From Guillardia theta CCMP2712 (taxonomy: Eukaryota; Protista; Cryptophyta), in the NCBI RefSeq assembly GCF_000315625.1, contig NW_005434603.1:264333-328332 (forward strand): a stretch of DNA of 64,000 nt, in the 5' to 3' direction. A model generated the notes under the pieces. The model worked only from the letters and a program-made list of their open reading frames with translations. It made no database searches and was not told the DNA's origin. Numbering within the stretch: the stretch's first letter is position 1; each line of letters begins with the position of its first letter. Positions 1-64,000 of this stretch are shown here, one piece after another. Made by a program: the position numbers and the translations under genes.

Positions 1-558
1 GCTTTGAGGTCTTTCTTCTTGTACAATCTCAGCCTGCTGGCTGATTGCTGCTGCAGGTGGTTATCACTGCGTTGCACGGGACCGCTTACCTCTCGTTTGC
101 TAATCCTCCTCTCATCTATCGAGCGGCGTCGGGCAGCCTCTTCAAGTCACCGCATGTGCTCTACTCGCCACGTTTGACCCGCACACAGACATCGAGGTCT
201 TGGCGAGGGAGCTGATGCTGGCGGTCGAAGTGGATGGCAACGAGGGCCCGGCTTCCTAGTGAAGAGAAGCCTCGCCAAGACCGGCTACTACGGCATGGAG
301 CACACAGTCAGGATACATCTCTCGCCTACAATCCTCCTCAGGTAACTGCCTCGTCCGAGAGATGTTGACCTCACCCTTGTCCAGCTGCTACCCGGGAGGC
401 TTCGGGAGGGCCTGGCAAGGATCTTGGCATCTCGGGGTGAGGGAGAGAGTGCGACACTCGTGCTCGAGCAGCATGTCATTGAGCTGGAGCAGGTGCACGG
501 GCCTAGCAGCTTCAAGATCTCGGTGATCTACTTCAAGAGTGGCAGCGAAGGGTCTTGA
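1..558 (+). CDS. 3' end of an unidentified multi-exon gene (partial)
   Basis: Frame ...HYGMEHTVRIHLSPTILLQ | intron gtaact...tgtccag | LLPGRLREGLARILASRGEGESATLVLEQHVIELEQVHGPSSFKISVIYFKSGSEGS*; no family recognised. Confidence 0.45.
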
Positions 559-1222
559 TGCTGAAGAAACTATCCGATTCTTCCTGGTTGCTCCTTGCTG
601 CACTCTTTTTGCATTTTCGATGCGAGTCCTGCCATGTCCACTAGCTGATGTTGCTACAGTCGTTCAGCTCCAAGAACGGAGCAGGGGCTCTGAGCTGAGC
701 GCCTGAACGCCCTTGGCGGTTGAGAATCGCTGAGCCGCGCGCTTGAGTAGTGGGGGAGGGAGTTGAAGTAGCCCGAGGCGATAACCAGGACGCAAGAGGG
801 GTGAAAGTCACCAGAGCAAGGGGGTTTGATTTAAGAAGGTGAGGGGGGTGGGTGGTTGTCAATACCGGTGGGTTGCTGTGGAGTTTGTGGAGTAATACAA
901 GGTGGGTTGTCCATCAATAATGAATGGGGGTGGGATAGCATCGGAGACTAAGCAGGTAACCCCCTACCCCAACCGTTACTACCGTCATCAATGATCACCC
1001 CCCAAAGTGACTATTCTGACCCCACCCTTTCTATCCAATTTGTTGACCTTCACACCCAAGTACCCCAACTGTTCGATGACTATTTACCTCAACACCCCGA
1101 CCCCCCTTACCTGTGTCCCCACCCCCTCCAATCCCTTTGCAAGCACCGGTGAGAAGAGGGAATGGAGCAGGTAAGACCGGTGCAGGGCTGGGGTAGGTTG
1201 TAACCTGGGGATGGGATAGGCC

Positions 1223-4200
1223 ATGGCAGCGGCTGGTCAAGGAGGCGGCAGCAGCGGCGGATCCACCAGGCAGATCGGAGGAGCAAGCATGTGGGGAAGA
1301 GACGAAACCTCAGGAAGATCAGACGCCAACGTCGCTGACATGCGATTCCCTTCCTCTGTGCGACATTCCGATTCCCAACCAACTCATACCTTAGAGACAT
1401 ACTACCCGAAAATGTTGGAAAAGCTTGAAAATATGCAAGAAAAGCAGCGACAAAGTGATGAAATTCGAGAACAGGTAGTGTCAACAGGCGTATAGAGTCA
1501 TCTCTCTGACGTTGGATGTTTGCAAGCTTGAAAGAGATAAGCGAGAACTGCAACGACAGTTGTCCAGCCAGACCAAGAAATTAGAACTTATGGAAACAGC
1601 GCTCGAAAACGAGAAAGAAAGCAGCAGAATACATGCAAACATTCTGAACGAACGAATTGATGCCTTGAAGGTGATTCCTCTCCAAAATTGCCTTGCATGA
1701 CTGATAGTCTCTGTAGGATCAAATCCGTGCGCACGAAGAGTTGAACGAGAGGTCGGCAAAAGGGAATCAAGAGCTCGAGGTTTGAAGAATGTGATCCATG
1801 TGTGTGATTGAGACATCTTTGTGTGCAGCATAAAGAAAAAGAGATACAACTCTTAAATGAAGCCATCGAGGAGCTGGAGAGAGAAAAAGATCACGCAGTC
1901 CTCGAAGAGAGGAAACGATGTGAAGCTGAAACTGAGAAGGTTCTCAATTTCTTGGCCAAAACGTTGGAAGAACTTGAGATGGCAAAGGAGAAGAACAAAG
2001 AAGTATTCTCACTCAAGAAAGAAATTTTGGAACTCCAGACACAACTTGAAGAACTTCCGTATGCTCAGAAGATCTGCGATATCTATGCTGAATTCTTCAA
2101 CTTTGTGGACAATTGCGCGTGTTTGAATGAGGCTGGTTCGCACAAGTGGAAAGAAACAGATCGAAACATTCGGATCCATCGCAGGACAAGAGTGGAACGG
2201 GGCGACCGATCTGCCAGCCCTTTTTCAAAAGCGACAGCAAGCCCACGCCTGTCAGAAAATGATCCCATTCTTGCATCGACCAAGGACAAATCTATGAGCA
2301 TTGAATCAAAGGATTCTTCTTCAAAGGAGATGACGGATACGTCAAAAAAGCATTCTGATAATGTATCACGTGGTAGAAATCCTTGTGAGGATACATCGTG
2401 CTTGACATGTTCGTTGTTAGGACTTCCACCGAAATTTCCAAATGTTGCAAAAGCAAAACATGAAGGAAACAAAATCCAGAAAGGTGGTGCTGATTCAGTT
2501 GAAAATACTCCTTCAAGTTCACACAGCTTCAGCCTGGGAACGCTGGTAAATCTTTTTCACTTGCGATGAGACGTGTAATTCCCAATCATCAAGATCAAAC
2601 GACTCGAAGAAGCACAGAACAGGCAAGAAAAGGTTGAAGAAGACTTGAACAGAGAAACAACGAAATGTAGAGATCTCGAAATACAGTACAAGGAACTCAT
2701 CTTTAATTTCCATACGAATCATCTTTAATTTGGGATTGTACAGGCGCTGCTCCTTGGAAAAGAAAGGGAGATTGCTAATCTGCGGAAACGGATGGCTTCA
2801 TTCGAAGTAAGATCTGTTTGATCCTTTCAAATTTCACGAGCTGTATCGTATCAGGTTAGATCGGATGCACCTCAGACAGTCTCTTCGAAACAGAGTGTAG
2901 ACCCTGCAGATATTCAGCAAGACTCAGCAGCACCGCATCACTTGACGGAATCAGGAGACAACCAGTCGTACAAGATGGATTCGAATGATTTTCTGCAAGT
3001 GGTATCTTAGCTTCGTACGGATTTTTCTGCCTCTGACACATATTCGCTACGTGTTTTCAGGCAGCGGAGTTGAAACATTGTCAAGAAAAACTTGTATATT
3101 GGCAAAATGAATCAAAATATCTTGCTGAGCAGGTGTTGATTAAAGAAAATAGTGCCTGAATACTGTAACACCAATATTGACATTAATTTTCAAGGTGCGA
3201 TTGCTTCAGAAGCAGTGTCAGGAAAGTTCATTACGAAGGAACGAGGCATTGAAACAAGTGCAAGATCTGCAAATTCGTCTGAAAGAGCAGGTGATCCAAT
3301 CAGTGGCTGTTCTGACCTTGTGAGTGAAATTTTGTGCAATTGAAGGAGATAATGCATACATCGAAAGAAAGCGCTTATACTGAAGCTAGCCAGAAGAATC
3401 TTGACTCGTTGGAATCTCAACTGGAGACTGCAAAGTCTCAATGCAGAATTTTTTCAGACGAACTGCTGGATAAAACTTCAGAAATATCAAATCTAAAATC
3501 TCTGATACAGAAGTATGAGACAGATAAGTTTACAATTCAAAGGAGTTTCGATCAAAAACTAAGCAAGAGCAACTTACAACTCTCTGTGTGTAGAGATTAT
3601 ACAAAAGAGTTGCAAGATCAGATACAGAAGTTTTCAAACGAAATGAGGTAAGGACCGCTTGCGGTTGTTCCGATGCTGATTTATGCCTGCAGGAATGTTA
3701 CGATTCAAATATCTGAGACTTTTCGAGGAACTTCTCAAAAATCATCTAACCCCTACATGCATGAATCACAAGATATGCTCAACACTACTTCTGCCATTTC
3801 AAATATCATGAACGACATGAATTACATACAGCGCAATTTTGACCGTCTAGCTACAGACATTCAACCGTTTCTGAACAGCCATGCAACAAATCAAAACGAT
3901 CTGGAATTGCACGATCCAACCTTCAAACAATCAGATAAAAGGAATACAACCTCTCAATGCCAATATCAAGCACAAATGGAAATCTGGAAGAGGGCATTCA
4001 ATGAAAATGCCAATAAGCTTGACTTCCTCTTAAGAATGATGTTATCCCAAAAGCTCACAGGAATTCAATGTCAAGTTTGTACAGAGATATCAGATTGCTG
4101 GAACGCCCTCACAGAATTGATGGATCTGCCACTCAGATTCGCTTGTCCTGGTGGTCATGACGTCAAGCTTTCTTCCGAGGTGCACGGTACGATCAATCAC

Positions 4201-6415
4201 ATTGGAAATGACATGCAGGACGACGTTGATCTCCATGTCCTGCCGGTGCACAAACTCTCAGACATTTGCGACGAGCACAATTACCAGGACCCTTCGCCTC
4301 CTCCATCGGAAGACATCAGGAAGGTCAACATTAAGTTGAACTTCTCGGAGCTGGATGAGCTCGGGTCCTCTCACGAGGGGAGGGAGAGGTCAGGAGACTA
4401 CCGACAACGGCCCAGGCTGCCGAAGAAGTCGGTGGAGTCTGACTGCCAGCCCTCGGACACGTCAGCGCTGGTTGAGAGGCTGCAGCATCAGAACAGCGCC
4501 TTGAGCCACCAGCTGTCGTTGAAGAGTACCGAGGTGGAGATCCTCTACGGGGAGCTGGAGAACATCAAGAGCAGCCTTGGGAACGAGGAGTTCAGCATTA
4601 GCGACCTCCATACCGAGCTGTCAATCGCGGCAGTGAAGGCAGAAGCGCAACTTCAGATCCTACAGCTGGAAGAGCGGGTGACTCGATCCCTTCCCTCCTG
4701 CCTTCTGCTCGTCGGGGAGTGATGATGGTATGCTGGCAGGTGCGAGAGCTTGAGGATGAGAGGGACGACAGGGAATTCACTCCTCGGTACCGGGAGTTCG
4801 AGAAGAAGTTCGAGATCCTTGAGACCGAGGAGTCGGTGATCTCCCGCGCTGTGTCCCTCGGGCTGGTCGTGGACGGGAAGGTGTGACGTCAGCACATCTC
4901 GAATGCCCTGAACCCTGAACAGAAATTCTTGCGCTCAGGTGTTTGAGAACGTGCGAGAGTCGGTCAAGTCTCTGAGCAACCTGATCGTGGAGGAGGTTCA
5001 GTCCATGAACGAGATCCTTGAGTGGAACCTCGAGGAGCTTCAAGTCACAATCAGGTGACTTGTAGTCTTAGAGATGGTTGTGCTCTGGTGATCCGTTCAA
5101 CTCTCAGGGAAAGGGAGGGGCATGTGATCGAGGACCTAGAAAGCATGAGAAGGTATTTCAGGTCGACGCATTTGATTTTCGTTGTGTTGACGTTGTTCGA
5201 AAGAAAATACGAGCGTGAAATTGCTGAGCCTTTGCAAACGGTGAGCGGACACGCATGGGATGTCAATTGAAATTAACTCGTTTTTCAGAAATTGCTGGAG
5301 GAACAGAATACAATCTCACAATGCAGACAGAGGAATGCAAAGCAGGACTTGTTGATTTTCTTCAAAGGTACTGCATGTAGATTCATGTTTTGTGTGGTAA
5401 AGGATTATGCAGATGTTCAACTTGAGCAATTCCGCTCAAAGTATTCGAAGGCTGTGTCGATCATCTCTGAAAGCTTTTCAACAATGTCAGAGCTTGCTGG
5501 CATTTATCAAGACTTGTTTGAAGCATGCGCAATCCAATCATCTCTTGAGACCGCTAAAAGGATGGTGTTGTCAACACCGACGAACCATGATGAAGAGGTG
5601 AAGGTCTTGTGCTCTTTTTGAGAGACGAGTCTGAGGGTTGTTATCAGAATCATATGACGGGGCAGAAAGAAAGAGAGGAGGATAATCCTTCGGTGAAGAA
5701 CATGATTATGGAGAAGAAGAGCCCCCACAGCTCCGAAGAACATGCTTCTCCGCAAACATCAAGCCCGAAGGAGTTGAAACCTCTCATCGAGATTAACGAC
5801 AAACCCAAGTCAGAGCTGACAGACATGATCTCTCTTCCATGCAAGATAGAAGTCTGCATCAAAACTGCGAGAATATCAGACAAACACGACATGGAGGAAC
5901 TAGGTTTCCCGTACCTCATCGTTGTGTTGGATCACAAGAATGGTCGTTCGGCTCGTCGAAAGACGCTGATCGGAGAGAGCAAGATTCATACAGATGTTAA
6001 GAGGTCGCTTGCGAGGCTCGCAGCATGCCCCTGCCTGAGCCGATGTTGTAGGCGAGAACTGGTTGTCATCATGGAAGAAACCTTCAAGTTCGATGTCTTC
6101 AAGATCGATCAGGTCAGCAGTGCTGTCTGCCTCGCTTCTTGGATTGAACCTTGCAGTAGAAATTTGCCTTCACATTGTTCAACGGCCCTGGAGCGCATGC
6201 AGACAAGTCTAGCAAGATCCCGAAGATGATTGGTTGCGGCAACCTCCCGGTCGCACGTATTATGCATCAGGTGAAGCAGATGTCAACCCTCTGGTTCCTT
6301 GACATGCTCGCAGCTCGAGAGCGTTGATCCGACCTCCATCAGCCTGTCGGACGGAGATGAGACCATTGGGAACCTGTTTGTACAGTTTTCGTTTGTGTCT
6401 TCTCTCAAGTCATGA
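1223..6415 (+). CDS. Large multi-exon coiled-coil protein with a C-terminal C2-like domain (may be more than one gene)
   Basis: Consecutive E/K/L/Q-rich + strand ORFs (1223, 1808, 3334, 3673, 5292, 5609) separated by short GT-AG introns. The C-terminus reads IEVCIKTAR..LGFPYLIVVL..MEETFKFDV..FTLFN..MIGCGNLPVARI..ETIGNLFVQFSFVSSLKS* (TGA 6413-6415), a C2 beta-sandwich pattern. Confidence 0.6.
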
Positions 6416-7236
6416 GTGATGTTGATCGTGATCGTTTCAAGAGATGTAAATTAGACGACTGGAATCTTAAAGTTATGAAGCGATGAATCAGACCTGCTGC
6501 GATTGCCGACATCATCAGAGCCTCAGGCTTGATATCAAGGAGCCTGCGGAGAAAGCCTCACACGTGACTGCCATCTGCCTTGAACTTCATTGCTGCCAGT
6601 TACGATGTTTACTGACCAGTTCTTGACTTCTGACCAAAGACTACGATCACCTGCCACCTCCGCCTCAGGAGTGACTCAGTCACTCAGCACTTTCAGGCTT
6701 GAAGTTACTCGGAGGCTTCCACTCACTGCCAGTGACTTAGTCACTCACAGTCTCGCCATCTGAGGCCGCGGGATTCCGAGTGCGGTGGCGCCGGCGGCGG
6801 CCCGACCCGCCCGAGGCCCAGGCTCACGGTACTCTGAGTAGTTACCCGGCCGTCCCGGCAGGTGCCAGCTGCCTGCAACGGCTGCCAGCGGCCAGTGGGC
6901 CGGGCCAGCCTCGGGCTCAGTGAGGCCCCGGGTCACCTTGATGTATTGTTGATACACCGTTTAATGTATCGCTCATACATGACCAACGGTCGAGTCAACC
7001 TGATGTTGAGTGATGAGCAAACTGGGATGTTGGGTGGGAACATGAAGGAGGGGAGACTCAGATGGGGAGGGGGAGGGGGAGGTGGAGGGAGAAGGAGAGG
7101 GGGAGGGGGAGGGGGAAGGGGAGGGAGACTCCTGGGAGAAGGGAGAGGGAGAAGGGTTTGTGATGATGACGTATTTGTCGTTTGAGATGTGCGACGGTGA
7201 CCTGGCTGCTGCAGCATGGTCGACAGAGCTTTTTCC

Positions 7237-10200
7237 ATGGCGGAGTCAGAGCCCGGCGAAGTTTCACACTTCGACCATCTGCTTTCGTTTCCCCAAGAGA
7301 TCGCTCCCGTCTTCGACTCACTCACAGCAGAGCAAGAAGACAGAAGAATATTCGATTATGTCAGGAACAGGGAAGTTGGAAGAAACTTGGAGAGGGTAAG
7401 AGGAGGAGAACAAAGAGTTGAACGAGGTGGTCATGAGAATCTTGTAGATCAACGAAATTTTGGATCAAGCGACGAAGGAGAGGATTGAATCTGATGGTAT
7501 GTTCTTGTTTCGATGGCTTTGCTGGAAAGGTGATTTTCTCTCTGTTGTCCATCAGTCTTGCTGGATAAATTGTACAGCACCAAACTTTCAGCCATGCAAC
7601 GCCTCCTGACTGAGCAGATCGAGAGAGGATTCAAGTCATTACACGTAGTAAGGCCATCCTGCTTGCAGTCAAGTGACCAATGCGGACAGGAAGAGCTTGA
7701 GATATCGAAAGAAAGGATGCGGATCGCCGCTGGTATGAACATACTCCTCCGAGCTACTCGGTTCTCAATCTTTCTCGTTAGAGAAATTGTACCAACACGA
7801 GGTGGACGCGGAGATAGCAAGGCGGCAGTTGTATGATGAACTTCAAGCGAAGATGGACGGCTTGACTAACGTTGCTATTTCTCGCTCTCCTCTTTTCACT
7901 CACCACCACATGACAGGAGTTACAAACTGTCAGCGTGCATCGACAACAGCAAGACATTGACTTCCGCGTCAAGATCCCTCCAGCGGTGTAAGGATGAGAG
8001 CTTATCATGGAGCTCATTTTCGTCCAGGTCCTGTCAGTCTACCGCATGCTTCAGGATGAGAAGGACGTCTGCGAGGGTCTACAGGCAGAGTGCAGGTGAT
8101 TCAAGGAGGAGGAAGGGGTTCGATAGAGCAGGAGAGGATGTGACGGGGACGGACAGAGAAAGGTGTCTTCCTCTTGAGCACAGCGACCTCAACGACATCG
8201 AGCATTCTGTCGCCCAACAGGTTGAGGACGTAGCCGCCGCGTATCTCCCAATGCCTGACAAGGTGTTCAGGCTATCCGACAGGAGATACACGACCTGGTG
8301 TCAGCGATAACCCAGGAGGTGAGAAACGTTGAACGCGCTCTGCAGGAGCTCAAGGATACTCAGGTGCATGATCGCATCGCCGAGGAGAAGGCGCAGGCAG
8401 CACGAGCACGGGCATTGACCGATGCCCTATCCCAAGGGCTCAAGATTGTGAATGCTTCCGCGCCCTTACCATGAGCGTCATCGCAGCAGTGAGAGCTCGC
8501 AGGCCAATAAAAGTGCGTGCGATCAAATACTTTCATTCTTCAACGGAATCGCGTCAAAAGGACACGAGAGTCATCAACATATGCTCCCTTCTTCATCCGT
8601 AAAGCTTGAGAGCACGTGGCGTTCAAGGTACCGACTTGTTCTGAGCTTGGAACTCTGGGCTGAGTCAACGGGTCACTGCCTGGGATGATAACACTGCTCT
8701 CTTGACTTACTCGTTCATTAGAAGTTCCTCTGGGGGGACGGCCGGGTGTGGAGTGGTGAACCACTGCACCAACACGTCACCTTGTCAATGCAAAACCTAA
8801 ATCGACATCGTGCTCACATCCTTGCCCAACTGCTTGATCATGTGAAGCACACCATAGGTGGTTGCATGGATCTGACAAGCTCGTGTCAAAAATCGAGCAG
8901 ATCGATGAGCTTTCTATCACCTCCTCGAGTTCGCCAAAACCAAACTCCTCTTTCATCTCCTCCTCACTCTTTCCACTCTCGAGGACCTGAAGAGTCAGTC
9001 AGCCGGCCGGTCAAGTTCAACACAGGAATCATCTGACCGACAGCTTCCACTTAGTTCTCTGTAGATTACTCTCCTTGAATGCGCTGTCAGGCATTTCCTC
9101 CAAGACCTTGTGTAGGCAGTATCAGAAACTTGTGTGTATAAGAAACCTCTCTGACAGCAACCTTGAGGAGGTATTTGCAAAGTTTTGTCAAGTCCTGAAC
9201 AACGTCGGGGTTCTTCTCAAGACCCACGAGCCCTCCAGCCCAGTCTCCATCCCCTGACAGCATCTGGAGACGTATCTCGTCAGTAAGCAAACAAGATAAT
9301 TTGACTTCTAGCGGGTTGAACAAATCAGAACACATGTTCATCGAGCAGAATCAATTCGCTACCGTTCCATTCTGAGCAGTGGCTCTGTGCTCCTTCCACA
9401 AGGTGGAGTGAAAGAGGTTCCCACGGGAGACGCTGAGGGAGCGTCAGATATGGTCCTCTGCCCAAAGCGAGGAGGGCGGAGCGATACCGGCTGGGATCGA
9501 GGTCGGAAAACGCAGGTTTGGAAGTATGGAGGAGACGAACTGAAGTTCAGCAAGCACCGTCACTGATCTCGTGAGGGAAGAGCAAGAAGCCCACCAAGCC
9601 CAGGGGAGGACCTCCTCACGCCAAGCCTCGACAATGCACGGAAGGCCTGCTCCGCTTCCAGTGAGTTCTGATGCCTCCGACCCTCAGCCTGATCTAGCGG
9701 TTCGAAGAGTCGAGATCGCAGTGTTTGACTGAAAGACTACATTCCAACCGTTGTATCCTTCTGTCTAGCTTACCAACTTCCACATAGACATTTCAAAGAT
9801 CATCCCAATCAACTCACAATCCATACCGTTCGCCTAGTCGCTTCAATGGAGGAACGAAAGCTTNNNNNNNNNNNNNNNNNNNNNNNNNNNNNNNNNNNNN
9901 NNNNNNNNNNNNNNNNNNNNNNNNNNNNNNNNNNNNNNNNNNNNNNNNNNNNNNNNNNNNNNNAACCACATGTTCCTAGAGACAGAAAAAATTCAGATAC
10001 GTTCCCATTGTCGACAGGGGGATAGAGCCCTTTCCAAAAGGTGTATGAAAGAGGTCCCCCGAGGAAACGTTGGGGGAGCTTCAAAAATGGTCCTTGGCCC
10101 AAACCGAGGAGGGGGGAGGCATCCAGCCTGGGTTGCAGTTGGGAAAAGCCAGTTTTGGAAATTTGGAGTAGTTGAACGGAATTTCAGCAAGCCCCGTCAT

Positions 10201-10829
10201 GGCTTTCATGGGGGAAGAAAAAAAACCCCCCAAAGCCCAGGGGAGGACCTCCTCACCCCAAGCCTTGACAATCCGCGGAAGCCCTGCTCCGTTTCCAGGG
10301 AGTTGGGTCGCCTCCGCCCTTCACCCGGATCATCCGGTTCGAAGAGTGGAGATCGCAGTTTTTGGTTGAAAAACTACATTCCAACCGTTGTTTCTTTCGG
10401 TAGATCTTCCCAATTTCCAAAAAGACATTTCAAAATTATTCCCAAAAAACTCCCAATCCACTCCGTTCCCAGATTGGTTTCAATGACGGAATGAAAGTTT
10501 GGGGGGGGGGGGGGGGGGGGGAGAGAAGACTTCTACCAACAAACAATTATCCTAACCGAGCTCTCAATGCTTGCAGTTCACAACTCTAAGCTGTTTTTGC
10601 GTCACTCCCAAGTCTTGAGTGTTCACTCCTCTTCTCCCTTCTGTTGCAGACATCCAGGAGCACCTACTATGATGTTGCTGTTCTCCTTACGGGGTGGAAC
10701 GATCTCAAGAACGCCTCCTCCACTCTCTCAATCACCCCCATGTCAATGCCTTCCTCCTCCTCGCTCTGTCCGTTCTTCCCATCCTCTGCGACGCGTACCT
10801 GCGCCATCGTCGAACAGCTACTGCTATAA
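7237..10829 (+). CDS. Multi-exon hypothetical protein with coiled-coil N-terminal part, interrupted by an assembly gap
   Basis: ATG 7237 MAESEPGEVSHFDHLL..., coding-like exons (LDKLYSTKLSAMQRLLTEQIERG; LNDIEHSVAQQVEDVAAAY) with GT-AG introns, and a probable last exon 10650-10829. 3' structure is uncertain. Confidence 0.4.
9864..9963. other. Scaffold gap (100 N)
   Basis: Run of N. Confidence 1.
9964..10520 (+). repeat. Degraded duplicate of about 9330-9863, probably a low-quality read/assembly artefact ending in poly-G
   Basis: Colinear with the pre-gap sequence (cccaggggaggacctcctcac, gactacattccaaccgttgt); differences tend to extend neighbouring homopolymers; ends at a G run near 10501-10521. 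Confidence 0.8.
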
Positions 10830-12122
10830 TCTTTCCTAGGACCTTCCTATGTCATTTCTTATGACCTAAATGGCAGACATCCTAGCAACATCCTATGACC
10901 CAGAGTGTTTACAATTTCCATTTACAAGCTTGTATGAAGATAGGACCTCCAAAGCCCTTTCCTAGACCCAAATTTCTTACCGTCCTACAGACTGTCACTA
11001 GGACCTACATTTGGACCCTCATCCCCAAATCTCCCTATCATTTGCCCTCATCCCCGCTCAGCCTGTTTCTCTCATCATCTCCCTCATTCTCTTTTCATCC
11101 CCCTCTTACCCTTATCTCACCTCACGTTGGTGCGGGTGGGGTAGTAACAACCCCCTGGTAATCAGCCCTGAACCCCTTTTTTCCAAGGGTTCTGAGCAAT
11201 AGTAAGGGGTACAAGCAGAGACATTTGGTGGGTAGGGTGTGGGGTCGGAAATCCAGGAGAAGGTGGGTAGGGGTTCCAGGGTCACGAGGCCCATAGTAGT
11301 GAAGCTAGCTTGTAAGCGGCCCCGTTTCTACTACCCCTACCCCTCTCAATCCCTGTGATCACCCATCCATCCTCAAACTTCACACCCTACCCCAACCTCC
11401 TTTTTTCCTCGAATTGATGACCCCTTCTCCATCACCACCCCCCAAAAGCTTATTTTCACCCCTCCTTTTTCCATGATAATACCCCAAGATTTCCCACCCC
11501 AAATCTCCACCCCCCTTCTACTTACCCCCCACCCTCGGATGACCATATGTCTTTAGCGGACTCATAACGCTGCTGTGGACCACCCCTACCCATATGATCG
11601 TCTTGTGAAATACCGGTCCTTGCAAATGACTTCCACCCCTCTTTGCAGATAGTCTGCAAATCCACCCCTCTTCGACCCAGTGATCCTCATCCGGTGGGGT
11701 ACTACTCAGACCCCTACCCTATGTTTGATCTGTTTAATTACCGGTTATCCACAACCATTTTGTGACCACCCCATGGATTTCTTCATAATCCAGAGAGGTA
11801 CCCCTTATTTTCCCAAGTATTCTGAAACCACCCCCTACAATTCCCAACTTAACCACCAGAAACTGTTTGTTCATCTACCCCTCGTCTACATCACCCCACC
11901 CCACTAAACCTAATTTGTTTTGTATTGGAACTTCATGAGAACTACATATCCATATTTTCTTATGATAAGACATATAATAAATACCCTTTGTATCACCCCC
12001 AATTGACTTCTAAAAATGATTACCCCATGAAACTATACCCCCACCCCAGATGGTGTACCCTCCACCCCCCGCTGCATCTCCTTTCCCTCCCCTCCCTCCT
12101 CTCGTGGTGCGGCCTCTCCTGC

Positions 12123-13883
12123 ATGCTCACGATGCGCTCCTCGTCCGCCCTCGCCCTCGCGTTCGCTCTGACAGCTTCTCCTGAGGCTGCCGAGGCCTTC
12201 GGACTGCGTCCCCCAGTCCTCTCCTCCTCTCCCTCCCTCTCCCGTGCTGGAGTTGCCCGTGCTGGTAGCAGAGGTGTGAAAATGGTGGCCACCGCCCCGA
12301 CCTCCAAGTTTGAGAAGATGAGGTTCAAGTACGGCAAGTAAGTCTAACTCTCTCTCCGATGTTTCCGGTGCTAGAATTGTTTGCTCGCGCACGCAGAGAT
12401 CTCTTTGCTCGAGACTCCACTTGCCTCTGCCGCAGTTTGTCCTACAGTGTCCCCTGCTGACCATTCGGTTTCTTTGCTAGGCCATCCTTGGAGAGGGGCA
12501 TCAGCCAGGAGATGAAGGATGCTCAGAAGATCGCTGGATTTGACTACAGTGACTTTGAATCCGCCATCGCTAAGTTCGACAACACCTTCCAGGTACTCGG
12601 TTAGGAAATCGCAACTCAGGTGTTTGATGGAGGTGCCGACAGGTTGGCGATGTGGTTGTTGGCCAAGTTGTGCAGTTCGAGCAAGGAGGTGCTCTTGTTG
12701 ACATCGGAGGCAAGTCCAGCGCCTACCTCGGCGCTGCGGAGGCCTCCATGCAGCGTGTTGACGACATCGAGATGTTCCTCTCCATCGCCGACAACCGTGA
12801 GTTCCAGGTACCTCATCGCATGCCGACATTCGGACCCTCAGGACTGACCCCTGCCTCGCAGATCATTTCTGGTGAGGACGAGAATGGTCAGGTCCGTCTC
12901 TCCATCAGGAAGCTTGAGTTTGCTCGTGCCTGGGAGCGTGTTCGTCAGATCCAGGTAGAACTCATTCCGGCTTCTTGGATCAAGCAGACTTTGCTCTTGA
13001 CATATATTGACTTTCTGCAAATTCACAGGCCGAGGATTGCACTATCATGGCTGAGATCCTCTCCATCAACCGTGGAGGAGCCTTGATCAACTTCGAAGGC
13101 CTCCGTGGATTCCTCCCAGGCTCCCACGCTCCCCAAGGTAGGAGTGCTCGAGCTTCAGAAGGCAGAATGTTGCTGATGCTTGCTTTGTTTGCACAGGCAT
13201 GACTGAGGATACTGTTGGAACCATGATCCCCTTGAAGTTCCTCGAGGTCGACCAGGCCAAGAACAGGCTGGTTGTTTCCAATCGCCGGGCTGTTGTCGAG
13301 ACCAAGCTTGTCAACTTGGAGCCTGGTCAGCTCGTTACTGGAATTGTTCGTTCCATCAAGCCATATGGTAGACTTTATTGCTGCAATGTGAATGGATGGT
13401 CAAAGATGAATTCACTAACATCTTGTTCTTACAGGTGCCTTTGTTGACATCGGAGGCATCTCTGGATTGCTTCACATCTCCCAAATCTCTCACGATCACA
13501 TTTCCGATGTTAGCAAGGTTCTCCAGGAAGGCCAGGAGATCAAGGCCATGATCCTCACCCAAGACAAGGACAAGGGTCGCTTCTCCTTGTCCACCAAGAC
13601 GCTGGAGGCTGAACCAGGGGACATGGTGCGCGAATCGCTCGAAGTGGGAGAAGTCCTTTGTTGACCCGTTAACAGATCAGGAACCCTGAGATGGTGAAAG
13701 AGAATGCTGAGGAGACTGCTAAGAGATACCACGAACGTCTCCAGGCCGAGCAGCAGGCCCGCGACCAGGTTGACACGATTTGAACGTTGTAGGTGTGCCC
13801 TAACTTGATATGCACAGGCTGCGTCAGAGCTTGTTGCTGGATTAGATCTCAACGCCCTTTCTTCTGAGGAGCTTGTTGCATAA
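12123..13883 (+). CDS. rps1: Nucleus-encoded plastid 30S ribosomal protein S1 (bS1c) with bipartite targeting leader
   Basis: Three S1 domains across exons: [98 protein letters not shown]. Leader [22 protein letters not shown]|FGLRPP followed by an S/R-rich transit-like segment. TAA 13881-13883. Confidence 0.93.
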
Positions 13884-14032
13884 ACGATGTGAAGGACTTC
13901 TTTAGTAAAGTAATCAACACGGCACGACATTAGAGTTTGTTGATTCTCGACTTGACTTTTCTATTGATCGTACAAAACAAGATTGGAGGGAATGCCATGC
14001 ATTGGAACGGTCAGGTGTTTTTCTGAACCTGG

Positions 14033-15628
14033 TCAACTATCCCTTTGAGATTCCATGTCTATGGTCACAAGCCTCTTGCTTAAGGACACAACTCTGCTCG
14101 TTTCGTGAGGACCATCGAAGAGAAATAATCTTGCACTCACTTCTTCGCTCGATAACAGAATCCCTCGGCCTTTCACATCATTGATATCAGTAATGCCACA
14201 GAAGCCCAACGTGATGTCCAATTCCTGCCAGAAAGTTTGCAAGAATACGTACATGTACACTTGAACCAACCTTTCGGACGATCTCAAGGATGTTAGTGAC
14301 GCCCTCTTCGCCGCCACAGGCTGTGCGACGTCAGTGAAGGAAGGCACTAAGACGAAAGGCAAAGTACCCAATCCATACAACCATGGGCGTCCAATCATAG
14401 CGCAATTCGCTCCTGAGGTATGTGATAAGACAGCATAGGGGGCTTCATCCCACTCTCAGGTAGGTGGGAGAACGTGGGGACGGGAAGAGCGACAAGGAAA
14501 GAGAAGAGAAAAGCGAGGTTGAGAGTGAGAAACATGCCTAGAGCCTTCGCCTTGAGCACATCTTGTCCAGATCGAACCCCACCATCAAGATACACCTGAA
14601 GCAGCGATGGCTATCTCAGAGAGGATGGACCCTGGGACAACGACTCTTGTTCCTGACCTCCATCTTCCCTCCCACTTCCTCTACGCATTTTGTGAGGGCA
14701 GCTAGGGACGGCGGGGCACCATCCAACTGCCTTCCACCATGGTTTGAAACCTTGTGGACAGTCAAAAGAAAGTGATCGCACATGAGATCACTGGATTCAA
14801 GCTCACCACGATAGCATCTGCTCCATGAAGGTAGGCTAACTTGGCGTCCTGCGGGTCCATGATGCCTTTAATGATGAGCTTTCCTCCCCAGTGAGACTTG
14901 ATCCATTCCACGTCCTTCCATGACAGCGCCGTGTCAAACTGACTGGAGGTGAAATGCGAGAGTGAGAGCACGGAATCAGCTCCGGGATAATGACCGACGA
15001 TGTTCCCGAAGTTCCATCGCTTGGAAGAGAGCTGCCGGATACACCATGCAGGTTTGCTGACGACGTCGAGCACAGATTGTAGCTCCAACCTTAGCGGCAA
15101 GGTCAAGCCATTCCTGATGTCCTTGTGCCGCTGTCCCAGCACTTGAAGATCAGCGGTGAGGATGAGGGCAGAGCACTTAGCTGCCTTTGCTCTGCTTATC
15201 AGATTCTTCACGAATCCTTTGTCTCGCATCACGTAGAGCTGGAACCAGAAAGGTTTGGTAGTTCCTGCCGCCACATCTTCAATTGAGTTGATCGACATGG
15301 TGGATAAAGCGAAAGGGATGCCGAACTTCTCGCAAGCTCGGGCCGCATGCGTCTCACCGTTGGGCCACATCATTCCACCAAAACCACAGGGCGAAAGAGC
15401 CACAGGCATGGCACACTCCTCTCCGAGCACCCTTGCCTTGGTCGACCTTGTGGACACGTCTATCAGCACTCTCTGTCGGAACTTAATCTTGTTGAACTCT
15501 TCCTCGTTGGACCTGTACGTGGATTCTGTCCATGACCCCGTGTCCACGTAGTCGTAGAACGCCTTCGGCACTCTCCGCCGCGCCATCTGCTTCGCATCCT
15601 CCACGCAAAGGATCGCAGCGCGTCGCAT
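14033..15628 (-). CDS. FMN-dependent alpha-hydroxyacid dehydrogenase (L-lactate dehydrogenase LldD-like)
   Basis: RRVPKAFYDYVDTGSWTESTYRSNE, FWFQLYVMRD, LIIKGIM, catalytic SNHGGRQLDG (exon near 14700-14750), YLDGGVRSGQDVLKAKALG, IGRPWLYGL. The 3' end is approximate. Confidence 0.92.
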
Positions 15629-15824
15629 GGCCGCAAGGTGGGTCGCAAAGAAATGAGGGGGATGAGTCCCTGAGTGAATACGGGCCAACCTTTGACTCTC
15701 AGCTCCCGGAATCATCATTCCAAGTTCTGTCACACGGCCACCGTGGCGATGGCACCCGGCCGGCAACCGCCGCAGCCCGGCCGGCGGGCCGCCGGCCGGA
15801 CTCTCGGCCGAATCCCCAACGCAT

Positions 15825-15855
15825 CCGGTCCAGGATCTTTCGTCAGCTCAAGGCC
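15825..15855 (+). repeat. Dispersed motif B, copy 1 (ccggtccaggatctttcgtcagctcaaggcc)
   Basis: Near-identical copy at 53193-53225. Confidence 0.8.
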
Positions 15856-16039
15856 TCCCTGTCCTCAGCGCTGCCATCATCGCGGGTGCATCCCGGTATG
15901 CGTCTCATTCCTTCGGCGGCGGCCACCGCGACATCGCTGGCATGGCCGCGCGGGGAACTTGTCCTGCGCGCGCCGTTAAGTGAAGGTATCAGTTAAGTTT
16001 GGGGGACAGCTGTCGGCAGGATTGGGTTTGGTTCTAATT

Positions 16040-16078
16040 ATTGTCCTCGTACTGATTTTTAACTTAACTTTGAGTAAA
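16040..16078 (-). repeat. Dispersed 39-bp motif A, copy 1 (tttactcaaagttaagttaaaaatcagtacgaggacaat)
   Basis: Exact reverse complement of 28105-28143. Confidence 0.95.
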
Positions 16079-16267
16079 GAAGTTGCCCGGTCTGTCCGTC
16101 CGACGGCGGGCCTCCCCCAGTGGCGCCGCCTCCCCGGCGGCTCAGTGGCGCCGGGCCTCCCCTGCCCGGCGGCCAGCCGCACGCGCCGGGCGCGCGGCGG
16201 CCCGGCCCCAGGGGCGGCCCGGGCCGCCCGGCGAGAATGAGGGGGATGAGAATTGTTTGTCTTGGCA

Positions 16268-17927
16268 ATGAGGTATGTGAGCACTAGAGGGGGCGGGGAG
16301 GAGGAAGGGATCGAGGAGGCGCTGAGGAGAGGCTATGCTCGCGATGGAGGCCTGTACGTGCCCAAGACCATCAGGGAGCTCGAGGAGGGAGAGCTGGAGA
16401 GGCTCTCCAGGCTCCAGTTCAGAGAGCTCTGCACTGAGATCCTACTCTGGTTCGCAAGCGAGGAGCTTTCGGAGGAGGAGGTGAGGGGGGTCGTACAATC
16501 CTGCTTTGAGGGGTTCTCCAGCGAAGAGATCATTCCTCTGACCATGCTGAGTGGGAGAGGGGCGCCGGAAGATGGAAGTGTCCTGGTCGCAGAGCTGTTC
16601 CATGGACCGGTACTATGCACCGTGCACTGCTTTCATGCGCTGTTTGTTGATTGGAAGGCTTTTGTTTGCAGTCAATGTCCTTCAAGGACTTTGGGCAGCA
16701 AGTTCTATGCAAGCTGTTGAACATGTTCGCTCAGAAGAAGAAGAACAAGATCTCCATTTTGGTCTCAACCACCGGAGATACAGGGCCTGCAGCGATCATG
16801 GCAGCAAGGGGACTGGAGGCGCTGAAAGTGGTGGTAACATACCCGCACGGACAGATCTCCAAGTTCCAGGAGCTTCAGATGACAACAGAGGACGCAAACA
16901 ACGTGTTTGTGTACAGCTTTCAAGGAGGCGGGGATGATATGGACGCACCCATTAAAACTCTTTCCACCGACGTGTCGTTCCAGGAGCGCCATGGCCTGGC
17001 GGCTGTGAACTCGATCAACATAGGACGAGTGATCATGCAGGTAATGGACTTTCTCCTGCTTCCTTGAACGCCTCCAACGTCTCTGCGCGCCTTCACTTCC
17101 TTCTCACATCCTTTGTTCAGAGTGTGCACTATTTCTGGAGCTATTTCCGCGCTGTTGAGAAGTTGAAGTTGCCCGTTGGCAGCTCTGTGGACTTTGCGCT
17201 GCCGTGCGGGGCTCTGGGAAATGCTGCAGCAGGTCAGCGAACAGTTGATTTGACTCGTTCCCTTCAAAAGACGTCTGCTTGCTTGCCTCCGCCTCCTCCT
17301 CTTCTCGCATCCTCACTCTCCGCCTTCTCCTCTCCTTTCCACCCTCACTCTCCGCCTCTTCCGAATGTGCTCTGACCGCTCGGACGTGTTGGCCTCCATG
17401 AGTCTCCTCTCAGGCTTGCTTGCCAAGAAGATGGGCCTGCCGATCAGGAGGATCGTGTGCGGGACCAACATGAACGATATCTTCCACCGCGCCATCAGCA
17501 GCGGCGACTTTTCGAGGCACGACAAGATGATACGGACTCTGTCGGAAGCAATCAACATACAGGTCGGAATGACGGCGAACTTGTTTTGTACTGCATGGTC
17601 TGTCTGCTCCTCCTCTGTCGTTCAATCGCTTGTTTGCTTGTTCTGCATTCTGACTGAGGGACGCAGGTCCCTTACAACTTCGAGAGGATCATATACTTCC
17701 TCAGCGGCGGCGATCACAAGCTGGTCAAGGATCTGATGGGTCGAATGTCGGAAACAGGTCTGACGACATGACGTGATGTGACAATATGGCCTCGTTCATA
17801 TGCGTCCTTCTTTCTCGCGCGTGTTGTTTGTGTTGAGGTGGGCGGCCACCAGTGTTGACCAAGTTGATGTTTGTAGGAAGAATTCAGGTCGAGGGTGAGC
17901 TTCTGCAATCTCTACAGGTCAACCCTT

Positions 17928-17960
<33 letters not shown>

Positions 17961-18924
17961 CTCTGAGAGTTCTCTGAGAGATCTCCTCTCCCTTGCTCTG
18001 AGAGTTGTCGTTCAGGAAAATTTTGCTTCTCAACGAGTCACCGACGAGGAGATGCTCGAGGCATGTAGCCTCTGTCCTTTCTTTCCTCCTCCTTCCTCCT
18101 CGTCTGTTATTCTTCTTCAAGACCAGCAAATCTCTCCCCTCTCCCCTCTCTTCGCTCTTCTCTTGCCCTCTCACCCTCCGCCTCCCTCTCCTCGCCAAAC
18201 CCCTCCGTTTCCTTTCCTTTCCTTTCCTTTCCTTCCTCCCGCCCTGTCTCCCCCTCCTCGTCTATGGAGTACCTGAGACCATAGCACAGGCGCAGCGGAG
18301 CTGCATGCTCGAGGAAGACTACTTGATGGACCCGCACACAGCCGTGGGCTACGCAGCAATCAGGAGGAGCGTCCTGTTGTGGAGAGCGCCAGGAGGGTGA
18401 CTCTGCCATTTCAGGGCCTGTAAGGACGGAAATGTTGTGCTGCTGGCAACTGCTCACCCTTGCAAGTTCGAAGACGCTATCACTGAGGTAGGACGAGGAG
18501 GAAGGGAGAGAGGGGGATGGAGACGGTCGGACTTGATGTGGGTGAGAGGGAGGAGGCGGGGAGGAAGAGAAGCGGTAGCCCAGGGAGGAGGAAGAGGCTC
18601 TGAGGGGGATTTGTGCAGGCGTTGGGAAAGAAATGGGTGGAGGAGAACGAAGAGAGAGTGCGACCGGAGAGCGTCAAGAAGCTCATGAACAAGAAGGAGA
18701 GGAGGTGAAATTCGCTCTCTCGCAGCTGCTCTGCTTGCCTGCCCTCTGCTCCCCCACGCTCTCGCCGCACTCCCATGCTGAGCTTGTGCAGGCGGGGAAC
18801 CTTCAGGGAGGGAGAGGACTGGACTTCACAGCTGAGGAGGTGAGTCATGAGGAGGAGGAGGAGGAGGACCTGAGAATGCGGCTGCAGGATGTTCGACCAA
18901 GGGGACTGGGACTGTTTGGCGTAA
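16268..18924 (+). CDS. Threonine synthase family protein (class II, THNSL2-like), PLP-dependent
   Basis: MRYVSTRG, ARDGGLYVP, ELFHGP|SMSFKDFG (PLP lysine), STTGDTGPAA, QELQMTT, NSINIGRV, PCGALGN, TNMNDIF, DPHTAVG, LATAHPCKF; multi-exon. Confidence 0.9.
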
Positions 18925-19171
18925 GAGTAGGAAGAGAAAGACAAGCGGGAGGAGGAGGAGGGAGGGAGGGAGGGAGGGAGGGAGGGAGGGAGGGAGGGAG
19001 GGAGGACAACTTCAGTTGTCAATTGTAACGCTCATCTCGGAATTCCATGAGACGACGATGAAAATCGAGAAGATACAAGAAAGAATATTGAGGTTGCGAA
19101 TAGAATGCTATCAAGGGAATCGAGGAATCGATGGTGCCATGGTCGACTCCTTCAGCCTCCAGTCGACCGTC

Positions 19172-21352
19172 TCATGACTTGACGCTGATGGCCTGGGATG
19201 CCTGATTCAACCCATCAGCTCTCATCGTCGTCCTCGCAATCTTCGCCTACCTCCCACTCTTGTTGCGGTTGCAGGCTAACAGGCTGACGGATGGCTCCGA
19301 CTTCAACACAGACAAACCTCTTTCGAAGTGCAAAACAGGTCAGGTTGAGAACACATCAGAACGCGATCGTTCTCTCCTGTCAAGCTCCCTGAACAGAATC
19401 CTATTCTCCCTCATTCTCCCTCCCTCCCTCCCCTTCTCCCTCCCTCCCTCCCTCCCTCCCTCCCTCCCTCCCACCTTCGCCCTTATCTTACCTTGTAAGC
19501 GTCGTCAGGTAGATCGGCCATCTTCTGCGACTTCTCGATCCAGGGATTCCACACCACCTTCACCCAGAGGTCAGGCAGGGACCTCATGGCAGGTCCTCGC
19601 TCACAGCATCGGGGAAACTGGAGGACTTGAAGATGCAGATCCTCCTCTTGTGCGACTGATCCTTGATCTCGATCTCTGCCGCCAACATCAGCGTCGCTGC
19701 TTTCTCTCCACACTCTGACTACGTCTTCCCTCCTTGTGTTCTCCTCTCCTCTTTTCCTCGCTTCCCTCCTCTCCCCTACTAACCTCCACCCCCCCAACTT
19801 CCTCCTCCTCCTCCTTATCCTGTCATGGCCCGGCCCGTGTATCACGCCCGCCATGGCGGTGGAGTCTTCAAGACTGTCGCATAATCCCACCCGCTGTCCC
19901 CTCGCCGTCCTCTCCACTCTCGTCACCTTGAGGGGTTGGCCCGTACACGCGGTCGACCTCCCCTTCGAACCGGATGGCGTCCTCTTGTTCTGTTGCGTCC
20001 ATCGACAAATCTCAGTCACCATCGGCCAGTCGCAGCAGCATCGTTACCTTGTAACACTTTCCCTCCCTGCAGGCTATCCTCGTACTCGCATCCTCTTAGG
20101 CCCTCAACGCTCGTGCTTGAAATGTCGCCCACACCTGTCAGCGAGAAAGCATTCAGACAGGCCCCGAACTCTTTCCTCCCCTCCCCTCCGCCTCCCGCTC
20201 CCCTCTCCCTCCTCCCCCTCTCCCTCCTCCCCCTCTCCCTCCCCTTACCAAAATAAGTGTGAAGAGCACAGGTAAAGGTGAATTGTTCACTGCCAGTGTT
20301 CTTCACTTTCATCTTCGTTGCAAGATTTCCTTCGTCTGTCAACTCGACCTACAAAGATGTCATTTGTTTGCCAGAATCCACCATCTTTCTCTACAGATTA
20401 CATCGCAACCACAGCCTGCTCCTGCTCCTACTCCTGCTCCTGCTCCTCCTGCTCCTGCTCCCGCTCCCGCTCCTGCTCCTGCTCCTACTCCTGCTCCTGC
20501 TCCTCCTCCTTCCCTATTGCTACCACCGCTAGCTCCTCCTCCTCTCCTCTACCATCTCTTCTTCCTCGTCCTGCTTACGACTCTTACGCATCTCCATCAC
20601 GGTCATACCAGATAGTTGACTTGGAACGTGTGAGGCCAGGCAGAAGCCCGAGTGCTTTCCGAGTCCTTGAGTTCAAACTCAACGGATTTCTCGTCTTGCC
20701 TGTCAGATGCCGTCAATCCTTCTCCCCCCATCAACCGACATCGCACTTGGCGATCGCCCAGTCGTTGTTCTTGCGGCAAAACCCGTGCTACCGCACGCAA
20801 ACAAGACTAAGTCAGAAGACACGGCAAGTAGAAGCCGACCGGTAGGAGAGCACGCAGATGGGACTCAAGTTACCTGCTCGAGGGCTCCTCTCGGACCAAA
20901 CCTGGAGGACGAAAACGTCAAGACTTCCAGTCACAGGAACATCACAATGTCGCACTGAGGGAAGCAGATGGGAATCCCTCCACGGATCGCATCCTGCGGG
21001 CCGAACTTTGCTGCAGGGCTGACAAATAGCACAGACTCTTCGTTGACACCTGCGACAGGAGCTCAGGCAAGCTCGCACGGAGGACAAAAGGCGCCCAAGT
21101 CAAAACAACATCAAGGGCAGATATTCATGCACAGGAAGAAGATATTAAGACAAGGCAAACAATATCGAGACGTCCAAAAGATAGCAAGACAAGGCATAAA
21201 TTTTGAGGCGGGATGCATATCAGGCCACACTTGGGAAAGTTCCTACCAGGGGACCATGTGAGTACGTGTGCCCCGTGCTTCGCAACTTCCAACTTGGAGC
21301 CAACAGAGTTTCTGAGCGACACGGTCGCTGCTTGACCCGCACCTTGAGACAT
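19172..21352 (-). CDS. Glucose-6-phosphate 1-epimerase / D-hexose-6-phosphate mutarotase (aldose 1-epimerase family)
   Basis: HGAHVLTW, IRGGIPICFP, HGFCR, AWPHTF, FTFTCALHTYF, VEGLRGCEYEDSL, FEGEVDRVY, VVWNPWIEKSQKMADLPDDAYK, FVCVEVG; last exon ASQAISVKS*. Confidence 0.9.
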
Positions 21353-21890
21353 GGCCAACAAGTTTCTGAGGGCATTGAAGTCATGCAGGGGAAAGGCAAA
21401 CGCAGCGGGGGGGGCAAAGGGGGGGCGGGGGGGAGAGAGAAGAGGAGAGGAGAGTGGTGAGAGAAGCGGAAGGGGGAGAGGCGGTGGTGGGGAGGCGTGG
21501 GGGGCATGGTCGGCAATGGACGGCTCACACGATAAGGGATGAGAATATGGTAAGGGCACAAGCAGACTGCAAAGGCCTCATATCCCTAAGGAACTCAAGT
21601 CATCATAAGAGCTTTCGGTCTCACTTGAAGTCTCAGAATCAGCAATCTCTCTCTCTCTCTTCTCTCCCTCTGCTTCCTGTACTCCATCTGAAGGCTGCAT
21701 GCTGTGTTGCGAACAGCAAGGGGGGTTGAGGGGACAGAGACAGGAACAAGAATGCCTTAAACTGGCATCAGGCCTGATATACGAGAATACGAGGCATAAC
21801 CCGAGCAAGGGTTGAGGAAGGAGGAATGGAAAGGAACAAGGTTGGGGGTAGGCTGGGGTGGATCTGGACTGGGATGCAGTAGCAGAGGGT

Positions 21891-22002
21891 GGAGGCAGCA
21901 TGGGAGCTTGCTTAGGAGCTTGCTTAGGAGGCAGCATGGGAGCTTGCTTAGGAGGCAGCATGGGAGCTTGCTTAGGAGGCAGCATAGGAGCTTGCTTAGG
22001 AG
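21891..22002. repeat. 24-bp tandem repeat (ggaggcagcatgggagcttgctta) about 4.5 copies with an internal 12-bp partial unit
   Basis: Directly visible; reads PKQAPMLP repeats on the - strand. Confidence 0.9.
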
Positions 22003-23296
22003 AATCGAGCCTGGCATCCGGTCTCGCATCTTTCGGCATCGAGCACAGCAGCGAGCACCACAATCTGCATCGAGCAGGGCGGGACAAGGTGGGCAGCAAG
22101 GTGGGGATGCACTGGGGGATGCAGGCAAAACAGGATGAGCGGGGATGAGGATCAGACTTTGTTGGGTTTCCCGGCCAGGGGGCAACAATGTTTAAAATGA
22201 ATTTATATTTACAACGATAAGTTACGACTGCCCTGAATAGCTTACAAAAATAAAAACATTTAGAAATCATGTTTCTCGTAGTCAAAATATTTTATAATTT
22301 GACTCTGATACCAGTTCTGATTTTCAAAACTACTTGTAAAATAAGAGGTACAAAGTTCTTTATACCGTTAAAACATAAAACTATATAGGAACAAAATTGC
22401 GATATGTTTCATACAGTTAATTTCATCTAAAAGACGAAATCATCGATCTTTTTAAAATACAGATTGATCCAAGTTTTAAATTTAAAAGTTCCTCATAAAG
22501 CCTGGAGTGTGGGAGTGGGGGGGCCGGGAAGGGGAGGAGGCCACAGCATTTAAAAAGAAGAGAGGAGAGATTGGACTCTCTTTTCAACACCCTACCCCCT
22601 ATCTGTCATGTAAATTGCAATAAAATATAGGGGTGGAGGTCCTTTCTTTTTGTTTCATTTCAGGCCACCGGCACGCGAGCAGAGGCCGCCGCGATGCTGA
22701 AGCGATTCCTCCTCCTGTCGGCCGCCGCCGCCGCCGCCGCCGTCTCGGTAAGGAAGACAGGAGATATGGAGGAGTAGAGATAGCGTGAAGATTGAAAGAG
22801 CTGAGAGATACGTCAAATAGCCTCTTGAGCCTTCCGATGCTAGGTTGTGCCTTGTGCCAGGACCAAAAGGCGCTAATGGTGCATACAACAAAGTGAAAGG
22901 TGGGAGGGAAGGGATAGTAGCATGAAGTGCTCTTTACGGACGACATTGAATGGCATGACTATAAGTGTTGTATGTGTGAGCTGCTGCTTAGAGAAGCTGT
23001 TGGGATGAATCACATTTTGAGTTTTTTCAACGGACTCTTCCTCCCTTTGTCTTTATACCGTATCTTTGTCTTGGCTTGTAGGAAAAAGGACGAATAGCTG
23101 TTGCATCGTTTCTTCCATCTGGCATGCCCCTCCTTCCTTTCATGCTCTGTAGTCGCTGTGCGATTTTGACCTCCATGTCGTTGCAATGTGGCTACAGCAA
23201 TGGGTAGGAATGTTGTGTTGTTCCATAGGTTTTCGGAGGGAAAGAGGAATGGAGAAGGTTTTTCAGACACATTTCTCGTCTATTTGAATATCTGTG

Positions 23297-23960
23297 ATGC
23301 AAGTTGTATTGCTGTTGTCTTGTGTTGTAGCGGAGGTCTGGGCAAAGTCATCAATTCGGCACGTGCACAACCTTACCTCGCCTCGCAATGCTGGGCGGTG
23401 CGCTGACGCTTCTCGCAGCCCTGTAACTCCAAGTCTCCTTCTCTCGCGTTCGCTGGATCTGTTCTCCCATCTATCCCACGTACCACTGCTATCTCCTCCA
23501 TCCAGTCGTCCTTCGTGGGTTCGCTGGGGTGAGGGCGGTCACTTGTTGCTGGTTGAAGAGTCACGATGCGGTGCAGGCAATCAATTGTTGCTGTCGAGGA
23601 AGCAAAGGGGGATAGCGCAACGGTGAGGATGAGCCGAACCTGAGCAAGAGGGGGTTGCTGATATGTTGCTGGTCAGAGCTTGTACATGAGCTGCCGTCGC
23701 AATTTGAAGAAGGAGAAGAGGCTTCGTAACGAGATCTGCGCTCGTCAGTACCGCAAGGTGACAGAGGAGCAAGAGCCAGAAGAGGATATGGAAGAGGCTG
23801 ATTCGTTCCCGACAGCCCAAGTCCAAGTTCAGGGGGAGCCGCCCAGGACGCAACGCGCGTGCCATGGAAGAGGATGCTGATAGCGAGTGGCTGTCTCAGA
23901 TCTACGGACAACATACCATCTATCGCCGTGACGAGAAGGCTGTTTCCTCTCCTGTGAGTT
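23297..23960 (+). CDS. Small basic protein with signal-peptide-like N-terminus (possible plastid-targeted RNA/ribosome-associated protein)
   Basis: Hydrophobic start MQVVLLLSCVVAEVWA; later exon MSCRRNLKKEKRLRNEICARQYRK followed by a donor gtgaca and a downstream exon (..AMEEDADSEWLSQIYG..). Exon joining is unverified. Confidence 0.35.
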
Positions 23961-24077
23961 GCTGAGGAAGTGGTGAAGGGTTTCTCACATGCTGGCAGGC
24001 TGAGAAGACTGGTGGAGTGGAAGCGAAGCAAGCAGTAGCTGCTTAGAGGGTTCATTGACTACTTTAGGGTTTATTCA

Positions 24078-26768
24078 TCAAGTGATCACCGAGACGAATG
24101 TTTGAAGATACTTACCACATATCATATCACTCGTCAGCTCCCCCTTGGCCACTTGTTGCTCTACCTCACTCCTCACTCTTCTCCCAATCTTTGTTTTCTG
24201 CAGAGCCGTGAGAAACTGTTTGCAGTCGGCCTCGGTCAGGAAGTAGCAGACAGTGCTTTTCCAATCGTTTGAAAACTGCACTGAAGTACTCGATGATTTC
24301 CTCGCCTGTACCTCAGAGACGGTGAACTCAGCCTTGCTCGACCCCTCGATCTTCTTGATGGTCAACCTGCCCTTGTGAAGTACCAGGGTTCCTGCCTTCT
24401 GTCCCCCGAAGACGGAGTCCGACTTGTACCTCACCGTCATGAGCAATTTGCTGTTGTAGAAGACACTCTCGGGGTCTTGGATCTTCACCTCCTGCGCGGT
24501 GAACTTTTTCAGGGCATCCTCCACCGGCTCCTCCTTGAAGAAGGAGAGGAACTCCTCGTAGTCGACGCAGCCGTTCCCGTCCCGGTCGAGCTTCTGCTCA
24601 AGTGCTTCGAGGGCGGCAGGGCTGAGGAAAGGGAACTTGTCTTTGAGGACTTGCTTCATGGTTTCGTTGCTGGCCGTCTGCTCGAACTTGCACTTCATCC
24701 AGAGTTCCTGCGCGCTCCCTGGCTTCACCGCCTTCTCCGACTCGTTGAGCGCTTGCGAGTAGACCTCATCCCATCGCTCGAGCATGGCGCCGGCATCGGC
24801 TATCCGCTTCTCAGCTGACTTCTCGAGGCAGCCAGCGGTGATGAAGTCGGAGATTGAAACCGGGATGTCGTTGAGAGGAGCCGGAGGTTCATCATACAAG
24901 GCCAATAGATAGCGGCTGACGAGGACAGGATCGGACAAGTCTTGCACAGAGACAGAGTTGCCGTTGACGAGGAAGGGAAGCTTCTTGGTGAGAGCCTCAA
25001 CGAAGATGACGCCGATGGAAAAGACGTCGCAGGCTGCTGTAAGAGCCGCTCTCTTGTGCTGCTCAGGGCTCGCGTAGACCGGAGTTCCGACAAATTCGCC
25101 GACCATGGTCGCACAGGCAGCTGACACGGCATTCACCTGCTTGGAAGTGCCGAAGTCAACCACCACCATGTCGCCGTTCTGTTTGCGCATGAGGTTGGCA
25201 GGCTTGAGGTCTCGGTGAATGATGCCGAGGCTATGGACCGCTTTCATGCCTTGCATGACCTGCCTCATGTCCTTTGACGCTTCCATCCACGTGAGAGGGC
25301 TTTTCAGCTTGTTCAGGAAGCTCTCGTAATCCTCGCCTACTACCAGATCCATGGCGATGTACAAGTGGGACTCGTGATATCCGTACCCGAGGAAGCGAAC
25401 GATATTCTTGCTCCTGATCTTCTCGAGGTTCTGTGCTTCGACCTTCCCCCGCTTGTCTTCTTGGCCGTCGCATCTCTTGAGAGCTACGATGTTCCCGTTC
25501 TTGGGGTCTCTTCCCTCGAAGACGCTCCCCATGGCTCCTTTCCCTACGGATCTTGCAAGCAGGACGAACTTCTTGTTGTTGTTCATCAAGATCTCAACCT
25601 GGGGCTCCGCAATCTCCTCCGCCTTGTCTACTGGCTTGCTCCCCGTTTCCTCTCCATCCCTAAGGGATCGGATGTGTTGAAGCTCAATCATGTACTCCTT
25701 GGCTTCCCTCTCGTCGTACTTGCAGTTCGCTACGCTTCTAATCATCGCGTTACATGTGTCTTTGTCGACCTGAACCATGCTGTTGCAGAGCGAGCTGAGC
25801 TCGTCAGCCATCTGACGTCTCAGGTTTGAGTAATATTCACGAGTCATGGGCTGGCTCAACGTGTCCGAGGAGATGTTGGAGTCTCGAACGTGCTTGATGT
25901 CCAAGAGAGTCCGGTATGCCTGGTTCTTGGTGCTCAGCAATGCATTCTCAAGCAGGAGAAAGCACAGGATGTCAAAACTCCACTCGTCCCAAGGGACAGT
26001 CTCGATCATTCTAGCTTGATCTGGTCTCAACATACCGTACAGCTCCTTGTTCTTTCGGAGTCTGGACACCATTGATTTCGCTTCTTGCTCCGACCATTGC
26101 CTCGAATTCTTCGACTGCCACACGTGCTTGAACAAGGTCTTCAAGACCGTCGGAGCCGTGGAGAGAAGTAGCTTCTGCAGTCTGAACATCCGCAACCGTC
26201 CTTCTGCGTCATTCCCGTCTGCCAGCTTAGGCGCTGTTGCCACCACCTTCAAGAGCTGAGTCTCAAGTGCTTTCCAGCTTCCGTCGGGCTGCTTCACTGC
26301 CTCCACACGGAGCAGGTATCCCTTGGCTAACTCGTTCCAGTTCCCAGAGTATGTCTCCTTGAGAACCACAACTTCTACATCTCCGCATTTGACGGTACAT
26401 GATTCTCCCTTGAGCTTGCTCGCAACTGTACCCTCAAAGACCCTATGTTCTTGCTCCTTCCATTCGAGGTTCTTGATCTCTCGCTTTGAGACGGCCTGGA
26501 GTTTGTACTCGAAACACTTGATACCAAGATCCTTTGACTGGTAGCCATGCAGCTTTAAGCACAACTTTGAAGCGTCGTCAGCGGAGCGGCAATTGATGAA
26601 GACTAGCTTCCTTTGTCTCAGAATATCATTTTGGTCGAACTTTGGAGAATCGAAGGATTCGTACAAGTCAGAAAACTTTGAGTCAAGAAAACCTTTGACT
26701 TTATCGGAGTCTGTATCGACGTCGAGGCCACAGAGCGCAACCACGCACCTGTCATTCTTCCTAGGCAT
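24078..26768 (-). CDS. Intronless 896-aa multidomain Ser/Thr kinase: RRM-like, OB-like, DZIP3-type HEPN-like, kinase, EF-hand, PH-like
   Basis: Single ORF. Kinase motifs GKGAMGSV, VALK, HRDLKPAN, DFG, GTPVYASPE, DVFSIG; EF loop DRDGNGCVDYEEF. The N-terminal and C-terminal accessory domain calls are by pattern only. Confidence 0.9.
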   Translation of the reverse strand: MPRKNDRCVVALCGLDVDTDSDKVKGFLDSKFSDLYESFDSPKFDQNDILRQRKLVFINCRSADDASKLCLKLHGYQSKDLGIKCFEYKLQAVSKREIKNLEWKEQEHRVFEGTVASKLKGESCTVKCGDVEVVVLKETYSGNWNELAKGYLLRVEAVKQPDGSWKALETQLLKVVATAPKLADGNDAEGRLRMFRLQKLLLSTAPTVLKTLFKHVWQSKNSRQWSEQEAKSMVSRLRKNKELYGMLRPDQARMIETVPWDEWSFDILCFLLLENALLSTKNQAYRTLLDIKHVRDSNISSDTLSQPMTREYYSNLRRQMADELSSLCNSMVQVDKDTCNAMIRSVANCKYDEREAKEYMIELQHIRSLRDGEETGSKPVDKAEEIAEPQVEILMNNNKKFVLLARSVGKGAMGSVFEGRDPKNGNIVALKRCDGQEDKRGKVEAQNLEKIRSKNIVRFLGYGYHESHLYIAMDLVVGEDYESFLNKLKSPLTWMEASKDMRQVMQGMKAVHSLGIIHRDLKPANLMRKQNGDMVVVDFGTSKQVNAVSAACATMVGEFVGTPVYASPEQHKRAALTAACDVFSIGVIFVEALTKKLPFLVNGNSVSVQDLSDPVLVSRYLLALYDEPPAPLNDIPVSISDFITAGCLEKSAEKRIADAGAMLERWDEVYSQALNESEKAVKPGSAQELWMKCKFEQTASNETMKQVLKDKFPFLSPAALEALEQKLDRDGNGCVDYEEFLSFFKEEPVEDALKKFTAQEVKIQDPESVFYNSKLLMTVRYKSDSVFGGQKAGTLVLHKGRLTIKKIEGSSKAEFTVSEVQARKSSSTSVQFSNDWKSTVCYFLTEADCKQFLTALQKTKIGRRVRSEVEQQVAKGELTSDMICGKYLQTFVSVIT

Positions 26769-26808
26769 TTGGTCTGCACTTCAAGCAATCAGAGGCTCGG
26801 AATACACC

Positions 26809-26900
26809 ATGAGTCTCCTACTTTTCCTCCCCCTTTCTAATGAGTCTCCTACTTTTCCTCCCCCTTTCTAATGAATCTCCTACTTTTCCTCTCCCTTTCT
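26809..26900. repeat. About 31-bp tandem repeat x3 (atgagtctcctacttttcctccccctttcta)
   Basis: Directly visible about 40 bp upstream of the kinase start codon. Confidence 0.85.
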
Positions 26901-27214
26901 ACTTACTCCTCCCTTGTTTTATCATTCGCTTCTCCTTCTCACTTCCTCCCTTCCTTCCCCTGCCTCCCTCCCACTCCGACATGATCGCTCGAACCAAAAG
27001 TTGGTGGGAAGCGCTTTCACTACCCCCACTACCCCCCTCCTCCACGTATGATGACCTACCCTACCTACTGCAACGACGGTTTTATTGTTGTTGTGCAAGA
27101 GTCTACCCACCCCTTTGACGTTATCATGGAGCACCCCACCCCACCCCACTCTCCTCGGTCATAATGACCGTCGGACTGAATATTTTCCTAGCTCACTTCT
27201 ACCGTACTGTTCCG

Positions 27215-27253
27215 TTTACTCAAAGTTGAGTTAAAGATCAGTACGAGGACAAT
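27215..27253 (+). repeat. Dispersed 39-bp motif A, copy 2 (2 mismatches)
   Basis: tttactcaaagttgagttaaagatcagtacgaggacaat. Confidence 0.92.
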
Positions 27254-28104
27254 CAGGAAGAGACGAGGGTCTTTCTTTGCCGAGTAAAGAATCGGAAAGA
27301 CGAGGAGGCACCCGGCGTACGGTCACGGTCCGATCGCTGTACTCAGTGACTACTGGAGCAGTGACTCGGACTCCGGGAAGGCCGCGGGCCGCCGGGGGCC
27401 GCCCGGTACCGTACCGGGGCCGGGGGGCGGCGGCGGGGGGCGGCGGGCCGCGCCGCCGAGGGCGGCCGCCACCCGGTACTACGGTACGGTGGCGGCCGCC
27501 GGTGGCGGCCGCCAGTAGTATACGGTATAACCGGCCGCCCGGCCGGGCCGCGGAACTTAGGAATCTGGCATTCAAGGGCAGGGCCGCTGAACCCCGCGTC
27601 TCTACAGCTTGGGAGGTTGAAGAGGAATTTGGCCCCCGGCTCGCCGGAGTCGGGAAATCACAGGCCGGGCTGCGCGGCCCTCCTATGAATATACTCAATA
27701 CTACTGAGTTTCCGAAGTGGATACCTACCGTGGCAAATCTGCCTCAGTGACGAAAAATTCAAGTACTCAGTGACGGTAGTAAGAGGAGGTCGGAGTTTAC
27801 TGAGAGCCCCGCGCCGCCGCCGCCGGCGGAGGTCCCGGCGCCGGAGAACTTCGGAACTCGGAACTCGGAACTTCGGAAGCAGGCCCGGGCGCCTGGACTC
27901 TGGCACGGTGACAAGACAAAACTGAGCCTGATTGGATCCCACTCGGACCCGCCGGGAGGAACCCCCGCCGCCCCATCATCGCGGGCGCCGCACCGGCGGC
28001 GTTCACAGTGACGGAACTTAACTCTAACTTCCGATTAGAGTCGGACGGCTCAGCTCGGACGTCGGACTCCCCCGGGAGGCTCCGGGCCCCTAGTCTACCA
28101 GAAG

Positions 28105-28143
28105 TTTACTCAAAGTTAAGTTAAAAATCAGTACGAGGACAAT
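28105..28143 (+). repeat. Dispersed 39-bp motif A, copy 3
   Basis: tttactcaaagttaagttaaaaatcagtacgaggacaat. Confidence 0.95.
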
Positions 28144-28619
28144 CCGACGATCAGGCCCCTGTGCGGCAGCGGCCGTGAGCGGGCTCGAAGTCTTGACTGA
28201 GTTTTCGCCGGAAAATTCTTTTTTCGGGTACGAAGGCGTGACGTATGGCGACCCCTCGAAAGTAAAAGTACAGTACCAGTAGTAGTCGATCACAGGTACT
28301 AAACTTTACTTAAATATAACCGACGGTAGTATTTGTAAACTTCTCAAGTTTTTTTTCGGATGGCTGATATCTTGTTGATATCGTTTTCGAGTTCGGGCCC
28401 TATTGGTCCTCATCAGCCTGCGTCCTCACTCCCTCCCTCCTCCCTCCTCCCTCCTCCCTCCTCCCTCCTCCCACCTCCCTCCTCCCTCCTCCCACCTCCC
28501 TCCTTCTTCCTTCCTCCTTCCCCGGCCCACCCCCCAGAATCTCCTCCGTCATTGGCAAGGAAACCAACGAGCGAGCGGCATCCTAGCCCAGCTTCTGAGA
28601 TCTTGAAGCTCTTGACAGG

Positions 28620-29594
28620 ATGGTTCGGCCCTCGGCTTCTGACGACTCTAAGTCCGTTGGCGTCTGCTTCGCACAAGCTGTAAGTCAGGCAGGCCCAAGG
28701 CCTCCTCATATCTGCTTCATGTTCCTCTCTCCTCCTTGACGCACTCTGCTCCAGGTCTCCCGAGTAGTGCCTCCTTTCCACCACCTCTTCATCCCTCGCA
28801 AGGGTCGGCTCTCCATGTACGAGGGGCTCAAGGAATGCATCCCCCCTGCTGTTCGGAGTGATCTGCAGTCCTCGGGGAGTTTCGGCCTGAGTGAGATAGA
28901 GTTCAACAAAATCCTAGAAAGAAACGGCTTCAACAAGATCCGGGACCGCTGCACGCTCCCCATGGACCTCAAGCAGACGGACTTCGCCAAGAGCTGCAGC
29001 GCGCGGTATCTCTTCAGCAACCGGCGTTGGAGGAATCCCGACGACCCACACGAGCTCGAGGAGCTCCGTCAAGGTTGGCTGAGGCTCCGCCAGTGCGCTT
29101 TGAAGTTGGGAGTAGATGTCAGCTTCGAGACTCTCGTGCAGTGCTGCAGGGCAAGGCATGCGCTGTGGGCTAGGTTGACGTCCAATTGGAGAAAGACTCC
29201 CCGCCGGGTCTGCCGCAAGAAGACGATAGCCGCGTCAACGAAGCAACGGCAGCAAACGACTACTGACCCCTCCAGCTCAGAGCTGATCTCAATATCGCAT
29301 GACTCAGCACCATCGTCGACATTCTCACCTGCTCCAACGCAAGATTCTTGTGAAGACGAGCTTGACATCATGCGGCTCAACTCCTTGAGCGAGGACGAGA
29401 CTGCCGAATGGATCAGGAAGCTCGAGCGCTTGCAGGGAGGCGGGAAGAAAGACGAGGAGCTCTACTTACAACAATTCTCCGAAGCTTCGCACGCGATGTG
29501 GGAGACCATCACTGAGGAGATCGAAAGTCAAAGTCTGCAGAGCGACGAAGACTTGACCCGACAAACTCTCAACAACTTGATGACTCGGTACTGA
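28620..29594 (+). CDS. Hypothetical protein with basic N-terminal domain and acidic C-terminus
   Basis: ATG 28620, intron gtaagt(28680)..ctccag(28754), then an open frame of about 275 codons to TGA 29594. Confidence 0.65.
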
Positions 29595-30834
29595 AGTCAG
29601 TTCAGAACCCGTGCAACCAATGTGCGGCGCTGAGAGCCTCACATCGATTTTAAGGAACAACACTGTCAGTGCCGATTTGTTGGAAACAACATTTGGAAGC
29701 AACACTGTGTAATCATTGTCGGGCTGGCCCTTATGATCGAGCATCCTCCGTCCGAGTCTTTGTTGAACTTGGAGTATACTCTATCATAGTATCAATAAAA
29801 GGTTTCATGAGTATTCTGGAAGGCCAAGGGGCCCAACTTCGACTCACTGACTTGGCTCAACTGTAGCCCCAGCCTTCTGAGTCGGACGCTCAGTACAGGC
29901 TGCACAGGCTGTGATGAGTCTCAAACTCTGGCAAACTTGCCAAGTAAAAGAGTCACAAGTCCTTAGGGATCGGACTCAGGACAGCCGGGCTCAGTCTTTT
30001 CTCTTCAGGGCTCGCCGGAATGGCCCCACTGCCAGGCTCAGGGCTGGGTCAAGCCTCTCCTCTACGCAGGGTCAGGCAAGCAAATGGCAAATTTCAATTC
30101 GCCAGTCACGGTGCGGGGCAGTGCCGCTGGGACCCGCGGAGCCTGCCACCTTGACCGGCCCGGCGTGGCACGGTCACCCGGCCGCCGCCCCCGCCGGGCC
30201 GGGCCAGACCCAGTGCGGCGCGGCGCACCGTGCCGCGACGTGGCGGTAGCGTCCTGGCAGCCGCCGCTCAGTGACACTGCCGAACTCCGACTCAGGGCCG
30301 GCCCTCCCCGGCCCCGGGCAGTCCGATCACTGACCCGGTTCAACGGCCGCCCGGTTTCACACATCAGAGTCTTCACTGCCAGAGCACGGTCCGATATGAT
30401 CAGCGTTGACCTGAGGCGTTGAGTCAAGTGTAACGGTCAGACGACCGTTGGCTGGCCTGTCATGGCAGCCGCCCGATCATCGTTCATGAGTCAGCCGATA
30501 GAGGGAGAGAGGGAGGAGACTCTCAAGGGAGGAGAATGAAGATGAGGGAGGGGACGAGGACGAAGACAAGGAAAAGGATGACGTTGACGACGAGCGAGAA
30601 GAGGATGGGCCGTTAGAGAGGCTTGAGAGACAAGCTTGGAGGATGGTTTGAGTGCCTAGTTGAGGGTGGAGGAGCACGAAGTGAGATGACATGAGTTGGG
30701 CTGGAGCCTCTCATCAGTGAAAGAATGCATTTGCAACATGATTTCAACGTGAATTGAGCTTTCGAGAACAATCTGACGATCAGAACGCCTCTCTGCAAGC
30801 TGCTCTCCTGATCCCTACTCACGTCTCCTTACAG

Positions 30835-33350
30835 ATGACGGGCTATCGAAGCGCAGGGAACCAATCTCTGCTTTCTTTCAGGACAGGCTTCGCTGTCTCA
30901 GGATACTCTGGCTACATTCCCAGCAACGAAGCAGTTCCCATCCCTACCAAGGTCGTTTCATCCCCCAGCTCTCTGCTCCTCTCCACTTGACATCTCAGCT
31001 CAGGGCGGACCCAACGAAGAGCCTCCAGAGGCACTGAGAGACAGGAGCCCTGCTAGGGGGTATCCGGAGGGCATGCCTCTCAAGCCTCCAGCAGATACCG
31101 AGTATGGAGGTGCTGAGCTCCCTACGGGTTGGGGTGTCCGGTTGACGAGCTGCTGCAGAGAAGTTCAGGGAGGAGGACATGATCCGAACGCACCGCCGTG
31201 GGGGTCTGGAGCCGTCGGAAAGTTTCTACGAAGACGGAGGGGTGCGGATGCTGAATGAGGAGGAGACGTCTCAAGATCGGATCCCCTCGAAGAAGTTCGT
31301 CGGGTCTTCGAGCTATGCGACAGGCTACGTCGACCCGGCTGCGAGGATGCGGTACAGTGTGGTGGAGGTGAGAGCAGGAGGTGGGAAGGGGAACAGCGAT
31401 GGCAACTGATGATGTTCGATAGGGGAGGATATCAGCTATGAACGCTACAGAGACTAAGAGGAGGATCATGCTGGGCGACAGGAAGTCCAAGTCAAGGGCA
31501 GCAGTGACGACATATGGAGCTGCGTATGAGGTGATGGGCCAGGGAAGCTTGAGCGACTACTCTTGATGAGATTTTCATGTCAGCTCTTGAACGCAAAGCA
31601 GGGCGATCACAGCTCAGTTGCCTCGCCTTCCAGCCAGTATAGCCAGGTGAGCGCCCTGCGTACGCCATGAGCGAAACTGACGGTGGGCGATCCTTGATAG
31701 CGATTGTTGAAAGTTTACCCGGAGAGACGCGGAGCTCCGGATTTCGCCAATGCCCCTCAAATCTCCTTCACGCAGGTTTCTTCCACTGCTCTTTCTCCTC
31801 TTCCCGCGCTGCCTCATGTCGCCATGTTGGCAGACGGGCAGCAGCATGTACAACACCATGTACAACCTGGCGAACAGGTAACGGCGTTACGACCAACTTC
31901 TCCTCCCTCCTCACACAGCCCGCAGACCCGGGAAGCTGAGAGACATGCGAGCTCTGCGTGATCCCGTCCAGGTGATCAGAGGCAGATGGAGTTCGTGCGG
32001 CCCCTCACATGCCTGGCAGATCACCGAGAACGCCGACACCAAAGAGCTCTTTGCCACCAGCTCCAAGTACTTCCATGGTGCTTGCCAGCTTTTCCACCTC
32101 CCTCTCAGCTGACCGCAGCTGTGCCAATTACCAGGAAGAACTCCAGGCTATCAAGGATTCCTGCCGGAGAACGTGCACGGGTCAAGCAGGACCGAGCGAG
32201 CTCTAGAGCATGTAGGCTCTCCTCTTGAGCACGCTGGGTTCCTCCTCAACTTGCTTGCAGTCTAAGGACCACCTTCAAACCCAGTCGAAGAAGTTCGGGC
32301 TCTTTGTCCTCCACAACTTCTCCCATCACATACCTGGATACCTCGGCTTCCAGGCGCAGAACCCCAACAACGCCAAGTCAGCCCCCAAGTTCGCCCTTGA
32401 AGGTCCTGCCCTCCGCGTCCATCCCTCTGCCTACAATCGTCTCTCCTTTCCTCCCTCTCTTCCTTGCCTCCTCGTTCCCCTCTCTCCCTTCCCCTTGGCT
32501 CTCTCTGAGAGAGGCTCTTGTGACGTCGCAGCTTTTCTGACGAAAAGATCCCCACAGGACGGCTAGGGACGACAACAGAGGACTTCAATTATCAGGTCTA
32601 CAGCGATGACAGCCTCCTCCTTGTTTCTCCTTCCCTCTTCCTCCAGTCTCCTCCGCATCATTTCTCTCCTCCCTTCCCTTGTTTCTTCTTCCTTTCTCCA
32701 AGATTCCTGCTTTGATCCACATATTCTTCTCGACAGTATCCTTTGAGCTTCCAGCGCCCTGATCTCTCCCTCCCCCCCCCCCGCTCGCATCCCATCGCCT
32801 CACTCGCAAGTACTTCAGGTCGCAGCCCCTGAGACGCTGGAGAAGACGAAGGAACGGCGATCGAACATGAAGATGTTCCACCCCACACGCGGGAGATACC
32901 AGAAGGACTTCTCTGTCTCTTCCGAGATGCTCACCTTCTTCACGCCTGTAACTTCTACTTCCTCCTTCCCCCTCCCTGCTCCTCTCTGAGTCCTTGCTCC
33001 TGCTCCCCAACCTCTCCTTTCCCCTACCCGCCTGTCCTCTTCCTCCAAGATCCCCTCCCCTCCCGTCTCCCACTGATCGTTTTCTCCTCCATCTGCCCTC
33101 GCTCTGACATCAATTCCAGGGAGCAGAAGTCGAAAGCGCCAACGGCAAGACCAACGCTGAAGGATTCTACAGGATATCTCGTCCCCTCGAGGGCCTGCCA
33201 AGGTACATCGCTATTCCTCGCATCGCACCTTCCTCTTCCTCTCCCCTCCTCTTCCTCGTTCTCACCCTCGCCCAACGCAGGAAGTTCGTCCCGTCCGCCA
33301 CCACGGAGAGCGGCTACCTCTTCGATACCTACACGAGCAGGATCGGATGA
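30835..33350 (+). CDS. Multi-exon protein with PYG/'GYSGYIP'-type motifs; candidate flagellar microtubule inner protein
   Basis: MTGYRSAGNQSLLSFRTGFAVSGYSGYIPS..., HHIPGYLGFQAQNP, repeated short T/S-Y motifs; many GT-AG introns. Confidence 0.5.
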
Positions 33351-33471
33351 TTTCGCGTCCATTGCCGTGCCCTTGCCAACGTCTGTACATACACCAGAGC
33401 CTCCACATCCCTGTTGACAAGGACGCGATTTTATATTAACGAAGCAAACAATAAGAGACAAGCAGCGTCTG

Positions 33472-36400
33472 CTATTCCGTCCTCACAGATGACCCTCCGA
33501 CGCTTCGGAACAGCTGCTGGAACTGCTCGAACGAGATCTTCCCTGAGTTGTTCGTGTCCACCTCCCGCACCTGCACCGGCCATGAGACAGGAACGGGCGG
33601 GTCACTTCCAGTCACCAGCTCTAGCACTTGACCCTCGGTCATCCGCACTCCCACCAGCGCAAGAGCTCGTTGAATGTCCAGAACCTGCTCGCATCCTCAG
33701 TCTCCTCCTCGTCTCCCAACACAAATGCCGCGACTACCCTTGCCTTCCTATCTCTTCCTCGCCTTACACCCCAGCCACTTCTCCTCGTCCTCGTCCTCCT
33801 CACAGCCACGTACCGAGACGGCTCCCTTCTTGCCGGTGTCGAGGTAGGCAAACGCTGCTCGAAGATCTTCTTCCGTCTCTCTGGAGGAGGCATCAGCCAT
33901 CGGACGGGAGATCCTCCCAGCGCCTCACCTCCCCTCCACGTAATGTGCCATGAGCGCCACGAAGGAGCTGAAAGGAACTCTCCCCTGTGACAAGGCGTGA
34001 GGAGGAGGAGGCATGGAGACGGTGAGGAGGAAGAGGAAGAAAAGCAGAAAGAAGGGTGAAGGGGGGGAAGAGGGTAAAGAGGGTGAGGGAGGAAATATAA
34101 GGGTTCAAAGATCATACATGATTGTCTATGCAGTTTGAGCTCAAGGCCATTCTCATCGCTTCTCTGTCGCTGACATTCTCACCCTTCACAAGGACCAGTC
34201 AATCAAGACAGCAGCGTGCAGTAGAAGCCAAGGGAAACCAGCGCTCTCATTGTCTCTCCCAGCTTCATCACGGGCAAGGAACAGTGTCCTTCGGTCTCCC
34301 TCTCACACTCTTCCAGCTTCGACCAAGTCAGAGATCCAGCTAGCTCGACAGAAACCTTTCACCTCCTCCTTCGAGTCTGCTGAAAATTGCGTGAAGACTG
34401 CCCGCATGTCCTGTTCGTAGATGAAAGTGAGAAGACCCTTCAATCCTCGATCGAGAACATGTGGAAATCGAATACCTGAATTTCACTCTCCAGCAGTTGT
34501 GTCTTCATTCCCAAAGAACCGTCAGCTATCGTTCTCTCGTAAACAATAGGACAAGACCCGATTCACTTTCCGCAGGTAATGCTGGCTGGCCACGATCCCC
34601 ACAAGACCCTGACCGAATTGTTTTCTCTGTAATTTCGAAATTTAGAGAAGAAATTTGGTGATGCGCAGAAAAGTCTTGCCTGGCGATTGAAACCTCGCAG
34701 CGCATCTAGTGACTGACTGGGCATCGGGCTGTCGGACACCCCGTTGCCTGTTCGACAACAAAAGAATTGACATAGAGCTTCAGGGCGTTCGATAGAATAC
34801 CAGCTACCCAAGGATGCTGTAAGAGCTGCTCGCAAGTGTATCGCTGATGAACATGTCAAACTCTTCTGTCGTCAGGGCAAGCATCGAACGACGCACCTGC
34901 ATCGGGTCCATGTGGATCAAATGGCGAATAACATCCTTGGCTTGCGGCGATACGTGCGCCCAGTACTCAGGATCGAACTTGTAGTCGGCCCGTAGAATCC
35001 TCTCCACCTTCACCACTTTCAATCACGAGGACCGGGGCCTGCTCGCAGTGAGCTCACGATCTGGGCGTCCGTCGATCTTCCATCTGGGTCGAAGGGATGA
35101 ACTCCAGAGAGCATGATGTAGAGGATGACTGAGAGGCCACGGTGAGCACGTCGACGACAAACAATCCCATCTTCTACCTCCCATCGACCAGAGGTCGACC
35201 GAGTAGTCGTAGGGCTGCCTTCGTAATATTTCCTGTGTCGGGAAACCAAGATTACAGGTGCATGCGCGGAGGAGATAAAGCAAGTAATATTACAGGTGCC
35301 CAGTATGCCCATGTACCACAAGATCTCTTCATCATCGTCTTCTCGCCCAGAATCTGTCAGACACCATTCACAAGGAGATCCGAACCACTGCTCTTGCACT
35401 ACCTTAGACAAGCCAAAATCAGCAATCTTAATGTCTGCTTCTGATCCTTTGGAGGTAAGAAGGAGATTTTCTGGTTTCAGATCTCGATGGCAAATTTTGC
35501 GTCTGCATGACCATCAACAACACGGAGATGGCTCGAAGACAAGTATCACTCGTGTAAATGCATCAAAGCATCCGTAATCTTTCTTATCCTGCCGAAATGA
35601 TACACATGAGACCAAATTCGAATCAAATTCCCTGTTGAAACCACTTACATCTTAGCAGCGTCCTTCTCACTAAAAGCCCCGTCATTTACAATTCTATCAA
35701 ACAATTCTCCACCCTTGCAAGGAGTCACAACTGCAATTCAGCAGGATTCACATCGGCATACCTGCACCAACTCGAGTACTAAATACACAGACTTCTCGTC
35801 TTCAAAGACATCCTGCGCAGGAGGAATCATCTTTCATGCAGCAGCCCTGCACGTTGCGTACCTTCAATGAGATGACGTTCGGGTGAGAAACCTGAAGGAT
35901 AGGTGAGTGATGGACCAAACAGCAAGGCAATGACCGTGGTCAGGATCTCAATCTCTCTAGCCAATTGACGACGTCGCATGTTTGCCTGCGGCAATCAAAA
36001 TTTACTTCTCTCCCTCTTCAGCCTTCAGATGCTCCAACCTTATCTACACACTTCACAGCCACGAGCTCCTTGGTTTGCTTGTTCCTTGCCTTCTTAACAA
36101 CAGCATGAACACCACTTCCTAACACCTGTTTGATAAGAAGTGTCACGTTGTACTATGATACATGAACATTTTGATATACCTCTAAAACTTCATAGTAATC
36201 GTTAATATTCCTGTGATCCTCCGCCAATGGTCCTTCCTGCCCCATCAACGTTCAATGCCAACAGCTTGAGTAGCAGCATTAAAGAACATTACATCTTTCT
36301 TGTCGTACGTGCCTGGGGAAACAGAATCGTTAGAAATAGGGAACAACCAGCGACAAAATCCAACCATTCTTCTTTAGCTTCCCACCAAGATTCCAGCTTT

Positions 36401-37084
36401 CACAGTATGCCAAGCGTGTTTGAGGATCACTCAAATTATTCCAACTGATAGAAATCAATTCAGCATTTGAAAAACAATGATGGAAAAAGGCAACTCAACA
36501 CAAACACGCATTCCAACAACAACAGCTAGCAATATCGGTACTTGATACACACTCACAAGTAAAATCACTTGTTTCAATCAGATAGAGGTCAACTTTCCAT
36601 CTATCGTATTCAGCAAGCATTCAAATAGTCCAAGGAAACTCCATCCCACTGTGACAACGTACACTGACACATCAACATGCAGAACACATTACGTGAAGGT
36701 GAAGATCGCCCCTCCACCAGCTGCTATTCCAACCCAGGTCATTTTCGAAGGCCAGTGCATGGATGAGAAGGATATTTTCCTCCACCATTCATGTTCTTGA
36801 TCCTACAATCACGTTCCACGTCAGACACAAACTTAGAGTGAGGTGCAAGCAGGGGATGCGGATTTCTTCACCTCAGCCCGTCTAGAACTGTTGAGATTGC
36901 AGGATGGCAGACGCGATTGTAAGCTTGCGGGATGGATATGATCCCACAGACGATGTTGTGCATAGCCAGACCAGCGATGTGAGAGGATGATGTTTGATCT
37001 GCTCGATTTAAGTATGTCCGAACGCACAACGGGCAGACAGGGAATTCTCCTCCCGATCTCCCTGGCGAGGGGCATGATGCGCAT
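33472..37084 (-). CDS. Calcium-dependent (CDPK/CaMK-like) protein kinase with C-terminal EF-hands
   Basis: Exons give [100 protein letters not shown]; EF loop [13 protein letters not shown]. The start is uncertain. Confidence 0.85.
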
Positions 37085-38390
37085 GGCGAGCTTGCTTGAC
37101 GCCTCGCCTCACGATATTGTGTGTTGTTTGAAGACTTGTAAAGAAAACGCTGCGAGAAGTGAGGATCGAGTCTAGGGCAGCATGGATTAGACTGACCAGT
37201 CAGCCTAAAGGCAGAGGGCGTATGGAAAGAGAAGGGGAGAAGAGAAGGAGAGCCAGGGAGAAGCCAGAGGAAGAGAAGTGGGAGGGGATGAAGATGATGA
37301 CGGGGCAGGAGGGAGGGAGGAAGCTCGGCACGACGCTGACGTCGGGGGAATTTGTGCGCTTCAGAGGAGCCGCATGGCGCCCAGAGCCCATGCAGCCTAC
37401 GATCAGGGGGGGAACAGTTCCGATGTACTCGATAGGGGTAGTTGATGGGAGTTAAGGTGGAATAGGGGGTGGGGTACTTACAATATCTCCTTCAATTAGT
37501 TAAATGTGGGGTACTGATACGTATATTGGGAGGGGTACCTCATTCATTGAATGGGGATCTCGACAGGGTGGGTTTGGCAGAGCAGGGGTGGGGTGGGGCT
37601 ATATTCTTACTGTTTTTTTTGTTCGATCCTCATCTCAGCTGTCCATTGGAATAGTGGGGGTACAAACCTTCCATGGGTGTGGGTGGTAAGTCCAAAATAC
37701 CCCTCTAATATACAGGAAAATTGGTCATTTCAATATGGTAGGGTGTCATGTGAGTTTCTTGTGATAGGGGTATGGAGAAGAGGGGTAGCCCTTCCGTGGG
37801 TGGTGGGGTGGTGCTTGTTTCGCGATGCGACGAATAGATGGAATGGAGCCGGACGAGGGGGTCGTAGGGATGAGCGATGGGGGCAGGGGAGCGAGGAAAG
37901 GGGGAGTGAGGTAGGAGGGAGGAGTTAGATGCCATGGAGGATGCTCCAAAGCTGAATGGTGAAGATGCAGGAGCGGGATGAGATGGAAGAGGGAAAGGGA
38001 GGACGAGGGGTAACAAGAATCGCAACAGTTTGTCAAGTCAAGGATGAAATATCGACGAGATCAAGCTGACTAGAACGTCAAAAGAGTCAGGAAAAATCTG
38101 GGTTAAGGAGAGGGTGTGGACTGAATGGAGGGTTTGGGGGTGGGAAGGAAATGAGGAAAGCCAGACTGAATTGTAGTGGCAATGCTGGATACGAGCAGTA
38201 CCTGATGGGGTGGATCACAGAGAAGACGATATGATGCAGAAGATGGTAGATCTATAGATACACTTGATCCTGACTTCTCACAAAACTGAAGAAGTGCCGG
38301 GATGACATGAGGAGCTTAAAGACAGAATAGCTCTGCAAATGGACAATGCATGCTCAAAAAACATCCAGTACAAAACTTTCAGGATTTCAT

Positions 38391-39332
38391 TCATGCGCTT
38401 GCTATTCCATGTATAACCTGCTTGAATGGTAGCATGACCGCCTTCCTTTCCTCCCCCTGGATAGTCATCTTGCCCCTGTCCTCCATTTCACTCCACTTCA
38501 GTTCGATGGGGATTCTTCCAAGGAACTTCATGCCCATCTCGATCGCCAGCTTTTCGCCTCCTCCTCGGGAGAAGATGTCTGTCACTTCACCACAACAAGG
38601 GCACTGGAAGCCAGACATGTTCTCCACCATGCCGAGAATGGGGACCTCGAGCTTCCTGCAGAACGAGATCTCCTTGCGCACGTCCACGAGCGACACAGAC
38701 TGCGGTGTGGTCACCAACACGGCCCCATTTAGAAAGTTTGTCTCCTTGAGGTACTCTATGCAAGACAGCTGCTCGTCCGAAGTCCCAGGGGGCGTGTCGA
38801 TGATCAAGTAATCTAACTTTCCCCATACCACGTCCGTGAAGAACTGTTTGATCATGGCGTTTTTCTTCGGACCCCTCCAAACTACTGCATTGTCTCTGCT
38901 TGCCAGCAGGAATGATACCGACATTACAGAGAGAGGATTCTCGCCGTCAGTCTGGACAGGAATCCAACCTTCGCTCGACTGCATCACCTGTTGCACGCTC
39001 AGCAACGCTGCAGAAATGTTGGATCATCAGCGGAAAATCGAGCACGACACTTGAACCCATCACACAATGATCTGTAATGAACAAAAAGAACAGCACAGCA
39101 GTTCGACATCAACACGTCTATCCGGCATGAACCCCCCACTGCCTTCTCTCACCTCCTTTCCCTCCAGGCCCAGGATCCTTGCGACGCTGGGGCCGCAAAG
39201 ATCGACGTCGAGGATCCCAACCTTCTTCCCCTCCTCCGAGAGGCTGATGGCGATTCCTGTAGCCACTGAGCTCTTCCCCACCCCTCCCTTCCCGCTCAGC
39301 ACCACCACCGCCTTGGTTCCTTCCTGCAGCAT
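38391..39332 (-). CDS. Cytosolic Fe-S cluster assembly P-loop NTPase, Cfd1/NUBP2-like (Mrp/Nbp35 family)
   Basis: VLSGKGGVGKSSV, DVDLCGPS, VVWRGPKK, IIDTPPGTSDE, VTTPQ, ENMSGFQCPCC; no N-terminal Cys cluster seen. Confidence 0.88.
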
Positions 39333-39447
39333 TCTTTGCGCACCCCCGCAATCAACTTTTACTCAAAGAAAATATCCGGGTCCCCCTCGGAATTTCAACG
39401 GGTCCGCCTCGTCTAAAATTTCCGGGGACGACTCAGGGCAGCAGGAC

Positions 39448-41205
39448 AATGGTGGGAGTTTGTGCCGAGGAGGAAGAGAGCGGGAAGGGCGGGGTCATGG
39501 CGGAGAAGACATGACAGGGACGTTGAACTTGTTGTGCATGTAGATGCTCTCCTGAGAGCTCCTGAGACCTCTCCGAGATGTCTCTCTATCTCCGAGAGGA
39601 CGGCGGCGGCATGGAGCAGGTGGAGATGGGAGTACTCGACAGCCTCGAGGAAGCGAGAGGGCAGCAGAAGCAGCTGCTCACGACGTCTTCGCAAGGAGAG
39701 ACACCCTGCTCACATGAAGAATTCCTGAACGCCGGGGTGTATGATGTCATGAGGGAGGCGTACAGCCTGTCGATGATAAGGCGGAAGGCTTACATTACCC
39801 TGCACCTCCGTTTATGCAAAGGAGCAGCCTTGATCGTCAACGAGAAGGTGGGAAGGTTCATGTTTGGCTGGAAGGTCAGTTACGGCCCCGCTGCATGACG
39901 TTTCTTGACTTGTTCCAACCAGGCGCATGAAAACAGGATCCTAGACTACATTGGCCAAGAGACCTCGAGGCTCTGTCAGGAGCTCTATGGGAGGGAAGAG
40001 AGCGACAAGTACGTCCGAGTGTTTCTCAGGCGGAGGTTCCTCTATTGCATCATATCCACCTGCGTCACTATCCTGCAAATCTGCTCCCAGCTCCTGCACG
40101 TGGAGGTCCTGGCCGTGCTCCTGTCGTTGGTGACTCTCCCGATAACCCTGGTGGAGAGACAATTCGCTACCCTTGTGACCAAGATGCTTCCTCGCGCCGA
40201 GCGGTCCCTCGCCCTGCAGTTCTCGCACGAGGCGAACGAGATGGTTAGGAAGCACTTCCCTGCGTTGAAGAAGCTGCCGCGGGCTAGGATGCATAGGAGT
40301 CGAGCCTTCAACCTGACGTCCCTGGAGATGGCGGTGGGTTTCTTGCAGTTCGTCTCAGCCGGGATCATCGTCCTCTTCTCCTTGTTCGTGCTGCTCAAAC
40401 GGTCCCTGTACTTGGACGTCTTCCTGCTCAGCGACTGGTGCCTGCACCCGCTGTCCTGCCTCGACTTGTCCGGCAAGGTTATCCTGTTCCGCGTGATCAA
40501 GGAGGCGTGCAACTGGATCTCTCCGTGGATCGAGGAGACTCTGACGCCCGAGGTGAGTTAGAGGGCAGGTGGTGTTCCTTGCAAGGAACATTGTCTGCAT
40601 CATGTTCCTTGCAGGGAACATTGCCCGCCTCCACGATTCATCCCCCTCGCTAACACGCATGTCAGAAGTATGCCTTCAACGAGCGGGTAGTGAGGAGCGC
40701 GCTGACAGAGATCCATCGTGCTGCTGGCATCGAGGAGCTCTGCCGGCTGCTGGTGGAGTCGAGCAGCACCAGGAGGAGGTGCGCTGAACTTGTGGAGGAC
40801 TTTGTTCTCTGCTGCAAGATGGAAGAAGTGGAGAGGTCGCTCGACCGAGTCAGGGTGCCACGTCATCTGTTGGGCTGCAGGGACGCCGAGGAGGCGATGG
40901 AGGTGGTGAACCTGATGATGAAGGCAGCTGAGTGTGGGGAGGACGCAGAGCAGGTTCGGACGGTGAAGCTCTCAAGGATGTTCAGGATGTTCCTGCTGCA
41001 GGAGCATCACCACAACATCGGAACCATCTCCCTCTCCCACTTCCATCACCATGGGGACTCCCGTCACTCTCACCAGGCAAATTTTGTGCAGGCGGAGGGC
41101 GATGGGCATGTGCACCTGCTCGAGGACGGCATCAAGTTCTGGCATCAACACCAGCACGGCTCTCAGGCGCACGAGCATGCGATCTACAAGACTGAGGAGA
41201 ACTGA
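39448..41205 (+). CDS. Hypothetical multi-exon protein with hydrophobic (putative membrane) segments
   Basis: Long same-strand ORFs 39578, 39905-40561, 40690-41205 joined by GT-AG introns; His-rich C-terminus. Confidence 0.55.
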
Positions 41206-41322
41206 AAGTGAATATGAGGATAGCGGGAGGAAGGTGGAGGAGGATGCAGTGGTGGTGGCGGTTGGAGGAGTAGGAATAGGAGGAGGAGGCAATTTGTTGG
41301 TGAAGCATTTACTATCAAACAG

Positions 41323-42678
41323 TCAGTAGGTTACGGCAGCTTCGCGCGTCAGTCTTCTCCTCTTTCTTAGGGTCTTCACATCTCCAGCCCCTGGCTGCGG
41401 CTGCTGCGAAGACGTCGAGCCATGGGTGTAGGCTCAACCTGCGGAACATCTCTGTGAGCATGCAAAATGAGGGAGGAGGAGGAGGAGGAGGAGGAGGAGG
41501 AGGAGGAGGAGGAGGGAAGGAGAGAGATGGGAAGTACCAGCATTGATCCGGCGGCTTCGTTCAGCTCCTCTGCGCTCTCAGTTCCGTTGTAAAGCTTCCG
41601 AACCCTCTTTGCAGAAGACTCGATGCTTTTCTGCTCTCGCGTGAGAAGGAGGAGGAGGTGGAGGAGGAGGAGGAGGAGCAGAAGGAGGGAAGCAAGGGTG
41701 AACCTTTCCGTTGGCCTTGATGTTGGCAGAGGAAGGAGAGAGTGGGGCCCTGTCTTTCATTCCTGCCATGACGTTCAATTGGAGCTGAGAGGAGGAGGGA
41801 ATGAAGGTGGTTGGAAGGGAAGGAGAAGGTTCACCGCTGCGTCCGGTCTTGGTGTAGGACTCATCCTCAGGCATCATGTACGCAAGAAGGTGGATGGGAC
41901 AGTCATCGACCATGCTCTGTTGAGATCGCATGTGAGAAGCGAGAGGAGAAGGAGGAGGGAGAGCTACCTTTCCGTTTGCTGGCTTCTTCACTGTGCTTCT
42001 CTTCTTGGTGGACCCCTGCTGTAGACCATCATCCTTGAAGTAAGAGGGGGAGGAGGAGGGGGAGGGGGAGGAGAGGAGGCAGGTTTACGTTTTGGAGGTT
42101 CTCGATGTTCTCCTCGCTCTTCCTCTTCCCTGCTCTCAAGTCAGCAATGACATGAGAGGATCCGCTGCCGCACCTGCTTGCACCTCGTCCTCCACCTGCA
42201 GCCCAGGGATGAAGTCCTCGACCTCTGAATGCGCGGCTGGCTGCTTCTGCTGGATCCATCAGAAATAGAGGAGGAGGAGGAGGAGGAGGAGGAGGAGGAG
42301 GAGGAGGAGGAGGAGGAGGAGGAGGAGGAGGAGGAGGAGGAGGAGGAGGAGGAGGAGGAGGAGGAGGAGGAGGAGGAGGAGGAGGAGGAGGAGAGAGACC
42401 TTGAGTAGCTCGGAGAGGTTCTTGCTGTTCTGCCTCTCCTTCTCGAGTTCTGCCTCGAGGTTATGGATCTTGTCCTGCAAGAGGAAAACAATGAGAAGAC
42501 AGGATAGAGGAGCGGGTGAGGGCGGGGGAGTAGGAGGAGCACCTGGAGCTCGCTTGTGTCGCTTCTGCTCTGCAAGACTTTGAGGTCTCCCCTCAAACGA
42601 TCGTTCTGCTCCTCCAGCCCACTGCGAAAACAAGTGAGTGACCATGAAAAGGTCGAAGGTGGGTGGAGGAGGAGGAGA

Positions 42679-42709
<31 letters not shown>

Positions 42710-45198
42710 GGAGGAGGAGGAGGAGGAGGAGGAGGAGGAGGAGGAGGAGGACGAGGAGGAGGAGGAGGAGGAGAGGCCGGCACTTCTGCTCGAGTTGACG
42801 GATCACACTGTAGGTTAACATCAGGACCCGAGCTCCTTTCCCTCTCCCTCCTTCTCTACCCGTCAGCTTCCTCAAGGACGACCCGAGATTCGTTCTGCTG
42901 CTTCCTCTTCGCCTAGGGAGCTCATATCGTCAGCCCGTCGCTTTCTCTTGCCCCTCCTCATCCTCACCTCGATAGCCTCGTTCTTCTCCTCCACTTCCCT
43001 CTGCAACACCTGGAGCTGAGCCTCGAGCACGGAGACCTGATGCCGCAGCTGCTCGGTGCTGTCTCCTCCGACCTCCTCCGCCCCCTCTTCCTGCTGCTGC
43101 GTGTTGCCGGGGAGGAGCCGCTGGAGCACGGCCTTGTGCTCCCGCTGCATGTCCGAAACCCTCTGCTCGTAGAACTTGAGCTGGGCCTGCAGCTCCTTGA
43201 CCTCCTCCTCCGACACCTCCTCCTCCCTCCTCGAGATCTCCCGCGTGATGATGTGCAGCTTCCTCTCAAACTTCTGCTCCGTCGTAATCCTCTCGTCCTC
43301 CAGCCGGATCTGGAACGCCCTCTCCATCTCCTCCATCTGCTTCATCATCTCCTCGCTCACCTCCTCCCTCACGGTCGCCTCCAGCTGGGCGTTCTTCGCC
43401 TCCAGCTGGTAGACCTGAGCTCGCAGGCCCTCCATCTCGTTGATGAGGTCGTCGACCTGCACCTCCTCCCAGACCTCCACCTGCGGCTGCTCCTGAGGGC
43501 GTCAGGGGCCGGCGAGCGGAGGAGAAGAAGACAGAGTGGGAGAGATGTGAGCACGAGGAGGGTGGGAGGGGGAGGAAGTTGAGGAGGGAGGGGGGAAGGA
43601 GGGGGAGAGAAAGTGGAGGACGGGGGAGGGGCTGCATGAGAATGTGGTTCACCTCCTCAGGGGCCTTCGCCTCCTCTGACTTCTTCTTGGCAGGCAGGGG
43701 CTTCCGCGTGTTCATCGTCTTCTTCACCACGATCTCCTTGGCGATCGCCCCGTACGTCAAGGCCTGTCGGGCCTCGTCGAAGTCCGAGGGGTTCGGGTTG
43801 GCAGCCACGATCATCACCATCTTGCTTGCGTTAAGGAAGTGATCTTGAAAGATCCGAGTCAGCTTGCTATGCCTGAACGGCACCACGTGCGCCACCCGGT
43901 TCGGGTTGATCTGGTTCCACCGCAGCGCCTCCAGGCACCTTCCCAGGTTCATCAGCGACACGTTGATGTTGGACGCCTCCTTCAGCCTCTCCCCAGTCGC
44001 CTTCGTCTTCAGCGCCCTCTCCGACCCCGCCAGGTCGACGATGGCCAGCTTGCTGTACACCTGCGAAGGTTCCGTCGGGTCCGTCTCGCTCCCTCTGTTG
44101 GGCACGAGCTTGATGTTGAACACGGAGTGACTGCGGGACGACACGTCGTTCATCATGGTCTCCGCCACCTGCCGGTGCCTTGCGCCATATCGCAGCACCT
44201 GCTTCGCTTCCTCCAGGTTCCTCACTTGCAGCTCCCGCAGCCCCTTGATGTGGACCTGCCCGTTGTGCTCCTTGAGCTTGCACACTTTCCTGGGCTCGTT
44301 CTTGGTCTTATCAGGAGGCACGTCGAGCAGGTCGTACACGTTCTCGTTGTAGATCTCCATGAAGGTCACCCACACCGTCCAGTCCTCTTGAGAGTTCGCG
44401 TTCCTCTCGTCCACCTCGTTGAACACCGTCGACAACGACCTCGGCAGGATGCCGGCCTTCTCCCCCTTGTCCCCCTGGATCGTGAACGTCTTGCCCGAGT
44501 TGGTAGGACCGTAGGCGAAGATCAGCCCGTTCTGACCGTCAAACAATCCCTTGACCATAGGCAGCGCAGTCTCTTCATACAGCGACTCCTGGGGCGTGCC
44601 GGGGCCGAAGACGCGGGTGAACCGGTACTTGTCCTGGTCTCCTACCCCTCCGTTGGCCTGCAACGCCGCGTCCTCTCTGTTGCCCCTGGTGTTCTCAGGA
44701 GGGAACTGCAGTGCTACTGTCGTGTCGTCGACAATGGTGATGCTGCCGTCACTGCCAAAGTCTGAAGGGAGCGGCCGAACGCGCAGGAACACCTTGATGC
44801 TGTCAGTGCTCGCGCTGGCTCCGTCTGCTGCCTGCTGGATGACTGGCTCTGCTTCAAAGTTCTCTTGGATGTTTGCCGGGATGTGTGTCGGCTTGTAGGG
44901 AGTGAATTCAAGCTTCCTGATGGGCATCTCTGTTGGGGGGGCATACCCCTCATCCTGGAATGATCTCCGTCATTGTCTTCGTTGCAATTATGATCATCAT
45001 CATCATCATCATCATCATCATATCAAACCCGCCATCATCATCATCGACATCAAGAACAACAATTGAGTTCATCTGACTGCTGATGGACATGCTCACCTTG
45101 GCTTCCATTTCAGCATCGATCGTAATGAAGGAAGGGCGAGACTCGTACGTCATGATGCTTGATCCTACACCTTGGCAACATTTCAGTGCAATATTCAA
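41323..45198 (-). CDS. Kinesin-6 family motor (KIF20/KIF23/MKLP-like)
   Basis: IKVFLRVRP, FAYGPTNSGKTFT, MEIYNENVYDLL, SSRSHSVFNIKL, DLAGSER, NINVSLMNLGRCLEALRWNQ, VPFRHSKLTRIFQ; coiled-coil exon 42872-43480; basic tail LRKRRRLTREAAVTY*. The 5' end is uncertain. Confidence 0.9.
42268..42391. repeat. Intronic (GAG)n microsatellite, about 40 units; further runs near 41475-41515 and 42685-42770
   Basis: Directly visible. Confidence 0.95.
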
Positions 45199-46313
45199 CT
45201 TGATCGAGATGCTGTTTCAACTCAAGATGCATTTGAATTCACTCCAACAGCAAACAGACACGAACGGAGTCGAGGTTACACATTTAGACATTGTTCCTTC
45301 CCCAACATAACACCTCAGAGACGTAGAATAGTTTGTGACAAATATGAAGCTCTTCCATGTTCACTTCGCTTGCTCTCTATGATTCTTCTCTCCAGCACTC
45401 CATCATCATAAGGTAAGTTACCGACTCCATCATCATCCTCTTCATTTCAACAGTAGTTACAATCATTCTCATCATCATGACCATTGTCTCTGGCATGGTT
45501 GTCATCATGGTCATCAGGACCATCTCTATCGTAATCATCATCTCCTCCGTCCCTCCCATCTCCGTAGATGACCCTTCTCCTTCTCCTCCCCTCTGCATAT
45601 CCCTTCGCACCTCCCCAACCCTTGCACGCCTTTTTGAATTTCAACCGTTTCCGATTCTGAGGCGGGTTGTGCTTATCTATAATTTTGAAAAATCACCCAC
45701 CCCCACGAAACACTGTATGGTACTTCTCAGAGTCTGCCGTCGGAGGTCCGCAGGGACGGTTCCAGTACCCTCAGTCACAGATAGAACTGTTCACGGCACC
45801 CACGCCGCCGCCGGGCCCCGGCACGCCGGGGTCCGATCGTACGCCCGGCGCCGGTCACCGGGTGCGGCGCCGGGCCGCCGGAGAGACTCTCCAGCGGCGG
45901 ATTCCGGGTTGAATGATACAGTCTGAGCAACCGGCTTTTTCACAGAGTCAGGCTTTTACCATCAGAGCTGTTAAGATTGAACTGTGAAGGAAAAGGCTGA
46001 CTCTGATTGATCCAGCCATGATCGCATTTCAGCATGAAAGGCGGGCTCAGCCGGGACGATCAACAGTACAGTACGAGTTTGAGGAGGAACCGTTGAACTT
46101 GTGTTGCAGACCGTACCCTTGAGCAACAGACGGCAGAGGTAGAGGAGTCTCAGCTCACTCATTTCTAAGATCCTCCGATGGATCTCGAGAGGGGATGGGT
46201 CAGTAACTTCCGGGGACCCTGAGCAGTTCAGAACTGGGGCGAGGAGGAGAGCGTGGGACCGGGAGAGCAGCCTTTGGGCGAGCTACCGTAGTACAATACA
46301 GCAGCGTCTGATC

Positions 46314-47100
46314 TCACTTGTCTTTCACTTGGTACTTAGCAAACAGGTTCTCAGGGTGTGTCATGGCCTTGAACTCCAGCGCCTGCCCATGTGATGTCAG
46401 TCGCTGGCAGACGCCAGGAGCATCGCAGCAGACGCTCTCACGTTGTTGGAAGGATCCTTCAGGAACTGACAAGGCAACGATCAGCATCCTCCCCCCTCTG
46501 AGAACATTCTCAGCTCCTTACCATCGTCCACTGCTCCCCAGGCTGTCCTTGGAACCTCAGCTGCGGCCGGATCACAAACTGGACCCCTGCCTTGTCCAGC
46601 CCTGAAGGGGGTGAGAGGGGTCAAGAAGCAAGCAGCACAGCATGGCAGGGGCACGTTCTGCGAGGCTGTGGAACGCTTCTTTCTCCAGCACGAGGCCGAA
46701 GTGAGGGACTGCAGGAAGGGGATCAGACTGCGATGCTGACGCGTCTCAAGTCCACCTGGGACCTCGTCGCCTCCTACGGGGTTGAAGAATTCTGGTGCCT
46801 TGTAGTCTTTCCCGACGAAATGGCAGACTAGCTGGTGCCCGAAGAGGGAGAAATCTATCCACTTGCCCGGGGAACTTCTTCCCTCCTCGCAACCAAGGAC
46901 TTCTCCGTAGAACCTTTGACATGGTCGGCGCCAGTCTACGTGCGGCATACGAACTCACTGTTTCGATCGCTCGAGGCAGTTGACAGGGAAGGCCAAGTGG
47001 AAGGGAGGCACTGCGATGTACTCGTATAACTATCGATGCAAAGCAGGAGCAGGGGCAGGAGTACGCAGTTTGCAGGAGGGGACTGACCTGGGTTGACACT
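46314..47100 (-). CDS. VOC/glyoxalase-bleomycin resistance family protein
   Basis: [80 protein letters not shown]. The start is uncertain. Confidence 0.85.
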
Positions 47101-47186
47101 CTTTGAGCTGAAGCTCCGTCCAGGAAGCGACTTGGCTACTAGCCTGAGGAGCTCGTAAGAGAAAGCAAGACTAAAGATGTCTGTCA

Positions 47187-47420
47187 TCGTCGTTCTAGTG
47201 CACATGCTGAAGACAACGTCCATCATCGTTCTAGTGTACATGCTGAAGACAACTATCATCTTTGTTCTAGTGTACATGCTGAAGACAACTATCATCTTTG
47301 TTCTAGTGTACATGCTGAAGACAACTATCATGTTTGTTCTAGTGTACATGCTGAAGACAACTATCATGTTTGTTCTAGTGTACATGCTGAAGATATCCAT
47401 CAACATCCTTCTGTTGTACA
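47187..47420. repeat. 36-bp minisatellite (gttctagtgtacatgctgaagacaactatcat[c/g]ttt), about 6 copies
   Basis: Directly visible; gives 12-aa repeats in ORFs on both strands. Confidence 0.95.
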
Positions 47421-47752
47421 TCGGCCTCAAGTATGCAACCCCGCCGCCGCTTTTCCCCTACCTCCAGGCCTTCATTTCGGCGCACCTTTACATGTTACTG
47501 TAAAAGTTAAAATGAAATAAAAAAAAACATTTTTCAGACAAACAGCATGGCACGCGGGGTGGGCAGCAATGTTGACGGACCAAGGAAATGAGAAGAGTAG
47601 CGCTAAGGGAGAGAGGAGAGGAGGTCAACAGAGGAAAGAGAAGAGTCAAGGGCAGGACAAGGCAGGACAAGGTTGTGTTGGTTGTGAGGAGCGATAGTTG
47701 AGAGCGAGGAGAAAGCGAGAGGGAGTGAGAGAGAGAGGGAGAAGGGGGCGTT

Positions 47753-48558
47753 ATGGCTTCTCTCAAGACGCTGTGTGCACGAGCATGCCCAGCCTCAGGC
47801 AGGAAGCTGAGATGGGCTCCGGCAAGCTTTCGTGCTTTCTCTGAAGGGCAGAAATCAGAACCAACAACGGACACCGGGTTTGTCAGGCGTGCTTCGGAGG
47901 TGTAGATGGGGGTAATGCTGCTGCAGGTCACAGAAACTCCGGGAGCGGTTGAGAGCATGGTATGATGTCAAAGTCTTGAAGGTGAAGGCCTTCCTCGAAG
48001 ACCAAGGGTTCAACGTCCCCCCCAACGATTGCCTCCCTGATCCCCCCTAGTAAGTCGCTGGGCCATGTTTGACCAACGTCTGAATTGGAGGCAGCTACGA
48101 GAAGTTGGCGTTCTGGAGGAAGAAACGCACGTACGCGGAGCACAAGGAGTTGTGGATGAAAGCCTGGCAGTTGTACAAGGACAGTTGGACTTCTCTCTAC
48201 GACAAGAAGCCCTTGGGACCGCAGAAATCGGACGAGGAGAAACGGGCCGAGATGAAGGAGATGGTCGACGAAGTGCGGGGGTTGGTGAAGTTTCCCAGCA
48301 CGGAACAGATGGCCAAGAACCTCAAGGGGAACATTGAGGATCTCGAGGAGGCCACGGGGATCAAAAGGAAGGAGGTCATCCCGAAAGCGAAGTCGGTGAG
48401 GGCTGGGAAGGAGGAGGGGAGTTGGGAGTTTGATGACATTTTGTTGTTCTAGTTTGCAAAGGAGAGCCTGATATTGATGAGGGATTGTGTATCTTCATTC
48501 CTGGAAGGGTTCCGTACCGAGCTGCAGAATTATGATGCCGAGGTGCAACAGCGGCAAG

Positions 48559-48609
<51 letters not shown>

Positions 48610-48628
48610 CGCCTCAGCAGCAGGCGCC

Positions 48629-48660
<32 letters not shown>

Positions 48661-49145
48661 CGCAGCAGCAGCAGCAGCAGCAGCAGCAGGCGCCACAGCA
48701 GCAGCAGCAGCAGCAGCATGTCGAAGTAAACCACCAGCAGCAGCAGGTCCATCAGCCACAACAGCAGGATCAGGTGCAGCAGCAGCCACAGGCGCCACAG
48801 CAGCAGCAGCAGCACATCGAGGTAAAGCAGCAGCAGCAGCAGGATCAGCAGCAGCAGGTCCATCAGTCGCATCAGCAACAACAACATCAGCACGTGCATC
48901 AGTCACAACAGCAGGATCAGACACAGCAGCAGCCACAGGCGCCACAGCAGCAGCAGCACATCGAGGTAAAACAGCAGCAGGAGCAGCAACAGGATCAGCA
49001 GCAGCAGGTCCATCAGTCGCATCAGCAGGATCAGGTGCAGCAGCAGCCACAAACGCAGCAGCAGCAGCACATCGAGGTAAAACAGCAGCAGCAGCAGGAC
49101 AGACAGCAAGTTGGCTCCGGAGCAGCAGCACCACCACCATCATGA
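47753..49145 (+). CDS. Hypothetical protein with mitochondrial-presequence-like N-terminus and about 200-aa polyQ-rich C-terminus
   Basis: MASLKTLCARACPASGRKLRWAPASFRAFSEG; exon 48105-48394 (KAWQLYKDSW); last exon LMRDCVSSFLEGFRTEL followed by Q-rich repeats to TGA 49145. Confidence 0.6.
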
Positions 49146-49154
49146 GCTCTTGGG

Positions 49155-50192
49155 TCAGGTCGGGCAAGAAGCAACGGGTTGTCTCCTCCTCCTCGTTTCC
49201 GAGGCTGCACGTTCGCTCGAGAACTTGTTCTTGATATTTACAACCAGCACACTGAATATTTTCTCCTGCTCCTCCAAACTCTGTAGCCCTCCCCTCCCCC
49301 TCCCATGCACTCCCTGTCTGCTCTTGCCAACTGCACCGGCCCAGCTCTACTTGTTCGTAGCCATAGTCAGACTCTCTGCATTTCTCAGGAATCCCTGTAC
49401 CTTCCTCCTCCTCTCCTCCTCCCCCTCTATCCCTCCTTCCTCTATCCTCTCCCTTCCCTCTCCTCCCTCCCGTCCTTCACGTCTCCCGCCGACGTCTACG
49501 GGAAGTTTGGGGTGTGAGCGGCAGGGTAAAAGTTTCCGCTCGCTGTAGGCCGGAGAGATTTCGAAGCTGGGGGACGAGTAAGAACGTCACTGTGAAGTGA
49601 GCGGCTGAAGGGGAGGAGGGGAGGAGGGCAAGTCATATAAGCGACGAAGAGAAGACAAACCTGTAAGATTTCTCGCGAGAGCTCCAGGTTGCTGGTTCGC
49701 AGCATCTTGTTCTCAAGGAAAATTTTGTTGGTCAACCTCTCAATCCTGAGTTGTGCTTCCGTGTACAAGGATAAGTCCTCACTTTGAATTTTCAAGTCAC
49801 AAGCAGGAGGTCAGGCAGAGAAAGGAGGAGGCAGGCAGGGAGGCAGGCAGTCAAGTTAGCAAGGAGAATGGAGGGAGGCAGGCAGGCAGGAGAGGGAGGC
49901 AGGGATGGAGGGAGAGATGGAGGGAGGGAGGGAGGCAGGCAGGCAGGAGAGGGAGGCAGGGAGGGAGGGAGGGAGGGAGAGATGGAGGGAGGGAGGGAGG
50001 GAGGAGATGAAGATTCCCCACTTGACTTGCAAAGCTGCAGTCTCGCTCTGCATAAGAAGCCTTCGCAGATCCTTAAGCTCCATGTCCTGACAGATGTCAT
50101 AAAGTGAAGAGTTGAAGTAAGGGGGGACGCTGTTATCACCTTTGATTCCAGAGCTAGCTGTGAATTCTTTGAGATGTTCTCAACCTTGACGG

Positions 50193-50241
<49 letters not shown>

Positions 50242-52798
50242 TAGGAGCAGGAGCAGGAGTAGGAAGGTTGTCAGCGTGAAGACAATGACGGCAGACCAGA
50301 ACCTTCTGATGAATGTTGACAATCCTCGCGTCGATCTCGTGGAGACATTCATCGGAGATGTTGAGAGAGTCGCTGATTGAGCTGACCTGCCATGGCGTCT
50401 CAGGGTGGAAGCCGAGGAGGCGGAGGGCAAGAGAGACCGAGGAGGTAACAAGCTGCTTGTTCTCCTCCATTTCTTCCGCCAGGAGGCTAACCTCTGTCCC
50501 CATCTCGTAGACCTCTCGCTGCAGCTGAGGGAGAATTTCCCTTAGAAGCTGCAGCCTCTGCTCCTGCTCGTCGACCTGGGGGGGAGGAATGATTACAGCC
50601 TGATCACGAGACCAACTCCTTCGTCATGTTTCTGTTTCCCAGATCCCACCGTCCTCCATCGTTCTCCTTCTTCTCTTGTTCCCCATCTTTCCATTCTCAC
50701 CTTTCTCCTCTCCTCCTATCTCTCCATTCTCATTCCCTTCCTCCTTCCTCCTTCTTTCTCCCCCTGCACACCTTCGCTCGGAGCTCGTTGGAGTACAGCA
50801 GGCGACCTTGAAGCCTCCGCACAAACCGACCGAACTGACGGAGGTCAAGCGGTCTCAGTCATCCGGCATGCAGCGCAGGCCAACCCCTCACCCCGTCGAT
50901 GAGGAGGGACGACGAGGAGGTCTGCTGCGGAGACTGACTGTCCTCCTCTTCGCTCCAGCTGGAGGTTTACAGGCAGGTCACCTCCTCTTCTGAGAGCAAC
51001 CACATGGCCGCAAACAACCTGTCAAGCCTTCCCAGCCGGCCCGGCGACCTCTCACACCTCGACTGCCAGTCCTGCAAGCAGCGGACCTCCGCTTCGTCCG
51101 CCCCACCTCCGTTCCAGCCCGCTGGCAGCTGGTCAAACTCCTGGAAGAACTCCTCGATCACCTTGAACAACCCGATCAGTTGACGAGTCGCTCAGCATGG
51201 CAGGAGAAGCTTCACATCGAAGTCAGTCGACCTTCGTAGCAGCTCGTGATTCACGGCTCGCAAAAACTTCCTCTCCTGCATACCAACGTGCTCACCCCTT
51301 CGCTGCCCTCGACCGTCCAAGAATGTTCCCGCACCTTGTTGGAAGTCTCGAGCTGGGCTAGCAGCCTGTCCGCCTCTGCCTTCCTCTCTTGCACCTGACG
51401 CTCCCACTCCACCCTCATGCTGGTCACCTCAGCCTCCAGTTGTCGAACGACATCCGCCGACTGCAAGCTGGTTCTCAGCATGTCAGAACATCGCGATCGA
51501 GTCAAAGCACTGCCTACATGTAGCCCTGCATGTTTGACTTCTCTCTCATGACATCATTGGCTCGTTCCTTGTCACTCCCTCGCTTCTCCTCCTGTTTCGT
51601 TCGTCTCAGCATTGCTACCTAACGCAGGGAGAGCCGAATGGTTCAAACCAGCAGGATAAGACTCTGTTGAAGATCTTGTAACTCTCTCTCAAGGCACGCG
51701 GAGAGGTCAGAATGAGTCAGACTGGTTGCGACTTTTTCAAAACAGTCCTTGTAGACTTCCATGCGTTGAGCTTGCTGAGACAGTCTCCTCTCCAGCACCT
51801 CTTGGACCTTGTGACTATGAGAAAGGACGGAGACGTGATGATGAAGGTTGACTTGAAACCGGCTGATCATCGCTGCTTGGCTCCTCCTCTCCTCTTCCCT
51901 CTTGCTCCAAGTCTCCTCCATTCTTACCATGAGGTCGTTCACCACCTGGACTGCCTCTGCAGCTTTGACAATCTCCTCTTCCAGGTCTTCCAACATCGAC
52001 TCGTATGATGCAACCCGGTGTGTCAACCCGGTCACCCTCACTCGCAGCATGTCGTTCTCTTGCAGGCTTGCGTTGAGCCTCTCCTGCAGGTCCTGCAGGA
52101 GGCTGCTGTTGTCCGGCAAAGCTCTGAGGTATGATACCGCTGCCAGCACTTCCTCTTTGACGTCATGGACTCTGTCGCACTCATGGACGATGGACGACTG
52201 GATGTAAGTGAGGTGCCGTTGGTGGTCGAAGGCCTCCTTCTTGTTCGTTCTCCTCAGGCGATGAAGCTCTTGCTCTGCCTCTAACAATCGATGGCTCAAT
52301 GCTTCTCCATGTTCAACCCCAGCTCGGAGGCCGAACAGCAACAGGCAGGAATCTTTCTCGGCCTCCTCTATCAGCGACTTCATAGCCTTGAGGGGCTCGA
52401 TGTAGTTTGCCGATCTCAAGGTCCTGACAGTGCTCTGAAGCTGACCCAGCTCTTGTCTTAGCGTGCGGATCTCTTCCTGCCTTGCTACTTCGTAATCTGA
52501 CACGAGCTTACAACAATCCGAGAATTCGGTGATCGCTTGCTTGAGCTGATGGACGTCAGCCACTCTCACAGTCTGAAGCTCCATAGTCTAACATACATGT
52601 CTCAGTATGTCATCTTCTATGTCATGAGCGTCAACTTACCTCCTGACATCTCGCGCTCTCCGCAGTGTCTACACTGGTGCCTGGAGGCGATGCAGCTCGA
52701 CTATCCACCCCTTCATCTCCTCCCTGCTCTGAGTCTCGTCTCCCGACAGCTTCGTAGGTGTCGCTCTGAGAGCTCTTGCTCTTCTTCTTCTTCGCCAT
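49155..52798 (-). CDS. Multi-exon coiled-coil protein of unknown function
   Basis: 313-aa heptad-rich ORF 51643-52584 plus further - strand exons; last exon SLEEQEKIFSVLVVNIKNKF..PVASCPT* (stop 49155-49157). The start is uncertain. Confidence 0.6.
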
Positions 52799-53192
52799 CT
52801 CCTTCAGCTTCCGGATCCTCAGGCTTCGCGCGCACGCATGAGGCTGTCAAACTTGAAGTCTTTTTTTTTACGGTGGATTTTTTTTAATTTGACAAGCTCA
52901 CCGTACACAGTACGGTCAGTCACTGAAGCCTCAGTCAGGAGGCCTCCCGGGGCCGGGGAGACCGTCGAAGTGCGAGGCTCCCGGTGTTTCAAGGGGGCCA
53001 TGTAGCGTGTGGGACGAAGAGGGGGCTTTCCTAGCCGTCTTGCTAAGGCCCCCTCATGTCTGGATGCTTGGGTTTCACATCCTAGCATCGTAACAGTCTA
53101 CCTCTCATGTGCTCCTCAATTCTGGTTTTCGTGTGCATTAAACTCGGTCTTGAGCAAAAATAGCACAAGTCTAACAAACTTGTGCTCCGTCA

Positions 53193-53225
53193 CCGGCCCA
53201 GGATCTTTACGGTCAGCTCAAGGCC
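53193..53225 (+). repeat. Dispersed motif B, copy 2 (ccggcccaggatctttacggtcagctcaaggcc)
   Basis: Matches 15825-15855 with 1 substitution and 2 single-base insertions. Confidence 0.8.
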
Positions 53226-53340
53226 GGGGCAGACGGTCGGCCAGGCCGTGCGGCAAGTCCGACGGTCACTGAGGCGGTGCCGGTTCTTGGCCCGGAGTCA
53301 CATCCCCGCTCTGCCCATCACTCTGCCCGACTGGGGAACT

Positions 53341-59510
<6,170 letters not shown>

Positions 59511-59691
59511 ACGGGCAAGGATGATAAGACATGGTCGGTGCTGCAGAGGTCAAGGCGATGAGGGGAAGACGGATCTTGTCAAAAGAAACTCAAATAATGT
59601 TCTCAACAAACTTCATGGAAATGTTCCATCCTTGTTAACCCACCGTGCTTGACCTTTCCCATCCTCCTCCCCTCATTCCCATACTTGCTAT

Positions 59692-60018
59692 CTACTTGGG
59701 GACAGTCCATGGGGTCTCAAGGTAGACGTACGCCACCTTGTAGTCCGGGCGCTTGTAGAAACCGTTCTTGTGTTTGTACCTGATTAGCCTGCCCTCGTAG
59801 TTGGCTGTGTGAACCTTCTTGACAGGGGTGTCGTATCCTGCCTCTACCCAGTCCTTGATCTCAAACTTGTGCATGGAAGGGGGGACGCGGAGCTTGACCA
59901 TATCGAGCACGTCGGACGATTGCTGGTTGGGCATGAAGTACATGATTCTGTTGGGAAAGTAAATCTTCTTGCGCATCCTTTGCGCTGCCTTGGTCACGCT
60001 CTCAACAACCTTGGACAT
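59692..60018 (-). CDS. MRPL23: Mitochondrial ribosomal protein uL23m
   Basis: KIYFPN, LRVPPSMHKFEIKDWVEAGYDTPVKKVHTANYEGR, KRPDYKVAYVYL. Confidence 0.88.
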   Translation of the reverse strand: MSKVVESVTKAAQRMRKKIYFPNRIMYFMPNQQSSDVLDMVKLRVPPSMHKFEIKDWVEAGYDTPVKKVHTANYEGRLIRYKHKNGFYKRPDYKVAYVYLETPWTVPK

Positions 60019-61319
60019 CTGCACATGTGTCAACACATCGCTCCCAAACGATGAAAAGCTTCAATCCACATCTTGAGCGCGAACTTGAGTACAACACAGC
60101 AAAAGCAAACTTGAAGGTTGCCCTCAGAGGGTCATACCAGTAAAGCGTGCTTTGAAAGGATAAGAATGGAGAAAAATAGGTGAAGCCATAATCAAGAGGA
60201 AACTGGTAGTGTTGGTTATGCTGGTTTCACTGTAGGGTGTGTCCTCTCTGGCAAATTTCTCTACTACAGTGCTGAGCCAGTTTATCGACTCTGTGATGTT
60301 CTCGAATCAAAATCATGTCACATTGGCCCCTTCCTTTGTATTCACTTCCCGCATCGTTCCCTTATTTCGTACTCCCGTCCATCTCTGCCCTCCCTCCTTC
60401 TCCTTCCTTCCTCTCAGAATCCGCCGCATGCAGCCGACGAGCTCAACTTTGACCCTCATCCCCACTCCATCCCCTCACTGTGGGCGGGGCGGGCCCGGCG
60501 CTGGGCCCGGCCGGGCGCCGCCGTGATGGGCCGCCCGGCTGCCGCAGTGCGCCCCGGCCGGCTGCGCACTGCAGCGTGAGTATGACATCGACGGGGCTAC
60601 GGTGATTCAACTCGAGTCACTGCGGGGGCCCGGAGCCGCTACGGTGATACTAACCGTTAGTGACCGCCGCCGAATGTTCGCCGGACTCGGGGACTCCCCG
60701 GAAGCTTCGGATCGACCTAGTAATCGGCGCCGCCCGGCCGTCCGATCACGGGGGGTCCGATCGGCCTGCCCCGCCCCGCGACCGACCGTGATCGGACTGG
60801 GCCCCCGGGCCACCCGGGCCCACGGTCACTGATCTGATCACTGTCTCTGGCCGCGAGAGACTCGGGCCGTGCTCGCCGGACTCGATCTGACTCCGGCGAC
60901 GGACTCAGGCCCTCAGGGCCGCGACCCCGCGACTCGGACCAGTCAGCCAGTCACGGAATGGAATCATTGTGACCGCTTGCTGCTGCTGCTCTTCTCCTCT
61001 CGCTCACCTGCGACAGACTGTGGATGATGTCATGACTCAGTGAGCCGCGCTGGCCGCCGCCTGGCTGGGCCGCACGCAGTGCAGAGGTGACTGCCGCATC
61101 ATTATATCAGTCCCTCCAAGGTTCAGGCCGCCGGGCCCCATGTATCTACCGTCCTTTCCTTCCTCCGTCCATGCAGCAGCTACATGTCAGTTGTCATCTC
61201 CTGACCTCGAGCTTCTCACAAAGCTCAAGAGAAACAATCGACAACAGCTACCGCAACCTTCATTTACAACAAGCATGACTATTTACACATGATGACATGC
61301 GCCCGTTGGAAGCCGAACT

Positions 61320-61960
61320 TCACTCCTCTGCTCCCATCTCCTCTCTCAGTCGCTCCAATTGTTCAGATGAGCACGTCACCTCCAAGCTACGAGAACAAGG
61401 TGAGCACCGCGGTCAACCAGCAAGCGAGCATACAACATACCTCAATGTACAGCTCGGGCAAGGCGCGACTCTCTTGCCTTGTAGCAGCTCGCTGACTTCT
61501 ATGCGAAACATATCTCCGCAGGGACAGGGATAAAGAAACACCTTGCACAGAGATCATCAGACGAGGAGAGCGATAAATCGCCGCACACCGATTCCACTTC
61601 GTCGAATTCCATATCATCGAGGTCCACTGTATCATAGAAGCATTCCCTTTCCTCGTATTCCAGGTTATTGGTTGGAGTTTCTATAGCTTGATCGTGCAAG
61701 ACGCCTTGATCTATGTTCCCTGTAACAGCGGCATCATCTTCATTTCTCGCAAATAATATGCTGTCTTTACCATCGACTACCGCCGACCCCCCTCTCAAGC
61801 GCAAACTGTGAAAGGAACTCCTTGCCCATGATGCATGGTCGAGCCGTTCGAGCACAGAGCCATCCCCCCATGTCGAACGTGCAGACCCCAACAGGTTTGA
61901 GGAGACGAACACAGGCGACAAGGCCATGCATGTCGCTGCCAGCGCAACGACGTTAACCAT
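61320..61960 (-). CDS. DPH3: Dph3/Kti11-type CSL zinc-finger protein with N-terminal signal-like leader
   Basis: Spliced reading FYDTVDLDDMEFDEVES|VFLYPCPCGDMFRIEVSELLQGKRVAPCPSCTL|SLEVTC..EE* using two short GT-AG introns; not visible in the ORF track. Confidence 0.85.
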
Positions 61961-62537
61961 CTGCCATGCTCGCATGCAGGGGAACCAAGTAGAGGTGCGA
62001 GCCCTTTGGAAACAGGGGTGGGGTGCCCTTGTCTGCCTTGTCAGTACCCGGTCCTTTTCCAGAAGAATTCGGATTTTAAGGGGTAGAGGGTACAGGCAAG
62101 GGTACAGGGGTGGATGATGGGTAATGTGGGGATGTGGGCTGCTGTGCCCAGGCAGTCGGGGAAGAAAAACTTTGTCGGGGAGAAATGCGACGGGAAGGAG
62201 ATGAGGAGAGGAGAAGGAGAGAGAGACGTGAGGGAAGGAAGGGGGGGATGAGAGAGAGAGAGAGAGACAGGAGAGGTTGTTGCAAGAACAGTCAGAGTTC
62301 AAAAACTATGCTGTGTTCATAAAGGTGTACAAAGATGAGTATGGGCACACCAGTCAGGAGGCTATGAATCTGTTGAGAAGGTGAAACAAGATCTGATTAG
62401 CTCGCAGCGATATCAGCAGCAGCCATGCCCCCCATCAATTCATAACGCCATTATCCCAATGCAAATCATCGCTGTGAATAGTTTAGCCCCTTTGCTGACT
62501 GACTGTTTTCAATCCCTGATTGTTATCTGTTCTCAAG

Positions 62538-64000
62538 GTCCTTCAAGATAGTGCGGATCCTGACCCTGGCGTTGTTCTGCCTGGCGCTATCACTTTGCGT
62601 TCCTGCATTCGCAGGGCGTGGCGATACTGTCAGGATGCCGCGGTCGAAGCCCTTCAGCGGGAAAGCGAGGAAGGAGCAGATGAAGAATAAGAAAGCATCG
62701 AAACAGCAACAAAATTCAGACTCATTCGATTATCTCAGCCACAATATCCGGAGGAATCAGACCAACCAGGTTCTTGTCCCGCCAGAGTTCTGCGTTGTTG
62801 ATGTGAGAAGCAGGGAAGGAGATCGATGCCGACTGTGCCCGGGATGAACAAGCTCACCACAGTACTGACACGTCACTCGCTCCCTCTTGTGCCGGCAGCG
62901 ACACTTGCGCAGGTGTTCGAGCGGGAGCCGGACGATGAAGTTATGAAGAGGAAGATTGATTCCACCAGGCGCATCGACAGTGAGCCATTGTCTTGTTGAT
63001 ATGCTGACTGGGGTCGTGCGATCAGGGTTCTCACCCTCCTGTCCTCAGGATCCCCGACGAAGGTGGAGGAAGCAGAAGAAGCTTGGGGTCGCATCCATCC
63101 TCTCCCGCTGCCGTACCCGATCCCGGTGGAAGGACAAGACTTCCCGGTGAGGACCCAGATGGTTCGAAACGCCGAAGGATGACATGGCTGTTCTTTGAGA
63201 TCATTGGCATCCCTGTGCGACCTCCTTGGGACAAGTTCATGAGTCACGATCAGGTTCCTCTTGCCGGTTGTGTGCTGGATCGACTCAAGTCTTGCAGCTG
63301 GACAAGCAAGAGGAGAGTTCGTTCGTAGAGTGGATGAAGTCTATCTATGAGAAGTACTCTCGGGCAGACCTCAACTTCTTCGAGCACAACTTGGAGGTTG
63401 TCATGTGAAGGGAGAGATGGAGGAAGGATACTGAGGGAGGGAGGAAGTGAGGAGGAGAGGTTGAGAGGTCCAGGCTTGAGGGGAAGCAGCAGGCCAGGTT
63501 AGGAGGATGTAGCAGCAGTGTTGACAGCATGCGCAGGTGTGGAGGCAGATATGGCGATCCGTTGAGAAGGCAGACATAGCAATCCTGCTGCTGGACGCGC
63601 GCATCCCACTGTAATAGCATGCGCCTCCTCCGACGCTGCCTGACGTCGGATGCGGGAAAGGTTCCACCTGAGCGAGGGATACCTCCACTACATCCGCCAT
63701 GTGGAGAAGAAGGATGTTGTGATCTGCATCAACAAGTGTGATCTTATTCATCCTTACGTCGTGCAATCTTGGTTGGTCTTCCTTGAGCGCAAGTTCCCCG
63801 ACATTCCCATTGTTCCCTTCTACGTGCCCAAGTCGACATCCGGCAAGGTTGCGCAGCCATGGTGAGTCGATGACGGTAGAGAGGGGGAGGGAGGGAGGGA
63901 GGGGAGGGGAGGGAAAGGGAGGGAGGGAGGGAGGGAGGGAAGGGAGGGGAGGGGAGGGGAGGGGAGGGGAGGGGAGGGGAGGGGAGGGGAGGGAGGGGGA
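62538..64000 (+). CDS. GNL1: GNL1/Lsg1-family circularly permuted GTPase, 5' part (runs off window)
   Basis: MPRSKPFSGKARKEQMK (ATG 62635), IPVRPPWD, NFFEHNLE|VWRQIWRSVEKADIAILLLDARIP, VVICINKCDL (G4 motif before G1). Confidence 0.85.

What the first reader, a model, noticed from the sequence alone, without database searches (positions are those of the whole stretch)
24078..26768. Intronless RRM-OB-HEPN-kinase-EF-hand-PH protein: candidate RNA-sensing/immune signalling system
Seen: a 2.7-kb uninterrupted ORF in a genome where nearly every neighbouring gene has many introns, with intact kinase motifs and an EF-hand. Pattern-based calls: aa 7-92 RRM-like (VVALCGL..KLVFINC..DDASKLCLKLHGY), aa 108-175 OB/cold-shock-like (FEGTV..GYLLRVEAVKQPDGSWKA), aa 190-330 resembling the DZIP3/hRUL138 HEPN (RLQKLLL..LKTLFKHVW..W..FDILCFLLL..DIKHVRD), and a PH-like C-terminus. 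Known: kinase+HEPN pairing underlies RNase L and IRE1, and DZIP3-type HEPNs recur in eukaryotic conflict/immune proteins. Inference: an RNA- and Ca2+-responsive kinase with an architecture I do not recognise as described, possibly antiviral.
Basis: partly seen in the sequence, partly recalled or inferred. Interest (0 to 1): 0.85.

Follow-up and report, generated by a model that had tools for sequence, protein, structure and literature searches.

The report
Cryptophyte multidomain kinase with degenerate HEPN
An almost unannotated ~860-residue protein of the alga Guillardia theta joins two RNA-binding-type folds, a HEPN-like domain without its RNase histidine, an intact protein kinase, a calcium-binding EF-hand and a PH-like domain. 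It belongs to a small family whose identifiable members are all cryptophyte algae, and the other members keep the RNase motif, so the family may be a kinase-HEPN pairing independent of IRE1 and RNase L.

Summary
The 896-codon minus-strand ORF at 24078-26768 is real and sits in intron-rich Guillardia theta nuclear DNA (not human). The public gene model covers only aa 395-600. AlphaFold2 models and Foldseek give an RRM-like fold (aa 7-100), an S1-like OB barrel (106-176), an all-helical domain (187-350), an intact Ser/Thr kinase (404-660), an EF-hand pair with one canonical loop (728-739) and a PH-like domain (770-860).

The family is small and every named member is a cryptophyte. Seven longer relatives carry a conserved R-N-x-[FL]-x-H HEPN motif and give sub-threshold Pfam hits to four HEPN families, most often HEPN_DZIP3. 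The window protein and its Hanusia ortholog read R-D-S-N-I-S at those columns, so His and Asn are lost. Their HEPN region has also diverged far more than their other domains.

This copy is therefore most likely a kinase with a catalytically dead HEPN, not an RNase L or IRE1 analogue. RNA sensing, calcium control and any antiviral role are inference. The last 36 codons are a frameshifted tail: the conserved ending WEKSEE-stop lies in the adjacent frame.

I rate it a new variant of a known kind, of moderate interest.

The parts
24078..26768 (-). Whole uninterrupted ORF, 896 codons plus stop. The conserved protein is aa 1-860.
26469..26750 (-). aa 7-100: RRM-like (ferredoxin-like beta-alpha-beta-beta-alpha-beta) domain. 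It is non-canonical: of the RNP aromatic residues only F57 is kept.
   Evidence: AF2 pLDDT is about 90-97 here. Foldseek matches are Pes4 RRM3 (TMt 0.70), eIF3g RRM (0.64), Rna15 RRM (0.60) and eIF3b RRM (0.55). The family profile hits the RBM5 and eIF3b RRMs at E about 1. One family member hits Pfam RRM_1 at E 0.011.
26241..26453 (-). aa 106-176: five-stranded OB-fold barrel, S1-like.
   Evidence: Strands at 108-119, 123-128, 131-136, 152-159 and 165-174. Foldseek matches are the DBC1 S1-like domain 8ez6 (TMt 0.76, rmsd 2.7), the LysRS and AspRS anticodon-binding OB domains, and Ten1. In the viral library the matches are S1, CSD, eIF1A and eIF2alpha proteins.
25719..26210 (-). aa 187-350: all-helical HEPN-like domain, homologous to the Rx4H-bearing domain of the long-form relatives but catalytically degenerate.
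   Evidence: Helices at 188-221, 227-244, 249-257, 265-274, 283-298, 310-328 and 333-347, with pLDDT mostly above 90. The alignment with the long forms is colinear. Of nine family HEPN pieces, six hit Pfam HEPN_DZIP3, three HEPN_RiboL-PSP, one HEPN_Swt1 and one HEPN_Apea, all below threshold. The window piece itself hits none.
25869..25886 (-). aa 295-300, R-D-S-N-I-S: the position of the HEPN Rx4H motif. Arg is kept, Asn is replaced by Asp, and His by Ser.
   Evidence: All seven long forms have R-N-x-[FL]-x-H at these columns. Hanusia has the same R-D-S-N-I-S. The motif lies at the end of helix 283-298 and the start of the loop to helix 310-328, which is where the HEPN survey places Rx4-6H.
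25560..25718 (-). aa 351-403: helical then disordered linker. It is shorter than the 77-109 residue linker, probably a coiled coil, of the long forms.
24789..25559 (-). aa 404-660: Ser/Thr protein kinase domain with all catalytic motifs.
24741..24794 (-). aa 659-676: helix after the kinase. Pairwise alignments with CaMKI extend into this region, so it may be a regulatory segment.
   Evidence: The CaMK1 alignments run to query aa 699-700. The helix is H2-19 of the C-terminal model, and its pLDDT is low, about 50.
24534..24713 (-). aa 686-745: EF-hand pair. The second loop, DRDGNGCVDYEE at aa 728-739 (nt 24552-24587), is canonical.
24189..24461 (-). aa 770-860: PH-like domain of seven strands and a C-terminal helix.
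   Evidence: Foldseek matches are ASAP1 PH 5c79 (E 1.5e-5, TMt 0.75), and the FAPP1, CERT and ARAP3 PH domains (TMt 0.71-0.75).
24081..24188 (-). aa 861-896: non-homologous tail produced by a one-base shift relative to the Hanusia reading.
24166..24186 (-). The adjacent frame encodes WEKSEE-stop, identical to the C-terminus of the Hanusia ortholog. This is the ancestral end of the gene.

Best explanation
This is a Guillardia theta nuclear gene for a lineage-specific signalling Ser/Thr kinase. The order of domains is: RRM-like, S1-like OB, HEPN-like (dead), short helical linker, active kinase, EF-hand pair, PH-like.

Shown by computation: the folds, the intact kinase motifs, the canonical calcium loop, the cryptophyte identity of every named family member, the loss of the HEPN His and Asn in the Guillardia and Hanusia copies, and the disproportionate divergence of that domain.

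Inferred: the N-terminal module still acts as a ligand-binding and dimerising unit. The ligand is most likely RNA, and a dead HEPN would serve as a binding or dimerisation domain in the way the HEPN survey proposes for inactive versions. Bringing two kinase domains together would allow trans-autophosphorylation, as in PKR, IRE1 and RNase L. The helix after the kinase together with the EF-hand pair would add calcium control of CaMK/CDPK type. The PH-like domain would set localisation or partner binding.

The long-form relatives in other cryptophytes have an intact R-N-x-F-x-H motif, an extra weakly LOTUS-like insert and a longer linker, probably a coiled coil. They are predicted to be kinase plus RNase enzymes. 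The Guillardia/Hanusia form is a derivative that kept the kinase output and lost the RNase.
For: The ORF and its conservation: the Hanusia phi transcript-derived ortholog is 73% identical and colinear over 860 aa.

Folds:
- The N-terminal AF2 model has pLDDT 83.8, and its Foldseek matches are RRM and OB/S1 structures.
- The C-terminal model has pLDDT 77.4, and its matches are PH domains at E 1.5e-5.

Kinase motifs are intact. The EF loop is canonical.

HEPN:
- All seven long forms have R-N-x-[FL]-x-H where the window and Hanusia have R-D-S-N-I-S.
- Pfam HEPN_DZIP3 is the most frequent hit, 6 of 9 pieces with best E 1.3e-3, and three other HEPN families also appear.
- The motif sits at the end of one helix and the start of the loop to the next, as described for HEPN.

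Relaxed or changed constraint on the HEPN region:
- Window against long forms: 18-22% identity in the HEPN region, 31-41% in RRM+OB, 36-42% in the kinase.
- Long forms against each other: 37-63% in the HEPN region.
- Guillardia against Hanusia: still 67% in the HEPN region, so the dead domain is maintained.

CaMKI alignments extend past the kinase to aa 700.

The composition is native: GC3 is 0.70, between the values of two neighbouring genes.
Against: - No experiment and no G. theta transcript evidence was available.
- The window's own HEPN-like segment gives no Pfam HEPN hit.
- The Foldseek output for the three-domain model was filled by OB and RRM matches, so the HEPN fold was not tested structurally.
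- The RRM lacks two of the three RNP aromatic residues. Its closest structural match by E-value, the eIF3b RRM, is to my knowledge a protein-binding RRM, so RNA binding is not assured.
- OB and PH folds are functionally promiscuous.
- Only one EF loop is canonical, and the helix after the kinase is modelled with low confidence.
- The 3' frameshift might indicate decay or an assembly error.
Confidence: 0.45

Rival explanations
1. It is a calcium-regulated kinase of CDPK/CaMK type. Its N-terminal RRM-like, OB and helical domains are protein-protein interaction or scaffold modules with no RNA connection. The HEPN ancestry is historical only.
For: The RNP aromatic residues are mostly missing. The HEPN catalytic residues are lost. 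The best PDB kinase matches include CaMKI, aligned through its regulatory segment. The EF loop is canonical. PH-like domains often mediate protein or lipid binding.
Against: RRM-like, S1-like OB, a weakly LOTUS-like insert in the relatives and HEPN occur together in one family. That is a coherent set of RNA-associated domains. OST-HTH plus S1 modules and RRM or HEPN combinations are described in conflict systems.
Confidence: 0.3
2. This copy is a true dual kinase and RNase like IRE1 and RNase L. The HEPN-like domain would cleave RNA using alternative residues despite the loss of the canonical His.
For: Arg295 is retained. The HEPN survey notes families that use alternative active-site residues. 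The domain is still 67% identical between Guillardia and Hanusia.
Against: Both the His and the Asn of the R-N-x-x-x-H motif are replaced. The region is only 18-22% identical to the long forms although the flanking domains are 31-42% identical. There is no HEPN Pfam signal at all. The domain order and HEPN family differ from KEN.
Confidence: 0.1
3. It is a decaying or misassembled gene, in effect a pseudogene, rather than a functional protein.
For: There is a one-base shift before the conserved WEKSEE-stop ending. The public annotation models only 206 aa. The exact protein is absent from the protein collection.
Against: Eight hundred and sixty codons are open and colinear with a transcribed ortholog at 73% identity. 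All kinase motifs are intact. The shift only replaces the last 7 residues with a 36-residue tail.
Confidence: 0.05
4. The gene is intronless because it was acquired recently from a virus or bacterium, or by retroposition, rather than being an old cryptophyte gene.
For: It is a single exon in an intron-rich region. The nearest kinase matches outside the family are bacterial Hanks-type kinases.
Against: - GC and GC3 match the neighbouring genes.
- The family is present in Hanusia, Rhodomonas, Hemiselmis, Baffinella and environmental cryptophyte-like contigs.
- The family forms one clade with 100/99 support.
- Two scans of viral contigs found no relative, though single-protein queries reach only close relatives.
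- Some environmental homologs appear to be interrupted, since their ORF fragments run into junk. This is consistent with introns in other species.
Confidence: 0.05

Closest known systems
IRE1 / RNase L (kinase or pseudokinase fused to a KEN-type HEPN RNase)
   Same: A protein kinase domain and a HEPN-superfamily domain lie in one polypeptide. For the long-form relatives, the predicted logic is that dimerisation couples the kinase to the RNase.
   Different: Here the HEPN domain is N-terminal to the kinase and separated from it by a linker. It resembles the DZIP3 type, not KEN. There are no ankyrin or lumenal sensor domains. In the window protein the catalytic His and Asn are lost. The fusion is most simply explained as independent.
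DZIP3/hRUL138-like HEPN proteins (Pfam PF18738) of animal immune-type expansions
   Same: This is the Pfam family most often hit by the family's HEPN region. The matches cover the R-N-x-x-x-H stretch, at profile positions about 71-141 of 144.
   Different: All scores are below the gathering threshold (at most 19 bits against 27). The known fusions are TPR, RING, ankyrin, CARD, NACHT, Death and LRR, mainly in animals and Capsaspora. Neither a kinase fusion nor cryptophytes are listed.
PKR-type sensor kinases (RNA-binding domains upstream of a dimerisation-activated kinase)
   Same: Nucleic-acid-binding-type folds lie N-terminal to an active Ser/Thr kinase. Ligand-induced dimerisation is the proposed activation route. 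This comparison rests on my own knowledge.
   Different: The binding folds are different: RRM-like, OB and HEPN here against dsRBMs in PKR. There is no sequence relationship beyond the kinase superfamily, and RNA binding is untested here.
CaMKI / CDPK (kinase followed by a regulatory helix and calcium-sensing elements)
   Same: CaMKI aligns through its regulatory segment. EF-hands follow the kinase, as in CDPKs.
   Different: There is one EF-hand pair with a single canonical loop, not a four-EF calmodulin-like domain. The large N-terminal module and the C-terminal PH-like domain are extra.
GRK2-type kinase plus C-terminal PH domain
   Same: Foldseek aligns the C-terminal model to the GRK2 PH region and to lipid-binding PH domains.
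   Different: There is no RGS-homology domain, the kinase is not of the AGC family, and a phosphoinositide-binding motif was not assessed.

Membership tests
Eukaryotic-type protein kinase superfamily (Pfam PF00069) | Profile match above the curated cut-off | tested here: met
   167.6 bits against a cut-off of 31.7, aa 406-657
Eukaryotic-type protein kinase superfamily (Pfam PF00069) | Catalytic motifs: Gly-loop, VAIK Lys, HRD, DFG, APE | tested here: met
   GKGAMG at 409, VALK at 428, HRDLKPAN at 518, DFG at 538, SPE at 567
EF-hand | Canonical 12-residue calcium loop, D-x-D-x-N-G-x-V-x-x-x-E | tested here: met
   DRDGNGCVDYEE at aa 728-739. The model shows two helix-loop-helix units with paired short strands.
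EF-hand | Pfam EF-hand profile above the curated cut-off | tested here: not met
   The window piece scores 23.0 bits against 25.4. The Hanusia ortholog passes, with EF-hand_1 at 25.9 and EF-hand_7 at 30.1 against 30.
RRM (RNA recognition motif) | beta-alpha-beta-beta-alpha-beta fold that superposes on RRM structures | tested here: met
   Secondary structure. Foldseek TMt values are 0.55-0.70 to the eIF3b, Rna15, eIF3g and Pes4 RRMs.
RRM (RNA recognition motif) | RNP1 and RNP2 consensus with three exposed aromatic residues | tested here: not met
   beta1 reads VVALCGL, with no aromatic residue. beta3 reads RKLVFINC, where only F57 is aromatic. The comparison with the RNP consensus rests on my own knowledge.
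RRM (RNA recognition motif) | Pfam RRM_1 match | tested here: not met
   No hit for the window protein. One relative hits at E 0.011.
OB-fold (S1-like or anticodon-binding type) | Five-stranded barrel that superposes on OB structures | tested here: met
   Five strands in aa 108-174. Matches are the DBC1 S1-like domain (TMt 0.76), the LysRS and AspRS N-domains and Ten1, and viral S1, CSD and eIF1A proteins.
HEPN superfamily | Rx4-6H catalytic motif at the end of helix 3 | tested here: not met
   The window and Hanusia proteins read R-D-S-N-I-S. The motif is present as R-N-x-[FL]-x-H in all seven long-form relatives.
HEPN superfamily | Four-helix up-down core shown by structural superposition | tested here: inconclusive
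   The domain is all helical with high pLDDT, and the motif is placed as expected.
HEPN_DZIP3 (Pfam PF18738) | Profile match above the gathering score of 27 bits | tested here: not met
   The window protein gives no hit. Six of nine family pieces hit, the best at E 1.3e-3 and 19 bits. The best E-value in the longer pieces is 6.8e-4.
IRE1 / RNase L family | KEN domain immediately C-terminal to the kinase or pseudokinase | tested here: not met
   The region C-terminal to the kinase is an EF-hand pair and a PH-like domain. The HEPN-like domain is N-terminal.
PH-like fold | Seven-stranded sandwich capped by a C-terminal helix that superposes on PH domains | tested here: met
   ASAP1 PH at E 1.5e-5 and TMt 0.75, with FAPP1, CERT and ARAP3 at TMt 0.71-0.75
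PH-like fold | Basic phosphoinositide-binding motif in the beta1-beta2 loop | not tested
   I looked at it by eye only, and no clear motif was apparent.
CDPK | Calmodulin-like domain with four EF-hands after a junction segment | tested here: not met
   There is only one EF pair, with one canonical loop.

The most novel reading that the evidence does not exclude
Cryptophytes have their own kinase-HEPN RNA surveillance or antiviral system, which arose independently of IRE1 and RNase L. In the long forms, RRM-like, S1-like and LOTUS-like domains would sense RNA and drive dimerisation of a DZIP3-like HEPN RNase and an active kinase, under calcium control. The Guillardia/Hanusia protein in this window would be a naturally RNase-dead derivative that either signals by phosphorylation only or acts as a regulator or decoy of the pathway.
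Probability: 0.2. Interest if true: 0.8.

Novelty: new variant of a known kind. Interest (0 to 1): 0.58.

Why it matters
Kinase-HEPN coupling is the core of two important eukaryotic stress and immunity enzymes, IRE1 and RNase L. This family would be an independent fusion: a different HEPN family, the opposite domain order, RNA-binding-type folds and a calcium sensor, in a secondary-plastid alga with almost no described innate-immunity machinery. It would give a natural comparison for how HEPN RNases are wired to kinases.

The family also offers a ready-made active-versus-dead contrast, because the long forms keep R-N-x-F-x-H and Guillardia and Hanusia do not.

There is a practical point too. 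The public G. theta model shows only 206 of about 866 residues, so the architecture cannot be found by searching annotated proteomes.

Tried and rejected
- Pfam scans of the whole window protein and of its pieces found no RRM, OB, HEPN or PH family, even at E up to 10.
- A profile search of the PDB with the N-terminal alignment gave only E about 1 hits to RRMs. With the HEPN alignment it gave only a spurious hit to a BRIL fusion protein.
- A word-indexed homolog search with the HEPN-only alignment found nothing. Its length window of 93-296 aa excludes multidomain proteins.
- Foldseek of the N-terminal model against the PDB and BFVD never showed the helical domain among the 50 rows listed.
- PADLOC gave nothing meaningful.
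- The metagenome scan with the window N-terminus found no relative.
- Two viral-contig scans found no relative.
- tblastn of the protein and of a long form against the window found no paralog. It found only a short HRD-motif match to an unrelated kinase gene near 35.4 kb.
- The supplement of the HEPN paper held no DZIP3 alignment to compare with.
- I rejected the reading 'housekeeping kinase', because the N-terminal module has only 18 relatives among 1.84 billion cluster representatives, and every named one is a cryptophyte.
- I rejected 'human': the locus matches assembly GCA_000315625.1, which to my knowledge is Guillardia theta CCMP2712.
Full report
**Source of the window.**
A 206-aa public protein (P0021) is 100% identical to aa 395-600 of the ORF. 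It lies on scaffold JH993035.1 of assembly GCA_000315625.1. To my knowledge that assembly is Guillardia theta CCMP2712, although the tool did not print an organism name. The neighbouring genes of that locus map onto the window in the expected order: FMN-dependent dehydrogenase, threonine synthase and aldose epimerase.

**The observation.**
- The ORF at 24078-26768 on the minus strand is 896 codons long. The chance of that many open codons at this composition is about 5e-17. It is the longest ORF in the window by far.
- In the public gene calls, four of five complete neighbours span 36-65% more DNA than they encode. The intron-rich context is real.
- The public model for this gene is only the kinase core, and the full protein is absent from the 15-billion-sequence collection.
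- A transcript-derived protein of the sister genus Hanusia phi (P0001, 871 aa) is 73% identical and colinear from M1 to K860. This supports a single-exon coding region with the N-terminus as read.
- A 1053-aa relative from Tara Oceans metagenomes is also one uninterrupted ORF on genomic contigs of up to 30 kb, among fragmented neighbouring genes.
- Some environmental homologs look interrupted.

**Domains.**
- Pfam finds a kinase (E 4.8e-49) and a near-threshold EF-hand.
- All kinase motifs are present, and the EF loop at 728-739 is canonical.
- An AlphaFold2 model of aa 1-400, built on a 21-sequence family alignment, has mean pLDDT 83.8. It shows a beta-alpha-beta-beta-alpha-beta unit at 9-94, a five-stranded barrel at 108-174 and an all-helical domain at 188-372.
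- Foldseek against the PDB returns two kinds of match. One kind is RRM structures: Pes4 RRM3 (TMt 0.70), eIF3g (0.64), Rna15 (0.60) and eIF3b (0.55). The other is OB folds: the DBC1 S1-like domain (TMt 0.76), the LysRS and AspRS anticodon-binding domains, and Ten1.
- The viral structure library gives S1, CSD, eIF1A and RRM proteins.
- The RRM is non-canonical. Only one of the three RNP aromatic residues is kept.
- The C-terminal model has pLDDT 77.4. It shows an EF-hand pair and then seven strands and a helix. These match PH domains: ASAP1 at E 1.5e-5 and TMt 0.75, and also FAPP1, CERT and the GRK2 PH region.

**The HEPN question.**
- The window's helical domain gives no Pfam hit.
- An exhaustive phmmer search with aa 1-400 against 1.84 billion cluster representatives found 18 relatives.
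- Those with names are all cryptophytes: Rhodomonas abbreviata, R. salina, Hemiselmis rufescens and Baffinella frigidus, besides Hanusia.
- The full-length relatives (1053-1079 aa) have the same domain order as the window protein. They also have an extra insert of about 95 residues after the OB domain and a longer linker.
- At the columns where the window and Hanusia read V-R-D-S-N-I-S, all seven long forms read R-N-x-[FL]-x-H. That is the HEPN Rx4H signature.
- When the nine HEPN pieces are scanned one by one, six hit HEPN_DZIP3 (best E 1.3e-3), three hit HEPN_RiboL-PSP, one hits HEPN_Swt1 and one hits HEPN_Apea. All are below the curated cut-offs, and the window and Hanusia pieces hit none.
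- In the model the motif position lies at the end of helix 283-298 and the start of the loop to helix 310-328. The HEPN survey places Rx4-6H there.
- I therefore accept HEPN ancestry for the domain as probable.
- Membership of PF18738 is unproven. The structural test is inconclusive, because the prediction cap left no job for the isolated domain.

**Degeneration of the HEPN domain in this copy.**

| Comparison | HEPN region | RRM+OB | Kinase |
|---|---|---|---|
| Window vs long forms | 18-22% | 31-41% | 36-42% |
| Long forms vs each other | 37-63% | not summarised | about 39-64% |
| Guillardia vs Hanusia | 67% | not summarised | not summarised |

- The domain lost its catalytic residues and drifted, but it is still maintained.
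- The gene tree places Guillardia plus Hanusia on a long stem (0.9) as sister to all long forms, with 94/92 support.
- My understanding of cryptophyte relationships would place Hemiselmis outside this group, so the tree conflicts with it. The cause could be acceleration or an old duplication, and I could not decide between them.

**Mechanism.**
- Firmly supported: this is an active-looking Ser/Thr kinase with a calcium-binding loop, flanked by nucleic-acid-binding-type folds and a PH-like domain.
- Inferred: the N-terminal module binds a ligand, most likely RNA, and dimerises, and this activates the kinase in trans.
- Inferred: the helix after the kinase and the EF pair add calcium control. 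CaMKI alignments extend to aa 700.
- Inferred: the PH-like domain localises the protein.
- The HEPN survey proposes that HEPN domains without the motif act as binding domains.
- The RNase L / IRE1 analogy fits the long forms better than this protein. Even there the fusion differs in domain order and in HEPN family.
- The survey lists no kinase fusion and no cryptophyte for the DZIP3 type. Literature searches found no description of such a protein.

**The 3' end.**
- After K860 the ORF continues for 36 codons that no relative shares.
- The adjacent frame, starting one base before the ORF's next codon, reads WEKSEE-stop. That is identical to the Hanusia C-terminus D-W-E-K-S-E-E.
- The assembly is therefore one base short in the Asp codon.
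- I cannot say whether this is a true deletion or an assembly error.

**Foreign origin.**
This is unlikely. GC and GC3 are native, the family spans several cryptophyte genera, and two viral-contig scans found nothing.

**Verdict.**
- The architectural reading is largely right, and the architecture is apparently undescribed.
- The functional reading is only partly supported. This copy is best seen as the RNase-dead member of a kinase-HEPN family so far seen only in cryptophytes.
- I rate it a new variant of a known kind, with interest 0.58.

Noticed in passing
window 24081-24188 and 24166-24186 (minus strand): A one-base shift after K860 gives a 36-codon tail that no relative shares. The adjacent frame encodes WEKSEE-stop, identical to the Hanusia C-terminus. 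It may be a real deletion or an assembly error.
   Followed up: yes
window 24969-25586 (aa 395-600 of the ORF): The public gene model for this locus (P0021, 206 aa) covers only the kinase core. The full architecture is therefore invisible in annotated proteomes, and the exact 896-aa protein is absent from the protein collection.
   Followed up: yes
long-form relatives, e.g. P0003 residues 208-300 (no counterpart in the window): An insert of about 95 residues lies between the OB and HEPN domains, with the conserved pattern GKGW.SL..IG.WF...KHKQLKNFVA. It hits Pfam OST-HTH/LOTUS weakly: 3 of 8 members, best E 0.052. It is absent from Guillardia and Hanusia.
   Followed up: partly
gene tree of the family: Guillardia plus Hanusia sit on a long stem as sister to all long forms, including Hemiselmis. 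This is not what I would expect from the species tree. It could be accelerated evolution or an ancient paralogy.
   Followed up: partly
L001-L004 (Tara and ENA metagenome contigs): The 1053-aa long-form homolog is a single uninterrupted ORF on genomic contigs of up to 30 kb, next to fragmented genes (Pro_isomerase, and a kinase split into two pieces). The single-exon state is therefore shared by at least one other cryptophyte-like genome. Several short environmental fragments (P0008, P0013, P0015) end in junk, as if they run into introns.
   Followed up: partly
window about 35397-35495 (minus strand): This is an unrelated protein kinase gene. Only the HRD-region matches, and it is annotated as Pkinase in the public calls. 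It is not a paralog of the target.
   Followed up: partly
window 21800-22150 and 28400-28560: These are short tandem peptide-like repeats in non-coding or low-complexity DNA. ORF translations show PKQAPML repeated and SSLLPPP repeated.
   Followed up: no
window 22694-24046 (plus strand): A publicly annotated 158-aa gene with introns converges on the target gene. It ends only about 30 bases from the target's stop codon, so the 3' UTRs probably overlap.
   Followed up: no
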